The translations under genes and the position numbers were made by a program. A stretch of 64,000 nucleotides of DNA, taken from assembly GCA_964463915.1 (NCBI GenBank), contig CAYXEH010000002.1, forward strand, positions 22,038 through 86,037. The letters are read 5' to 3'. Under the pieces are notes generated by a model, which saw only the letters and a list, made by a program, of their open reading frames with translations, was not told where the DNA came from and searched no databases. The stretch is from an uncultured Bacteroidales bacterium (GTDB taxonomy: Bacteria; Bacteroidota; Bacteroidia; Bacteroidales; UBA7960). Shown piece after piece: positions 1 to 64,000 of the stretch (its first letter is position 1; each line of letters starts with the position of its first letter).

Positions 1-884
1 GGATTAATAGCCATCTGTATGTGGGATCTGACACATTGACCAGGTTTGTGGCCCCGCTCACAGAAGAATCCATCAAGATGTTGCTGCTGGTGTGGTTAAT
101 TAACCGTCGAAAGATCGGATTCATGATCGATGCAGCCATATACGGATTTGCCATTGGAACCGGATTTGCCGTGGCCGAAAATTTCTGGTATTACCTGCAG
201 CTGGGCGCTGATTTCCATGTATTACTGGCCATTATAAGGGGATTTGGTACTGCCCTTATGCACGGGGGAACTGTTGCCTTACTCGCAATCATTTTCATTG
301 AAGGGGCCCATAAAAACAAAAAGGTGGCCGGGGCTTTCCTCGGCCTTTCCATTGCCGTAATTCTTCATGCTACATTCAACCATTTTATTCTCAATCCTTT
401 TTTACATACACTGCTGATCATAAGCCTGCTACCCCTGGTATTCTACCTGGTCTTTTTGTGGGCCAACCGAAACCTCCGGCAGTGGCTGGAGGTAGAGTTC
501 AGTAACGAGATTGACATGCTGGGCATGATGCGTCGCGGAAAATTCAGGGATACCAAAGCGGGGCAGTACCTGGCCTCCATCAGGGACCATTTCCCTCCTG
601 AAGTCCTGGTAGACATGTATTGTTTTTTCAGCATTTACCTGGAACTGTCCATCAAGGCAAAACGCAATATGCTGTTGAAAGAAAGCGGATTCCCTCCCCT
701 GGTCGAAGACGACATCAAAGATAAACTTGTGGAGTTCAAACAACTGCGCCACGAAATCGGGAAAGCAGGAGAGATGGCCCTTATGCCTTTGGTGCGGATG
801 AATTACAGGGAATTATGGGAACTGGATCAATGGAACCCTCAAATTGACAACAATCCGGAGAAAAACTCCGTTAGCAAAATGTAA
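1..884 (+). CDS. PrsW-family intramembrane metalloprotease, 5' end outside window
   Basis: ORF 21..884 stays open to the window edge. Polytopic membrane protein with PrsW hallmarks: EExxK (TEESIKM), FAVAEN and a histidine motif (HATFNH). The EE motif lies only 15 aa into the ORF, so the N-terminus is missing. Confidence 0.7.
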   Translation, partial: INSHLYVGSDTLTRFVAPLTEESIKMLLLVWLINRRKIGFMIDAAIYGFAIGTGFAVAENFWYYLQLGADFHVLLAIIRGFGTALMHGGTVALLAIIFIEGAHKNKKVAGAFLGLSIAVILHATFNHFILNPFLHTLLIISLLPLVFYLVFLWANRNLRQWLEVEFSNEIDMLGMMRRGKFRDTKAGQYLASIRDHFPPEVLVDMYCFFSIYLELSIKAKRNMLLKESGFPPLVEDDIKDKLVEFKQLRHEIGKAGEMALMPLVRMNYRELWELDQWNPQIDNNPEKNSVSKM

Positions 885-925
885 AAAATATCAACCATTC
901 ATTTCATAAACTAAAAACCAAAACA

Positions 926-2032
926 ATGAAATCCAAAAATGTAATCACCGTAGTAATTACCCTGATCATTGGATTCAGTATCGGACTGATGACTGGTGTG
1001 ACCCTGACAAGCCCGGGCATGAGCCTGCGGGAAGCGGCCGGTACCATCGGACGCGTGGACCAGTATCGCAATGTCCGCATTACCCAGAAAGACATTGAGT
1101 TACAAAATGACCTGATGGAAGATGCACAGCGGCGGGAGGCCTTTATCGACTACCTGACCTATGAATACACCAACAACCTTCAAATGAAGGACAATGTCCG
1201 CCTGGCCCTCGCCAGCAGCCAGGATGCAGACAATTTCCGTAATTCCAACTCAAAAACCATTGAACAGCTTGATCAATACTCCGAATTCCTCGACAATGCC
1301 CGGCTGCGTACGCTCGAGGCCATTGGAGCCCTTCGCGAACTCGGCGACAAAGACAAGGTGGCCATTCACACCATTTTGAAAGACGCCGGCAACACACTGG
1401 CACAAAATAACCTGCGTAGTGATGTGTTGTTTGATTTTATGCTCGGGGTGGAAAGATTCTTCGAAACCGCTTCCCCCGGCGAATTTCCGGATCTGGCCAA
1501 CGCCCACGACCGTATTTTCGCAAATCTGGTGGCTGAAAACCTCGTCAAAGGAGACCGCCCCACGCTGAACCATCTGTTTACCAAAGAATTTTTGGGCGAT
1601 GTCGAACGTTTAGGACAGCAATATACTGATTCAGAGCAACTGGAGTTTTATGTGGATGCCGAACAACTGGGCAAAATCATGGTATGGGACGCCGAACAAC
1701 TGGAGTCATTGGGATTACACGATGCGGAGCAACTGGGACAAATATTGTTTGATGCAGAAAAATTGGAGGGGGGTCTTCTGGATGCTGAACAGATGGGGTC
1801 GCTTATAATGGATACAGAACAGATGGGAATGATAAACCTGGATACGGAACAGTTAGGAACAATGTTGAACGCGGGTCACCCGCCATTGTCCGATTCAGAG
1901 CAACTGGGTTTCGCTGACTCAGAGCAACTGGGAGTTTGGGATGCCGAACAACTCGGCGCAATTTGGGATGCCGAACAACTCGGCGCATTCAGAGATGCCT
2001 CTGATCAACTGCAGTTAATTATTCCTCTGTAA
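926..2032 (+). CDS. single-pass membrane protein with acidic C-terminal D-[AST]-E-Q-[LM]-G tandem repeats (function unknown)
   Basis: N-terminal TM helix VITVVITLIIGFSIGLMTGVTL, a helical middle part, and 12-13 short acidic repeats in the last ~130 aa. Starts 41 nt after the PrsW-like gene. Confidence 0.65.
   Translation: MKSKNVITVVITLIIGFSIGLMTGVTLTSPGMSLREAAGTIGRVDQYRNVRITQKDIELQNDLMEDAQRREAFIDYLTYEYTNNLQMKDNVRLALASSQDADNFRNSNSKTIEQLDQYSEFLDNARLRTLEAIGALRELGDKDKVAIHTILKDAGNTLAQNNLRSDVLFDFMLGVERFFETASPGEFPDLANAHDRIFANLVAENLVKGDRPTLNHLFTKEFLGDVERLGQQYTDSEQLEFYVDAEQLGKIMVWDAEQLESLGLHDAEQLGQILFDAEKLEGGLLDAEQMGSLIMDTEQMGMINLDTEQLGTMLNAGHPPLSDSEQLGFADSEQLGVWDAEQLGAIWDAEQLGAFRDASDQLQLIIPL
1628..2014 (+). 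repeat. in-frame degenerate tandem repeat (about 24-33 nt units) encoding DAEQLG motifs
   Basis: The core gat-gcc-gaa-caa-ctg-gg recurs 12-13 times. An identical 26-nt block, tttgggatgccgaacaactcggcgca, occurs at 1935..1960 and 1962..1987 (27-nt period). Confidence 0.85.
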
Positions 2033-2102
2033 TAGTTATAAATAGTCCGGGGCATCCTCTGCAAATCCTGATGAATTGTTGCTTTTACATTATCTATAGC
2101 CT

Positions 2103-5039
2103 ATGCAACGCTTTATTCTTTTGTTGATCATCACTGTTTGTTGGATTTCCGGTTTTGCCCAATCCAAAATAGATATTCACCAGCTGGAGCAGGACAGGCT
2201 CCAGCTGGTGTACCTGGGCGAGGGCCCCACCTACCTCACCCCCCACCTGTTGCGCACCTTCAACAATGCCATGGACTTTCACCAGAAGTTGTGGGATTAC
2301 GACCCCGGAAAAGTATATGTCATGCTCAATGATTTTCAGGACTATGGCAATGGAGGTGCCCTTTCCATGCCACTGAACCAGGTATTCATTGGCATCGGTT
2401 CCTACAATTTTGCCTTTAGCATCATCCCTTCCAGCGAGCGTTTCCAGTGGCTGTTCAACCACGAACTCACCCACATCGTAATGACGGATAAGGCAAACAG
2501 CAGGGATAAAGCCTGGCGAAGGGCCTTTTTCGGCAAGGTTCGTCGCGATGAAAAACAGCCCATGTCTGCCCTTTGGAGCTACCTGACCGTGCCCCGGTGG
2601 TATGCTCCCCGATGGTACCAGGAGGGCATTGCCATTTTTATGGAAACCTGGATGTCTGGCGGGTTGGGTCGCACCACAGGCTACTATGATGAAATGTATT
2701 TCCGCAGCATTGTGCTGGAAGAACAGCCCATTCACTCAGTGGTAGGCTTGGAGACCGAAGGAACCGCCACCGATTTTCAGGTCGGGGCCAATGCCTATCT
2801 TTACGGGTCACGTTTTACCACCCATCTGGCGTCGGAATACGGCATCGACAAACTCAGGGATTTCTATCTGCGGTCAGAGAACAGCAAAGCCTTTTACAGC
2901 AGACAATTTAAGCAGGTTTATGGGAGGTCTGTAGAAGCTGTATGGGAAGAATGGAGTGATACTGAAAGGGTATTTCAGAAGGAAAATCTCCGGCGCATCA
3001 GGGAATATCCTCTCACAGACTTTTCGCCCATCACAGAACATCCCCTGGGCAATGTGTCCAATTTCCGGTACAACCCCGACACAAAGAAAATCTATGCCGC
3101 CATCAATCATCCGGGCATCATCTCACAAATAGCAGAAATTGACATTCAGACCGGATCCATCCGCAAACTGGCTGAACTAAGAAACCCAGGTTTATACTAC
3201 TCTGCCCACCTGGCTTACGATGCAGAAGAAAACCGGATATTCTTCACCGACCAAAACAGCAAATATCGCAGCCTGGAGATGGTAAATGCGGATAGCGGCA
3301 AAAAACAAACCCTCATCCCCTTCTCCCGCACCGGCGATCTGGTATTCAACCCGGCTGACCGCAGCCTGTGGGGGGTCAGATTAAACAACGGGAATGCCAC
3401 CCTGGTAAAGATTCCCGAACCTTACAACAGCATGGAACCGCTGTTTGAGGTTCCTTTCGGACAAAGCCTTTTTGACCTGGATATCTCCTCAGACGGCCGG
3501 ATGCTGTCTGCCTCCCTGTCCGGGATCAGCGGAGAACAGGAAGTCATTGTGTTTCAAATCGCATCCCTGGAAGCAGGCGACCCATCCTATCGAACCATTC
3601 ATAAACTTGAAGACAATACCCTGACCCAGTTTAAGTTTTCCCAGGACAATCAATCCCTCATCGGGACTTCTTACTATACCGGAGTATCCAATGTCTGGAA
3701 ATTGGATGTGGAAGACGGTTCCTTCGACCTGCTTTCCAATACAGACACCGGCTTTTTCATGCCTGTTCAATATGATGCAGACTCCTTGTTGGTGCTGCGT
3801 TTTTATCGTGACGGAATGCTTCCGGGGCGCATCCCCATGGAAGTGCTCCATGAGGCCAATGCCATCGAATTCATGGGCAACAGGGTAGTGAGAGATCACC
3901 CGGAGGTGGTGGAATGGTCACTGCCTCCTCCTCCCTCCATCAACCGGACCAACCTCACCGAAAGGCCTTATCGTCCGCTTGGCGAGATGTTTCTGGCCAA
4001 CGCCTGGCCCGACATCGCCGGATACAAAAACAGTGTGGCCGCCGGCTATCGCATGCTTGTCCGGGATCCGCAAGGGATCAGTCAGCTGAATGTTTTTTTG
4101 GGCGTTTCACCCTGGAGCGATTACCAAAAGAAACAACAGTTCCATGCCGATCTGGACTGGCAATACTGGAACTGGAAGCTCACGGCCTCATGGAATAAAA
4201 CCGACTTTTACGACCTGTTCGGGCCCACCAAGAGAAGCCGCGCCGGATATGCTGCCGGCTTATCATATACGAAGACCAACAGCCTGAGGCACCCCCTTCG
4301 ATGGTCTTATTCGATGGGCATATATACCTATGGCGACCTGGAAGTACTGCCCCAATACCAGAACATCGCCACGCCCATCCGCGACTTCCAGACAGCCACT
4401 GCGAGCTATGAATTATCCAGGTTGCGCACCACACTGGGTGGAATCGATGATGAGAAAGGTTTCCGCTGGGAAATTGCCGGCCAAACCAAGTATGCAGGGC
4501 AAGACCTCTACCCGGCCATCCGATCTGAACAGGAAGTGGGATTTTTGGTGCCTCATGTAAGGAACACAAGTTTCTGGATACGCAACAGCATTGGTCAGTC
4601 ATTTGGCCAAAGGTCATCACCCCTGTCAAATTTCTATCTGGGGGGATTCCGGAACAATTACGTAGACTGGCGCGATGCAAGACAATACCGTGGCAGTCTG
4701 GCATTTCCGGGTGCAGATATTGATGCCATCTCCGCAAAAAGTTTTGTACGTACCATGGGAGAACTCAACCTCAAGCCCCTGCGCACACGCAACCTTGGCA
4801 GCACCTGGATATATCCCACCCACATCTACACTTCCTTTTTCGGGACCCACCTGGCCACCGACCTGGATCAATCTGACCTTAGACGGCACTTATTCAATAT
4901 TGGATTTCAAACCGACATCGAAATCGTTTTGTTCTCCTACATGAAAACCACCTGGTCTGCAGGCTATGCAAGGTTCATTGAATCGGGCCGGGATCCGCAG
5001 GGAAAGTGGATGTTTTCGGTAAAACTCCTGGGAATGTAA
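2103..5039 (+). CDS. large secreted protein: N-terminal HExxH metalloprotease-like domain, central beta-propeller-like region, beta-rich C-terminus (putative outer-membrane or periplasmic)
   Basis: Signal peptide MQRFILLLIITVCWISGFAQ. HExxH motif in NHELTHIVM. TolB/WD40-like repeats (SSDGRMLSASLSG, SQDNQSLIGTSYYTGVSNVWKLD). The C-terminal third has alternating aromatic/polar strand-like segments. Confidence 0.4.
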   Translation: MQRFILLLIITVCWISGFAQSKIDIHQLEQDRLQLVYLGEGPTYLTPHLLRTFNNAMDFHQKLWDYDPGKVYVMLNDFQDYGNGGALSMPLNQVFIGIGSYNFAFSIIPSSERFQWLFNHELTHIVMTDKANSRDKAWRRAFFGKVRRDEKQPMSALWSYLTVPRWYAPRWYQEGIAIFMETWMSGGLGRTTGYYDEMYFRSIVLEEQPIHSVVGLETEGTATDFQVGANAYLYGSRFTTHLASEYGIDKLRDFYLRSENSKAFYSRQFKQVYGRSVEAVWEEWSDTERVFQKENLRRIREYPLTDFSPITEHPLGNVSNFRYNPDTKKIYAAINHPGIISQIAEIDIQTGSIRKLAELRNPGLYYSAHLAYDAEENRIFFTDQNSKYRSLEMVNADSGKKQTLIPFSRTGDLVFNPADRSLWGVRLNNGNATLVKIPEPYNSMEPLFEVPFGQSLFDLDISSDGRMLSASLSGISGEQEVIVFQIASLEAGDPSYRTIHKLEDNTLTQFKFSQDNQSLIGTSYYTGVSNVWKLDVEDGSFDLLSNTDTGFFMPVQYDADSLLVLRFYRDGMLPGRIPMEVLHEANAIEFMGNRVVRDHPEVVEWSLPPPPSINRTNLTERPYRPLGEMFLANAWPDIAGYKNSVAAGYRMLVRDPQGISQLNVFLGVSPWSDYQKKQQFHADLDWQYWNWKLTASWNKTDFYDLFGPTKRSRAGYAAGLSYTKTNSLRHPLRWSYSMGIYTYGDLEVLPQYQNIATPIRDFQTATASYELSRLRTTLGGIDDEKGFRWEIAGQTKYAGQDLYPAIRSEQEVGFLVPHVRNTSFWIRNSIGQSFGQRSSPLSNFYLGGFRNNYVDWRDARQYRGSLAFPGADIDAISAKSFVRTMGELNLKPLRTRNLGSTWIYPTHIYTSFFGTHLATDLDQSDLRRHLFNIGFQTDIEIVLFSYMKTTWSAGYARFIESGRDPQGKWMFSVKLLGM

Positions 5040-5081
5040 ATGGGCAATCGCCTCAAAACAATCTCATTGTATTTAAACCTG

Positions 5082-6323
5082 TCACAACCCCGGGGATAAG
5101 AAAAAGAACCAGTAGAGGAATACCAGGCCAAAGCCGGCGAGAAAAATGACCCCACCCACGGAGAGCAGGCGCAACCAACCGCCCGGCCTGTACTTATCGG
5201 GGACTTTTTTCCCGAACATCACGCGATAATTCAGCCAGGCATAAACCGGAGCAGCCAGAAAAGACAGGATCATGGCCAGGGACAGCATGTCACCGAGACG
5301 ATCTACAAAATTGGTGATGATCAAAAAACCCAGGAGACCTGAAACCACAAGAAACACATGGTGAAGCCGTTTTTGATTGATCTTCAGGGAGTCAAACAAC
5401 AGCGAGGTGGAGCCGGCAAATGACCGGGGATAGGCATCAATGGTGGTCAGCGAGGTACTTAACATGGCCGAAAATGCCGCGGCAATAATAAAAGGGGCGG
5501 CCCATTGGCCAATGGTTATTTCATAGAGATCGATCAACTGTCCGGCAAACACCGAGCCCTGAGACGACAACACCGTACCGCTGCCGAAAATGATCATTTT
5601 TCCCAAAACAAGAAAGACCAGCGCAAAAAACACAGAAGCCCCGTAGCCGGCATGAAAGTCAATCATGGCTTCACGCATTTTAATCGCTTTTTTGCGTAAC
5701 TGCTCCTGTGACCGCATCCATAAAGATGGCCAGACCGATACTTCAATCGGGGCCGGCATCCAGCCCATAAACATGATCACGAATCCGAATGAGGCAATGG
5801 TCCAGGGAGATTCTCCCTCAAACCCGGAAGGAGCAACCGGTCCGTTCACAAGGCTGATCACCATGGCGATAAGGGTTGAAACACCCAGTACCAGCACGAT
5901 TATCTTGCCGAAACTTTTCAAAAGAGAATAGCCGCCAAGAATAATGACCAATATACAGAACAACATGATTATACCTGATAAAACCGGGATGTTTACATGC
6001 GCAAACCCAAAGTTTGTCGCCAGGCTACCGGTAATCATACTTACCCCCGCAATATTGACGATGCCGGTCAGCAGGCTCATCACAAAATACAGCACCAGGT
6101 AAGGCCGGCCCATATTCAAATATCCTGCAAGAAGGGATTCTCCCGTAGCGGCCGTATACCGGTGAGCAAACAAAAAGAAAGGGTATTTGAACAAGTTAAT
6201 CAACAACAAAATTCCCAGCAAAGACCACCCGTAAGTGGCGCCGGCCTGTGTGCTGGTAACAAGATGCGATCCTCCGATGGCGGCGCCTGCCAGCAACACT
6301 CCCGGTCCAAGATATTTCCACAT
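5082..6323 (-). CDS. Nramp-superfamily-like membrane transporter (non-canonical metal-site motifs)
   Basis: 413 aa, about 11 TM segments. N-terminus KYLGPGVLLAGAAIGGSHLVTSTQAGATYG aligns to the Nramp TM1 region. FMGWMPAPIEVS aligns to the TM6 'MPH' region. The canonical DPGN and MPH residues are only partly kept. Confidence 0.6.
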   Translation of the reverse strand: MWKYLGPGVLLAGAAIGGSHLVTSTQAGATYGWSLLGILLLINLFKYPFFLFAHRYTAATGESLLAGYLNMGRPYLVLYFVMSLLTGIVNIAGVSMITGSLATNFGFAHVNIPVLSGIIMLFCILVIILGGYSLLKSFGKIIVLVLGVSTLIAMVISLVNGPVAPSGFEGESPWTIASFGFVIMFMGWMPAPIEVSVWPSLWMRSQEQLRKKAIKMREAMIDFHAGYGASVFFALVFLVLGKMIIFGSGTVLSSQGSVFAGQLIDLYEITIGQWAAPFIIAAAFSAMLSTSLTTIDAYPRSFAGSTSLLFDSLKINQKRLHHVFLVVSGLLGFLIITNFVDRLGDMLSLAMILSFLAAPVYAWLNYRVMFGKKVPDKYRPGGWLRLLSVGGVIFLAGFGLVFLYWFFFLSPGL

Positions 6324-6509
6324 AGTAAGAAACGAAAAAGGTAATACTTATTAATACGGCACAAACTTAGATATTTAATTTGCAATTTCAAAAACCATCC
6401 ATCCTGGCAGAGAATTCAGGGAAAAAATTATTCCGTGTTCCCATGGTGATCACAAAAAAAAATTACTTTTGCATTAATCGTAACACGAAACAAATAATAG
6501 TAACACGTA

Positions 6510-8576
6510 ATGAAACCAATCCAAGTCATTGTCACTGCCTGCTTAATTCTTTCTGTAGCAAAAGGGTATTCCCAGATTGTTACCACAGACACGCTACCCT
6601 CGGTATCATTATCTGAATTTGTTGTCAGCGTTTCACGCACAGAGTCCAAAATCAGTGAACTTCCTCAAAGTGTTTCCATGCTGACCAGTGATAAGATCAC
6701 GATATCTCCTTACGACAACGTTGAGGACATTTTGCAAAGCCTTCCCGGCATACACAATTTCAGGCACTCTTCATTTCACCGCAATGGGATTGTCAGCCCC
6801 CTTGAAATGCGTGGTGTGGGAAAAAACAGGGTGCTGATGCTTGTGGATGGGGTACCCCAAAATAACAACTTCAATAATTCAATTGCATGGATAGCATGGG
6901 GACACATCCCCAAAGAGGCCATTGAACGGATCGAAGTGGTCAGGGGAGCCTCCTCAGCCCTTTTTGGTTCCGAAGGACTTGGAGGTGTAATCAACATAGT
7001 CACTAAAAACCCGGAAGAAACCCGCAATATCAGTCTCAAGGCCCAGGGAGGGAGCGCATCCACCTTCGGGGGCAATGCTTTTTTCAGCCGGCAATATGGC
7101 AATTTCGGACTGCTGGCAACAGGCAGTTATCAGAAAAGTGACGGATTCTATATGCAAGACAAGCCTGAAGACTACAACACCCTACGCCACAGTGAGAAAG
7201 GCAGGCTGTTTGGGAAAATGACCTATCACTTCAATGAGAAATCCAGGCTGGGGTTTTCAGCCCTCTACTACGACCTGAATGCCGGCCAGGGAAGGGAGTT
7301 CTTTTTTCAGGAAGTACAGCTCGATCAATATACCCTGGATTACACCGGGGTATACAACGGTTTCAAACTGGAGGCAATGGCTTTTTTCAACCGGGCCAAT
7401 AAAACTGCCAACCAGGATAAAGCATCTGACAATTTCAGTTCATTGTATCGTCGGGAGCATTTCAGAGACATTTACGATACAGGATTGGAAATACAAGGTT
7501 CCGTCATTAAATGGCAGGATGCCACCCTGGCCATGGGCGGCTCCTTCAACAAGGCATACCTGGACTACTTTGAAGAGTACACCGGGAGCGAACGCAATGG
7601 TGGTGCAGAAGGTAGCCAACAGTTCTTTTCCCCTTTCGTTCTGCTCGATATCAGGTTGTTCAACAATAATCTTTTTGTCAACCTTGGTCTGCGCTATGAC
7701 CAAATTCAAACAACGAACGGCCGGAACTGGGATACCTCCGGCAGCGCCGGCATGCCTGCATATAACAATGAATACGAGAAGGTAGAACGGGAAAGCCTTT
7801 CACCTAAAATGGGCCTGGCCTGGCATCCGAATACCAATACCACTTTGCGCACCTCAGTCGGCAGAGGCTTCAGGGCACCGAGTCTTTTTGAGCTTTACAA
7901 GGTGCATGTACGCCAGGGGGGTACATTTTACCGGGAAGCAAATCCGGCACTCCACCCCGAAAAAATCACCTCATGGGATCTTGGGGCGACACACTGGCTT
8001 ACAGGAAATGCGTACATTAGTGCCACATTTTACAGATCGAAGGCCACTGATTACATTGGTGACAGGCTGATCAATTCTGCCCCTTTTGCAGGAGGCGAGA
8101 GGATCAGATATGAATACATCCCGGACAATATCAGTGAGGTAAAAATATATGGGGTAGAAGTGGAGTCACAATGGAATCCGATGCCAGATCTTTCAGTGAG
8201 CGGAAATTACACCTACAACATTTCCAAAATTGAAAAGGACGGGGAGAATGAATCCCTGACCGGAAATTACCTGCCCAACAACCCGCGGCACAACATGCAC
8301 CTGGGTATCAATTACTCAAACCCCATACTCGGGAACTTTTTCCTTGGAATGAACGGTTTTGCCAAAATATTCTATGACCAGGAAAACACCCTTGAAAAGG
8401 ATCGCTTTGCAACTGTGGATATGTCCTTTTCAAGGAACTTCACCAATCACATGAAGCTGTTTGTAAATGCCGAGAATATACTGAACAATCAATACCCGGT
8501 TTTTCTGCATCCATCCAGGGAAGATCAGATCGCACCCGGGGCTATTATAATGGGCGGGATCAAATATCAGCTATAA
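6510..8576 (+). CDS. TonB-dependent outer-membrane receptor (siderophore/cobalamin/haem class)
   Basis: Signal peptide. Plug motifs (RIEVVRGASSALFGSEGLGGVINIVTK) and a long beta-barrel. First gene of an uptake operon. Confidence 0.9.
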   Translation: MKPIQVIVTACLILSVAKGYSQIVTTDTLPSVSLSEFVVSVSRTESKISELPQSVSMLTSDKITISPYDNVEDILQSLPGIHNFRHSSFHRNGIVSPLEMRGVGKNRVLMLVDGVPQNNNFNNSIAWIAWGHIPKEAIERIEVVRGASSALFGSEGLGGVINIVTKNPEETRNISLKAQGGSASTFGGNAFFSRQYGNFGLLATGSYQKSDGFYMQDKPEDYNTLRHSEKGRLFGKMTYHFNEKSRLGFSALYYDLNAGQGREFFFQEVQLDQYTLDYTGVYNGFKLEAMAFFNRANKTANQDKASDNFSSLYRREHFRDIYDTGLEIQGSVIKWQDATLAMGGSFNKAYLDYFEEYTGSERNGGAEGSQQFFSPFVLLDIRLFNNNLFVNLGLRYDQIQTTNGRNWDTSGSAGMPAYNNEYEKVERESLSPKMGLAWHPNTNTTLRTSVGRGFRAPSLFELYKVHVRQGGTFYREANPALHPEKITSWDLGATHWLTGNAYISATFYRSKATDYIGDRLINSAPFAGGERIRYEYIPDNISEVKIYGVEVESQWNPMPDLSVSGNYTYNISKIEKDGENESLTGNYLPNNPRHNMHLGINYSNPILGNFFLGMNGFAKIFYDQENTLEKDRFATVDMSFSRNFTNHMKLFVNAENILNNQYPVFLHPSREDQIAPGAIIMGGIKYQL

Positions 8577-8647
8577 ACAAAAAAGTGTTTCTGATGAAGA
8601 TATGTACCGGACAAATATGGAAGTACACTGGGGACCTGGCTCAGTCA

Positions 8648-9814
8648 ATGCGACCTGGCATCCTGCCATACGTATTCATCCTGTCTGCACTGGTGATATT
8701 CATCACGGCCTGCAACTGGGCAGGTGAAACCGGATCTTTTTGCGAAGCCAGTAAAACCAGGTCAACTGATGGGAAAAACAAGCATGAAACCACTGTGGTC
8801 ACTGACCTCAATGGCCGTACAGTGCAGATCCCGTCTGCCGCGGAAAAAGTGATTTGTTCCGGGCCAGGTACATTAAGATTGCTGACCTATTTAAATGCAC
8901 AGGACCAGATTACAGCGGTTGACGGAATAGAAGTCCGCGGCGCTCCCATTGATGCCAGACCATACGCCATTGCCAATCCTCAGTTTAAAGAGTACCCCAT
9001 TTTCGGGGAATTTCGCGGCTTCGACAATCCCGAGCTCATCGCTGCCCTGGATGCCAGACCGGATGTCATATTCAAGATGGCGCCGGGTGGCGGCATTGAG
9101 CCCGACCAGCTGCAGGATAAAACAGGCATCCCTGTCATTACGCTTCAATACGGCAACCTGACCTATGACTATGATACATTTAAACAGGCCCTCAACCTGA
9201 TGGCCGGTATCATGGGTCAGCAGGCAAGGGCACAGGAAGTCATTGCCTATATTGATGCATCCATCGCCGACCTGCAATCCAGGATTGACAACACATCTGA
9301 AGTCTCCTGCTATATCGGGGGGCTGGGTCAGAGCGGCCCCCATGGCATCCAGTCAACAAACCCGGCTTATGCCCCTTTCCGGTTCCTGGGCATTCAGAAT
9401 GCCGCGTCCGTGTCAAACGGATCATCGCAACGCACCCATCTCAATGTATCAAAAGAACACCTCATCCTGAGTGATCCAGACATCATATTCATTGACACAT
9501 CGACCCTGCGACTGCCAGGCAAGGCCAACGCCCTGGAGCAGTTGCAGCACGATCCTGCCTTCGCGGGTATGCAGGCGGTAAGAAATGCCCGGGTATACGG
9601 GTTGTTCCCCAATAACTCGTACAACGAAAACATCGAGGTTGTTCTGGCCAATGCCTACTACATCGGAAAGATCGTGTATCCTGAAAACTTTCCTGACATT
9701 GATCCCATGGAAAAAGCGGAAGAAATTGCCCGGTTTTTTAACGGGGGTCCGGCGTTCCGTGAAATGAATCTCATGTTTGACCACACCGGTTTCTCAAAAT
9801 TGAATATACAATGA
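8648..9814 (+). CDS. ABC transporter periplasmic substrate-binding lipoprotein (FecB/BtuF-type, metal-chelate)
   Basis: The ORF track starts at 8585 (GTG). The ATG at 8648 gives a lipoprotein signal, MRPGILPYVFILSALVIFITAC. Class III binding-protein-like sequence, followed by a FecCD permease. Confidence 0.8.
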   Translation: MRPGILPYVFILSALVIFITACNWAGETGSFCEASKTRSTDGKNKHETTVVTDLNGRTVQIPSAAEKVICSGPGTLRLLTYLNAQDQITAVDGIEVRGAPIDARPYAIANPQFKEYPIFGEFRGFDNPELIAALDARPDVIFKMAPGGGIEPDQLQDKTGIPVITLQYGNLTYDYDTFKQALNLMAGIMGQQARAQEVIAYIDASIADLQSRIDNTSEVSCYIGGLGQSGPHGIQSTNPAYAPFRFLGIQNAASVSNGSSQRTHLNVSKEHLILSDPDIIFIDTSTLRLPGKANALEQLQHDPAFAGMQAVRNARVYGLFPNNSYNENIEVVLANAYYIGKIVYPENFPDIDPMEKAEEIARFFNGGPAFREMNLMFDHTGFSKLNIQ

Positions 9815-10896
9815 CTTTTCCCGGACCAAAGGCAACCACCGGCAGACAATTCCCCGGATACACAAAATATGTACGCCGGAAAATTATTTTTATCGTCTTC
9901 CTTGTTGTTTTAAGCATTTTGTTGTTCCTGGCGGCCATCTCCCTGGGAGCCGTAAGCCTCCCCATTGGTTCGGTGATCCGGACATTCTTTCATCCCGAAA
10001 GCGTTCCGGCAGTCAGAAATATCGTCATCAGTATCCGGCTGCCGCATGCCATCGCGGCGCTGGTGGCTGGCGGAGGGCTGGCTGTTTCAGGGGCGGTAAT
10101 GCAGTCGGTGCTTCGCAATCCCCTGGGCTCACCCTTCACCCTGGGCATATCACAAGCCGGGGCCTTCGGGGCTGCCATGGCCATTATACTGATGGGAACA
10201 GGGGTCATGCAATCCACACAAACAGCTGCCCTCACCATAAGCAATCCCTACATTACCATGGCTTTTGCCTTTGCCGCTTCCATGATCTCGGCCCTGATCA
10301 TTATCCTGATCGCAAGGATATACCACACCAGCCCGGATGTAATGATCCTGTGCGGGGTTGCCCTGGGCTCTTTGTTTGCAGCGGCCACCATGTTCCTGCA
10401 ATACTTTGCCGATGATGTGCAGCTGGCTGCCATTGTTTTCTGGACTTTCGGGGATGTAGGAAGAGCGGGCTGGACAGAGATCGGCGTAATGGCCCTTACA
10501 GTCGTTCCGGGCACCCTGTTCTTTGTATTGAACCGGTGGAATTACAATGCCATGGAAGCCGGGGATGAAACGGCCAGGGGGCTGGGCGTTAAAGTTGAGA
10601 CCGTAAGAATCGCCGGCATGATTGTGGCTTCGGTGATCACCGCTTCCATTGTGTCTTTTCTCGGCATTATTGCCTTTGTAGGACTTATCGCCCCGCACAT
10701 TGTCCGGAGAGTAATTGGCGACGACTATCGGTTTTTGATTCCTGCCGCCTTTTTATGCGGGGCGTCATTGCTCCTGGCCTCGGATATTGCTGCCCGGCTG
10801 ATGCTGAAACCCCATGTATTGCCGGTGGCTGTGCTGACCTCCTTTATCGGAGGGCCGGCATTTATTTACCTTCTGTTGAAAAAAAGAGTCAAATAA
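9811..10896 (+). CDS. FecCD/BtuC-family ABC transporter permease
   Basis: Polytopic protein with FecCD-like segments (RLPHAIAALVAGGGLAVSGAVMQSVLRNPL). Its ATG overlaps the upstream stop (ATGA). Confidence 0.9.
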   Translation: MTFPGPKATTGRQFPGYTKYVRRKIIFIVFLVVLSILLFLAAISLGAVSLPIGSVIRTFFHPESVPAVRNIVISIRLPHAIAALVAGGGLAVSGAVMQSVLRNPLGSPFTLGISQAGAFGAAMAIILMGTGVMQSTQTAALTISNPYITMAFAFAASMISALIIILIARIYHTSPDVMILCGVALGSLFAAATMFLQYFADDVQLAAIVFWTFGDVGRAGWTEIGVMALTVVPGTLFFVLNRWNYNAMEAGDETARGLGVKVETVRIAGMIVASVITASIVSFLGIIAFVGLIAPHIVRRVIGDDYRFLIPAAFLCGASLLLASDIAARLMLKPHVLPVAVLTSFIGGPAFIYLLLKKRVK

Positions 10897-11648
10897 TGCT
10901 TGCAGTCAAAGACCTGTCCGTCGGGTACCGTAAAGGAGAACTGATCTTAAAGGATCTCTCATTTTCGCTCAGCCAGGGGAAAATGCTAGCCATTATAGGA
11001 CCCAATGGCGCAGGAAAGACCACTTTGCTGCGCTGCATCAATGCCATTTTAAAACCTTATAAAGGTGTAGTGGATATGGAGGACCAGAATGTCTTTCAGA
11101 TGGAGGCCAAAGAGGTAGCCAGGAAAATCGGATATGTATCTCAGAATAATAAAGCAGGCAACATGACGGTATTCGATGCGGTACTGCTTGGCCGCAACCC
11201 GCATGTGGGCTTCAGAAGTTCTCAGAAAGACCTGGACGTGGCGGGCAATGCCCTCGGGCAACTGAACCTTTCACATCTTGCCACCCGTTACACCAATCAA
11301 CTAAGCGGGGGCGAGCTGCAAAAGGTATGCATTGCACGTGCACTGGTCCAGCAGCCCGAGTTGTTTCTGCTTGATGAACCCACCAGCAATCTTGACCTGA
11401 AGAACCAGATGGATATCATGAAAATCGTCAGAAGGATCACCACCGGCCAAAACCTCTCAGCCGTCATGACTGTTCATGACCTGAACCTGGCTTTCCGGTT
11501 TGCAGACTTTCTGCTCCTGATCAGCAACGGCCATATTGTGACCCACGGACCTCCACAAAGCATTACGCCGGAAGTCCTTTCTGCTGTTTACGGCGTGAAG
11601 GTTGAACTACTCCGGCATAACGGCCATATCCTGGTCGATATCGCCTGA
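10896..11648 (+). CDS. ABC transporter ATP-binding protein (FecE/BtuD-type)
   Basis: Walker A GPNGAGKTT, signature LSGGELQK, Walker B LFLLDEPT. I use the in-frame ATG at 10896, which overlaps the permease stop (TAATG), not the track start at 10755. Confidence 0.9.
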   Translation: MLAVKDLSVGYRKGELILKDLSFSLSQGKMLAIIGPNGAGKTTLLRCINAILKPYKGVVDMEDQNVFQMEAKEVARKIGYVSQNNKAGNMTVFDAVLLGRNPHVGFRSSQKDLDVAGNALGQLNLSHLATRYTNQLSGGELQKVCIARALVQQPELFLLDEPTSNLDLKNQMDIMKIVRRITTGQNLSAVMTVHDLNLAFRFADFLLLISNGHIVTHGPPQSITPEVLSAVYGVKVELLRHNGHILVDIA

Positions 11649-11666
11649 GTCCTTCAGCATCCCCCC

Positions 11667-11864
11667 CTATTCTTCCTCGTACTGGATTACTTCTACGGGG
11701 CAATCCTCAGCTGCCTCCTTAATTGCATCTTCATGTGCACTAAAGTCCGCTCCTTCTTTTACCACAGCCTCATCCTCGGGCAGGTCAAATACTTCCGGGC
11801 AAACATCCACGCATAATCCGCAAGCGGTGCATCCGTCTTCAATCCATACTTTCTTAATAGCCAT
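11667..11864 (-). CDS. small 4Fe-4S ferredoxin
   Basis: 65 aa, CTACGLCVDVCP cluster motif plus the distal CP in AEDCPVEVI, acidic tail. Confidence 0.85.
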   Translation of the reverse strand: MAIKKVWIEDGCTACGLCVDVCPEVFDLPEDEAVVKEGADFSAHEDAIKEAAEDCPVEVIQYEEE

Positions 11865-11912
11865 AACGTTGAATTTTTAAAGGTTCATAATCGGATCTGA
11901 ACGATAATAAAG

Positions 11913-12920
11913 TTAGCAATCTTTTATCAATTTACAACTTACTTCATTTTCAGATTCATTGCCGGAATCAAAGTCATCAAAATTATTCAGGGTGATCCGG
12001 GTGATCTCCTCCAGGCTCTCCCGGGTAAAAAACCCCATATGCGCCGTGATCAGCACATTGGGGTAGGCCATCAGTTGGGCGATCTGGTTATCCCGGATCA
12101 CCGTTTCAGAAAGATCCCTGAAAAATAACTTATCCTCTTCCTCATACACGTCGATGGCCAGGAATCCCAGGTGGCTTTCCTTAAGTGAGTTGATCACCGC
12201 GGCGGTATCAATGAGTTTACCACGGCTGGTGTTAACCAGCATGGCGCCTTTTTTCATTTTATGCAGGGTCTTTTCATTGATCAGGTGATGTGTTTCAGGG
12301 GTGAGCGGACAATGCAGGCTGAGAATATCACTTCCGGCAAACACCTCATCCAGTTTTTTATACTGAACACCCAGTTGTTTCATCTCTTCAGACGGGTATT
12401 TGTCATAGGCGATCACATTCGCTCCGAACCCCCGGATAATGCGAATAAATGCCTGGCCGATCTTTCCGGTGCCGATCACACCGATGGTTTTTCCATGAAT
12501 ATTGAATCCGCTGAGCCGCTCCAGTGAGAAATTGCCATCTCTTACCCTGCCATAAGCTTTGTGCGTCTTACGCGCCAGGGTAAGAGTCAACGCCATGGCA
12601 TGTTCGGCAACCGCTTCGGGTGAATAGGCCGGTACCCGCATCACACGGATATTGTATTTCTCAGCAGCCTTTAAGTCAACATTGTTAAACCCTGCACATC
12701 TCAGGGCAACCAACCTGACGTTCATCTCTGCAAGCTGTTTTAAGTTTGCCTCATTCAACTTGTCATTGACAAATACACAAACCCCGTCAAACCCCTCCGC
12801 CAGCTGTACCGTATTGGATTTCAATCGGGTCTCAAAAAACTCAAAATGATGTTTCTTGCTTCTGTCTGCAAAAAAACGGCGGTCGTATGATTGGGTAGAG
12901 AAAAATGCAATTTTAGCCAT
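11913..12920 (-). CDS. ldhA: D-lactate dehydrogenase / D-isomer-specific 2-hydroxyacid dehydrogenase
   Basis: N-terminus MAKIAFFSTQSYDRRFF. NAD-binding GVIGTGKIGQAF. LdhA-like length (335 aa). Confidence 0.85.
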   Translation of the reverse strand: MAKIAFFSTQSYDRRFFADRSKKHHFEFFETRLKSNTVQLAEGFDGVCVFVNDKLNEANLKQLAEMNVRLVALRCAGFNNVDLKAAEKYNIRVMRVPAYSPEAVAEHAMALTLTLARKTHKAYGRVRDGNFSLERLSGFNIHGKTIGVIGTGKIGQAFIRIIRGFGANVIAYDKYPSEEMKQLGVQYKKLDEVFAGSDILSLHCPLTPETHHLINEKTLHKMKKGAMLVNTSRGKLIDTAAVINSLKESHLGFLAIDVYEEEDKLFFRDLSETVIRDNQIAQLMAYPNVLITAHMGFFTRESLEEITRITLNNFDDFDSGNESENEVSCKLIKDC

Positions 12921-13030
12921 TGTCTGAATACTATTAAAAGTACAAAATGTTCATTGGTTTACATCCGATAAACAAATCCCATAAAGCATTGTTTAACATT
13001 ATTATCCTCATTTTGTGTCAATCATGAGAT

Positions 13031-14689
13031 ATGTCTGAAGAAATTTTAGCCCTACTGGCTTTCTTTCCGATTTTCACCATATTCATGCTGATGGCTGTTT
13101 TCCGCTGGCCGGCCACCAGGGCGATGCCGGTTTCCTTCGGGATCACACTGTTACTGGCGATCTTCACCTGGGAAATGCCTGCGCAGTGGATCGCTGCAGC
13201 CTCCTTCAACGGACTGATCATTGCTGTGAATATCCTGCTGATTGTATTCGGAGCACTTACCCTGCTGTTCACACTACGCGAAAGCGGTGCCATTGCAGTG
13301 ATAAACCGTGGTTTTGTAAGTATTTCACCAGATAAGAGAATACAGGCCATCATCATTGCCTGGCTGTTCGGGAGTTTCCTGGAAGGGGCCGCCGGTTTTG
13401 GTACACCCGCCGCCCTGGCTGCCCCGCTTCTGCTGGCCCTGGGGTTTCCGGCCCTTGCTGCAGTGATGGTGGCGCTGATTGCCAACAGCACTGCGGTATC
13501 TTTCGGGGCTGTGGGCACACCCACCCTGATCGGACTGGGTACCTCCCTGAATCTTCCCCATGTAGTACACTCCATTGAACAAAGCGGATCCTCTTTCGGG
13601 TTGTTCATCCACCAGGCAGGCGGTCTATCGGCTCTGTTGCACATGGTCCCTGGCATTCTGGTTCCCCTGATTATGACCGGGATGCTTACCCGGTTTTTCG
13701 GAGAGAAAAAAAGTCTTCGCGAAGGACTCGCCATCTGGCCCTATGCCATTTTTGCCGGGCTTTGTTTCGTCGTTCCTTATGTGCTTGTGGCCATCTTTCT
13801 CGGACCGGAGTTTCCGAGTATTTTCGGTGGCCTGATCGGGCTGCTGATCCTTATACCTGCGACCAGGGCAGGCTTCCTGGTGCCGAAAAAAACCTGGGAT
13901 TTTCCCGATCGCAGCAAATGGCAACCCAACTGGACAGGGGCCATTGAAGCAGGCTCAGGGCTGGAAAAATCCGGCATCCCCCTTACAAGGGCATGGTTCC
14001 CCTACATACTGATCGGGCTGTTGCTCATCATTACCCGGGTACGTTTTTTGCCTTTTAACAACTGGCTTGGTTCGGTCATCATCCAAAAAGAATCACTGTT
14101 TGGCACAACGATTTCAGCAGGCCTGGAGCCCCTGAATAACCCCGGCTTATTTCCTTTTGTGCTTGTGGCCCTGTTCAGCATTTTCCTGTTCAGGATGTCA
14201 AAGAAACAGGTAAAGACTGCCTGGACAGAATCCTTCAACCGCATCAAAGGGCCTGCAATTGCCCTGGTTTTTGCCGTACCGATGGTAAGACTCATGATGC
14301 AGTCGGGTGAAAACCCCGGCGATCTGCTCAGTATGCCCCTTGCCATGGCCAGCTTCATAGCCGGCATCGCCGGCGCCATCTGGCCGTTATTCAGCCCGTT
14401 CGTGGGGGTGCTGGGTACTTTCATGGCCGGGTCCAATGCCGTATCCAACATGCTGTTCACGCTCTTTCAACACGCCGTGGCGGAAGAATCAGGATTTCCC
14501 CCACTGCTGATCATCAGCATGCAGAATGTGGGCGGGGCCATCGGAAACATGGTAGGCGTGCACAACATCATCGCCGCCTGTGCCACCGTCGGACTTTCCG
14601 GGCTGGAAGGCGATCTGCTCAAAAAGAATCTCATCCCGGTATTGATCATGGGACTCATGGTCGGAATAATCGGGATGATACTGGCCTGA
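13031..14689 (+). CDS. L-lactate permease family transporter (LctP family)
   Basis: 552-aa polytopic protein with LctP-like segments ([37 protein letters not shown]). Divergent from ldhA. Confidence 0.85.
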
Positions 14690-14815
14690 GATTTATAAAC
14701 CCCTTATCTTTACAAAGACATCTTAGTCACCACGGCACTTTTTATCAAAAAAGCCTTTGTAAATTTACATTACTTAAACCGGCACCAAAGCGAACTACAA
14801 GCCAAAATATCAATA

Positions 14816-16954
14816 ATGAACAATATAACCACATGGCCAGGCAATCCCTACCCGCTGGGCTCAACATACGACGGCAAAGGGGTAAATTTTGCCCTGTTTA
14901 CTGAAAATGCCACAGCCGTTGAACTTTGTCTGTACGACAAAGACGAGAAGGAAACACACCGCATTCCAGTCTCCGAGCGCACGCATAACAATTGGCACAT
15001 TTACATTCCGGACATTCAACCCGGGCAGCTATACGGATACCGTGTTCACGGGCCCTATAAACCGGAGAAAGGACACCGCTTCAACCCGAATAAACTCTGC
15101 ATTGACCCTTATGCGAAAGCCCTCAGCGGGATAGAAAAGTGGAATAATTCACTGTTCGGATACAAGGTGAAAGACCCGGGCAAAGACCTGTCTTTCAGTA
15201 AAAGCGACAGCGCCCCCTTTGTTCCCAAAAGCGTGGTGATCGATGATCAGTTCAACTGGTACGGGGATACACAGCTGCATATCCCGCTGAACAAAACGGT
15301 AATATATGAGATGCACGTCAAGGGCTTCACCAAAAGATTTCCGGGTCTGCCGGATGAGATCAGGGGCACCTATGCCGCCCTGCGCCACCCGGATGTCATT
15401 GCTTACCTGAAAAAACTCGGGGTCAATGCCGTGGAGCTTATGCCTGTGCATCATTTCATCCATGACCACCACCTTGTCAAACAGGGGTTGTCGAATTACT
15501 GGGGATACAACAGCATCAATTTTTTCGCTCCCCATCCTGAGTACTCTGCCAGCAGCAATGCCGGAGCAGACCAGATCTATGAATTCAAAAACATGGTCAA
15601 GTCCCTGCACGAAGCAGGCATTGAGGTGATCCTGGATGTGGTGTACAACCATACGGGCGAAGGCAATGAATGGGGACCCACCCTTTGTTTCAGGGGCATA
15701 GACAATGCGGCCTATTACCGCCTCCCGAATGACGACAAGCGTCACTATGTGGATTATACCGGCACAGGGAACACCCTCAACACGGTACACCCGACCATTC
15801 TGCGGCTGATCATGGACAGTCTCCGATACTGGGTAACCGAAATGCATGTGGACGGTTTCCGGTTTGATTTGGCATCCGCATTGGCCAGGGAATTCAGCGA
15901 TGTGGACAAATGGGGATCCTTTTTTGATGTGCTTCACCAGGATCCCGTGTTGTCGCAGGTCAAGCTCATTGCCGAGCCCTGGGATGTGGGTGAAGGTGGT
16001 TACCAGGTTGGAAACTTCCCGCAGGGATGGATGGAGTGGAACGGGCATTACCGGGATGTGATGCGGGATATCTGGCGGGGTGAACAACAGAAACTGGGTG
16101 ATTTTGCCTGGCGGCTGACGGGCAGTTCCGACCTGTATTACGACGACTGGAGGCGCCCGGTGGCAAGCATTAACTTTATCACGGCCCATGACGGCTTCAC
16201 CCTGCGCGATTTGGTGTCCTACAATAAGAAACACAACATGGCCAACGGGGAGAACAACCGTGACGGGGAAAGCCATAACCGTTCCTGGAACTTCGGCGTG
16301 GAAGGACATACCGACGACCCCGGCATCAATTACCAAAGAAAAAAACAAGTCAGGAACTTCCTGAGCACCCTGTTGCTCTCACAGGGGATTCCCATGCTGG
16401 TGGCCGGCGATGAACTGGGCAGGACACAGAACGGGAACAACAACCCCTACTGTCAGGACAATGAGATATCCTGGATTGACTGGGAGAATATGGACCAGGA
16501 ACTGATGGAATTCACTGCGCAGCTTATCCGGATGCGAACGGAGCATCATGTTTTTACCCGCAAAAACTGGTTCAAATACAAGCCGGTAAACGGCAGCAAG
16601 GTAAAAGACATTGAATGGTTCCGCCCCGATGGAAATATCATGACCATTCACGACTGGGAGAACGAAGGGGACCAGGTCATCGGGGTGTATCTTTCGGGCA
16701 ACGGGATTCCGGGAAGGACCTACGACGGGAAAAAACTGAAGGACGATGATTTTTATGTAATCTTCAATGCACACGGCAAGGAAGTCAGCTTTACCCTGCC
16801 GCCCGGGGACTGGGGTCAATCATGGATACTGATCATGGATACGGACAAGGGTGCGTTTGACCAAAATGGCCTCAGGACCATTCAGGCGGGTGAAGAGCTC
16901 AAGGTAAAAGAACGCTCCGTGGCGCTGCTGAAAAGCCCCCGGAACAGGTCCTGA
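14816..16954 (+). CDS. glgX: glycogen debranching enzyme (GH13)
   Basis: N-terminus YPLGSTYDGKGVNFALF. GH13 catalytic regions DGFRFDLAS and LIAEPWDVG. Confidence 0.92.
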   Translation: MNNITTWPGNPYPLGSTYDGKGVNFALFTENATAVELCLYDKDEKETHRIPVSERTHNNWHIYIPDIQPGQLYGYRVHGPYKPEKGHRFNPNKLCIDPYAKALSGIEKWNNSLFGYKVKDPGKDLSFSKSDSAPFVPKSVVIDDQFNWYGDTQLHIPLNKTVIYEMHVKGFTKRFPGLPDEIRGTYAALRHPDVIAYLKKLGVNAVELMPVHHFIHDHHLVKQGLSNYWGYNSINFFAPHPEYSASSNAGADQIYEFKNMVKSLHEAGIEVILDVVYNHTGEGNEWGPTLCFRGIDNAAYYRLPNDDKRHYVDYTGTGNTLNTVHPTILRLIMDSLRYWVTEMHVDGFRFDLASALAREFSDVDKWGSFFDVLHQDPVLSQVKLIAEPWDVGEGGYQVGNFPQGWMEWNGHYRDVMRDIWRGEQQKLGDFAWRLTGSSDLYYDDWRRPVASINFITAHDGFTLRDLVSYNKKHNMANGENNRDGESHNRSWNFGVEGHTDDPGINYQRKKQVRNFLSTLLLSQGIPMLVAGDELGRTQNGNNNPYCQDNEISWIDWENMDQELMEFTAQLIRMRTEHHVFTRKNWFKYKPVNGSKVKDIEWFRPDGNIMTIHDWENEGDQVIGVYLSGNGIPGRTYDGKKLKDDDFYVIFNAHGKEVSFTLPPGDWGQSWILIMDTDKGAFDQNGLRTIQAGEELKVKERSVALLKSPRNRS

Positions 16955-17029
16955 CACCTTCAGATCTAACTGCTACTGCCCGCAGGAAAAGCTGAAAGGA
17001 GCTCTGTCGCCCTGTTTTAAATGATTTAA

Positions 17030-19663
17030 ATGCCACCCATGTACAATCCTGTATCCACCTACCGGATTCAGTTTCACCGGGGGTTTACCCTGGAACAACT
17101 GGCCGCACAAAAAGAATACTTTGCCCTGCTGGGACCCGGCACCATTTACGCCTCTCCTTTACTGAAGGCCGTTCCCGGGAGCACACACGGATATGACGTG
17201 ATCAACCCCCTTGAAATCAATCCAGAAACAGGCAACCTGCAGGAATTCAAAAAACTCACCGGAGCGTTTCAGAAAGACGGGATCGGTTGGCTCCAGGATA
17301 TCGTTCCCAATCATATGGCTTATCACCGGGGAAATACCTGGCTGATGGATGTCCTTGAAAACGGGAGCCGGTCTCCCTCCCATGCTGTTTGTGACCTTGA
17401 ACCGGGCGTGCCCGGCTCCACGAACCCTCTCATGGCCCCCTTCCTTGACAGCAGCCGTGAGGAAGCGATCCGTAACGGGGAGGTCAGACTGGGGTGGGAA
17501 AATGACAATTTCTGCATCCGATATTTCAACCAGGTTTATCCTTGCAATCCCGATACTTTTTCATCCCTTCTAAACGAACAGGCCAGTGATAAGCAGGGCA
17601 AAGAACTGGTCGGACATATCCTGAATAAATACAACAGTGATCCGTCAAAACTAAAGGAAGTCCTTGACAATCAGCACTACACCCTATGCCACTGGCAGGA
17701 AACCGAAAAAAGGATCAATTACCGTCGTTTTTTTACCGTTAACAGCCTGATCTGCCTGCGCATGGAAGATGAAAAAGTGTTTCAGACCTGGCATCGGTTT
17801 TTGGCAAAACTGCTTCGCAAAGGTCATATTAACGGTCTTCGGATCGATCATGTGGACGGGTTGAATGATCCCGACAGATACCTGCGATGGCTCCGGGAGT
17901 TATCAGGAAACAACACCTACATTGTCACGGAAAAGATCCTGAAGCAGGACGAAGACCTCCCGGAGTTCTGGCCGGTGCAGGGAACCACGGGGTATGATTT
18001 CCTGGCCATGGTCAATAACCTGCTGACCGATGTCAGGGGAACTGCTTCACTGGAGAAATTTTTCAGGGAATTAACCACTGTCACGGCCCCTCCTGCCGAA
18101 CTGAACTATCAGAACAAGAAGATGATCCTCACCACCCGGATGCACGGTGAGTGGGACAACATTGTGGAATACTTTGACCGGCTTGGTTTGATGGATTTCG
18201 AAAAAGAAGGGATCACCAAAAAAGAAATAAAAGAAGCCATAGGGGAGTTTATGCTGGCCTGCCCTGTGTACCGCCTTTATCCCCGCAAATTCCCGATCCA
18301 TGGCCAGGACAGGAAACGGGTGCAGGAAATTATAAAAAGTGCCAAACAGCGAAACCCCGGCATTGTTCCGGCACTGGATATACTGGCCGGCGTATTGCTC
18401 TCCCGGGAGCAAAAAGACAACGGGCGTGTTCACAAAGTGGGGGGCTTCTTTAAACGCCTCATGCAGTTTACCGGTCCGCTGATGGCCAAAGGGGTGGAAG
18501 ATACCTCCATGTACCAGTACAACTACTTCATTGCACACAATGAAGTGGGTGATGCCATCAATGCAAAGGGCATCAGCATTTCGGAATTTCACCGCCATAT
18601 GAAGGCCAGGCAAAGAGGGTGGCCCCGGACCATGAATACCACAAGCACCCATGACACCAAACGGGGCGAAGATGTAAGGGCCCGCCTTAATGTGATAAGT
18701 GAATTAACCGGTGAATGGGAATCAAATGTACGCCGTTGGATGCAGATGAACCAGAAACTGAAGACCAGGTTAGAATCAGGTCTGCCGGAACCATCGGTGC
18801 ATGTGGAATATTTCATTTACCAAACCCTTCTGGGTACATTCCCTTTCAATGGAAAGCCGGATAAACCTTACCTTGACCGGATCGACCGTTACCTGGTGAA
18901 AGCCCTCAGGGAATCCAAGCGGAAAGTAAGCTGGCGCGACCCCGATACATCCTATGAAAACGCCGTCTGCGGCTTTGTCCGCTACATGCTGGCCCCTGAC
19001 CATGACTTCCTGCAGGCCTTTGTCCCTTTTCAGCAAAAAGTAGCCTGGCGGGGCGTGGTGAACTCCCTGACCCAGCTCGCCCTGAAATGCACCTGCCCGG
19101 GAGTACCCGATATTTACCAGGGCACAGAGTTGTGGGATCTTACACTGGCAGACCCGGATAACCGCAATGCGGTCAATTACAGCGACCGACTCCGGCTCCT
19201 GCAGGAAATGCTACATCAACAACAGCAAGGAGCCGCGCAGATGATCCGTTCACTTTCCCGGAACCCTTTTAACGGAAAGTTTAAGCTTTGGCTGACCCAG
19301 GCCTTGCTTAATCTGCGAAAGGAAAATCCGGATTTGTTTGAAAAAGGGGCTTATCTTCCCCTGAAAGCGGAAGGGAAATACCGGCGGCACTTGCTGGCGT
19401 TCGCAAGGCATTGGGATAGTCAGTGGTTGATTGTGGCCGTTCCCCTGATTACGGCAAGTCTGTCTGATAAACAGGACGGCGAATATTTGTCTGAGGTTGA
19501 CTGGGGCACTACGCGCATTGTCATACCGGGCAAAAGCACAACCCACTGGAAAAATTTACTTACTTTGGCCAACCAAAAATTTACCGGCAGCATTCCGGCC
19601 GCGGAAATTTTCTCAGCTGCCCCGGCAGGTATTTTCATGAAAGAATTAACCAATAAACCCTGA
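17030..19663 (+). CDS. treY: malto-oligosyltrehalose synthase
   Basis: YRIQFHRGFT, ASPLLKAVPGSTHGYDV, GLRIDHVDGL. 877 aa. Immediately downstream of glgX. Confidence 0.9.
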   Translation: MPPMYNPVSTYRIQFHRGFTLEQLAAQKEYFALLGPGTIYASPLLKAVPGSTHGYDVINPLEINPETGNLQEFKKLTGAFQKDGIGWLQDIVPNHMAYHRGNTWLMDVLENGSRSPSHAVCDLEPGVPGSTNPLMAPFLDSSREEAIRNGEVRLGWENDNFCIRYFNQVYPCNPDTFSSLLNEQASDKQGKELVGHILNKYNSDPSKLKEVLDNQHYTLCHWQETEKRINYRRFFTVNSLICLRMEDEKVFQTWHRFLAKLLRKGHINGLRIDHVDGLNDPDRYLRWLRELSGNNTYIVTEKILKQDEDLPEFWPVQGTTGYDFLAMVNNLLTDVRGTASLEKFFRELTTVTAPPAELNYQNKKMILTTRMHGEWDNIVEYFDRLGLMDFEKEGITKKEIKEAIGEFMLACPVYRLYPRKFPIHGQDRKRVQEIIKSAKQRNPGIVPALDILAGVLLSREQKDNGRVHKVGGFFKRLMQFTGPLMAKGVEDTSMYQYNYFIAHNEVGDAINAKGISISEFHRHMKARQRGWPRTMNTTSTHDTKRGEDVRARLNVISELTGEWESNVRRWMQMNQKLKTRLESGLPEPSVHVEYFIYQTLLGTFPFNGKPDKPYLDRIDRYLVKALRESKRKVSWRDPDTSYENAVCGFVRYMLAPDHDFLQAFVPFQQKVAWRGVVNSLTQLALKCTCPGVPDIYQGTELWDLTLADPDNRNAVNYSDRLRLLQEMLHQQQQGAAQMIRSLSRNPFNGKFKLWLTQALLNLRKENPDLFEKGAYLPLKAEGKYRRHLLAFARHWDSQWLIVAVPLITASLSDKQDGEYLSEVDWGTTRIVIPGKSTTHWKNLLTLANQKFTGSIPAAEIFSAAPAGIFMKELTNKP

Positions 19664-19675
19664 GTCTTAACATCT

Positions 19676-20542
19676 ATGAAGCTTAATCCCTACCTGGCCA
19701 TCATCATTGCCTCCACCATTGGCGGATCAAGCGGAGTGTTTATCAAGCTGCTTGACCTTCCTTCCACTTCCATCACATTTTTCCGGATGGCCATCCCGGT
19801 ACTTGTACTGCTGGTGTATTTTCACTGGAAGAAAGTCAGGCTGTTCCGGGGCAATTACAACATCATGCTGCTGGCCTCGGGACTTAATGCCACCCGAATG
19901 TTTTTGTTTTTTGTGGGATATTTGTATACCACCATCGGCAATGCCGTGATCATCCTGTTTACCTGGCCCATCTGGGCCTCCTTGTTCGGGACCCTGTTTT
20001 TAAAAGAAAAGGTGTCCCCAAGAACAGCCATCCTGATCGGCCTGGCTTTCTCAGGGCTGGTCATCATGTACCTCAACAAGGAGATCAGTTTCGGCAACCA
20101 GGATTTCATTGGCATGGTGGCCATGTTGTTTTCTGCCATCCTTTTTTCCATCACCGCCATTATTTTCAAAAAGGAGCTGGTCAGGTACAGCAGAACCGAA
20201 ACCATTTTCTACCAGAACCTCGTGGGAGCCATCATTTTTACACCCTTTCTGTTTCTCAACACCCCGGCGCCCACCATCCCACAGGTCACTGTGGCTTCCA
20301 TCTACGGCTTTTTAATTGGCATTGTGGCATTCGTACTTTTCTTCTATGCCCTCCGGAGACTGAAAATGAGCCACTACTCACTGTTTACCTACTGGGAGGT
20401 GATCGCTGCCGTGTTTTTCGGCGCAGTATTTTTCAACGAAGCCATCACACCAAACATGGTCATCGGTGGAGGACTCATCCTGGCCTCAGGCATAATGCTG
20501 AGAAAGCAGAAAGCCTCTGTTCCTGCAGACAAGGTTGAATAA
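19676..20542 (+). CDS. EamA/DMT-family transporter
   Basis: 288 aa, 10 predicted TM helices in two EamA-like halves. Confidence 0.8.
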   Translation: MKLNPYLAIIIASTIGGSSGVFIKLLDLPSTSITFFRMAIPVLVLLVYFHWKKVRLFRGNYNIMLLASGLNATRMFLFFVGYLYTTIGNAVIILFTWPIWASLFGTLFLKEKVSPRTAILIGLAFSGLVIMYLNKEISFGNQDFIGMVAMLFSAILFSITAIIFKKELVRYSRTETIFYQNLVGAIIFTPFLFLNTPAPTIPQVTVASIYGFLIGIVAFVLFFYALRRLKMSHYSLFTYWEVIAAVFFGAVFFNEAITPNMVIGGGLILASGIMLRKQKASVPADKVE

Positions 20543-20785
20543 TATGTACCCGGGAAGAAATAAACAACCGGATTATCATCTTTATGCCCGTTCTGGTGAA
20601 ACTATTTCAAGTTCATACAACCTGTGTGCGAATCCGTACAAAAACTGTTCGTATACGTACGTCTCTGGAATTTATTCGTGTACCAATCAATCACAGGACA
20701 TTTATTATTAACGTATTGAAACGTTTGGTCTGATGCTTGTTACAAGACCAACAGATTGGTCTTTATTCAATGCAATACTTTAAAC

Positions 20786-23413
20786 ATGATCAAACTATCC
20801 ATTTTTCTCATATTGGTTTTTGGCTCCGTTCTGGCATGGTCCACAGATCATTCAGCCAAACATTATCAGGCAACCCGATTGTCTGTGCCACCTCCTGACA
20901 TAGATGGAGTTTTAGACGACGACGCCTGGGAACAAGGTGAATGGACCGGCAACTTCATTCAGTTTGAGCCCTACAACGGACGCAAACCCTCCCAACAAAC
21001 ATCGTTCAAAGTTTTGTATGATGACAACAACCTTTACGTGGCCATCCGGGCTTACGACAATGCTCCGGACAGCATTGTCGAACGACTGACAAGACGCGAT
21101 CAGACCGAAGGAGACCATGTAGCCATTGGTTTTGACAGTTACCATGACGAGCGCACTGCTTTTGTTTTCGGCGTCAACGCAGCCGGGGTTAAGTATGATT
21201 ATATAATTTCCAATGACGGGCAGAATGAGGATTACACCTGGGATCCCAACTGGTGGATACGCACCGGCACTGATGAAAAGGGATGGATGGCTGAAATGCG
21301 CATACCGCTCAGTCAGCTCCGGTTTGAAAAAAACGGGAAAGGACTCTGGGGGGTCCAGGTCATCAGGGAAATAAACAGATACGGAGAAACCTCTCTTTGG
21401 TCACATATTCCCATTGATACGCCCGGCATGGTACACCGGTTCGGGATCATGGGTGGCGTTAACGGGATCGAACCACGAAGGGTTTTTGATGTGACCCCCT
21501 ATGTAATTTCCTCCGCAGACAAGTATCCCTCAGTATCAGGCAATCCTTTTCTTGATGGAAGCGACCACAATTACAAACTGGGTATGGATGCCAAAATCGG
21601 ACTCAGTAACAATCTAACCATGGATGTAACCATCAACCCTGACTTTGGACAGGTAGAAGCCGATCCTTCTCAGGTCAACCTGACAGCCTACGAAACATTT
21701 TTTGAAGAAAAGCGTCCTTTCTTCATCGAAGGGAGAAATATCAGCAGTTTTAATCTTGGCGTCGGTGAGGGGGAAAATGGCAACGACAACCTCTTCTATT
21801 CGCGGCGAATCGGCCGGCGGCCAAAAGGAAGGATACCTGTGGAGAACGGAGCACATATGGATGCCCCGGGGTTTACCGATATTCTGGGAGCGACCAAAAT
21901 GACGGGCAGGACGGAAAATGGCCTTTCTGTGGCGGTTATTGATGCCGTTACCGCCGAAGAACAAGCGGAAATTGCCCTGTCGGGTGAACGTTCTTCACAA
22001 ATGGTGGAACCAATGACAAATTTTTTTGTCGGAAGGCTTCAAAAGGAGTTCAATAACGGCAACAGCATGATCGGGGGAATGTTTACCGGTGTAAATCGCC
22101 GAAACAATGACAATCTTGCAGACCAGATGCACGGTGCAGCATATTCGGGCGGGTTGGATTACAGCCATTATTTTAACGACAGGACCTGGAACCTAAGTGC
22201 AAATGCTGCCATGAGCCATGTCTCAGGCACTGAAGCAGCCATTCGTTGCACACAACGGTCATCAGCCAGATATTTCCAGCGACCCGATGCAACTCATCTG
22301 AGCATGGACTCCACAAGAACCTCCCTGACAGGAACCGGCGGTAAAATTCAACTGGCCAAAACCGGCGGAGGCCACTGGAATATTTTCTCGATCATTACCT
22401 GGAAATCTCCGCAATTCGAGATCAATGACATCGGTTACATGAGAGAGACCGATCAGGTCATCCAGGTAGTTGCAGTTAATTATCGTGAATGGGAGCCGAA
22501 AAGTTTTTACCGTTCCTATAACATTGGAGCGAACCAATACAGCATATGGAATTTTGCCGGAGAGGGTCTGATGAAGGGATGGAATCTTAATGGGTTCATC
22601 AGGTACCGGAATTACTGGACCACCAATTTCGGAATCAATTACAGTCATGATGTGGTGTCAACAAATCTCTTAAGAGGCGGTCCTGCTTTCCGGATGCCCA
22701 ACCATGCAAACTCCTGGTTTGGAGCAAGTACTGACAACCGCAAAAACTTTGTGGTAAGCATCAGTGGAAACCTGGAAAGAGGCAGTAAAGCCTTCAGAAA
22801 TAGTCGCAGAATAGGTCTGGGATTCACTTATCGCCCACTGGATAATCTCAACATTTCACTGAATCCATCTTACTCCAAAAGCTCTCATTCACTGCAATAT
22901 GTAAGCAGGACCAATCATGAGGAACTGCCCCGTTATTTATTTGGCCGCATCAAGCAGGAGGTCGTCAGTTTTTCATTCAGGTTGAATTTCACCCTTTTGC
23001 CTGACCTAACCCTGCAATATTGGGGTCAACCCTTTATTGCAGCAGGTCAGTATTCCGACTATAAATACATCACCAATCCGATGGCAGAAAGCTTTCAGAA
23101 CCGTTACGCCCTGCTGGAGTCCGATCAGATTAAACTGACAGACGGGATCTACCAGGTAGATGAGAACCTTGACGGTAGCATTGACTACCAGTTCAGAAAA
23201 CCGGATTTCAGGATGCAGGAGTTTCTTTCAAACCTGGTCCTCCGCTGGGAATACAACCCCGGCTCATCCATTCACCTTGTATGGAGCCAGAGCCGTTCAG
23301 AATTTGCGCAAAATGGAGACTTGCACGATGGAAACAGTATGGATGACCTTCTTTCTATTGAAGCACACAATACCTTCCTGATCAAGATGACCTATCGTAT
23401 TGGTATGAGATGA
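20786..23413 (+). CDS. DUF5916 / CBM9-like domain-containing secreted protein
   Basis: The ATG at 20786 gives the signal peptide MIKLSIFLILVFGSVLAWS; the track start at 20756 is TTG. CBM9-like PPPDIDGVLDDDAWEQGEW. Long beta-rich C-terminus. Confidence 0.75.
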   Translation: MIKLSIFLILVFGSVLAWSTDHSAKHYQATRLSVPPPDIDGVLDDDAWEQGEWTGNFIQFEPYNGRKPSQQTSFKVLYDDNNLYVAIRAYDNAPDSIVERLTRRDQTEGDHVAIGFDSYHDERTAFVFGVNAAGVKYDYIISNDGQNEDYTWDPNWWIRTGTDEKGWMAEMRIPLSQLRFEKNGKGLWGVQVIREINRYGETSLWSHIPIDTPGMVHRFGIMGGVNGIEPRRVFDVTPYVISSADKYPSVSGNPFLDGSDHNYKLGMDAKIGLSNNLTMDVTINPDFGQVEADPSQVNLTAYETFFEEKRPFFIEGRNISSFNLGVGEGENGNDNLFYSRRIGRRPKGRIPVENGAHMDAPGFTDILGATKMTGRTENGLSVAVIDAVTAEEQAEIALSGERSSQMVEPMTNFFVGRLQKEFNNGNSMIGGMFTGVNRRNNDNLADQMHGAAYSGGLDYSHYFNDRTWNLSANAAMSHVSGTEAAIRCTQRSSARYFQRPDATHLSMDSTRTSLTGTGGKIQLAKTGGGHWNIFSIITWKSPQFEINDIGYMRETDQVIQVVAVNYREWEPKSFYRSYNIGANQYSIWNFAGEGLMKGWNLNGFIRYRNYWTTNFGINYSHDVVSTNLLRGGPAFRMPNHANSWFGASTDNRKNFVVSISGNLERGSKAFRNSRRIGLGFTYRPLDNLNISLNPSYSKSSHSLQYVSRTNHEELPRYLFGRIKQEVVSFSFRLNFTLLPDLTLQYWGQPFIAAGQYSDYKYITNPMAESFQNRYALLESDQIKLTDGIYQVDENLDGSIDYQFRKPDFRMQEFLSNLVLRWEYNPGSSIHLVWSQSRSEFAQNGDLHDGNSMDDLLSIEAHNTFLIKMTYRIGMR

Positions 23414-23512
23414 GATAAGATACCAATACAGTAATCGTACATGGTATTTCTACCTTATTGATATATTTTTCAGATCCCGCAATCACATCTGATCCGTATT
23501 CTCGTGGTAAAT

Positions 23513-23549
23513 TTCCACCTGGCCGCTGGCTGGGTGGAATATTTTTTAT
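23513..23549 (+). terminator. possible intrinsic terminator downstream of the DUF5916 gene
   Basis: ttccacc-(13 nt)-ggtggaa stem followed by tatttttta. Confidence 0.35.
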
Positions 23550-23605
23550 AATTTAACCGGAAGTTAAATATATCGGTCTTTGCCTCCGAAGAAAAACACT
23601 GACAT

Positions 23606-25495
23606 ATGGAAAACAACGGGAAAGAGAACCTGCGGGTACTGATGATCGACGCATCCAACGGATATTACCGGATCAACCGTTACCCTGTAGGACCATTTTT
23701 TGGCCCGGTGGACCTGGGCATCCACCTTGCCCACAAACACAATAGCCTGAATGTGGGGGCGGGCCTGCTGGCCGGCTCCATTTTCCCGGGATCTAACAGG
23801 CTCATCTTCAGCGGAATCTCACCTTCATGGCATGGATTCTTTATTTCCTCCATGGGCGGTGCGGGCCTTGTATTTGACAATCTGGGGGTCAACATGTTTT
23901 CCATCATCGGAAAGGCTGAGAAACCTTCCATTCTTTACCTGAACCGTAATCATGGCGAGGAAGTGGAAGTGGAACTTCACCCGGCAGATCCTCTGCGTGT
24001 CTGGGAAACAGGAAGAGGCGGTGTATATGGAGTGATGCAGTATGCCCTGGATCATTTTGCCTCCGGGTATGAGAAGGAACCCAGGGTGCTGGCAGTGGGC
24101 CCCGCGGCCCTTTATACCGACAACGGGGCCATCGGATCCGCACCGGTCAAACGGGGTGAGTTAACAGCCGTGGACTGTTGGGCCGGGAGAGGTGGTTTTG
24201 GCACCAAACTTTTGAAACAGCATAACATTGTCGGGATCATCTATGGTGGCACATGGGTGGACGAGGATTTTCGTGATCGCAAGGTAGCCGACCAGTGGTT
24301 CCACGACAGGTATGAGAAAAAGATGGCTGCCAAAGACCTGGAAGCCACCACCAAATACCGTTATGATCCGGCCTTTAATACCGGAGGTACGTTCGGAGTC
24401 AATTTTGCCACCATGTCGGAACGCATCATCGCCTTTAACTACCGGACCCTGTATATGAGCAAAGCGGAGCGTCTTGACCTGCACAAACGTTTTATTGTGG
24501 ATCACTACCTCAGGCAATTCAACGAGGAAACCATCGAAACCAAACAACAAAAAAACTGTGGGGAGCCCTGCGTGGCAGTGTGTAAGAAAATGCACAACCA
24601 TTTCAAGAAGGATTATGAACCCTACCAGACCATGGGGCCGCTTTGCGGCGTATTTGATCAGCGGGCTGCCGAACTGCTGAACGGCAAAGCAGACGCCTAC
24701 GGATTCGATGCCATTTCCGTTGGAGGTGTGCTTGCCTGGCTAATGGAATGCATGGTCGACGACCTGATCAAGCCGGAAGAACTGGGTGTCAAAGCAAAAC
24801 CGAAGTTTTCCCCGGAGAATTTTGATGTGGTCAAAGATTCAATGCACAACGCGCAGATCGGGGCAGCTTTACTGGATGAAATGGTCAGGGAAAACGGCAA
24901 AATTGACCTCTCACTGGGCGCCCGGAAGCTAGCCAGGCACATCTCCCGTGAGAAAGGGGTGGGCGTAATGGACCGTTTCATGCATATCGGGTTCGCCCGG
25001 CAGGGATGGATGGTGCCCAACCAGTACTGGACACCCGGAGTTCTCTCGCCCATGGCCATCATGGGAAAATATTACATGGTCTATGGTAAGGAATTTATTC
25101 CGCCCCGCGAATTGGGCCGGCAAAATGCTGCCAGAATGATCCGGGAACTGATGATGGACAACCTTGGCTTCTGTCGTTTCCACCGTGCCTGGGCAGAGGA
25201 GATCATGCCGGATGTCATGGAAAAGCTGTACGGAAAACGGGATGAGTTCATCCAAAAACTAAAACTTACCGCAACCCGGATCAACAGCAGGAATGCCTCT
25301 ATCTTTTGGGAATCGGAACGGAATGTGGATTTTGTATATCATTTTCTGAAGAAAAAAGCTGTGGAAGACGGCGTGGATGACCCGGCGCTTGATCAATGGA
25401 TCAAAGCCTTCGAGAAAGACAAGTTCGAAGCTGCACTGGATTTCTGGTATGAGATCCACAAGGGGATCCACGAAAGTCTGCGGGAATTTCATTAA
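23606..25495 (+). CDS. aldehyde:ferredoxin oxidoreductase (AOR) family protein
   Basis: 629 aa. AOR-like N-terminal domain (LRVLMIDASNGYYRINRYPVGPFFGPVDLG) and cysteine cluster NCGEPCVAVCKK. Confidence 0.7.
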   Translation: MENNGKENLRVLMIDASNGYYRINRYPVGPFFGPVDLGIHLAHKHNSLNVGAGLLAGSIFPGSNRLIFSGISPSWHGFFISSMGGAGLVFDNLGVNMFSIIGKAEKPSILYLNRNHGEEVEVELHPADPLRVWETGRGGVYGVMQYALDHFASGYEKEPRVLAVGPAALYTDNGAIGSAPVKRGELTAVDCWAGRGGFGTKLLKQHNIVGIIYGGTWVDEDFRDRKVADQWFHDRYEKKMAAKDLEATTKYRYDPAFNTGGTFGVNFATMSERIIAFNYRTLYMSKAERLDLHKRFIVDHYLRQFNEETIETKQQKNCGEPCVAVCKKMHNHFKKDYEPYQTMGPLCGVFDQRAAELLNGKADAYGFDAISVGGVLAWLMECMVDDLIKPEELGVKAKPKFSPENFDVVKDSMHNAQIGAALLDEMVRENGKIDLSLGARKLARHISREKGVGVMDRFMHIGFARQGWMVPNQYWTPGVLSPMAIMGKYYMVYGKEFIPPRELGRQNAARMIRELMMDNLGFCRFHRAWAEEIMPDVMEKLYGKRDEFIQKLKLTATRINSRNASIFWESERNVDFVYHFLKKKAVEDGVDDPALDQWIKAFEKDKFEAALDFWYEIHKGIHESLREFH

Positions 25496-25567
25496 GTCTG
25501 ACATTATGAATGTATACGTTGCCTGTATTTTGCCATAAGATGAACAGTACACTGCAAACAGCCAGAC

Positions 25568-26125
25568 ATGAGTAATACAAATGCCCCAATAAGCCCAGGC
25601 ATATCAAACCTTGAGATCGTTCCGGCCACAGCCGGAGATGCCCATGTCCTGGCACAAATCGGCCGGCAAACCTTTCACGAAACGTTTTGCGACACCAATA
25701 CGGAGGAAAACCTGGAACGTTACCTGGAAATAAATTTCAACCCCGGCCGGATCAAAGAAGAACTGAGTCATCCCGACTCCCTGTTTTTCCTGGCCCGGAT
25801 TGATGGTCAGGTGGCCGGCTACCTGAAAGTAAATACCGGTGAGGCTCAGACAGAACCACAAGAAAGCAGGGCATTTGAGATCGAACGGATTTACGTAAGA
25901 AAGACCTGGTATGGGAAACAGGTCGGACAAAAGCTCATGAACCACGCCCTGCATCTTGCCCGGGAAAAGCAATCATCCTATGTATGGCTGGGGGTCTGGG
26001 AAAGAAACTACCGGGCCATCCGGTTCTACAAAAAATATGGTTTCGAGGTGTATGACACCCATGTATTTCGCATAGGCAATGACCAACAGACCGATTACCT
26101 GATGAAACTTAAGATGCCCCTGTAA
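25568..26125 (+). CDS. GNAT-family N-acetyltransferase
   Basis: 185 aa. Acetyl-CoA-binding-like RIYVRKTWYGKQVGQKLMNHAL and AIRFYKKYGF. Confidence 0.85.
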   Translation: MSNTNAPISPGISNLEIVPATAGDAHVLAQIGRQTFHETFCDTNTEENLERYLEINFNPGRIKEELSHPDSLFFLARIDGQVAGYLKVNTGEAQTEPQESRAFEIERIYVRKTWYGKQVGQKLMNHALHLAREKQSSYVWLGVWERNYRAIRFYKKYGFEVYDTHVFRIGNDQQTDYLMKLKMPL

Positions 26126-26418
26126 ATATTGAACGGCAATCCCAAAACACAAATACATAACCGCCGGAAACACGGAAATGCCAGCAGCAAAGCAATCCCA
26201 GGAGCAGGCCCACAACTCAACATTGCAGATCCTGCAAGACGGTAAACTTTTAAACACCTCAAATCCTGCATCGCTCCAAAATCCTTCACCTTCCCGAAAT
26301 ACCTAATCTGTCCGAAAATGAACAACCATTGTTCTGCTACGAACAGGTGTTGAATACAGGGATATTCATAACGTTTTGCCTTAATGTTTTTTATGTTTAA
26401 TGGCTTCATGTTTGATAA

Positions 26419-26448
26419 GTAATACACAAAAATATTTTTGTGTATTAC
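26419..26448. promoter_or_regulatory. perfect 30-bp palindrome (operator or hairpin) just upstream of the FtsX-like permease start
   Basis: gtaatacacaaaaat / atttttgtgtattac, 15+15 nt with no mismatch and no spacer. Ends 12 nt before the ATG at 26461. Confidence 0.6.
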
Positions 26449-26460
26449 AATCTTCGTCAA

Positions 26461-28878
26461 ATGATTCTAAACAGCTTCGTTACTTTTATTCGACAAATTA
26501 CCAGAGGAAATTTTTATACCATTTTCAACCTGACCGGACTGAGCATTGGAATTGCCGCATGTCTGATGATTTTTCTTTATGTAGCAGATGAACTGCGCTT
26601 TGACCGGCATCATGAAAACGCGGGTTCCGTTTACCGGCTGCTTACCCGCAATCCGAAAACCGGCAGTGCTTCGGCCATTCAAAGGGGAGTGATGTATGAC
26701 TACCTGGATGGGCACTTACCCGGTGTAGAGAAAATGGGCCGGATCCTTTATACTAAGAGAACCTTCTCAACCCCTGAAGAGGAGCCATTCGAAGAAGATG
26801 GATTCTATGCCATCGATCCGGAGATCCTGGATATCCTGACTTTTGAGTTCATTCAGGGGGATCCTTCAACAGCACTGTCTTCACCCAATTCATTAATACT
26901 GACAAAACCAACAGCGGAAAAGTATTTTGGAAACACTGATCCCATTGGGAAAACACTGGTAATGGACAACGACCACACCTTTTTGGTCACTGCTGTTATT
27001 GACCCCTTTCCCGACCAGTCACATCTAAAGTTCAACATGCTGGCACCCATGGAGATCGTCGAGTCCATTAACCCGTCTGCCCTGACCAACTGGGGCCACA
27101 GTGGCATGTATTATTATATGCAATTAGAGTCAGACACGGATCCTGAACTGGTGGCCGAACGAACACAGAGCCTGGTTTGGGAGGCCAATGAAAACTTCCG
27201 CGACCGCTTGTTCTTTAAACTGCAACCTTTGCTGGATATCAGGCTCCACGCTGCCTCAGTGTCATGGGATATCGCCCGCAAGGGAGATATCACCACCGTC
27301 AGAATTTTTTTCATCGCTGCACTGCTAATATTGTTTCTGGCAGGATTTAACTTTGTAAACCTGACTACGGCAGGTGCAATCCGAAGGGGGAAAGAGATCG
27401 GAATGCGAAAAATCCTTGGTGCCGACCGCAGACAGCTCATCCGGCGCTTTCTGTCTGAAACCTTCATCATTACTCTGTTTGCAGCCTTCCTGGCGCTGCT
27501 GCTGGTTGAATTGTTCCTGCCGGTAATGAATAATCTTACCGGCAAGAATCTTTCGCAACAATTTTTTTCTGACCCCTCATTCATTATTGCCGTTACGGGG
27601 ATGATCATCTCAATTACCCTGGTTGCCGGCATTTACCCCGCCATAATGATGTCACGGTTCAGGGCAGTCACAGTGGCCCGGGGAGGAAATGTCCTGTCAA
27701 ACCTCAAAGGCCTGCGCAACAAAAAATTTCAATTGCGGCTACGGCAAATATTGCTGATGGGGCAATTTGCCATTTCCACTGCACTAATTGCAGGCACCCT
27801 GATGATCTACCTTCAGATGCAGTTCATTTCGAATCGCCACCAGGGGTATGAAAGCGAAGGGTTACTTGCTGTGCAGAATGCCCTCGATGAGCAGGGGCCC
27901 GGGCGGGCCAAATGGCTCAGGGAAAAGCTCCTCCAACATCCCGACGTTCAAAGTGTCAGCCTCACCCATAACATACCACCGGTTACTCCATCCAATTATT
28001 CAAACTTCGGGTACGAATCTGCTGACGGACCGGAAACGCTCAATGCAGCAATGATATCATGCGATGAGAGTTATTTCAGTACAATGAATACCAGGGTAAT
28101 CAAAGGCCGTGATTTTTCATCCGACATGCATACCGATGCAACTTCAGCCACCATCATTAACCGGGAAGCAGCAAGAGTTATGGGGATCGACGATCCCCTG
28201 GGTATGTTCATTGATGGTTTTTATGACGGGGAGACCAGGGAGGTGATCGGCGTCGTGGAAAACATCCATTTCAGTTCACTGCACGAGAAAGTCGAGCCCC
28301 TGGTTTTCTTTATCAGCGAAGAACAATATCCCCAAAACTGGTTCAATTTGCTGATCCGTTACAATCCGGGGGCCACAACAAGCGTGGCTGGCACCCTGGA
28401 AGACCTATGGGAACAGGAAGCCCCGCATTGGCCGCTAAGGCATGAGTTTGTCGACCAGCAATTAAGCCTGCAGTACCAGGACGAACGAAGGGTGATGCTC
28501 GTGGTGGCAGCATTTGCAGGCCTTGCCATTATACTTTCACTACTGGGGCTGACCGGGCTGGCGATTTTTTCCGCCATCAGCCGCATCAAGGAAATTGGTA
28601 TCCGAAAGGTGCTGGGGGCCTCTGTTCCCACGATTATCCGTTCCATGACCGGGGAATTCGGCCTCATGGTAATTATATCAAACCTTATTGCTCTTCCGGT
28701 GGCCTGGCTGTTTATGAACCGCTGGCTTGATAATTTCGCTTATCAGATAGACCTCAGCTGGTGGATGCTGGCCATCCCGGCTATGGCCATATACCTAATC
28801 GCTGTTTTGGTAGTCGGTATGATCTCATGGAAGGCGGCCAACCTAAATCCGGTGGTGACCTTACGAAATTCTGAATAG
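26461..28878 (+). CDS. FtsX-like (MacB-type) ABC transporter permease
   Basis: The ATG at 26461 gives MILNSFVTFIRQITRGNFYTIFNLTGLSIG, a typical N-terminus. Two FtsX 4-TM modules with large periplasmic loops. No ATPase gene adjacent. Confidence 0.85.
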   Translation: MILNSFVTFIRQITRGNFYTIFNLTGLSIGIAACLMIFLYVADELRFDRHHENAGSVYRLLTRNPKTGSASAIQRGVMYDYLDGHLPGVEKMGRILYTKRTFSTPEEEPFEEDGFYAIDPEILDILTFEFIQGDPSTALSSPNSLILTKPTAEKYFGNTDPIGKTLVMDNDHTFLVTAVIDPFPDQSHLKFNMLAPMEIVESINPSALTNWGHSGMYYYMQLESDTDPELVAERTQSLVWEANENFRDRLFFKLQPLLDIRLHAASVSWDIARKGDITTVRIFFIAALLILFLAGFNFVNLTTAGAIRRGKEIGMRKILGADRRQLIRRFLSETFIITLFAAFLALLLVELFLPVMNNLTGKNLSQQFFSDPSFIIAVTGMIISITLVAGIYPAIMMSRFRAVTVARGGNVLSNLKGLRNKKFQLRLRQILLMGQFAISTALIAGTLMIYLQMQFISNRHQGYESEGLLAVQNALDEQGPGRAKWLREKLLQHPDVQSVSLTHNIPPVTPSNYSNFGYESADGPETLNAAMISCDESYFSTMNTRVIKGRDFSSDMHTDATSATIINREAARVMGIDDPLGMFIDGFYDGETREVIGVVENIHFSSLHEKVEPLVFFISEEQYPQNWFNLLIRYNPGATTSVAGTLEDLWEQEAPHWPLRHEFVDQQLSLQYQDERRVMLVVAAFAGLAIILSLLGLTGLAIFSAISRIKEIGIRKVLGASVPTIIRSMTGEFGLMVIISNLIALPVAWLFMNRWLDNFAYQIDLSWWMLAIPAMAIYLIAVLVVGMISWKAANLNPVVTLRNSE

Positions 28879-29000
28879 ATACCGGTATTTTGCGCTCATG
28901 TCCAAACGGTTACAGCCCCTGGTCGCCAGCCGCGCCTGACCGGCTAACAGTTTACGCACACGGATTCCTGGTTTTTGCGCGGCACACCATACAACGCCTG

Positions 29001-30275
29001 TTAATCTGCGGAGCCGGCAGCTGACTTCCCGGCCAGCCAGCCGGTAGAAAATGCGATCTGGAGATTGAACCCGCCGGTATCGGCATCCAGGTCAATGACC
29101 TCTCCGGCAAAATAGAGGTTCTTTACCAGTTTGGACTCCATGGTACGGGAATTGATCTCTGCTGTCGACACACCCCCGGCAGTAACGATGGCTTCTTTGA
29201 ATCCGGGATGCCCTGTTACCCGAAAACGGAAGTCTTTCATCAGCAGCATGGTTTTCCGGCGATCTTTCGCGCCCATCTGGTTGCAGAGCTTTTTTCCGTC
29301 AATATTGAGCAAATCAAGGAATACCGGGATGAGCTTGGAGGGAAGCCACAACCTGAATACATTCTCGATCTGTTTCTTCCCGTGATTGTCCAGGTCACGC
29401 AGCAGCCGGGCATCCAGCTTTTTTTCATCCAGGGCTGGCTTCAGGTCTATTCCAATCTCCACCTGGTGGCCCTCAGACATTGCCTGCACCACCTGCCTGC
29501 TCAGTGTAAGAATAATGGGTCCTGTCAGCCCGTAATGGGCAAACATCAGTTCTCCGAACTCCTCCCCTTTTTTTTTGCCATTTGTCCACATAACCGCTCT
29601 GACATTCTTCAGCCCGAGCCCCTGAAGCCTGCCTGCCACATCTCCTGCCGTTACCAGTGGAACCAATGCAGGCTGCGCATCAGTAATCCGGTGTCCGGCC
29701 TGACGGGCCAGTGCATAACCCTCACCGGCCGAACCCGTGGCGGGATAGGATTTCCCCCCGGTACAAATAACCACGCTCCCGGCAAAATATTCCTGGCTTT
29801 CACTTCCGCGGGAAACCCTTACACCACGAACATGACCGTCTTTCATTAACAGGTCGGTTACTCTTACATTGTATACCACTTGTATATGATTGTTCCCCAT
29901 CCAGTCTTTCAGGGCTTCCACCACATCCCCTGCCCGGTTGCTTACCGGAAAAACGCGCTTCCCCCGTTCCGTGGTGGTCTCCACGCCTCTGTCATGTAAA
30001 ATCTTCAGGATATCTCCGGTAAAAAAAGAATGAAAGGCATGTTTCAAAAAACGACCATTGGGATAGATATGACGATAATAATCAGAAGGAGGTGCATCAT
30101 GGGTGATATTACAGCGGCCTTTGCCGGTGATCAACAACTTGCGTCCTGCCCGTTCCATCTTCTCCACCAATAATACCCGGGCCCCGGCGCGGGAGGCCCG
30201 GCCGGCTGCGATCAGCCCCGAAGCACCGGCGCCGATAACAATCACATCAAAAGATGAAGCTGTTTGATTTTTCAC
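29001..30275 (-). CDS. BaiN/HI0933-like NAD(P)/FAD-dependent oxidoreductase
   Basis: FAD fold DVIVIGAGASGLIAAGRA. C-terminal GFNLQIAFSTGWLAG, typical of the HI0933 family. Confidence 0.85.
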   Translation of the reverse strand: MKNQTASSFDVIVIGAGASGLIAAGRASRAGARVLLVEKMERAGRKLLITGKGRCNITHDAPPSDYYRHIYPNGRFLKHAFHSFFTGDILKILHDRGVETTTERGKRVFPVSNRAGDVVEALKDWMGNNHIQVVYNVRVTDLLMKDGHVRGVRVSRGSESQEYFAGSVVICTGGKSYPATGSAGEGYALARQAGHRITDAQPALVPLVTAGDVAGRLQGLGLKNVRAVMWTNGKKKGEEFGELMFAHYGLTGPIILTLSRQVVQAMSEGHQVEIGIDLKPALDEKKLDARLLRDLDNHGKKQIENVFRLWLPSKLIPVFLDLLNIDGKKLCNQMGAKDRRKTMLLMKDFRFRVTGHPGFKEAIVTAGGVSTAEINSRTMESKLVKNLYFAGEVIDLDADTGGFNLQIAFSTGWLAGKSAAGSAD

Positions 30276-30359
30276 TGAATGGTCAGGGTTTGGTTGGCAG
30301 AGAACAAAATTAGCACAATATTTTTACACATTCCGGCAGTTCCGTTATAGATATTCCGC

Positions 30360-30386
30360 AAAAAAATCCCATCTTGCATGATGGGA
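30360..30386 (-). terminator. terminator-shaped hairpin plus U7 on the minus strand, inside a divergent intergenic region
   Basis: tcccatc-ttgcat-gatggga (30367..30386), preceded on the plus strand by A7 (30360..30366). No minus-strand gene ends here. Confidence 0.3.
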
Positions 30387-30530
30387 GCAACCAAAGGGGT
30401 CCCATAAAGGATAATAACAACGAAAGGGCAGCTCAATTTACAAACGGACATAGAGCTTTCGAATTATCGGCAAACAATCTGATATATTATTTCGGGAGCG
30501 GTGGCGGGAAGATCATAAAGCAAAAGAAAC

Positions 30531-30941
30531 ATGCATTACAATTGTGCCCTGACAGTCGACTGCGTGGTTTTTTCAAAAGATGGAGTCGTGCTGATCAGAA
30601 GAAAAAACCCACCCTTCAGGGGGGCTTATGCCCTGCCAGGAGGATTTGTGGAAGAAGATGAATCCGTGGAAGAAGCCTGCATCAGGGAAACCCTGGAAGA
30701 AACAGGCCTTGTTATCCGGAATCTGAAGCTGGCAGGTGTTTACTCAACTCCCGGGAGAGACCCCAGGGGACGTACAGTCTCCGTTGCTTTTGTAGCTGAA
30801 GCCGACCTGAATGCCTTGCAGGCAGGAGATGATGCTGCTGAGGCAGAGGTTATTAAAGACTGGGAGGATACCGATCTTGCATTCGACCATAAAGAGATCA
30901 TTGCAGACGCACTGAAAATCAGGGGAACTCCGGTTAATTGA
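30531..30941 (+). CDS. NUDIX hydrolase
   Basis: Nudix box GGFVEEDESVEEACIRETLEETGL. Confidence 0.9.
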   Translation: MHYNCALTVDCVVFSKDGVVLIRRKNPPFRGAYALPGGFVEEDESVEEACIRETLEETGLVIRNLKLAGVYSTPGRDPRGRTVSVAFVAEADLNALQAGDDAAEAEVIKDWEDTDLAFDHKEIIADALKIRGTPVN

Positions 30942-31305
30942 ACCAGAGAAAATGACCAGCCCGTAACTGCAAAACGGAATACGGGACATTTCTATGATTT
31001 TTTTGCTTCTAAAGGCATTATTTATTCAATTAAAATTCTTAATATTGTAACTACAAGTAAGGTAAACCGAAAATAATCGGTGATCTCTCCTCCCGGACTA
31101 CCGTTTTTGGGACTTCTGAAGGCTTCCTTGCCTTCAATCCAGACCAATTATTCATTCCCGGGAATGCACTGCCAGGGTTCAGACAGTGTCATTTCATCCT
31201 CAACCCGCTGAAGAACCTGTTTTCTTTTTCAGTGTACAAATCTTTCCCTGAAAGTTTTATGACAGAATCGATCTGTCCTGAAATGCCACACAAAAAAAGT
31301 AAACC

Positions 31306-31857
31306 ATGGCAAATTTAGTTGCAGAATTAAACACGTTAGACTTTAACGTCTACATCGGAGGGCCGCTTCAGGCAGCGGTCCAGGCACAACACGCCGCTTC
31401 CATGTCACAAGTCAGCTTCATCCAGGAAGTAGGCTTTGAGAATGACAAACTGCGATATGTAGATTTCGCATATAGCAAATCGATCCCAAATGAGGACAAC
31501 ACCGCTTTCGTGGAAAAAAGTGTAGAGATCAGGGTTCCGTTTCTCACCATGCTCGTGATTCCTTCATTGAGAATTGAAGAAATGACCATTGATTTTAATG
31601 CAAAGCTGACTTCCACCGAAACAGCCAATGTCTCCAAAGAGTTTGCAGCTGGTACAGAACTGGGCATCAATTTTAAGATGGTCAATTTTAAAGCCACCGC
31701 ATCCTACAAAAGAACCTCCTCGAGAGGTACCAAAACCGAGAAAACCTACAACCTGGGAGTCCACGTGCTGGCTGTCAATGATGAAATACCGGCTGGCCTT
31801 GACAGGATACTCACCATGCTCGAAGACAGCATTGCAAGTATAGAGCCAGGCACCTAA
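31306..31857 (+). CDS. DUF2589-like protein (gene 1 of the orphan three-gene operon)
   Basis: 183 aa. N-terminal helix YIGGPLQAAVQAQHAA, then VPFLTMLVIPSLRIEEMTIDFNAKL, which fits my recollection of the DUF2589 pattern. No signal peptide or TM. Ser/Thr/Lys-rich loop TASYKRTSSRGTKTEKT. Confidence 0.55.
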   Translation: MANLVAELNTLDFNVYIGGPLQAAVQAQHAASMSQVSFIQEVGFENDKLRYVDFAYSKSIPNEDNTAFVEKSVEIRVPFLTMLVIPSLRIEEMTIDFNAKLTSTETANVSKEFAAGTELGINFKMVNFKATASYKRTSSRGTKTEKTYNLGVHVLAVNDEIPAGLDRILTMLEDSIASIEPGT

Positions 31858-31907
31858 ATCGCCCCCCGGCCTGCACAATACGGGTATGTGAATTAACAAC
31901 AGAACTT

Positions 31908-32612
31908 ATGGTGAAACTCAGAGATTATATTGGAAGTATCGTTGCCAGCATCGCTGAGGCAAGGGTCATGTCGGATGTGCAAACAGTGGAAGTGGCAGAG
32001 CAATATGCACGGCACGAGCTGCTTAAACATTTCTCAGTGCCACGTATGCGAATTGAGGATGTGGAACTGACTATCCCCGTTGCCCTTGCAGCAGCGGATC
32101 CAAAAGAAACAACGGCATACTCTCCCATCGACAACAGGACTTTCAACGCCCTGGCTTACAGAGAGCTGGTAAACAGCATCGGCAGAGAAAGCCTGCCCAG
32201 GGATGTGTCACTTAAAATGCAGAAGTATCTTTCAGCAAGGACCGCCGAGCTTGAGAAGAAAATCAGGGTTTCTGCCACGACAGAGGCAGTGGACAAGTAC
32301 TGCATGGATATAGTTGACCGGGTGATGAAACTGGCAAAACAGCATAACCTGATCGAAGCAAAGCTTCAAAAAAAAATCAATCCCGAAGCAATACAGCAAA
32401 AACTCGGACAGACCCTGACAGGGGAGATTCAGTTCAGGGAGGTAAAAAAATCCCTGGAAGACTTGAATGTCGTTGCCGAATCGCACTTGCTCAGGGAGGA
32501 GAAACCCGAAAACATCATTTATATCAAGGTGAAGATCTCCGAGGAAAGCATGGAATGGAGCCGGGCTGAGAACAGTGAAGGCGGAGTGGATTCAAAACTG
32601 CTTCCTGAATAA
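31908..32612 (+). CDS. DUF2589-related protein with a long helical insertion (gene 2 of the operon)
   Basis: 234 aa. Shares with gene 1 an N-terminal YIG-helix (DYIGSIVASIAEAR) and a P-x-h-R-I-E-acidic strand (VPRMRIEDVELTIPVAL). About 110 aa of charged helical sequence lie between these and the C-terminal strands. 50-nt gap after gene 1. Confidence 0.5.
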   Translation: MVKLRDYIGSIVASIAEARVMSDVQTVEVAEQYARHELLKHFSVPRMRIEDVELTIPVALAAADPKETTAYSPIDNRTFNALAYRELVNSIGRESLPRDVSLKMQKYLSARTAELEKKIRVSATTEAVDKYCMDIVDRVMKLAKQHNLIEAKLQKKINPEAIQQKLGQTLTGEIQFREVKKSLEDLNVVAESHLLREEKPENIIYIKVKISEESMEWSRAENSEGGVDSKLLPE

Positions 32613-32629
32613 TCTAAACCGGAGAACAC

Positions 32630-33202
32630 ATGCAAAAATCCAAACTGAACCTTATTAAGTGCCTGAAAGAAATGCTTCTTGAATATCCTGATGTCGTCAC
32701 GGCTTTTGAGAAGAAAGATCCGCGGGCAAAAGACAAATTGCTCAAATGGATCAGGCAGGCTGAAACCGTCATGAGCTCTTACAACATCAGTGAGGTTTCT
32801 GAACTGGCAGGGCTAAGGAGCAAGATCATCAGCCCGCGTTTCACTGAGCATAAACGATCCTCCGCAAGAAAAATACAGACACAGGTCGCTGCATCAGTGT
32901 TATACGACATCCAACACATCGTGATTTCTGCATTAAAACCTCACGAAGATCGTGCAGAAGAATGCAGGGACGTAATCAGGCAGCTTCTGCAGATAATAAG
33001 TCAGAACGGAACGGTACAATATCGTAATGAAGTTCTTTTTGAGCATTTTGTTCTTCAAGTATGGCAGCTTATCAAAACAAATGAACAACTGCGTCCGGGA
33101 GCAGCAAAATTAAAGGCTCTGCTGCCGGACACTGACATTCATTTGCTGATTGCAGAAGAGATCAACCCCGCGGATTTTATCCCAGCCACTCACCAGGCGT
33201 AG
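32630..33202 (+). CDS. hypothetical all-helical protein (gene 3 of the operon)
   Basis: 190 aa, 17-nt gap after gene 2, helix-favouring composition. No recognisable motif, TM or signal peptide. Confidence 0.5.
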   Translation: MQKSKLNLIKCLKEMLLEYPDVVTAFEKKDPRAKDKLLKWIRQAETVMSSYNISEVSELAGLRSKIISPRFTEHKRSSARKIQTQVAASVLYDIQHIVISALKPHEDRAEECRDVIRQLLQIISQNGTVQYRNEVLFEHFVLQVWQLIKTNEQLRPGAAKLKALLPDTDIHLLIAEEINPADFIPATHQA

Positions 33203-33379
33203 TGACATCCTGTATTTGGGGAACAATACATAGACGAACGGCAATTATTCTGAACCCGATGCCGGGCAGGTTTGACAATATGGGATTATATTTCTACTTT
33301 TAAAGTTGAATAATAATCCTGCGGGAATGCTATGGAAGCATCTTCCAGCGTTCTGTTTCACAACCCGATTGAAGATATT

Positions 33380-34309
33380 ATGAAGTTTCTGAAACATTTC
33401 ATTATCCCGTTTCTTATTTTGCTTCTGGCGCTGTTCATCAGGTATATGCTCCCGCATCTGGCTTTCCTGCCGGAAGAGTTACAGACACTGATCCAAACCA
33501 TTGCTAAAATCCTGGTTATTGCCACCTTTACATGGGTAGTCATTGCGCTGATCCGTATTGCAAAGATCAACTTCCTGAAGAAATACGACATTTCCGAGGC
33601 AGACAACCTGCGCTTCAGGAAACTGCATACCCAGTACAATATCCTGGAAAAGATCCTGGTGTTTATCGTAATCATCATTGCCATCGGATTCACCCTGATG
33701 CTTTTTGAAAATGTGCGCAATATTGGCATCAGCCTTTTTGCCTCGGCAGGTATCGCCGGACTTGTGCTTGGTCTTGCTGCCCAAAAGGCCCTGGGAACCA
33801 TACTGGCCGGATTCCAGATTGCCATCACCCAGCCCATCCGTCTTGAAGACGTGGTGATCGTAGAAAACGAGTGGGGATGGATCGAGGAGATCAACCTGAC
33901 CTATGTGGTGATCCGGATCTGGGACAAACGCCGGCTGGTGGTACCCACCACCTATTTTTTGGAAACTCCCTTCCAGAACTGGACCAGGGTGTCGGCCGAT
34001 ATCCTTGGGACGGTTTTCATCTATACGGACTATACCATGCCAATCGCTGCCCTCCGTGAGGAACTGACCAGGCTGCTCAATACCCATCCGAACTGGGACA
34101 GGCAGGTGGACGTTTTACAAGTGACTGATGCCCGGGAACACACCCTGGAATTACGGGCGCTGATGAGTGCTGAAAGCTCGCCAAAAGCCTGGGAGCTTCG
34201 GGTCTTTATCCGGGAAAAACTCATCGAATTTATCCAGCGTGAATATCCTGGTTGCCTTCCCAAAACCAGGGTGTCTATGGATAAATACAATGACACCGCT
34301 AACCTATAA
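33380..34309 (+). CDS. MscS-family mechanosensitive ion channel
   Basis: The ATG at 33380 (MKFLKHFIIPFLILLL) is preferred over 33332. TM helices, then the MscS beta-domain GTILAGFQIAITQPIRLEDVVIVENEWGWIEEINLTYVVIR. Confidence 0.85.
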   Translation: MKFLKHFIIPFLILLLALFIRYMLPHLAFLPEELQTLIQTIAKILVIATFTWVVIALIRIAKINFLKKYDISEADNLRFRKLHTQYNILEKILVFIVIIIAIGFTLMLFENVRNIGISLFASAGIAGLVLGLAAQKALGTILAGFQIAITQPIRLEDVVIVENEWGWIEEINLTYVVIRIWDKRRLVVPTTYFLETPFQNWTRVSADILGTVFIYTDYTMPIAALREELTRLLNTHPNWDRQVDVLQVTDAREHTLELRALMSAESSPKAWELRVFIREKLIEFIQREYPGCLPKTRVSMDKYNDTANL

Positions 34310-34352
34310 ATTTTATATTTTTAACCCATATCCACAAAAAAGTTAAACTTAC

Positions 34353-35717
34353 ATGTTAAAATCCGTAAATCCGGCAAATAACCAGACCATTGCCACCTAT
34401 GAAGAGCACACCCCCGAGGCAATCAACCAGGTCATAGAATTAAGCGCTGCAGCCCAGGAAGCCTGGAGCGGTACAGATTTCTCCACACGCAGCGAACTCA
34501 TGCATTCCGCAGCGGAAGTGCTTCGCAACCGTATGGATGAATTTGCCCGTATGATCACACTTGAAATGGGGAAACCATTGTCTCAGTCGAAAGGAGAAGT
34601 GGAAAAATGTGCCAGGGTTTGTGCGTATTACGCGGACAATTCGAAAAAATTTCTCTCAAACGAACCCATTGCCACCGAAGCCTCCGAAAGTTATATCACT
34701 TACCGGCCACTCGGGCTCGTGCTGGCCGTGATGCCCTGGAACTTCCCGTTCTGGCAGGTTTTCCGTTTTGCTGCACCCGCCCTGATGGCAGGCAATGGTG
34801 CCCTGTTGAAACATGCATCCAATGTGACCGGTTGTGCCCTGGCCATTGAATCGGTTTTCCTGAAAGCAGGATTTCCCTCAAAACTTTTCAGTACACTGAA
34901 AGTCCCAGGGAAAAAGGCAGGTGACCTCATTGGCAACCAATTCATCAAAGCCGTCACTCTGACAGGCAGTGTGGGAGCGGGACGGGCCATTGCCTCCAAA
35001 GCCGGATCCATGTTGAAAAAAACCGTACTGGAATTGGGCGGAAGTGACCCTTACCTGATCCTTGAGGATGCTGATACAGAAAAAGCAGCCAGCACTTGTG
35101 TAACCAGCCGGCTGATCAACAGCGGACAAAGTTGCATTGCGGCCAAACGCTTCATTGTGGTCCGGTCACAGAGAGAAGCTTTTGAAAAACATGTCCTGGA
35201 AATGATGCGCCGCAAAGTGATGACCAACCCCATGGAGAAAGAATGCGACCTCGGGCCCCAGGCCAACACCTCTTTGCGCGACGAGCTGCATAACCAGGTG
35301 ATGCGCAGTATCGACCAGGGCGCCCGGTGCCTGCTCGGAGGCAAGATTCCGGATAAAGAAGGGGCCTGGTACCCTCCAACGGTATTGACAGATGTAAAGC
35401 CCGGAATGCCCGCCTATGAGAAGGAATTGTTCGGACCCGTAGCTGCCATTATTGAGGCAGAGAATAACGAAGATGCCATCCGAATTGCCAACGACAGCGT
35501 ATTCGGACTGGGTGCCGCGGTGTTTACAAAAAATATAGACTACGGCCGGGAAATCGCTGAGAAAAAACTCAACGCCGGTTGTTGTTTTGTGAATGAATTC
35601 GTGCAATCCGATCCCCGCCTGCCTTTCGGAGGCATCGGCGACAGCGGTTACGGCCGGGAATTGTCCTACCTCGGGATCCGGGAGTTCACAAATATTAAAA
35701 CAGTCTACGTAAAATAA
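34353..35717 (+). CDS. NAD(P)-dependent aldehyde dehydrogenase (succinate-semialdehyde dehydrogenase-like)
   Basis: ALDH catalytic motifs VLELGGSDP and NSGQSCIAAKR. 454 aa. Confidence 0.85.
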   Translation: MLKSVNPANNQTIATYEEHTPEAINQVIELSAAAQEAWSGTDFSTRSELMHSAAEVLRNRMDEFARMITLEMGKPLSQSKGEVEKCARVCAYYADNSKKFLSNEPIATEASESYITYRPLGLVLAVMPWNFPFWQVFRFAAPALMAGNGALLKHASNVTGCALAIESVFLKAGFPSKLFSTLKVPGKKAGDLIGNQFIKAVTLTGSVGAGRAIASKAGSMLKKTVLELGGSDPYLILEDADTEKAASTCVTSRLINSGQSCIAAKRFIVVRSQREAFEKHVLEMMRRKVMTNPMEKECDLGPQANTSLRDELHNQVMRSIDQGARCLLGGKIPDKEGAWYPPTVLTDVKPGMPAYEKELFGPVAAIIEAENNEDAIRIANDSVFGLGAAVFTKNIDYGREIAEKKLNAGCCFVNEFVQSDPRLPFGGIGDSGYGRELSYLGIREFTNIKTVYVK

Positions 35718-35724
35718 CTCCGAA

Positions 35725-37923
35725 TCACTCCGGAATTATTCCTGCAACCCTTTCCAGCAAGGTGATCGCATCACCCTGCCCTTCGAGAATATACCTGGCA
35801 TCGGTATGGGCCCGACCGACCTTTACCGACCAGGCATGGTCGGGCATGGTCTGGAACAACAACTCATCAGACCATCCGGCACCGACAGCAAGGATAAAGT
35901 CGTATTTCTTGCGGGATAGCCAGTGCATGGCCAGCTCTCCTTTGTTTACACCCGCACTGCTTACTTCGATCACCTTGCTGCCATGCAATACCTGGGCACT
36001 GTTATTGGTGGTGATGGAAAGCAGGTGGTCATTCACCTCTTTAACCAGTTGGGATGCCTGCTCCACGTCTGCCTTGTGATAGTGCCAGGCCACCGAGTAA
36101 TCACGTTCCTGGATGTATGCACCAGGCAAGCGGTCGGTGTACATTTCCAATATGGGCAATACTTCCTCCTTCCATCTTGCCGACAACGGCTTGAGCAACC
36201 GCCAGTTTTCACCCACCTCCCGGATATACGAACCATGCTCGGCTGTGAGATTCACCGGCAAACTACCAAGCCATTCCTCCAGTTCATCCTTGCCACGGCC
36301 ACTAATGATTACAATATCTGTGTTCTCCTGGGCATCCAGCTCTTTCAGCATCCACATCAGTGCTTTGGGAGGCTCGGCAGCCGAGGGGTACTTACTGTAA
36401 GGGACCAGGGTGCCATCGTAATTGACAATGATGATCCTGCTCTTTGCATTACGGTAATTGTCGAGCAGCTTCATTTGCAAGTCTTCACCCAGCAGTTTTC
36501 TTGAGGCGGCATAATTGGAGTATTTACTGGATTCTTTTAAGCTGCCCACAAAATCCGTGGCCCATTTGGTTACGTCATAACGGCGTAACCGTTCCTGCAT
36601 CAAGGTATTACCGCGCACCTGTTCCTTCATGGGAATGATCAATGCCTCGGCAATCGCATCGGCGATCTCATCAATATTGTTCGGATTGATTACCACCGAT
36701 TCGCTCAACTCTTTGGCAGCCCCGGTAAACTCACTAAGTATCAGCACTCCTTTCTGGTCTATCAGGGAAGCGATATATTCCTTGGCTACAAGGTTCATTC
36801 CATCCCGCAAGGGGGTCAGCAAGGCCACATCACTCTTTCTGTACTGGGCGATCAGCTGCTTATGTGGCAGAGAGGTGAACTGATAGATCACCGGGGTCCA
36901 GGTCATGCTGCCATAAGTGCCATTGATATAACCCACAAGCTCATCAAGCTGGCTCTTGATTTTGCGGTAGGCCCCCACGGCAACCCTGGAAGGAACCACG
37001 ATCATATACATGGACACCTTTCCGTGCCACTCCGGGTGATCCTGCAAAAACCTTTCAAAACCATATAAACGGTTGACGATCCCTTTGGAATAGTCAAGGC
37101 GGTCTACCGACAGAATGGATTTCGGCTTTCTTGCCCCGGCCTTTTTAGATGGATAAGGAGACACATCCATGGTATGAAATTTCTCAAAATCGATCCCCAT
37201 CGGAAAAGTATCCACCTCGGCCACATGATCCGGGAGGTATATTCTGCCCATATGATTGTCCATCCCCAGTATTCTCAGCACACAGCGTAAAAAGTACTGG
37301 GCGTAATCATGGGTATGAAAGCCAATCAGGTCGGCTCCCAGCAATCCTTCCAGGATCTCTTCACGGCTGCCTTTCTGAAGCATCCGGTACATTTCGTAGG
37401 TCGGGAAAGGAATGTGAAGGAAAAACCCAATGGGGTTGGATATCTTTTCGCGAAGAAGGGCGGGCAGTAGCATCAGATGATAATCGTGCACCCATACAAC
37501 ATCACCAGGACGGATCTCTTTCAGCAGTTCATCACGGAAAATTTCGTTCATCCGCTGATAGTCATGCCAGTACTCTTTTCTAAAGCGTGCGAAATGAGGA
37601 AAGTAATGGAACAAGGGCCATATGGTTTTGTTACAGAAACCCAGGTAGACATTGTCCATCAACTCCTTTGATAAAAAGACGGGGACGGCGCTGAACTCCT
37701 GGCTGACCTTTTCCCGCACGATGTCTTCATCCTTTTTATCGACACTCATGCCGGGCCATCCCATCCACACATACTCCTCAATATCACTTTCCTCATGGCC
37801 CAAAGACTTCAGGTAATCACTGAGTCCGGATACCAGCCCACCAGCGCTCTTGGTGGTCACATATTCTCCGTTCTCCTTGCTCACAGCAACCGGCAACCGG
37901 TTTGATACAATCAATAGCCTCAT
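35725..37923 (-). CDS. otsA: bifunctional trehalose-6-phosphate synthase (GT20) / trehalose-6-phosphate phosphatase fusion
   Basis: N-terminus MRLLIVSNRLPV..GGLVSGL (GT20). C-terminal HAD motif IIIVNYDGTLVPY and a T6PP-like tail. Confidence 0.9.
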   Translation of the reverse strand: MRLLIVSNRLPVAVSKENGEYVTTKSAGGLVSGLSDYLKSLGHEESDIEEYVWMGWPGMSVDKKDEDIVREKVSQEFSAVPVFLSKELMDNVYLGFCNKTIWPLFHYFPHFARFRKEYWHDYQRMNEIFRDELLKEIRPGDVVWVHDYHLMLLPALLREKISNPIGFFLHIPFPTYEMYRMLQKGSREEILEGLLGADLIGFHTHDYAQYFLRCVLRILGMDNHMGRIYLPDHVAEVDTFPMGIDFEKFHTMDVSPYPSKKAGARKPKSILSVDRLDYSKGIVNRLYGFERFLQDHPEWHGKVSMYMIVVPSRVAVGAYRKIKSQLDELVGYINGTYGSMTWTPVIYQFTSLPHKQLIAQYRKSDVALLTPLRDGMNLVAKEYIASLIDQKGVLILSEFTGAAKELSESVVINPNNIDEIADAIAEALIIPMKEQVRGNTLMQERLRRYDVTKWATDFVGSLKESSKYSNYAASRKLLGEDLQMKLLDNYRNAKSRIIIVNYDGTLVPYSKYPSAAEPPKALMWMLKELDAQENTDIVIISGRGKDELEEWLGSLPVNLTAEHGSYIREVGENWRLLKPLSARWKEEVLPILEMYTDRLPGAYIQERDYSVAWHYHKADVEQASQLVKEVNDHLLSITTNNSAQVLHGSKVIEVSSAGVNKGELAMHWLSRKKYDFILAVGAGWSDELLFQTMPDHAWSVKVGRAHTDARYILEGQGDAITLLERVAGIIPE

Positions 37924-37942
37924 AATTTTTTTGTTATTGTTT

Positions 37943-40357
37943 TTAGTCTATTTTCTTCAATGAAAACTCCTTCTCATCGTCTGTTTCGAAATAATATTTG
38001 CGTTTTCCGATCCCAATGTGCACAGGGTTTGCCCACCCTTTACAAAAACGGACCTTAATTTTTGAATGATCGATTGAAAGCCATATCCAGTGACTACGGA
38101 AACGCACATGGAATTTTACTGACCGGATGTCATCCGGAAGCCTGGGATTCAGCCAAAGTACATCATCCCGGATCTCCAGACCGGAGTAACATCGTTGCAC
38201 AAGATCCATGGTTCCTGCCATGGCACCCAGGTGAATCCCCTCATGGGTGGTCCCTCCCTGTACATCCTCGAAATCACTCATCAGTGCTTTCTTAAAGCTC
38301 TTCCAGGAACGGTCGCGGCGCGACCTGGCATATACCCAGGCATGGATCACCTGGCTGAGCGTTGATCCATGGCTGGTTCTCTGATAATAATACTCAATAT
38401 TTTTCGGAATAATATCCGGTTTGAATTCATAGCCCAGTCTTTCAAACAACGCTTTCAGTTCCTCGTAAGAGAAAAGGTAAAACAGCATCAACACATCCGC
38501 CTGCTTACTGGCTTTATAAAAATTGGGGGAATCCCCCTCACTCTCCAGTATACGGTCTAGCCGAATGGAATCACCGTACTTGCCTCGGTAATGTTTCCAG
38601 TCAAGCTCTTTAAGGTCTTCATAGCCCTCGAACTGGGAAATGATATCTCCGTCATGGAAAGGGATATACATCTTACGGGTGATCTCCTTCCATCTATCCT
38701 TGTCTTCATCCGTAATCTCCAGCTTGCGGGAAATCTCATTACAGCTGGTCTCATCCAGCAAACCCAATAACTTCAGGGCTCTCTGGATGACCCAAACAGC
38801 CATCACATTGGTATACGCATTGTTATTGAGACCGGCCTCATCCTTCCCGGGATAATGGGTATGATATTCATCCGGGCCCATTACCTTGTGAATCTCATAC
38901 TGGTCACGTTTCGGGTTATAGTGGGCAAGGTCAGACCAGAACAGGGCCGTGGCAAAAATTATTTCTGCCCCATATTCATTCAGGAAATCAACGTCGTTTG
39001 TACTCTGGTAATAATGCCAGACATTAAAAGGAATGGCGTGATTGATATGATATTGCAGCTGGCTGACATCGGGAAGCCAACGACCCGATTTCGGATTAAG
39101 ATGAAGTTCCTGGGTTTCCTCGCGGCCATTGCTGCCGCTCTGCCAGGGAAACAATGCCCCCCGGAAACCGGTCTTTCTTGCCCGCTTGTATGCCTCAGGC
39201 AGGCGCCTGTACCTGTACATCAGCAAGGATCGCGACAACTGCGGCAAATGAAGGTCAATAAAAGGTTGAATATACAATTCATCCCAGAAGATGTGCCCCC
39301 GATAGCCTTCACCGTGCCAACCCCTGGCAGGGATCCCGATGTCATAATCGATGCTGTTGGGTGAAACGGTCTGGTACAAATGAAAAATATGCAAACGCAA
39401 CACCATCTGGTCTTCCCCGGATGACTCAATCTGCATGTCGTTATAATTCCATATCCGTTCCCAGGCCATTCGCTGTAAACGGGCCATATCAGCAAAAGTG
39501 GTCAGTTCCTTTATCTTGTCTCCGGCCTCCGTAAAAGGGTCGCTGATGGCAAAATCCCTGGAGGTATATAGAACAGCGAGCTTCTCAATCCGGATCGGTT
39601 CAAGCTTCCTGCACTCCAGCCGGTAATCTCCCACTACGCAGTCTTTCAGATGTACAAGTTTATGTGTCAACCCCAGATTTTCCTGATGAATAAAAAAGCT
39701 GGTCTTCACTGCCTGATTTACACGAATATCAGATTGTTTGGAACGGCTGGTCAGAAAAAGTGAGTATTCGTCCAATTCGCCTTTATCTGTCACTTCCAGG
39801 TGATCCTGGTTCAGGTCACTGTACCTTTCCACATTGTTGTTGATCACATTCCCATCGATCCCTGATCGAATGGTCAGGCTACCAGACCAGTTTTCGGGGA
39901 TCAGGGTCCATTCCAGACCAGCTGTATGATAATCCTCCATGCTCACCAGCCTTCTGCTGATAATCGTGGTGATATTATCCTCCTTATCACGGAAACGCAT
40001 CTTGCGCTCGAGAATACCCTCATGCATATTCAGGGTAGTGATAAAACCCAGAACCTCTGCCTCAGAAAGATTAAACCACGGATCATTGCCAATCCTGAAA
40101 GTCAGATACAACCAGTTGGGCCAGTTCACCAGGTCTTCATTCTCAATCACCCGGTCCCTTACTTTGGACTTCCTCCGGTTATATCCTCCCGCCAAATAGG
40201 TGCCCGGATAATTGTAGCTATTGTCCTTTTCCATTTCCAGGGCAGCGCGGGTAACAAAATATCCATTTCCCAACGCACACAAAGCCTCCTGTAACGGATG
40301 AAACTTTTCTTCCCACTTCTCGTATTCAATCATCCAGTCCTTATCCATAAGCATCAT
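37943..40357 (-). CDS. glycoside hydrolase family 65 disaccharide phosphorylase (trehalose/maltose/kojibiose or T6P phosphorylase type)
   Basis: 804 aa, no signal peptide. GH65 catalytic-acid region GHIFWDELYIQPF. 19 nt upstream of the otsAB fusion. Confidence 0.8.
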   Translation of the reverse strand: MMLMDKDWMIEYEKWEEKFHPLQEALCALGNGYFVTRAALEMEKDNSYNYPGTYLAGGYNRRKSKVRDRVIENEDLVNWPNWLYLTFRIGNDPWFNLSEAEVLGFITTLNMHEGILERKMRFRDKEDNITTIISRRLVSMEDYHTAGLEWTLIPENWSGSLTIRSGIDGNVINNNVERYSDLNQDHLEVTDKGELDEYSLFLTSRSKQSDIRVNQAVKTSFFIHQENLGLTHKLVHLKDCVVGDYRLECRKLEPIRIEKLAVLYTSRDFAISDPFTEAGDKIKELTTFADMARLQRMAWERIWNYNDMQIESSGEDQMVLRLHIFHLYQTVSPNSIDYDIGIPARGWHGEGYRGHIFWDELYIQPFIDLHLPQLSRSLLMYRYRRLPEAYKRARKTGFRGALFPWQSGSNGREETQELHLNPKSGRWLPDVSQLQYHINHAIPFNVWHYYQSTNDVDFLNEYGAEIIFATALFWSDLAHYNPKRDQYEIHKVMGPDEYHTHYPGKDEAGLNNNAYTNVMAVWVIQRALKLLGLLDETSCNEISRKLEITDEDKDRWKEITRKMYIPFHDGDIISQFEGYEDLKELDWKHYRGKYGDSIRLDRILESEGDSPNFYKASKQADVLMLFYLFSYEELKALFERLGYEFKPDIIPKNIEYYYQRTSHGSTLSQVIHAWVYARSRRDRSWKSFKKALMSDFEDVQGGTTHEGIHLGAMAGTMDLVQRCYSGLEIRDDVLWLNPRLPDDIRSVKFHVRFRSHWIWLSIDHSKIKVRFCKGWANPVHIGIGKRKYYFETDDEKEFSLKKID

Positions 40358-40448
40358 CGTTTATTGGTCATACTTTCCTGTTCATCCAATGAAAAGGCCG
40401 TATTGCCGGCATTACCGAAACCTTTTCCGTTGGTCATTCTTTGTTCAA

Positions 40449-41984
40449 CTACTGCGATTGATCCAAAAATGTCTCAAAAAAACGGCGTACCTGGTACACA
40501 TCTTTCAGGCTGTAGTTTGCGGCTGTATCCTGCCCCCGGTTCTCTACCAGGATGCCGGTCCCTTTTCCCTGCAATGCCCTGAAAGCATCCTCGTCGGTCA
40601 CATCATCCCCGATAAAAACAGGCAGCACATCCTCATTTTTATCCAACCCGAGTGCTTCAAGTATCCACAACACGGCCTTTCCCTTGTGCCAGTCAATATC
40701 AGGTTTGAGCTCCACCACCATCTTCCCCTCCCCTGTTTTCAACCCGTCGAAGTGATCCAGCATTTTATCCACCACCTCAAACACATACGGCACATCTTTT
40801 TCCGGGGCATTCCTGTAATGTACCGCAATGGCATAGCGTTTACGGTCGATCTGTACCCCTTCCGCTTTGCCGTCAAAAAGCGCATGAAGTGATTCTTCGA
40901 CCTTATCAAGCAGTTTCACCACCTGCTCTCCTTTCTCATGTTCTTTATATAAACCATCCGGCCCGGAAATGACAAATCCATGGCTGCCGGAGTAGATGAT
41001 GTTGTCCAACTGAATAAAGTTTTTCACGTCATCCAGGTCGCGTCCTGTGACCACAGCAACGGTATACCTGGCAGCCAACCGCTTAAGGGTTTCCCGCATC
41101 TCGTCAGAGATCACTGCATCCTCAGGTCGCTGCACAATGGGGGTAAGCGTGCCGTCATAATCGAGAAAAAAAGCAGGGGTTTTTCCAGCTACCTCATCAA
41201 AAAACCGGGCATCTTCAGCGAAAATCATGGGCCTTGACGCCTTAAAATATGACAGGATGCTTTCATTTTTTGTCAGAGAGAAATCCTTGAAGTCTGCGAT
41301 GGCTATATCCGCGCCATGATCAAGTAAATCCTGTTTATTGTCAAAGCGGGCCACTCCAACCACAAGTCCGAAAAAACCGCTTGCGCCGGCCTGTACGCCG
41401 GATATTGCATCCTCAAACACCACACTTCTGGTCGGGCAGGCACCCAGCTCAAGGGTGGCTTCCACGAAAATATCCGGATCCGGCTTCCCACGCAGGCCTC
41501 TTTCTTCAGATACCTTTCCGTCTACCCTAACGTCAAATAACTGATCGATACCTGCCTGTTCAATGATCATTTTACAATTCTTACTGGAAGAAACGATGGC
41601 GGTTTTAAAGCCTTCTCTTCGCCACTGACGGATCTTTTCCACCACGTGGGGATAGGTTTCCACTCCCTCCTCCTTAACGACTTTGTTGAAGATTTCATTT
41701 TTTTTATTGCCCAGGGCACAGACCGTTTCATCTCCGGGCGGATCATCCGGTCCGCCGAAAGGCAAACTGATATCTCTCGAGGCAAGGAAGCTCTTTACCC
41801 CTTCATAACGGGGTTTTCCATCAATATAACGGGAATAATCGCCAGGTTTTACGGGATCCTGCCCATCCCTGGATTTCAAAAATTCATTAAAGAGCTCTTC
41901 CCAGGCCTTCTCATGTGTGGAACGGGTTTGGGTGATCACCCCGTCAAGATCAAATATCAACGCATCAATGTATTCACTAGCCAT
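40449..41984 (-). CDS. fusion of a beta-phosphoglucomutase-family HAD hydrolase with a trehalose-phosphatase domain
   Basis: Two independent HAD motif-I sites: ALIFDLDGVITQT (beta-PGM-like N-half with KPDPDIF) and AFFLDYDGTLTPI (T6PP-like C-half with VAVVTGRD and FIGDDVTDEDAF). Confidence 0.8.
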   Translation of the reverse strand: MASEYIDALIFDLDGVITQTRSTHEKAWEELFNEFLKSRDGQDPVKPGDYSRYIDGKPRYEGVKSFLASRDISLPFGGPDDPPGDETVCALGNKKNEIFNKVVKEEGVETYPHVVEKIRQWRREGFKTAIVSSSKNCKMIIEQAGIDQLFDVRVDGKVSEERGLRGKPDPDIFVEATLELGACPTRSVVFEDAISGVQAGASGFFGLVVGVARFDNKQDLLDHGADIAIADFKDFSLTKNESILSYFKASRPMIFAEDARFFDEVAGKTPAFFLDYDGTLTPIVQRPEDAVISDEMRETLKRLAARYTVAVVTGRDLDDVKNFIQLDNIIYSGSHGFVISGPDGLYKEHEKGEQVVKLLDKVEESLHALFDGKAEGVQIDRKRYAIAVHYRNAPEKDVPYVFEVVDKMLDHFDGLKTGEGKMVVELKPDIDWHKGKAVLWILEALGLDKNEDVLPVFIGDDVTDEDAFRALQGKGTGILVENRGQDTAANYSLKDVYQVRRFFETFLDQSQ

Positions 41985-42266
41985 ATGTCATATATTTATG
42001 TGCCTAACTATATCCGGAATAATTGATTCTGCACAAACCCGTTTGAAGCCTGTGGCAGAAAAACACCTAAATATAATCATTTTATATTAATTTATCTACG
42101 CCAATCCATTCATAAGCCATGCCAATGTATTATGTTATGCTTAAAAGAATATATATGCCGTTTTGCAGAAAAAAATAGCGTCATAAAATACCTGTGAGGG
42201 GAAAAAAATCCGGATATGTGAAATAATTTCCACAAATCAGGATCTCTGCTCAAACAGGTTAAAAAA

Positions 42267-45200
42267 TCAATTCCGGAGATCGGTATCTCCCAGAGAGTCC
42301 CGTCGTATCCTCTGCAATATCTTAAGCGGAATAACCATATAATCCGGATCATCCTGCATAAAGAGTTTCAGTTCATGAACTGCCTTTTCATACATATAAA
42401 TATTCAGCAGGTCCTGAAATTGTTTTTCATTTCCGGGAATCAGGTCTGCGGGACGGGCTGTATCCATATAGGCAGACAAAAACCTGTCAGCCACCCTATG
42501 ATACCAAAGTTCCAGGATCGTTAGCAAAGAATAGCCATCTGACGGAATAAACTCCATCCTGGAAAAGTAACCTTTGTAGATGGAAAAGTGGAATGAACTG
42601 AGCAGGGAAGCCACATCCTTCACCGGGCTGTGTTTGATCCGGCGCACACTCCATTCCCGCTCCAGTTCACCTTCAAAATTAATGAACTTAAAATCCTTAC
42701 CGGTAAACAACACCTTGTCCAGCTTATAGTTGCCGTGTAGGCGCACCTTCATTCCGTCAATTTTCCCGTTTTCAAGTATGGAACGGGCAGCCGAGAGAAA
42801 AAGATCTTCTGACTCAAGTACCTGGAGAAGCAGATCACGGTGTTTTTCCGGATACCCGGACGCCGATCTGATCTCATTGAAGGTTCTCCGGGTAAAGCTT
42901 CTCAGTGACTGATACAGCGACTTCTGGTAAAGCAATGAAAACTTCTCAGGCCGGAAATGGAAGTTGTCTTTCAGGGAAGCAAGCGCCAGATGCATTTCAG
43001 CAGTGCGCTGCCCAAGCAGTGAAGCCATTTCCAGGTAAAAAGGGCCAATGAGTTCATCGAGCTGTGCCGCATCAGGACCGGTCGTCTGGCTGAAATTCTC
43101 TCTTTCCGACAACAATTTATCGAAAAAACGATCGATGGAAGTTTGTGTCATATCCCAGGCGGTTCCCACGTTGGGGATCAGCTCCATCAACAGCGCCATA
43201 GAGGTATTTTCCATTTGGGAGCTCCTGTATTCGAGTCTTCCCAAATAGGAAGGAATATGGGTAAAGCTCGTATGACGGGTCAGGTTTTTCATAATCTCCA
43301 CCTCCGGGTTCTCACCCTCCTGCGGACTGCGGTAAATTTTTAAGAAGAAGTTATCCCCATAAACTACGGAAGAATTGGTATGCTTGGAGGTGATCAGGTG
43401 GGGGGACAGGCTGGTGCTGTCGTTAAGAAGCTTTTTCAGGCGGCTGCCCGATTTTCCTTTGATAATCCCATGTAAACCTTTCAGCTGTGATCGTCTGCGA
43501 AGAAGGTCAAATAACACTTCATGCAGTTTTTTGTCCACTGATCCATCATAAATCACTCCCTCCGTTCCATCAACCACAAGGGGAGCTATCACCGAATCCG
43601 GATAATAGGTCTTGATCCAGTTGGCCCGGTTATTCAGCGCCAGTGATACCGGCATCAGGTAAATATCATTGGCTGCTTCAATCAGGTCAAGCCGGACAAT
43701 GAAGAGCCAGGGAGCGCCGGCACGGTTTTCCACATGAATCACATCAAGCACCTCAATGTTGCGCAGCTTTCTTGTGTCGCCGCTGAACCATTTAATCTGC
43801 ACAAGGTAATCATACAGGTTATTCTTTACAGTATGCTGCAGTTCTTCCGTCATGTGATCCCATTCTTTCTGGCTGAAATCCAGGCGCTGATTATCACGGG
43901 CAATTCCCGGGAACAATTTCTTGCCGGGTGGCCTGAGTTCAAACCAGAAATAATTCTTGAACTGCATGGAAAAGGACCAGGGTTCATCAGATATCACTGG
44001 AAATTCATTGCGGCTGAATACCTCCACAGGAGTGTTGCCGGCAAAATCCGAAAGATCCAGTTCCACATGCTGGGAATAGCGGGAGAGGTTCACTACAACC
44101 AATATTGTCTCATCCCCGAAAGCACGGATAAAGGCCAGTATTTTCGGATTATTGGTATTTACAAATTGCAGGGACCCCCGCCCAAAAGCCTTATATTGAC
44201 GTCGTTTGGCTATGACCCGCCTTTTCCACCACAGAAAAGAGGAAGGGTTCTTTTCCTGGTTCTCTACATTGACAGAGGTATAATGATGATGGGGATCAAT
44301 GACCAGTGGGAGAAAAAGTTGCTGTGGATCCGCGTTGGAGAACCCGGCATTTTTGTCCGGTGACCACTGCATGGGCGTCCGGACCCCGTCCCTGTCTCCC
44401 AGGTAATAGTTATCACCCATTCCGATCTCATCACCATAATAAATAATGGGGGTTCCCGGTAATGAAAGTAAAAGCACATTCAGCACCTCGATGGTCCGCG
44501 TATCACCGCCAAGCAAGGGAAATAACCGTCTGCGAATTCCCACGTTCACCCTTTTGCGCGGATCCTTGGCAAAGGCCCGGTACATGTAATCGCGCTCTTC
44601 ATCCGTGACCATTTCAAGGGTCAGTTCATCGTGATTGCGCAGGAAAGTGGCCCACTGACAGTTTTCTGGGATATCCGGCGTTTGTTCCAGTATATCCACC
44701 ACCGGGAAACGGTCTTCCATCCGAAGGGCCATAAATAAACGCGGCATCACCGGAAAGTGAAAAGCCATATGGCACTCATCCCCGTCACCAAAATATTCAC
44801 GGGCATCACCGGGCCATTGATTGGCCTCGGCCAGCAACAACCGGTTATCATACCGGTCGTCCACATGTTTTCGGAGTTTTTTCAGGTAGGCATGGGTTTC
44901 GGGCAGGTTCTCGCAATTGGTTCCCTCGGCCTCATAGAGATAAGGAACAGCATCCAGCCTGAAGCCGTCCACGCCTATCTGAAACCAGAAGTCCAGCACC
45001 TTCAGGATCTCTTGCTGCACCCTCGGATTTTCAAAATTGAGGTCAGGTTGGTGGGAATAGAAACGATGCCAGTAATAGGCCCCGGCCATATGATCATATG
45101 TCCAGTTCGACACCTCAAAGTCCTGGAAAATGATGCGGGCATCCGCGTATTTGTCCGGATCATCGCTCCAAACATAGAAATCCCGGGCCACACTGCCCGG

Positions 45201-45566
45201 TTTTGCCCTACGGGCCCGCTGAAACCATTTATGTTCGGAAGAGGTATGGTTCAACACCAGTTCTGTAATAATACGCAACCCTCTTTTGTGGGCCTCTTTG
45301 ACAAAGCGTTTGAAATCAGCAAGGGTTCCGTAATCAGGATGAATGCCGGTAAACGCTGCAATGTCATAGCCTCCGTCGCGCAAGGGAGAAGGGTAAAAGG
45401 GAAGCAGCCAAATGGTATTGACCCCGAGATTCTCAATGTAATCCAGCTTTTTGATCAATCCCTTGAAGTCACCAATTCCATCCCCGTCACTGTCATAAAA
45501 AGAACGGACGTGCAACTGGTAAATGATCGCATCTTTATACCAATAGGGCTCTCTTTTAACTGTCAT
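42267..45566 (-). CDS. treS: trehalose synthase (maltose alpha-D-glucosyltransferase) fused to a maltokinase-like domain
   Basis: GH13 N-half ([36 protein letters not shown]). About 550-aa C-terminal extension of the Pep2/Mak type. 1099 aa. Confidence 0.9.
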
Positions 45567-45804
45567 AAATTATAATGATAATGTAAGAAAAATTGTGATA
45601 ACAGCAGTATTGGAGACATCGTATTCCTGCTGGTCATGAAAAAAAATGCCGGACTTTACCAGGCTTTACAAAGTTAAAAAACTTCTGATGCATCACACCA
45701 ACCAGATAACAGACAATTCGAGTTGGATTCAGAAAGAATCAAAAAATGGAAGTCTTTACACTCCCGTGCACCAGGGTTCTATACCCGTTGCCATGGTTAT
45801 AAAC

Positions 45805-45836
45805 AGAAAGGGACCACCCGCAGGCAGCCCCTTTCT
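45805..45836 (-). terminator. possible terminator hairpin downstream of the outer-membrane protein gene
   Basis: agaaaggg-(16 nt)-ccctttct inverted repeat, 22 nt beyond the stop codon of the 45858..48713 gene. Confidence 0.35.
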
Positions 45837-45857
45837 CATCCACCAAAACCAACTCAA

Positions 45858-48713
45858 TCAATTTACATTGAAATTCCGGAGGTTATATGTAAGGGTCAAC
45901 ATGAAAAAGCGGTTCAATACATTGCTGCGCATATCTTCCACGTAATTACTGGTCACATTACGCTGCACACTCTGATTCTGGTCCAGGATGTCATACACAC
46001 CAAGGGTCAGTTCCGCCTGCCTGTTGGCAAGGAACTTACGCCCCAGATTCAAATTCCATAACCAGTAGTTATCGTTGAAATCATCGCCAAGGCCACTGTA
46101 AAATAAATTACTCACATCATTTCTCAGCACCCATCCGTCTAAGAATATCCAGTTAAACTGCATCTGACTAACATGGTAAAAATAGTTGTTGTCCAGGGTC
46201 GGGCGAAGAGTGTTCTCCACAATATTGTAATTCAGATTATACGAGAGGCTGAAATCTACATTGGGGTTTATATTACTGCTAAGAACCACACCGCTGTTGG
46301 TATTGTAGGAATTGGCAATATTCTCCTGATTATTGATCAGGCCAGGGGTGCGTGAATATGCCAGTCCTGCGGTGATATTCATATTGCTCCGGATAAAAGT
46401 CAACGGAAAGCCATAATTAACCATTGAACGTATATTGGCATGGCCACCCATGTTGACCGGCTGTGTGTACTGGGCACCGCGAGGCAGATTATAGCCGTTC
46501 TCAAGTACAGTGTCAGTTGGGGCGATAAAAGTGGCATTCCCAATATAATTGTTGGTTATATTGCCAAAAACAGATGCGAAAAAAGTGCGGGAATCCACCA
46601 GATTGGTATGGTTGTAACGTGCAGTAAAAAAGTGGCTATAGCTTTGTTCCAGTTCAGGATTTCCGCTACTGAGCAGCAGCGGATTGGAGTTGTCAACCAC
46701 ATCCTGCAGCTGGGTCGCAGAAGGGGCATTGGTAAATGTCCGGTACATCAGCCGGAGGGTTTTTTCTTTGGAATAATTATAGGTAAAGTGCAACATGGGA
46801 ATAACATTCCTGAAGGAATGATCCACCACTGCTTCGTAAGGAAGCAGCTGTTCAGACGAAAGATCTGCCTGCTGATAGGATACCTCAGCCAGGAAATTGT
46901 ATCGCTCGCCCCGTAAACGGTAACCAAGGCCCACGCGATTGGTCAGGTACCCGTTGGTCAGGTCGTTCGACAAGTCATCTTCAAACAAGCTGTAAGACTC
47001 CCGGAGAATATCATAACTGTTGGTCATCCGGTCTGATTCATTATTTGAAAATGAAACATTGTAAGACAACTGTAGCATGCCATTTTCCGTAACCGGCTCT
47101 GTATAGGTCAGGTTGGTGGAGAGGGAGTAACTGTCCGCGCCGGAATCCGATTGTTGGTCCACAAGATCTTCTACAAAGACCGGCCCTTCATAGTATTGAC
47201 TTAAGGCGTCAAGAAAATACAGGTATTCATTGTTGTTCATATTCATATTCAGCCTTGTGGAGAGAGAGCGTCCGTTGTCATTCAAACGGGCACGATAAGA
47301 AATGTTATTGGAAAAAGAATACCCGTCCCAGTCCCTGTCATACGCTGTCATGGATTGGTTCAGCAGTTCATTGGTTTGCATCAGTGTCGTTGCCTCCGAT
47401 AGGCTTTCCGAAGTTGTTTGCTGCATACTGAAACGAGGACTTACAATGATCCTGTGATTGTCATTGATGGCATAATCAATACGACCGCTGAAACGGTGGT
47501 TCTGGTTGGATCGCTCGGATTGATCAAGGGCAGAATAATACTGCGAATTATTGCCATCAAGGAAGTACTGCCGGTCGCTGAACTCTTCCGATTCATTGGA
47601 GGAACCGTTAAAAAAATAACTGCCGTTCACCTCTGCCTTTTCACCCCATACGTCAGCATAATTAATCCCCAGGGCATGAGTTGTATTGTTTCCACTTTGC
47701 TGCCCGATCAGGAAGTCACCACGGTTAATACTGCCGCCACCAGGAGGACGTCCGCCGCCACCACGCATTCCTCCACCACCTCCTCTTCTGCCTCCCCCTC
47801 CGGAACTCATAAAACCGGAAAGGTCTTCACTGGTAAAATTCTGCTGGTTGATGTTATTGCTCATCCCGATAATGGAGATGCGCCGCTGATCCATAAAAAT
47901 ATTGGTCACAAGCCCGGCCTGGTAGCGGTCGGTATCCCCGTATCCGGAATAAACCCTACCGAACTGGCCGCTGCGGCGGTCAAGACGGGTCACAATGTTG
48001 ACCGTTTTGGTGCGATCACCATCATCAAATCCCGTCAATAACGACTGGTCACTTTGCTGATCATATACCTCAATTTCGTCAACCATTTCGGCCGGGATAT
48101 TTCGAAGGGCAATATTGGGATCGTCACCAAAAAATTCACGGCCGTCCACCAGGACTTGCTGTACTTCTTCTCCCTGTGCGGTAACTCCGGTTACGTCCAC
48201 AGTAATACCAGGCATGCGCCTTACCAGGTCTTCGGTACTGGCATCGGGATTGGTGGTAAAAGCATCCGCATTATACTGGATGGTATCTCCCCGCTGCTGG
48301 GCTGTAATTGCTCTTCCGGTAATGGTTATTTCACGAAGCATGGCATCTGTCATCGCCAGCTTAATGTCCTCCAGTTCATTCACATCCTCCCGAACCTGCA
48401 CCAGGGTTTCAAAAGGCCTGAAGCCCAAATAGGTGGCCCGCAAAATATATGTCCCCATGGGTAAACGCAACTGGTAGTTGCCTTCTATGTCAGCCGCTGT
48501 ACTAAATACCCGGGTGGTGTCACGCGTATGGGTAAAAAACAGGTGAGCCCCGGGAAGTGGCCGGTCATCCATCTGATCCATAACCACTCCGTGCACGAGT
48601 ACTTCTCTGGCCTGTTCCCTCCCGGCCTGCCTCCGGCCCTGTCCTTGCTGACGCTGTCCGAAAACAGTGTTTGCAGAAGCAACAATCAATATAACCAAGA
48701 GGATCTGCTTCAT
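45858..48713 (-). CDS. CarboxypepD_reg-domain outer-membrane beta-barrel / TonB-dependent-receptor-like protein
   Basis: Signal peptide MKQILLVILIVASANTVFGQ. CarboxypepD_reg-like VHGVVMDQMDDRPLPGAHLFF. Plug-like segment, Gly/Arg-rich insert, long barrel ending ...LRNFNVN. Confidence 0.8.
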   Translation of the reverse strand: MKQILLVILIVASANTVFGQRQQGQGRRQAGREQAREVLVHGVVMDQMDDRPLPGAHLFFTHTRDTTRVFSTAADIEGNYQLRLPMGTYILRATYLGFRPFETLVQVREDVNELEDIKLAMTDAMLREITITGRAITAQQRGDTIQYNADAFTTNPDASTEDLVRRMPGITVDVTGVTAQGEEVQQVLVDGREFFGDDPNIALRNIPAEMVDEIEVYDQQSDQSLLTGFDDGDRTKTVNIVTRLDRRSGQFGRVYSGYGDTDRYQAGLVTNIFMDQRRISIIGMSNNINQQNFTSEDLSGFMSSGGGGRRGGGGGMRGGGGRPPGGGSINRGDFLIGQQSGNNTTHALGINYADVWGEKAEVNGSYFFNGSSNESEEFSDRQYFLDGNNSQYYSALDQSERSNQNHRFSGRIDYAINDNHRIIVSPRFSMQQTTSESLSEATTLMQTNELLNQSMTAYDRDWDGYSFSNNISYRARLNDNGRSLSTRLNMNMNNNEYLYFLDALSQYYEGPVFVEDLVDQQSDSGADSYSLSTNLTYTEPVTENGMLQLSYNVSFSNNESDRMTNSYDILRESYSLFEDDLSNDLTNGYLTNRVGLGYRLRGERYNFLAEVSYQQADLSSEQLLPYEAVVDHSFRNVIPMLHFTYNYSKEKTLRLMYRTFTNAPSATQLQDVVDNSNPLLLSSGNPELEQSYSHFFTARYNHTNLVDSRTFFASVFGNITNNYIGNATFIAPTDTVLENGYNLPRGAQYTQPVNMGGHANIRSMVNYGFPLTFIRSNMNITAGLAYSRTPGLINNQENIANSYNTNSGVVLSSNINPNVDFSLSYNLNYNIVENTLRPTLDNNYFYHVSQMQFNWIFLDGWVLRNDVSNLFYSGLGDDFNDNYWLWNLNLGRKFLANRQAELTLGVYDILDQNQSVQRNVTSNYVEDMRSNVLNRFFMLTLTYNLRNFNVN

Positions 48714-48914
48714 TTCATAAAGAATTGGAGAATGGTTTCATGTCAAAGAGGTCTATTAAGAACAATTGTTGGACAACCATTAACGGATTTAGTTTAACGC
48801 AGATGCTGGTTTTTATTAAATTTCTTCTTAATCACACAATTGTTTATTTTAGCAGTGTATTCAAGGCTTTATCACACGATTTTCCTGAAAAGACGAAACT
48901 GATTCATTCAAACA

Positions 48915-50075
48915 ATGAAGCTCCCAAAAGACAGAGAGAACGATTACTCAAGAGAGGTAATGGAGGCCAGGGCTGAATTCCTCGCAAAAATGAGTGGCCA
49001 GAAAATCGACTATCTGCACAACAGCGTAATAGACCCGGAACTGGCCAGGGGTAACATTGAAAACATCATCGGGTTTGCCCAGCTGCCGGTCGGGGTGATC
49101 GGGCCACTCACAATCAATGGTGAACATACCGATGGCGACCTGTATGTCCCTTTAGGCACCTCGGAAGGCGCACTTGTGGCATCTTACAACCGTGGTGCAA
49201 GAGCAATCAGCTTATCCGGTGGGGTCAATGTACTGGTTACCAAAGATCAGATTCAGCGGGCGCCCTATTTTATCCTGGAAAATGTATTCAGGGCAAAAGA
49301 TTTTACAACGTGGCTGGCAGCCAATTTTGACAAACTCAGGGAAGTGACCGGGCAGTCGACCAACCATGGAAAGTTAACTGGTTATAGTACCTATATCCAT
49401 GGCCGCATAGTGTATGTGAGGCTGGAGTTCTCCTCCGGCGATGCCATGGGAATGAATATGATCACCAGGGCGTCTCAGGATATCTGCCAGTTCATTCAGG
49501 CACATTATCCCATCCAGGGCTATGCCATCGAAAGCAATATGGCCGTCGATAAAAAGCCATCCCAGATCAATACAATTCTTGGCAGGGGAAAAACCGTTAC
49601 CGCAGAGGTGCTGCTGAAAGAACAGGTGATAAAACGTTTCCTCAGAACCACGGCACAGAATATTGACAATGCTTACCGGAGACAGGTGGCCGGCGGTCAG
49701 CTTGCCGGGGTAATGGGCTCCAACGGCCACCTGGCCAACGGCATTGCTGCCCTTTTCATGGCGTGTGGCCAGGATCTTGCCAATGTCAGCGAGTCCTGTG
49801 TCGGTTACATTTATTCCGAAACGATTGATAAAGATCTTTATGTTTCCCTGCATTTGCCCTCATTGGTGGTTGGCACCGTAGGAGGCGGTGTTTCCCTCCC
49901 CACCCAGAAAGAGTGCCTGAACATTATCGGGTGCCATGGTGCAGGAAAAGCCCGCCGATTCGCAGAAATCGCCGCGGCAACCCTGATGGCTGGTGAACTT
50001 TCACTGGCAGCATCCATTGTAGCCGGCGATTTTGTAACCGCCCACGAAAAATTCGGCCGGAACAGGCCGACGTAA
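48915..50075 (+). CDS. hydroxymethylglutaryl-CoA reductase
   Basis: ENIIGFAQLPVGVIGPL, TSEGALVAS and GDAMGMNMIT motifs. 386 aa, soluble catalytic domain only. Confidence 0.88.
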   Translation: MKLPKDRENDYSREVMEARAEFLAKMSGQKIDYLHNSVIDPELARGNIENIIGFAQLPVGVIGPLTINGEHTDGDLYVPLGTSEGALVASYNRGARAISLSGGVNVLVTKDQIQRAPYFILENVFRAKDFTTWLAANFDKLREVTGQSTNHGKLTGYSTYIHGRIVYVRLEFSSGDAMGMNMITRASQDICQFIQAHYPIQGYAIESNMAVDKKPSQINTILGRGKTVTAEVLLKEQVIKRFLRTTAQNIDNAYRRQVAGGQLAGVMGSNGHLANGIAALFMACGQDLANVSESCVGYIYSETIDKDLYVSLHLPSLVVGTVGGGVSLPTQKECLNIIGCHGAGKARRFAEIAAATLMAGELSLAASIVAGDFVTAHEKFGRNRPT

Positions 50076-50124
50076 CCCTTGCCGGATCTCTCTGGCACAG
50101 ACCCATCTGAATCAGACAGCCATT

Positions 50125-50168
50125 AAGTAAGGAAGCTCCCGGGGATATCCGCGGGAGCTTCTTTACTT
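50125..50168. terminator. bidirectional terminator-like hairpin between convergent genes
   Basis: aagtaaggaagctcccgggg-atat-ccgcgggagcttctttactt: 20-nt arms with 18/20 paired and a 4-nt loop. Lies between the HMG-CoA reductase (+) and M14 peptidase (-) stops. No clear U-tract. Confidence 0.6.
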
Positions 50169-50262
50169 AATGATTGTTATCACGTAATGGATTCATTGTC
50201 AGGCAACAGACTCAACCAGGCCCTTTGGGTACAAAAAACCTGGTCAATCTGTGCGTCCATGA

Positions 50263-52842
50263 TCAGGTTCCCATGATCTGCCCAAAGAACAATGAATTCA
50301 TGAACAGTTTACTGTTGCCAAACCAGAACCCCCTGAAGTTGGGATTATGGATAATAGAAACCACTGTGCCCCGTCCTGAGCGATTGACCTGAACCCCTGA
50401 TGAGCCATCCATCACATTCAGGTAGGGCTCCCATACATAGCCACTCACCAGGGAATTCTCATTGAATACCACGGGATTGGCAAAAGGATTATCATTGGGT
50501 TTTGCCCCGAATGTACCTGATACATACACAGGCAAGGATTCTCTCCGGTAACCATATCCCACCGGATGGGTGGTGTCCAGACTGGTCATGAAAATACTCC
50601 CGGATATTCTCCTCGCACCACGGATGTCCCCTCGCATATAATAGGGTAAACGTCCCTCTTCTTCAATGTCAGGGGTGGAAAGAAACTCCATATCAATAAA
50701 ATCATTGCGTTCGAGCCACCTGTTGGCACTGCCGACAGCCACGATGGTTCCACCTGAGCGCACCCAGTCAGAAAGGGCCTCCCGGCCGGAGTCACCCAGT
50801 CCGTTAAAAGAACCCGATACCATCACGATCACATTATAACGGTTCAGATTTGTGGATGAAATGCGGTCCAGTTCAACCTTGGTCACAGGCATGTGGAAGC
50901 GCTGATCCAGCATATGCCATACTTCGCCGGCACTACTGCTGCTGGTACCTGAACCGATAAGCATCAGCACCTCAGGCTTGCGTAAAGAGGCAAAACTACC
51001 ACTTCCAAGGTTAATGCCTTCATCCACAAGGCTGGACCGTACAGGATGAATGGTGATCCCGGTCTCAGCTGCGGCCTCGTTAATAATTTCATATACCCTT
51101 GATTGATCTATATCCTGGGTTTGTACGGGTACCATGATGGACCCGAAATTAAACTCTTTGGGTCCGTCAGCCAGTGGCATAGTGAAGGGTTCTGTGGCCA
51201 CATGTGTGCGAAGCCCCTGGTTCTGCAAGTAATAAAGTGCTTTCGGAGCATAATAGTCGTCCCACTCAAACAGGTAGGCGACATGGCTTTCCCCGCCTTC
51301 TACACGACCTTCCGGAAGCCCGATCTCTTCGACCACATTGTCCTGAATATTCCGCAGCTGCCTTGCTGAGGAAACTTTTCCGTAGGGCATGTTAAAGGCA
51401 TAAGGCAAAGTCCATGTAGACACATCATAAAAAAGACTGTCCTCGAATTCAACCATCCGTTCAAACATGGACTGAATAAGGCGGTATTGCTTCTGCTTCA
51501 AGGGCACAACCCAGGCACTGCCCGGTTCAAAATCCTGCCCGTCAATATGCACACTCTCCGAAATATCATAAAAATCAACCTGGTGGGTCTTCAGGATGTC
51601 ATGCAGGTGGTAATTTTTGCCCTGGTCATAGGAATCTCCAAAGATCCACGCTTCGAAGTCATCCTGTTCAGCTTCCTCAACTGCTGAGGCAAAGGTCCGG
51701 CGAAGATGCTCCAGCAGCGTCTCCCGCATTTCCAGGCTGGCCTCCAAAGACGACATGGAAACCAGCACCTGGTTACGGATGGTCTGTGCGAAGGGTATTA
51801 CACCATGTATGGTCTCCCGCAGGTGACCGCGGGTGGAAGCCTGCTCAAACAAGATACCGATACTGCCCTGTACATCCGGATAAGTAGAGCCTTTCCCGTA
51901 ATAAAAATCGTCGAATCCTTGCTGGGTATAATAAGTCTGACCGATCTCATCAAAGAATTTTGCATGATACTTACCCACTTCCATGGTCAGTTCATCAGTA
52001 ACATCCGGGGTGCGGGGGTTCACCCGCAAGGGTTCTCCGGGCTGGAAGAAAAAGGTGGAGCTGGAGCCGAACTCATGATGGTCAGTGTTGATATTGGGCA
52101 TCCACTCATGGTAAGCTTCCACGCGACCGCGGCTCTCGGGATGCTGGACCGGCAACCAGTCGCGGTTCAGGTCAAACCAGTAATGATTGGTTCTGGACCC
52201 GGGCCACACATCACGAAATTCCCGGTCATTGGGGTCAGGATTCAGTGTTTTGCTTTTATTGCGGTTCACCCAGCTGGCAAAACGGTCCTGCCCATCAGGG
52301 TTCAGTGAAGGATCTATCACAATCACCACATTCTCAAGAAGCTCCTGCACCTTTGCGCTTTGCCCGGCTGCCAGGTAATAGGCTACCAGTGGAGCGGCAT
52401 TGTGTGCACTCTGCTCGTTACCATGCACCCCGTAACCAAGGCGGACAACGGCTGGCATATTACTGACATCCAAATCTGCAGAGCGCTCCGGATCGGTCAG
52501 TGCCAGGTGATTGGCCTGTATCTCATCCAGGTTGCGCTGGTTTTCTTCGGATGTGATCACCAGGTGAACCAGCGGCCTGTGCTCATAGGTGCGGCCATAT
52601 TCGTAGATCATGGCCCGTTCCGAGGTTTCCGCAATACGCTCCATATACTGTACCATAAGCGCATGCTGAATATGCCATTCACCAGGCTGGTAACCCAGGA
52701 AATCTTCCGGGCTTGGCACATTGTCATCATAGGGAATGTCCTCAAGAAAATACGTTAGCGGACGGTTTGCCTGGAGCTGCAACACGGCAAAACCAAGCAT
52801 AAGGGAAATAACCACCGCTGCTTTAATAAAAATATGCTTCAT
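50263..52842 (-). CDS. M14-family zinc carboxypeptidase-domain protein (secreted)
   Basis: Signal peptide MKHIFIKAAVVISLMLGFAVLQLQA. Zinc motif region YGVHGNEQSAHNAA. Large C-terminal extension. Confidence 0.8.
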   Translation of the reverse strand: MKHIFIKAAVVISLMLGFAVLQLQANRPLTYFLEDIPYDDNVPSPEDFLGYQPGEWHIQHALMVQYMERIAETSERAMIYEYGRTYEHRPLVHLVITSEENQRNLDEIQANHLALTDPERSADLDVSNMPAVVRLGYGVHGNEQSAHNAAPLVAYYLAAGQSAKVQELLENVVIVIDPSLNPDGQDRFASWVNRNKSKTLNPDPNDREFRDVWPGSRTNHYWFDLNRDWLPVQHPESRGRVEAYHEWMPNINTDHHEFGSSSTFFFQPGEPLRVNPRTPDVTDELTMEVGKYHAKFFDEIGQTYYTQQGFDDFYYGKGSTYPDVQGSIGILFEQASTRGHLRETIHGVIPFAQTIRNQVLVSMSSLEASLEMRETLLEHLRRTFASAVEEAEQDDFEAWIFGDSYDQGKNYHLHDILKTHQVDFYDISESVHIDGQDFEPGSAWVVPLKQKQYRLIQSMFERMVEFEDSLFYDVSTWTLPYAFNMPYGKVSSARQLRNIQDNVVEEIGLPEGRVEGGESHVAYLFEWDDYYAPKALYYLQNQGLRTHVATEPFTMPLADGPKEFNFGSIMVPVQTQDIDQSRVYEIINEAAAETGITIHPVRSSLVDEGINLGSGSFASLRKPEVLMLIGSGTSSSSAGEVWHMLDQRFHMPVTKVELDRISSTNLNRYNVIVMVSGSFNGLGDSGREALSDWVRSGGTIVAVGSANRWLERNDFIDMEFLSTPDIEEEGRLPYYMRGDIRGARRISGSIFMTSLDTTHPVGYGYRRESLPVYVSGTFGAKPNDNPFANPVVFNENSLVSGYVWEPYLNVMDGSSGVQVNRSGRGTVVSIIHNPNFRGFWFGNSKLFMNSLFFGQIMGT

Positions 52843-53034
52843 GTTTGTAGTTGGTTAGTAGGATTAGGTTAGTAAATAACTAGAGAGATCTTTCCGATCC
52901 CCGACAAATATAAACAGAAAAATAAACTATCAAAACCCGGCACCAGGCCGGAAATCAGCAATCAGGGACATTTGGGAAGTTTTTAATCCCATTGGTCGAA
53001 GCTGTTTTACAATTCAGGCCGAAATTGCTGTTTT

Positions 53035-54015
53035 TTACAAGGCAAGAATTTCTGCTATACTATGCAGTTCCACATTAATGGGCTGGTGGTATTTCACCGT
53101 TTTCTCCAGGGGGGTGAATTCAATTTTCCGGTTAATGGAACCCACCATCACCCCGTTCCGGCCATCCATCAATCCCTTTACAGCCTGAAAGCCCATCCCG
53201 CTGGCCAGCACCCTGTCAAATGCAGAGGGGGCTCCGCCCCGCTGTATGTGACCCAAAATAGACACACGTATATCGTAGTCCGGGAAACGTTTTTTGATAT
53301 TCCTCTCCACTTCCAGGGCCCCGCCAAAATCATCCCCTTCCGCCACAATGATAATACCGGCTCCTTCATCATGTGATTTACCCCTGGCAAGGGAATCATA
53401 CAGATCCTCAATAAAAGTTTTGGCCTCCGGAATCAGGATCTTTTCCGCCCCGGTGGCAATGCCACTTCGAAGTGCGATGAAGCCTGCATCCCGACCCATC
53501 ACTTCAACGACAAAAAGCCGGTCATGTGAGTGGGCCGTATCACGGATCTTGTCAACAGCAGTTACCACAGTATTCACGGCAGTATCATAACCAATGGTAT
53601 AATCAGTACCATACAGGTCGTTGTCAATGGTCCCGGGCAAGCCGATTACAGGAATGCCGAATTCTTTTCCAAACACCCTTGCTCCGGTAAGGGTTCCGTC
53701 ACCACCGATGGCAACCAGGGCATCAATGCCCCGTGCCTTCATAGTATCAAAGGCTTTCTGACGGCCCTCCTTTGTTTTAAATGCATCACAGCGTGCACTT
53801 TTAAGGATGGTGCCCCCGCGATGAATGATGTTGTAGACATCCTGGCCGTTCAGTGGCCTGATATGATCCTCAATCAGCCCAAGGAAACCTTTCTGTATTC
53901 CCAGCACTTCCTTTTCATAGTGAAGACCGGCCTTTACCACCGCACGGATCGCGGCATTCATTCCAGGGGCGTCGCCACCGGAAGTCAATACACCGATTTT
54001 ATTGATGCTTTCCAT
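53035..54015 (-). CDS. pfkA: ATP-dependent 6-phosphofructokinase
   Basis: The ATG at 54015 gives MESINKIGVLTSGGDAPGMNAAIRAV. GGDGT and PGTIDND motifs. Confidence 0.92.
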   Translation of the reverse strand: MESINKIGVLTSGGDAPGMNAAIRAVVKAGLHYEKEVLGIQKGFLGLIEDHIRPLNGQDVYNIIHRGGTILKSARCDAFKTKEGRQKAFDTMKARGIDALVAIGGDGTLTGARVFGKEFGIPVIGLPGTIDNDLYGTDYTIGYDTAVNTVVTAVDKIRDTAHSHDRLFVVEVMGRDAGFIALRSGIATGAEKILIPEAKTFIEDLYDSLARGKSHDEGAGIIIVAEGDDFGGALEVERNIKKRFPDYDIRVSILGHIQRGGAPSAFDRVLASGMGFQAVKGLMDGRNGVMVGSINRKIEFTPLEKTVKYHQPINVELHSIAEILAL

Positions 54016-54051
54016 TGCCTTAAAAGATTGGTAAGTCACAAAGATATGAAT

Positions 54052-54213
54052 TTTTCACCGGGTTCTGTGGGCTCAACGGGTTTGAGAGACTGGCCGGGCT
54101 CAATGGATTCGCCTGGTTTGATGGATTAGCCGGACTCACCAATTCTACCAGGTACACCAGATTCACCGGATTCACCGGATTCGATGAGCTCACCAGGTTT
54201 TCAGGGTTGAGGG
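54052..54213. repeat. degenerate 9-bp tandem repeat, about 18 units (consensus g-r-y-t-c-a-c-c-g)
   Basis: Strict 9-nt phasing from 54052. The unit gattcaccg is repeated exactly at 54160..54177. Lies in the divergent pfkA/marR intergenic region. Confidence 0.8.
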
Positions 54214-54336
54214 CATTTGGTTATTCTTTCATAATATTTCCGTAAATAATCAGGGAACAGATATACTTTCCGGTTTCAAATGAAACCAAATGTTCAGAAA
54301 ATTTTCCTGTATTTTTGCACCAGAAATCAATACCTC

Positions 54337-54771
54337 ATGCAATACCATTTTGACCATTCCCTGGGAAGGATTACCCAACAAATTTCAAGGGCACTTGGAA
54401 AGCGTTTTGAACAAAAATGCAGGAATCAGGGTATCCGGATCCGGCCTGATCAATGGACGGTCATCTCTCTTTTATTCCACAAGGGATCCATGCCCCAAAA
54501 CAAAATCGGAGATCTGCTGTACATAGACAAAGTAGCCGTTTCAAGAACCATTGAACGACTGGAAGAAAGGAATTTGGTCGTACAGGAGGTACCCGGAAAT
54601 GACAAACGGATGCGTATGGTGAAACTGACTTCTTCAGGAACGGAAATTTACCACCAGCTAAGCCCGTTGGCAGGAGAGACCATCACTGAGGCCCTGGAAG
54701 ACCTGAAAGAAGACGAAACCAGCCAGCTTTTCGAAAGCCTGGAAAAGATCAAAATCAGGCTGGGCTGCTAA
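54337..54771 (+). CDS. MarR-family transcriptional regulator
   Basis: The ATG at 54337 (MQYHFDHSLGRITQQISRAL). Winged-HTH QNKIGDLLYIDKVAVSRTIERLEERNLV. Confidence 0.85.
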   Translation: MQYHFDHSLGRITQQISRALGKRFEQKCRNQGIRIRPDQWTVISLLFHKGSMPQNKIGDLLYIDKVAVSRTIERLEERNLVVQEVPGNDKRMRMVKLTSSGTEIYHQLSPLAGETITEALEDLKEDETSQLFESLEKIKIRLGC

Positions 54772-55673
54772 CCTTTGGCCTTTTCCCGGTAATATTCAGC
54801 CTTTTTCTCATTTTGTAAGCGCTCATAGATATTGGCAATGGAACTGGCATATTCGGGCAGAGGCTCCTGCTCAAACAAACGCTTAAAATAATCCAGGGCA
54901 ATATGCAGGTCCGTATTTACAATCTCCAAAGCCTCCAGCAGTTGCGCATATTGCCGGTGAGTGCGGTTTTCCTCATAGGCCGCCATTTCCCTGTTATAAC
55001 GCTCATCGGCTTCCTGTAAATGTTTTCTGGCGAGCCACTCAAGTGCTGTAACATTGTAAGGATACACTTCCAGAATTCCTTCCGCGAGATCCGTCACACT
55101 CTCCTCGTAACCAAGCTCCTGGCTCACTTGCATGTAAGCTGCCATCATATCCTCATCCTGCCGGTAGGATTGCTTAAGTTCAGGCCATAATTCATAGGCC
55201 CTCCTGAAATTTTTGCTTTCTGCCAATGTTTCAAACAGCATGGCCCGCATCTCATCAATCTCCTCCGCGTCAGGATAATTTTCCACGTAATTCTCCAGAG
55301 AGGTGATCTCCAGCGATAAATTGTCAATTTCGCGGTAGGATCTGGCCAAAGCAGCGTAGGTGGCGGCATCGGCATGTTCTGTTCTCCGGATCTCCCCCAG
55401 GTAGTCAAGGGTTTTCCGGGTATCACCGAGTTTATAAGCCAGCAATCCGGCCCTTCTGTATACCCGGGGCGGAACCTTTTCTTCCTGCTCTCCATAGGCC
55501 GCGATCACCTCCTCATAAGCAGCCAGGGCTTCAGCAGGATCTCCGGTTTCATATATTTGATCGGCAGCCTCAGCCTTTTCATCCAGCTGATGAAGGGCAG
55601 CACAGGCTCCGGTAATGAACAGTAATACAAACAGAATAATAAAAACGCGAAAAATTCTCTTTTTGTGTAACAT
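54768..55673 (-). CDS. TPR-repeat lipoprotein (function unknown)
   Basis: The ATG at 55673 gives MLHKKRIFRVFIILFVLLFITGACAA (lipobox). Helical TPR-like repeats rich in Y/A/E. 4-nt convergent overlap with marR. Confidence 0.65.
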   Translation of the reverse strand: MLHKKRIFRVFIILFVLLFITGACAALHQLDEKAEAADQIYETGDPAEALAAYEEVIAAYGEQEEKVPPRVYRRAGLLAYKLGDTRKTLDYLGEIRRTEHADAATYAALARSYREIDNLSLEITSLENYVENYPDAEEIDEMRAMLFETLAESKNFRRAYELWPELKQSYRQDEDMMAAYMQVSQELGYEESVTDLAEGILEVYPYNVTALEWLARKHLQEADERYNREMAAYEENRTHRQYAQLLEALEIVNTDLHIALDYFKRLFEQEPLPEYASSIANIYERLQNEKKAEYYREKAKG

Positions 55674-55812
55674 ATAATGACTGACTTGATTTGGCATTTG
55701 TTTATCCGGGTAAAGAAAAGACCACAAAAGTACCGATTTATTATTTGCAACCTTTTGCCTAAATTTATCGTCTGACAAATAGTTATCGGAATCGTCATCA
55801 AAAATTAAACCA

Positions 55813-56643
55813 ATGTATCCATTCAGGCATAATTTCACAACATCCCGTCAGAATTACACGAATAGTACTTCTGGGTTGTTTTTCCTGGCACTGGTGTTGT
55901 TGTTTCTTTTCTCAGGATGCGAAAAAATCACAGATCCCGACCCTGACAAACTCCCGGCAAAATTGAAGTTTGACTTTAGCATGACAGATTTTGAATTGTC
56001 AGGAGATAAAGACCTGCAAAACGGCCAGACTGAAATGATAAAGGTAAGTAATCAGACAGCATACAATCCTGACGCAGGCCGCCCTGACCGTTTTGTGCTG
56101 GACAGCGGCACCATGGTTATTGAAAACATTGAATTCGAGGGCAGACGAATCCAGGGACAGGAACACATTTATTTCAAAACCGATTTTTCTTCGGCCTTCG
56201 AAGTTGACCTTTCTGATCCGGCCGCACAACCGGATATATCTTTTGATATCCCACAAGGCAATTATTATCTGATTGAGATCATATTGCACCTGGGAACCGA
56301 TAATCTCTCGTCACTGGTTATGCAGGGGAACTATACACATCCTGCCCATGGCGATATTCCGGTCATTTATGATTACAGCCCCAGGGAGCAGATCCGCATC
56401 CGGGCAAAACTCAGGGGAGATCAGAATAGTTTCGCACTGGCCAAAGAAAAGGACTCACAGGGACGAATCGAACTGGACACAGATTCCCTGATGCGGCTGG
56501 TCAATTACGGCATGATCGTCAATGCCCTGGTGGCAGATGCCAACGGTGAAGAAGTTTTTCTGATCAATGAAACCATCAATCCTGGCTTGTTTAACAATAT
56601 ATCAACCAGGTTGCCAAACGCTTTTACGCTTGTTATTGAATAG
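55813..56643 (+). CDS. hypothetical lipoprotein (DUF4382-like beta-rich protein)
   Basis: Lipobox LLFLFSGCEK. Beta-rich. Immediately upstream of the ECF sigma gene. Confidence 0.55.
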   Translation: MYPFRHNFTTSRQNYTNSTSGLFFLALVLLFLFSGCEKITDPDPDKLPAKLKFDFSMTDFELSGDKDLQNGQTEMIKVSNQTAYNPDAGRPDRFVLDSGTMVIENIEFEGRRIQGQEHIYFKTDFSSAFEVDLSDPAAQPDISFDIPQGNYYLIEIILHLGTDNLSSLVMQGNYTHPAHGDIPVIYDYSPREQIRIRAKLRGDQNSFALAKEKDSQGRIELDTDSLMRLVNYGMIVNALVADANGEEVFLINETINPGLFNNISTRLPNAFTLVIE

Positions 56644-56651
56644 GATACTTT

Positions 56652-57197
56652 ATGCGGCTGGATCTTTACCCCCAGGAGAAGATCCTGGAAGGATGTAAGA
56701 AAAATGACAGACACTTCCAGGAGGTATTGTACCGCAAGTATGCCAGCAAAATGTATGGCATATGTATGGGGTATGCAGGAGAGCGTCCACTTGCACAGGA
56801 TATGTTACAGGAGGCTTTTGTAAAGGTATTCAGGCATATCGGGGATTACAGCGGGAAGGGATCATTGGAAGGATGGATTCGGCGGATCGTTACCAATACC
56901 GCCATTGACATCCTGCGAAAGAAACAAAGGACAGATTTATTCATTGAAAATGAAGTAGCGGAACAAAGCCCTGGCCCGAACAAATGGAACGCTCCAAATC
57001 ATATGGAAACAGGAGACATTCTGAAACAGGTAAAAAGGTTGCCCGAAGGAGCACGCATCGTCTTCAATCTATATGCAGTGGAAGGTTACTCCCATAAAGA
57101 GATCGCTGAAAAGCTCCACATTACTGCCGGCACCTCTAAATCACAATACAGCCGTGCCAGGATGCTGCTGCAACAGTGGGTGGATAAACCAATTTAA
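56652..57197 (+). CDS. ECF-subfamily RNA polymerase sigma-70 factor
   Basis: Region 2 DMLQEAFVKVFRHI. Region 4 HTH EGYSHKEIAEKLHITAGTSKSQYSRAR. Confidence 0.9.
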   Translation: MRLDLYPQEKILEGCKKNDRHFQEVLYRKYASKMYGICMGYAGERPLAQDMLQEAFVKVFRHIGDYSGKGSLEGWIRRIVTNTAIDILRKKQRTDLFIENEVAEQSPGPNKWNAPNHMETGDILKQVKRLPEGARIVFNLYAVEGYSHKEIAEKLHITAGTSKSQYSRARMLLQQWVDKPI

Positions 57198-57202
57198 ACG
57201 TC

Positions 57203-58378
57203 ATGGATTTTAATCAACGATACAAGCAATGGATGGAATCCGGCCGGGAAGCCCCCCCTGAAAAAGTCTGGGAAGGAATACAGGACGAACTGGACGTGGA
57301 TAAAGTATGGGGAAGAGTGGAAGACAGCCTGAATGCCAGCAAAAGAAATACCCCCTTTATGCTCCGTGCAATTGCCGCCTCCTTCCTGTTACTTCTGATC
57401 TCCGCCACCACACTCTACTATTTCACCCTTTCAGATCATATTGAACCGGGCAGGCCACAGTTGTCAGATCGTCCGGGCACCCTCATACCAGAGCGGATAC
57501 CCGAATCCCAACCCGAACATATCCCCGGTTCAGCCTCACCCGCGACCTTACAACTGGCGGAAGGTGATATAATACAACAGGAAACGGTTACAGCCCAGAC
57601 CGATGATAACAGGGAAGCAGGACGGATATTTGCTGCTGCTCAGGATATCCCGGCCATGCTGCAGTCAAAACCAGGCAATGTGACCAACAGATCAAACGGG
57701 GAAAAGACCATTGACAACTATCTGGCTGCCAGACATGAAGATGACATACCGAAAAGAGATACCCCAGGGCAACGACCTGCTTTTTTCGTGGGGGTCAACG
57801 GGCAGATAGGAAATACCTGGATGCTCAACAGTAAAACCCTCGGGGGCTTATCCTCAAATGATATTACGGACACCCGCACCTCATACGGAGGGTCGTATGG
57901 GATCGTGGCGGGGGGCCGCCTGTTTCCACGACTGAGGGTACGGGCAGGGCTTGATCTTCTTGCACAAAACCGGCAGCGGTATAATGAGTACATCCGGGGG
58001 GAGTATGTATCAACAGAGTTTCAACTTGATTATTCAAAATTGTCCATACTCTTTTCTTTCACTCCATGGGAACACCGTCCATGGATAGTGCACGGGGGAG
58101 CCTACAGTGCATACATCCGTGATGCAGAGCAACAAATCAACGGGCAGGCGGAAAAGATATCAGGTCAATATACCAATACAGATTACGGATTGGTCGCCGG
58201 GCTGGGTTACCTTCATCCGACAGAGGGTCCATTTGAAATACACACGGGAATACTGGCCAATTACGGGCTGAAAAACGTATTTGCCGGAAATGATTACATC
58301 CCGTCGAGCCTGAACAATACCAGGTTAATTTCATTTCAGCTGAGCATCTCCCTTCACTATCACCTCAACAAGCCTTAA
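57203..58378 (+). CDS. putative anti-sigma factor with a C-terminal porin/PorT-like beta-barrel domain
   Basis: 5 nt after the sigma gene. Short cytoplasmic N-terminus, one TM (LRAIAASFLLLLISATTLYYF), a Pro-rich linker, and a ~200-aa C-terminus with beta-barrel-like alternating pattern (FFVGVNGQIGNTWM ... ISFQLSISLHYHL). Confidence 0.55.
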   Translation: MDFNQRYKQWMESGREAPPEKVWEGIQDELDVDKVWGRVEDSLNASKRNTPFMLRAIAASFLLLLISATTLYYFTLSDHIEPGRPQLSDRPGTLIPERIPESQPEHIPGSASPATLQLAEGDIIQQETVTAQTDDNREAGRIFAAAQDIPAMLQSKPGNVTNRSNGEKTIDNYLAARHEDDIPKRDTPGQRPAFFVGVNGQIGNTWMLNSKTLGGLSSNDITDTRTSYGGSYGIVAGGRLFPRLRVRAGLDLLAQNRQRYNEYIRGEYVSTEFQLDYSKLSILFSFTPWEHRPWIVHGGAYSAYIRDAEQQINGQAEKISGQYTNTDYGLVAGLGYLHPTEGPFEIHTGILANYGLKNVFAGNDYIPSSLNNTRLISFQLSISLHYHLNKP

Positions 58379-58595
58379 CTGAGATAGATTACTCTAAACA
58401 AACATCTTCTGTCCATCCTCCTGAAGCCATCCTCAGTTGCGTACACAAAGACCCTCAACCAGACCGGATCGATTCAATATGGTCTTAGCTGCATTCGGAG
58501 GAAACTCACGGCTGAACGTAATCCAAATCCATTACAACCATTTGGTATTTATGTACGTCTTGATAACAGAAACTATTCACCAAAAAACAGGAATT

Positions 58596-59504
58596 ATGTT
58601 AAGAAAATGGAAATTTGCTTTGCTTGCAGTATTGCCGGTCTTTTTTATGGCCGCGTGTGATGCAGACGAAAACACTATGGATGGAGAGAAAGGAGATCTG
58701 AAACTCTTCATGACCGATGCCCCCATTGAAACGGATGGCATTGAAAGCGTGTTCATTACTTTCACCGAAATACAGTACCAGACCGAGGACGGGGACTGGA
58801 GTACCTTTGACGAATTTGATGAACCTGTCGAGCTGGATCTCCTGGAACTGACAAGAGGGGAAACCGAGCTCCTTGGCCTCTTTGAGATGGAGCCCGGGGT
58901 ATACAACCAGATCAGGTTCATGCTTGACGCTCCTGAACGCGGACAGGGCCCTCCAAGCACACCAGGCAGCTATCTGGTGTTTGAAGATGGGTCTACCACT
59001 CCGTTGTTTGTTCCCAGCGGCGGACAATCCGGTTACAAAGCGGTCGGACAGTTTGAAATCCCGGCCAATGCCATCGCTGAGGTCACAGCCGACTTTGATG
59101 CAAGACGCTCAGTCGTACGCGCCGGGCAATCGGGCATGTATATTCTTAAGCCGACCATACGGCTGGTAAGCAACATCGTTTCCGGAAGAATCACCGGTGA
59201 TGTGGTCAACATTCCCGCAGAGTCCGAAATTATGGTATATGTCTACGAGTCCGGCACCTATACTGATAATGAAGCTTCAGAGCCTGCAGAGGAGGACATA
59301 CGTTTCCCGAATGCCATAAACAGCGACCAGGCTGATGAAGACGACAGTTACCACCTTGATTTCCTCAGAGAAGGCGATTATGACCTTGTGGTCACATCCG
59401 CGAATAGCGAAGGAGAATTTGTTGAAGTACTTGGCATGATTGAAGATGTGACTGTAGAAGCCGGGGAAACAACCATACTTGATATTGACATCGAGGAATT
59501 GTAG
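58596..59504 (+). CDS. DUF4382 domain-containing lipoprotein
   Basis: The ATG at 58596 gives MLRKWKFALLAVLPVFFMAAC. DUF4382-like DLKLFMTDAPIETDGIESVFITFTEIQY. Acidic C-terminus. Confidence 0.7.
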   Translation: MLRKWKFALLAVLPVFFMAACDADENTMDGEKGDLKLFMTDAPIETDGIESVFITFTEIQYQTEDGDWSTFDEFDEPVELDLLELTRGETELLGLFEMEPGVYNQIRFMLDAPERGQGPPSTPGSYLVFEDGSTTPLFVPSGGQSGYKAVGQFEIPANAIAEVTADFDARRSVVRAGQSGMYILKPTIRLVSNIVSGRITGDVVNIPAESEIMVYVYESGTYTDNEASEPAEEDIRFPNAINSDQADEDDSYHLDFLREGDYDLVVTSANSEGEFVEVLGMIEDVTVEAGETTILDIDIEEL

Positions 59505-59515
59505 GAACTATGAAC

Positions 59516-59536
59516 AGCCCTGCTGCAGGGCTTTAT
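59516..59536 (+). terminator. short terminator-like hairpin after the DUF4382 gene
   Basis: agccctg-ctg-cagggct followed by ttat, 12 nt after the stop codon. Confidence 0.4.
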
Positions 59537-59589
59537 AACAGCAGCATACAAAAACACGACCACCGGGTATTAACCAACCCGATTTCCAT

Positions 59590-59637
59590 GGCGATGGTTG
59601 CAGGCCAGTTCCTGGCAGCAATCATCGCCATTTTTTT
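59590..59637 (+). terminator. intrinsic terminator (long imperfect hairpin plus T7)
   Basis: ggcgatggttgcaggccag-ttc-ctggcagcaatcatcgcc (about 16 paired positions), followed by a, then ttttttt at 59631..59637. Confidence 0.6.
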
Positions 59638-59709
59638 GGATCCGGACTTCAGGCAAGGTACACGGACAACTCTGGATCCGGACTTCAGGCAAAGTACACA
59701 GGCAACTCT
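59638..59709. repeat. 2 x 36-nt direct tandem repeat
   Basis: ggatccggacttcaggcaaggtacacggacaactct versus ggatccggacttcaggcaaagtacacaggcaactct, 33/36 identical, head-to-tail. Confidence 0.9.
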
Positions 59710-59765
59710 TTCTGGCCAACTCACTCTAAACTGATTTTCGTAATTTTGCCTTTTGTTTCATATAA

Positions 59766-60755
59766 ATGGATTCCACAACCAACCTTTCCATGGCCCCTTT
59801 CCGGGGCATTACCACCAGGGGGTTCCGCCATGCTTTCGCCAGACATATCGGAGGCTGTGATCAGCTTTTCGCTCCTTTTGTCAGCGGAACGGGCACAAAA
59901 AAAGTGCATCCTGAAAAGCTCAGTGACCTGCTCCCCCCGGATGAGCAAATACCCGTGGTCCCGCAGGTACTTAGTAACAATGCTGAGGAGATCATTTTAC
60001 TGGGCAATACCCTGTACGATCATGGTTTCACAAACCTGAACTGGAACCTGGGATGCCCTTTTTCACGCATCGCCCATAAAAAAAAGGGATCGGGCATTCT
60101 TCCCCACCCGGACTTACTTGACAGGCTGCTGGACAAAATTTTTTCTGAAATCCGCATTGGTTTTTCGGTAAAAACGCGGCTGGGTTATCATCACCCGGAA
60201 GAGATCGGACAGATATGGCCGGTACTCAACCGCTATCCCCTGCTGGAAGTGATCCTTCACCCCCGCACAGGCAAACAGCTTTACAGAGGCCAGGCGGACC
60301 CGCAAGCCTTTGCCCGGTGGCGGGAGGAATGCCGCCACCCCCTGGTCTACAACGGAGACATCGCCAACATCACTGTTTTTCGGAATTTTCATAAACTTTT
60401 CCCTGGTCAGACACGATGGATGCCCGGCCGGGGTATTTTGACCGACCCATTCCTTGCACTTTCTATTAAAAATGTCCTTCCGGAGGAGAAAATCCGACGA
60501 AAAAGCCTGGCAGATTTCCACCAGGCACTGCAGGAATCTGCTACATCCATTCCCGGTGAAGCCAAACAACTCGGATGGATGAAAGCCATCTGGCATTATC
60601 TCTCAGGATCTTTCGCAAACAGCGCAGAGGTGTCACGTCGCATTAAACGCAGCCGCAGCCTGAAAACATACCGGGCAGCTGTAGATTATGCCTTTCAGCA
60701 AAGATTTTCCGATGAGGAAGAAAAAGCATTGCATTTTCGGAGCCTTACACGTTAA
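59766..60755 (+). CDS. tRNA-dihydrouridine synthase (Dus) family protein
   Basis: TIM-barrel flavoenzyme pattern with NLNWNLGCPFSRIAHKKKGSGIL (Dus catalytic Cys context). Confidence 0.7.
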   Translation: MDSTTNLSMAPFRGITTRGFRHAFARHIGGCDQLFAPFVSGTGTKKVHPEKLSDLLPPDEQIPVVPQVLSNNAEEIILLGNTLYDHGFTNLNWNLGCPFSRIAHKKKGSGILPHPDLLDRLLDKIFSEIRIGFSVKTRLGYHHPEEIGQIWPVLNRYPLLEVILHPRTGKQLYRGQADPQAFARWREECRHPLVYNGDIANITVFRNFHKLFPGQTRWMPGRGILTDPFLALSIKNVLPEEKIRRKSLADFHQALQESATSIPGEAKQLGWMKAIWHYLSGSFANSAEVSRRIKRSRSLKTYRAAVDYAFQQRFSDEEEKALHFRSLTR

Positions 60756-60855
60756 AGGCTGCGGGACAAAAGTGATCCATACACTTGTACATGTAAGAAA
60801 AATCATGTTATTTTACACCTTCATCAATTGTTAACCAACAACCATTCCTTTTTCC

Positions 60856-62328
60856 ATGGGCAAATCCACCAGGCGACCCCGATTGATTGAAGCCTTCATT
60901 CCGATCATTTTTCTGACAGTGCTGATATCCATTAACGTGTTCATCTTCGGGGACGATGCCCTGGCAGGCTCCAACCAGATGGTACTTATTCTGTCAGCCG
61001 CCGTCGCCGCTATCGTGGCAATCCGCCTTGGGCATAAATGGTCGGATCTCCATACAGGAATCATCAAATCAATCGGTTCAGCCATGTCTGCCATTCTTAT
61101 CCTGTTGCTGATCGGTTCACTGGCGGGCGCCTGGCTACTGAGCGGCATTGTACCCGCCATGATCTATTACGGGCTGCAGATCCTCAATCCCACCATCTTT
61201 TTGGTAGCAGCCTGCATAGTAAGCGCCATCGTTTCACTGGCCACGGGAAGCAGCTGGAGTACAGTAGCTACACTGGGAGTTGCCCTGCTGGGTATTGGCA
61301 GAACCCTGGGCATCCCCGATGGGGTCATCGGCGGGGCCATCATTTCAGGAGCCTATTTCGGAGACAAGATGTCACCCCTGTCGGATACCACCAACCTTGC
61401 TCCCGCCATGGCCGGCACAGACCTGTTTACTCACATACGCTATTTGTTATGGACCACCTTGCCGACCATGGCAATCACCCTGATCATATTTCTCATAATG
61501 GGACTGACTCGCTCGAAGGACGGCATGATCCAGGACATTCAACCTGTTTTGGCTGCCATAGACGGTTCTTTTAACATCAACCCATGGCTGTTTGTGGTTC
61601 CCGCCCTTGTCATCACCATGATCGTTCGCAAAGTACCTGCATTGCCCTCTCTGCTTGCAGGTTCATTGGCCGGAATACTGTTTGCCCTTATTTTCCAGCC
61701 ACATATCATTTACGAAGTCAGCGGGATGGAAGAGAACTTTCTGCGGGCTGCATACATCGCCACCATGAAAGCCATGTATACCGATATCTCCGTTACCACA
61801 GATCACGCCATGGTGAACACCCTCCTGACAACCGGGGGCATGAGCGGCATGCTGAATACGGTATGGCTGATCATATGCGCCATGATATTCGGTGGGGTGA
61901 TGGAGTCAAGCGGCCTGCTGCGAAGGATCACCGAATCGATTATCAGGCTTGCACATAATACCGGTTCACTGGTGGCCTCCACAGCAGCCACCTGTTTTTT
62001 CTTCAATGTCACTGCAAGCGACCAGTATCTTTCCATCGTGGTACCCGGCAGAATGTTTGCTGACACTTTCCGAAAACGGGGACTTAAACCGCAAAACCTC
62101 AGCAGAACACTGGAAGACGGAGGAACAGTCACCTCCGTACTGGTACCCTGGAACACATGCGGAGCCACTCAGGCGACCGTTCTCGGGGTGTCCACACTCA
62201 CTTTTCTGCCTTACGCATTTTTTAATCTCATCAGCCCTTTTATGACCATATTGGTGGCCTATCTGAACATAGGCATCGCAAGGTTCAAAAAAGGAGAGAA
62301 TACCAAAAGGGAGGTGAAGACCGAATAG
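60856..62328 (+). CDS. nhaC: Na+/H+ antiporter NhaC family
   Basis: 490-aa polytopic protein. NhaC-like segments (GSLAGAWLLSGIVPAMIYYG, VLVPWNTCGA). Confidence 0.85.
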   Translation: MGKSTRRPRLIEAFIPIIFLTVLISINVFIFGDDALAGSNQMVLILSAAVAAIVAIRLGHKWSDLHTGIIKSIGSAMSAILILLLIGSLAGAWLLSGIVPAMIYYGLQILNPTIFLVAACIVSAIVSLATGSSWSTVATLGVALLGIGRTLGIPDGVIGGAIISGAYFGDKMSPLSDTTNLAPAMAGTDLFTHIRYLLWTTLPTMAITLIIFLIMGLTRSKDGMIQDIQPVLAAIDGSFNINPWLFVVPALVITMIVRKVPALPSLLAGSLAGILFALIFQPHIIYEVSGMEENFLRAAYIATMKAMYTDISVTTDHAMVNTLLTTGGMSGMLNTVWLIICAMIFGGVMESSGLLRRITESIIRLAHNTGSLVASTAATCFFFNVTASDQYLSIVVPGRMFADTFRKRGLKPQNLSRTLEDGGTVTSVLVPWNTCGATQATVLGVSTLTFLPYAFFNLISPFMTILVAYLNIGIARFKKGENTKREVKTE

Positions 62329-62416
62329 CCTAAAACAGCTTACCGGTAATTATAATTCGAGCGATGGATTATTAGTTGATGGATACAAAGGGGCGGAAAA
62401 AGATACAAGCGGGCAT

Positions 62417-63562
62417 ATGAAAAAGGTTCATCTTTCGGTAACCAATGATGTGTTCACTGACCAGCGTGTGAACAAAATGGCACGTACCCTGCATCAAATG
62501 GGTTTTGCTGTGACCATTACCGGTGTAATACGGCCCGGCAGCCCCCGGTTCAACCCTGTCTGGGCAAAGATAAGACGCTTTCCCATGATGTTCCAAAAAG
62601 GATTTCTTTTTTACGCCGAATACAATGTACGACTATTCTTTTTGTTGTTGGTCAAACGCCATGACCTGCTCGTAAGCAACGACCTGGATACCCTGCTCCC
62701 CAACCACCTGGCGGCCATAATCAAACGAAAGCCCCTGGTATACGATACCCATGAGTACTTCACCGGCACCCCCGAGCTGGCAAACCGCCCTTTTGTACGG
62801 CGGATCTGGAAATTGCTTGAGAAATCTCTTTTCCCCCGTCAGAAGACCATCATCACAGTGAACCGCTCCATTGCACAGTTATATGAAAGGGAGTACGGCA
62901 AATCATTGTATGTGGTCAGAAACCTCCCCCTGTATAAAACAGCCGGTGAAAGGCCCCCACGAAAAGATATCGGGCTACCCGAACACAAAGACCTGATCCT
63001 GCTACAGGGAACCGGAATTAACATAGACAGGGGAGCGGAAGAACTGCTTATGGCCATGCACCCGACCCACGGTATTCACAATGCCATCCTGCTGATTATC
63101 GGAGGAGGCGATGTACTTCCCAAACTCAAAATGATCGCAGAAAAGGAACAATTAAACGAGAGGGTGTGGTTTTTTGACCGGATGCCTTATGAAGAACTTT
63201 TTAACTACACCAGGGTATGTGACATCGGGGTATCCATCGACAAAGACACCAACATCAATTACCGCTACAGCCTGCCAAACAAATTATTTGACTACATCAT
63301 GGCCGGAACCCCCCAGCTGGTCTCCGACCTGCCGGAACTCAGGAAGATTGTCAGAAAGCACCACACCGGTGTAATAATTCATTCACATGAACCCAGCCGC
63401 ATCGCGGCTGCCATCCGTTCCATGCTTTCAGATAAAGAAAAATTAAAAGAGATGGAAGCCTGTTGCCTGGAGGCAGCCAGGGAATTGTGCTGGGAAAAGG
63501 AAGAAAAGGTGGTGAGGGAAATATTTAAACCGTTTCAAACAACCTCCCACCTTCACACTTAA
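62417..63562 (+). CDS. glycosyltransferase family 4 (GT-B fold)
   Basis: C-terminal GT1/GT4 pattern LLIIGGGDVLPKLK...SLPNKLFDYIMAGTPQLVSD. Confidence 0.8.
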   Translation: MKKVHLSVTNDVFTDQRVNKMARTLHQMGFAVTITGVIRPGSPRFNPVWAKIRRFPMMFQKGFLFYAEYNVRLFFLLLVKRHDLLVSNDLDTLLPNHLAAIIKRKPLVYDTHEYFTGTPELANRPFVRRIWKLLEKSLFPRQKTIITVNRSIAQLYEREYGKSLYVVRNLPLYKTAGERPPRKDIGLPEHKDLILLQGTGINIDRGAEELLMAMHPTHGIHNAILLIIGGGDVLPKLKMIAEKEQLNERVWFFDRMPYEELFNYTRVCDIGVSIDKDTNINYRYSLPNKLFDYIMAGTPQLVSDLPELRKIVRKHHTGVIIHSHEPSRIAAAIRSMLSDKEKLKEMEACCLEAARELCWEKEEKVVREIFKPFQTTSHLHT

Positions 63563-64000
63563 ATATCCGGGCAGGGAATTTCCTGAAAAGGGTATAGTCA
63601 TGCGTGGCCATTAACACAGCCCTCCCCGTGGTACTGATCTCGAACATCAGCTCCATGATGCCTTCACTGGTTTCAGGATCCAGGTTCCCGGTAGGCTCAT
63701 CAGCCAGGATCACATCAGGGTCGTTGATCAATGCCCGGGCAATCACGACGCGCTGCTGTTCCCCACCAGAAAGCTGATGCGGCATCTTGAACCCCTTGGT
63801 TTGCAGCCCCACTTTCTCCAGGACATCCTCCATCCGCTCCTCCATGGCAATCTTGTCGCGCCATCCGGTGGCCTTCATCACAAAAAACAAATTGTCTTTC
63901 ACCGTGCGGTCGGTCAGCAACTGAAAATCCTGAAACACAATGCCGATCTTGCGGCGTAAAAAGGGGATCTCTTTGTCTTTGATGTTTCGCAACTCAACAC
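63525..64000 (-). CDS. ftsE: cell-division ABC ATPase FtsE, N-terminus outside window
   Basis: Signature LSGGEQQRV, Walker [13 protein letters not shown], FtsE-like tail. The Walker A region lies beyond the window end. The 3' end overlaps the GT4 gene by 38 nt. Confidence 0.8.

Follow-up and report, generated by a model that had tools for sequence, protein, structure and literature searches.

A conserved three-gene module headed by a DUF2589 gene as a candidate cytoplasmic protein assembly in Bacteroidota and Gammaproteobacteria

Introduction

What kind of system is encoded by three small genes that follow each other on one strand and are flanked by genes for a NUDIX protein, an MscS protein and an aldehyde dehydrogenase? 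We came upon such a trio in DNA of an uncultured Bacteroidales bacterium, in a stretch of 64,000 nucleotides that is referred to as the window throughout. An earlier note on the window had viewed the trio as a compact, enzyme-less and uncharacterised module, and this description was upheld by our family searches. Here, we ask how the module is conserved and expressed, what can be predicted for its proteins and which function fits these properties best.

Results

The three open reading frames described in the earlier note are real and located on the forward strand of the window. Gene 1 (g1, positions 31306 to 31857, 183 aa) codes for a DUF2589 protein, the presumed major subunit, gene 2 (g2, 31908 to 32612, 234 aa) for a probable member of an AF_0414-like family and gene 3 (g3, 32630 to 33202, 190 aa) for a putative helical orphan, with gaps of 50 nt between g1 and g2 and of 17 nt between g2 and g3. 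The NUDIX gene ends at position 30941 and is followed by 364 nt of non-coding DNA on the 5' side of g1 (30942 to 31305, forward strand), the region of the promoter and leader. On the other side, the distance to the MscS gene is 129 nt if the 325-aa start is used and 177 nt for the 309-aa start of the public gene calls. As had been noted, none of the three proteins contains a TM helix: in windows of 19 residues, the Kyte-Doolittle maxima of g1, g2 and g3 were 1.27, 0.87 and 1.15, respectively, compared to a limit of 1.6 and a maximum of 2.86 for the MscS control. A signal peptide was not found in any of them either. Searches of Pfam, NCBIfam, PHROGs, PADLOC and PDB sequence profiles, as well as Foldseek with the g2 model, gave no homology to a characterised complex. 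PHROGs and NCBIfam returned zero matches for the trio proteins, and the PDB sequence-profile searches with g1, g2 and g3 returned noise with both shallow and deep profiles (uL5, VP35, designed helical repeats, SPP1). The literature on DUF2589, PF11655, PF27375, DUF805b and AF0414 yielded incidental mentions only.

The arrangement of the trio is kept far beyond close relatives. The order g1-g2-g3 is found in 85 of 87 related loci from Bacteroidota and Gammaproteobacteria, the remaining two being cut by contig ends, and close relatives of the trio are present in at least 149 bacterial species. The three genes are still together in distant members, whose g1, g2 and g3 share 34%, 27% and 22% identity, respectively, with those of the window. 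There is one copy of the trio per locus, and the window g2 is equally close to its counterparts from Rheinheimera and Cyclobacteriaceae. Hand counts had suggested a strong GC contrast between the trio and its surroundings and, with this, a foreign origin. The real dip amounts to only about 3 points, with GC contents of 46.1% (g1), 48.3% (g2) and 44.9% (g3) versus a mean of 49.5% (sd 2.2) for the 36 other long ORFs of the window, corresponding to z-scores of -1.6, -0.6 and -2.1. In a sister species, whose g2 is 84% identical, the trio occupies the same site with the same neighbours, and within each of Tenacibaculum, Rheinheimera, Flavobacterium and the Lysobacter group the flanking regions are syntenic. 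The trio thus does not look recently imported, and we conclude that it is one ancient, chromosomally stable module.

The assignment of g1 to DUF2589 (PF11655), proposed in the earlier note, was confirmed with 108.2 bits against a gathering score of 23 (E=6.4e-31). The match is full-length, as residues 17-174 of g1 cover positions 6-153 of the 154 profile positions. The protein is acidic (pI 4.9), and 729 homologues were found for it. Across 80 species from two phyla, the median identity to the window protein is 69% for g1, compared to 41% for g2 and 40% for g3, and hence g1 evolves much more slowly than its two partners. An alignment across the two phyla contains 83 invariant columns among the 183 positions of g1, and these include polar positions on both faces of alternating beta segments, which fits a protein with many protein-protein interfaces. 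The high conservation could equally stem from the binding of a conserved cellular partner. Only a single loop of g1 varies in length, by 0 to about 45 additional residues. From a shallow alignment of 21 sequences, AF2 gave an unreliable model of g1 (pLDDT 42.6).

For g2, the earlier note had assumed a second, related DUF2589-like protein. This is where our results differ, as g2 is not detectably a DUF2589 protein and its resemblance to g1 is confined to the level of a motif. BLASTP of g1 against g2 gave zero matches, and PF11655 matched neither g2 nor any of 27 g2 homologues, even at E<=10. With hhalign, g2 and DUF2589 could be aligned over a single motif of 19-32 columns (VPFLTML.IP.LRIEE vs H.LLKHFSVPRMRI.DVE; probability 1.8-5.5%, E=0.028 to 0.007). 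A precomputed match to PF27375 (AF_0414) exists for 24 of 64 g2 homologues, which are 44-52% identical to g2, one of these matches being marked 'weak'; this family is newer than the Pfam release searched and the window g2 itself has no recorded match. The g2 family comprises 1253 clusters at 50% identity, and its members range in length from 234 to 420 aa. AF2 gave a model of g2 with a pLDDT of 94.3 and a pTM of 0.71, which predicts a beta-sheet core, a long helix at the N-terminus and, as an insertion, a bundle of four helices, and the length variation of the family is confined to this helical insertion. That length varies only in the g1 loop and in the g2 insertion is as expected of exposed parts of an assembly. 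Using Foldseek, no structural relative of the g2 model was found in the PDB (best E=0.35, TM below 0.3) or among viral models (best E=0.065, TM 0.2), nor did it resemble known structural or filament proteins, which counts against an assembly. A PADLOC match of g2 to PDC-M64B (E=0.007) was rejected as a chance hit, since it was seen for one of 124 family members and was absent in the other 123.

The g3 protein is basic (pI 8.8), matches no Pfam family and has no relative in the PDB with either a shallow or a deep profile. By eye, a MerR/CueR-like HTH seemed plausible (NISEVSELAGLRSKI); the corresponding weak match to CueR seen with the shallow profile (E=0.8-1.6, no stretch passing) was lost with a profile of 42 sequences, and we have discarded this candidate. 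In the orthologous loci, g2 and g3 are separated by a median of 4 nt, compared to the 17 nt in the window, and the two genes are therefore nearly contiguous.

At most of the orthologous loci, g1 is preceded by a hairpin leader. A DUF805b hairpin is located 15-32 nt on the 5' side of the g1 ATG in 68 of the 80 species loci. DUF805b RNA (RF02914) is reportedly a candidate cis-regulatory 5' leader from the motif collection of Weinberg et al. 2017. Orthologous trio loci match the Rfam model with 47.3, 42.8 and 40.6 bits, above the gathering score of 35.6, and all five pairs of the stem covary at the trio loci, with none of 500 shuffles reaching the observed score. The window operon, in contrast, has no DUF805b match at the gathering score, nor at E<=10 between positions 30900 and 31400, and no Rfam element was found anywhere in the window. 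About 300 nt of the 364-nt upstream region are well conserved with the sister species (L096 alignment), and a simple promoter scan of the window region gave nothing above the shuffled expectation. The leader is not specific to the trio. Among the matches listed, only one of 122 elsewhere precedes a DUF2589 gene, and those elsewhere are almost exclusively from Bacteroidota; DUF805b is found in front of genes for rhodopsins, outer-membrane beta-barrel proteins, HU-like proteins, a PixA inclusion-body protein and T9SS substrates, and SPFH genes are likewise led by it.

A second hairpin follows g1. It reaches -8 kcal/mol or less in 68 of 76 loci (72 of the 80 species loci, the window and the loci L099, L220 and L222), and in 26 of these 68 a T run comes after it. 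The g1-g2 spacer has a median z-score of -3.4 across loci, versus only -1.05 in the window. Here, a weak stem-loop (31859 to 31891, forward strand, -8 kcal/mol, no T run) occupies the position of the strong hairpin seen in most orthologous loci. As the window combines the lack of DUF805b with a weak spacer hairpin, the argument from expression rests on the orthologues. The hairpin after g1 could also be a transcript stabiliser that leaves the stoichiometry unaffected.

Discussion

We propose that the product of the trio is most likely a cytoplasmic assembly of several proteins, consisting of abundant g1 and two low-copy accessory proteins, and put the probability of this reading at roughly 40%. 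Several observations argue for it, namely the conservation of the trio, the slow evolution of g1, the confined length variation, the expression architecture and the lack of TM helices and of enzyme and defence families; that distant DUF2589 genes are also clustered as paralogues is counted in its favour. In such an assembly, g1 would be the abundant major subunit, for which we infer self-association. The g2 protein could be a low-copy partner that shares the N-terminal helix and the 'VP..RIE' strand motif of g1 and carries a variable helical-bundle insertion, whereas g3, produced together with g2, might act as a low-copy assembly factor, regulator or cargo. The three proteins would interact physically and be present at unequal g1:g2:g3 stoichiometry. 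Going one step further, we speculate that the trio might form an intracellular structure that has escaped recognition, that is, a self-assembling scaffold or compartment of a new class, in which DUF2589 would be the major subunit, widespread in Bacteroidota and Gammaproteobacteria and with related paralogue clusters reaching into the Archaea; we regard this wider proposal as rather unlikely.

The trio might instead have a protective role in the cytoplasm or at the membrane periphery, induced by stress or particular conditions in the manner of phage-shock or SPFH-type systems, with g1 coating or buffering a cellular structure under the control of g2 and g3. Growth conditions do alter the expression of distant DUF2589 genes: AF0414-0417 of Archaeoglobus fulgidus are upregulated on lactate (PMC3949148), and a DUF2589 gene of Bacteroides fragilis is among the genes responding to carbapenem (PMC11402942). 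These expression data, however, come from distant paralogues. Two-component genes adjoin distant DUF2589 genes on two plasmids and HATPase_c is found more often than any other domain among the neighbours (8 of 130), yet a few lineages may account for all of these histidine-kinase neighbours. The DUF805b leader, common to the trio and SPFH genes, is also compatible with such a role, but no similarity in sequence or, for g2, in fold was found to PspA, Vipp1, SPFH or other known stress proteins. We therefore consider this function doubtful, if worth bearing in mind.

In the earlier note, a defence role was among those considered. According to this explanation, the trio is an anti-phage or abortive-infection module, whose small proteins form a membrane-damaging or otherwise toxic complex upon infection. 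The compact, enzyme-less organisation, the cross-phylum distribution that does not track taxonomy, the slightly low GC content and, in one locus, an AbiJ-like gene at a distance of about 4 kb would agree with it, as would the Ser/Thr-rich amphipathic beta segments in g1, although alternating beta patterns by themselves do not discriminate a beta-barrel pore-forming toxin. However, PADLOC-DB v2 gave zero matches for g1, g3 and 21 diverse DUF2589 proteins, and none of the PADLOC families was matched by more than one of the 130 flanking proteins, which come from 26 distinct contexts. The Pfam neighbours of the trio are housekeeping genes, and its location is syntenic both among members of a genus and in the sister species. 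No viral contigs with the trio were found, the phage matches amount to a single one at 29%, and on plasmids only distant DUF2589 genes occur. Defence genes tend towards rapid diversification, and by that standard the 69% identity of g1 across phyla is unusually high. With neither recurring defence neighbours nor a reproducible PADLOC match nor viral carriage, we consider a defence function improbable. That the trio is a toxin-antitoxin-like or toxin-partner set, in which one protein is toxic and the others neutralise it, is hardly credible: the proteins are small and co-transcribed, g2 and g3 are nearly contiguous and one protein is acidic and another basic, but there is no match to a TA family, each locus has a single copy, whose site does not change within a genus, the trio is absent from mobile elements, an architecture favouring the first gene would be odd for a toxin and the conservation is very high.

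Whichever function applies, the trio is a widespread and entirely uncharacterised module, in which g1 is conserved at a level usual for core machinery and the fold confidently predicted for g2 is without a counterpart in solved or viral structures. Should the proposed assembly prove to be a new intracellular one, this would provide a function for DUF2589, and well-studied genera of environmental bacteria and fish pathogens, among them Flavobacterium, Tenacibaculum and Lysobacter, would gain a further cell-biological structure. As the Gammaproteobacterial copies keep the motif, the trio also offers a clean case in which to test the orphan DUF805b leader across phyla.

Among known systems, the small-protein candidates in PADLOC, such as PDC-M64, resemble the trio in being short, enzyme-less and multi-gene, but the trio differs in that it lacks a consistent HMM match and a defence-island context. 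In the operons for gas vesicles (gvpA), chaperone-usher pilins (fimA/papA) and R-bodies (reb), the gene for the major subunit comes first. The trio has in common with these a small, highly conserved first gene with, in this order, a hairpin and accessory genes of lower copy behind it, the copy levels of the trio being the presumed ones, as well as paralogue-like partners and a conservation that fits many subunit interfaces. It differs from them in that it shares no sequence or structural similarity, has no secretion signals and is known from its genes alone. A further comparison is provided by clusters of DUF2589 paralogues, namely AF0414-AF0417 of A. fulgidus (PMC3949148) and those on plasmids of Fulvitalea axinellae and Streptomyces sp. 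WAC00288, in which a DUF2589 gene lies beside further small genes of the DUF2589 or AF_0414 type; indeed, PF27375, the family carried by g2 homologues, is named after the A. fulgidus protein AF_0414. Like the trio, these clusters are functionally uncharacterised. The g2 and g3 profiles, however, do not pick up the partners of the plasmid genes, and compared with these clusters the trio represents a distinct and much more uniform subfamily.

Results

The three genes of the operon lie on the forward strand of the window, at 31306-31857 (gene 1, 183 aa), 31908-32612 (gene 2, 234 aa) and 32630-33202 (gene 3, 190 aa), with spacers of 50 nt between genes 1 and 2 and 17 nt between genes 2 and 3. A non-coding region of 364 nt separates gene 1 from the upstream NUDIX gene, and genes coding for an MscS channel and an aldehyde dehydrogenase follow gene 3. 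The coordinates of these open reading frames are exactly as the earlier note had described them, and the same is true for the non-coding region and the neighbours. Its statement that the three proteins lack TM helices also holds, as no hydrophobic stretch of TM strength was found in any of them, while one was present in the MscS control. The GC contrast that it had drawn was overstated: the GC content of genes 1, 2 and 3 is 46.1%, 48.3% and 44.9%, respectively, versus 49.5 +/- 2.2% for 36 further long ORFs in the window (z-scores of only -1.6, -0.6 and -2.1). Near the MscS gene, a 732-aa ORF on the reverse strand (35725-37923) resembles, judged by eye from its sequence, a fused trehalose-6-phosphate synthase/phosphatase, and this region may be an osmoadaptation neighbourhood.

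Gene 1 codes for a full-length DUF2589 protein (PF11655, E=6e-31). For genes 2 and 3, nothing above noise was found in the Pfam, NCBIfam, PHROGs and PADLOC libraries; a weak PADLOC match of gene 2, seen in 1 of 124 family members, is due to chance. The newer Pfam family PF27375 is carried by 24 of the 64 gene 2 homologues found and is named 'AF_0414' after an Archaeoglobus fulgidus gene. AF_0414 has been grouped with AF0415-AF0417 as 'DUF2589 related genes', which are up-regulated on lactate in A. fulgidus (PMC3949148). The gene 2 family is large and diverse, with 1253 representatives at 50% identity in a full HMMER scan (E<=1e-3), or 761 at the stricter E<=1e-10.

The proposal that the operon encodes two DUF2589-like proteins is borne out for gene 1 and not for gene 2, as BLASTP gave no match between them and the DUF2589 model did not match the gene 2 homologues even at E<=10. 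Alignment of the two profiles with hhalign always returned one short motif, VPFLTML.IP.LRIEE.TIDF against H.LLKHFSVPRMRI.DVELTIPVA, at 2-5% probability, with an E-value that drops from 0.028 to 0.007 with deeper profiles. Since the topological position of this motif, behind a long N-terminal helix and entering a beta strand, is shared by the two proteins, a distant common ancestry is plausible.

The AlphaFold2 model of gene 1, built on a shallow alignment, is of low confidence (pLDDT 42.6). That of gene 2, based on a family alignment of 124 sequences, is confident (pLDDT 94.3, pTM 0.71) and shows a long N-terminal helix (residues 4-35) and a beta sheet made of one post-motif strand (51-60) and three C-terminal strands (203-233), between which a four-helix bundle (76-171) is inserted. 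With this model as query, Foldseek returned no relative, the best E-values being 0.35 for the PDB (TM below 0.3) and 0.065 for viral models, and PDB sequence-profile searches with all three families returned noise only.

One genome per GTDB species was scanned, and close relatives of gene 1 were found in at least 149 species. The best 80 of these belong to Flavobacterium, Tenacibaculum, Kordia, Nonlabens, Chryseobacterium, Cyclobacteriaceae, Balneolia and Ignavibacteria, as well as the Gammaproteobacteria Rheinheimera, Lysobacter/Thermomonas, Alteromonas, Thalassolituus and Oceanobacter. The complete trio, in identical order, was found in 85 of 87 loci, and the remaining two stop at a contig edge. 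Orthologues share a median of 69% identity with the window for gene 1, versus 41% for gene 2 and 40% for gene 3; 83 of the 183 columns of gene 1 are invariant across two phyla, and its length varies in one loop only. Very distant gene 2 relatives still lie within such a trio, in one case with 34%, 27% and 22% identity for genes 1, 2 and 3, respectively. In another (L222:4001-5263), gene 2 codes for 420 aa, with the helical insertion approximately doubled and the N- and C-terminal core segments retained.

Flanking genes vary between genera and are syntenic within several of them (Tenacibaculum 14/15, Rheinheimera 10/10, Flavobacterium 7/8 on the upstream side, and also the Lysobacter group). 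In a sister species (L096; gene 2 84% identical), the trio lies amid the same MacB/FtsX, HI0933-like, NUDIX, MscS and aldehyde dehydrogenase genes; the module has therefore been inherited vertically over long periods. The sister species also has a glutaminase gene between NUDIX and the trio (L096:4136-5050, compared with about 30942-31305 in the window), which the window lacks. Identities depart from taxonomy, gene 2 of the window being equally close to Rheinheimera and Cyclobacteriaceae, which implies old transfers between phyla.

Alignment of upstream regions revealed a shared block 15-32 nt upstream of the gene 1 ATG in 68 of 80 species loci, in both phyla. It is the DUF805b RNA (RF02914), a candidate cis-regulatory motif, whose matches score 40.6-47.3 bits where the Rfam gathering threshold is 35.6; examples from orthologous loci outside the window are L027:5943-5977, L062:5946-5986 and L048:5946-5980. 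The stem covaries strongly, with two-sided changes in all five pairs and 84.8% of cells paired, values reached by 0 of 500 shuffles. Among the matches listed in a genome scan with the motif core (at least 120 loci), almost all are from Bacteroidota, and the motif lies approximately 20-25 nt ahead of a wide variety of genes, coding for T9SS substrates, rhodopsins, outer-membrane beta-barrels, SPFH, HU-like and PixA inclusion-body proteins and bacteriocin-like peptides; several of these are, we infer, typically abundant proteins. Because of this diversity, and because a DUF2589 gene follows in only 1 of 122 listed occurrences, we read DUF805b as a generic Bacteroidota 5'-UTR element. Despite its name, none of 109 sampled downstream proteins has a DUF805 domain. 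As the gammaproteobacterial trio loci retain the motif, the operon seems to have left Bacteroidota together with its leader.

The spacer between genes 1 and 2 (median 64 nt) has a median folding z-score of -3.4, and in 68 of 76 loci (e.g. L062, L048, L027 and L013) a strong hairpin lies directly behind the stop codon of gene 1, with a terminator-like T run after it in 26. The sequence of this hairpin varies from lineage to lineage, and conservation is therefore at the level of structure. Genes 2 and 3 are nearly contiguous (median gap 4 nt). The copy in the window is atypical in its expression architecture: DUF805b was found nowhere in the window, the region upstream of gene 1 included, and the spacer after gene 1 forms only a weak hairpin (-8 kcal/mol). 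Approximately 300 of the 364 upstream nucleotides (30942-31305) are conserved in the sister species (L096:5051-5397), whose gene 3 protein is only 71% identical, and the region contains a small hairpin around 31066-31081, ACCGAAAATAATCGGT, as well as a block, CCCGGGAATGC.CTGCCAGGGTTCAGACAGTGTCATTTCA. Given its conservation, the upstream region may serve as a leader or regulatory region specific to this lineage, in place of DUF805b.

Discussion

We propose, with a probability of roughly 0.4, that gene 1 codes for a protein that would be made in excess and self-associate, and that genes 2 and 3 would provide accessory components translated together. This reading is based on the very slow evolution of the first gene, the restriction of variation to single loops or insertions, the paralogue-like partner encoded by gene 2, the strong leader, the hairpin after gene 1 and the coupled downstream genes, and the absence of enzymatic, membrane and secretion features. 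We keep the figure at this level because we infer the interaction or polymer and the gene 1 fold could not be modelled reliably.

The Pfam domains seen most often in 130 proteins that flank the trio, sampled from 26 distinct contexts, are ordinary ones (HATPase_c 8, GNAT 4, APP1 3, response regulator 3). Such two-component neighbours, together with expression data of distant paralogues, would fit a stress-responsive protective system, which we consider rather unlikely. On plasmids, only distant DUF2589 genes (about 30%) were found, often as paralogue pairs; those of Fulvitalea pFA8 (L092) and Francisella pFSC454 (L095) directly follow response-regulator or histidine-kinase genes. The role in defence or abortive infection, one of several listed by the earlier note, is improbable, as genomic context, stability of the trio and its conservation speak against it and there is no PADLOC signal; none of the PADLOC families recurs among the flanking proteins. 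Viral contigs encode no relative, and phage records gave a single 29% match, in a 4-kb contig. That the genes form a toxin-partner set is very improbable.

In the literature, DUF2589 was found mentioned just twice, in passing. Taken together, the trio is a genuine and widespread module, not an artefact, as the earlier note had suspected in calling it a candidate undescribed system; two of its families are already catalogued as uncharacterised DUFs, and the system they form matched none of a known kind.
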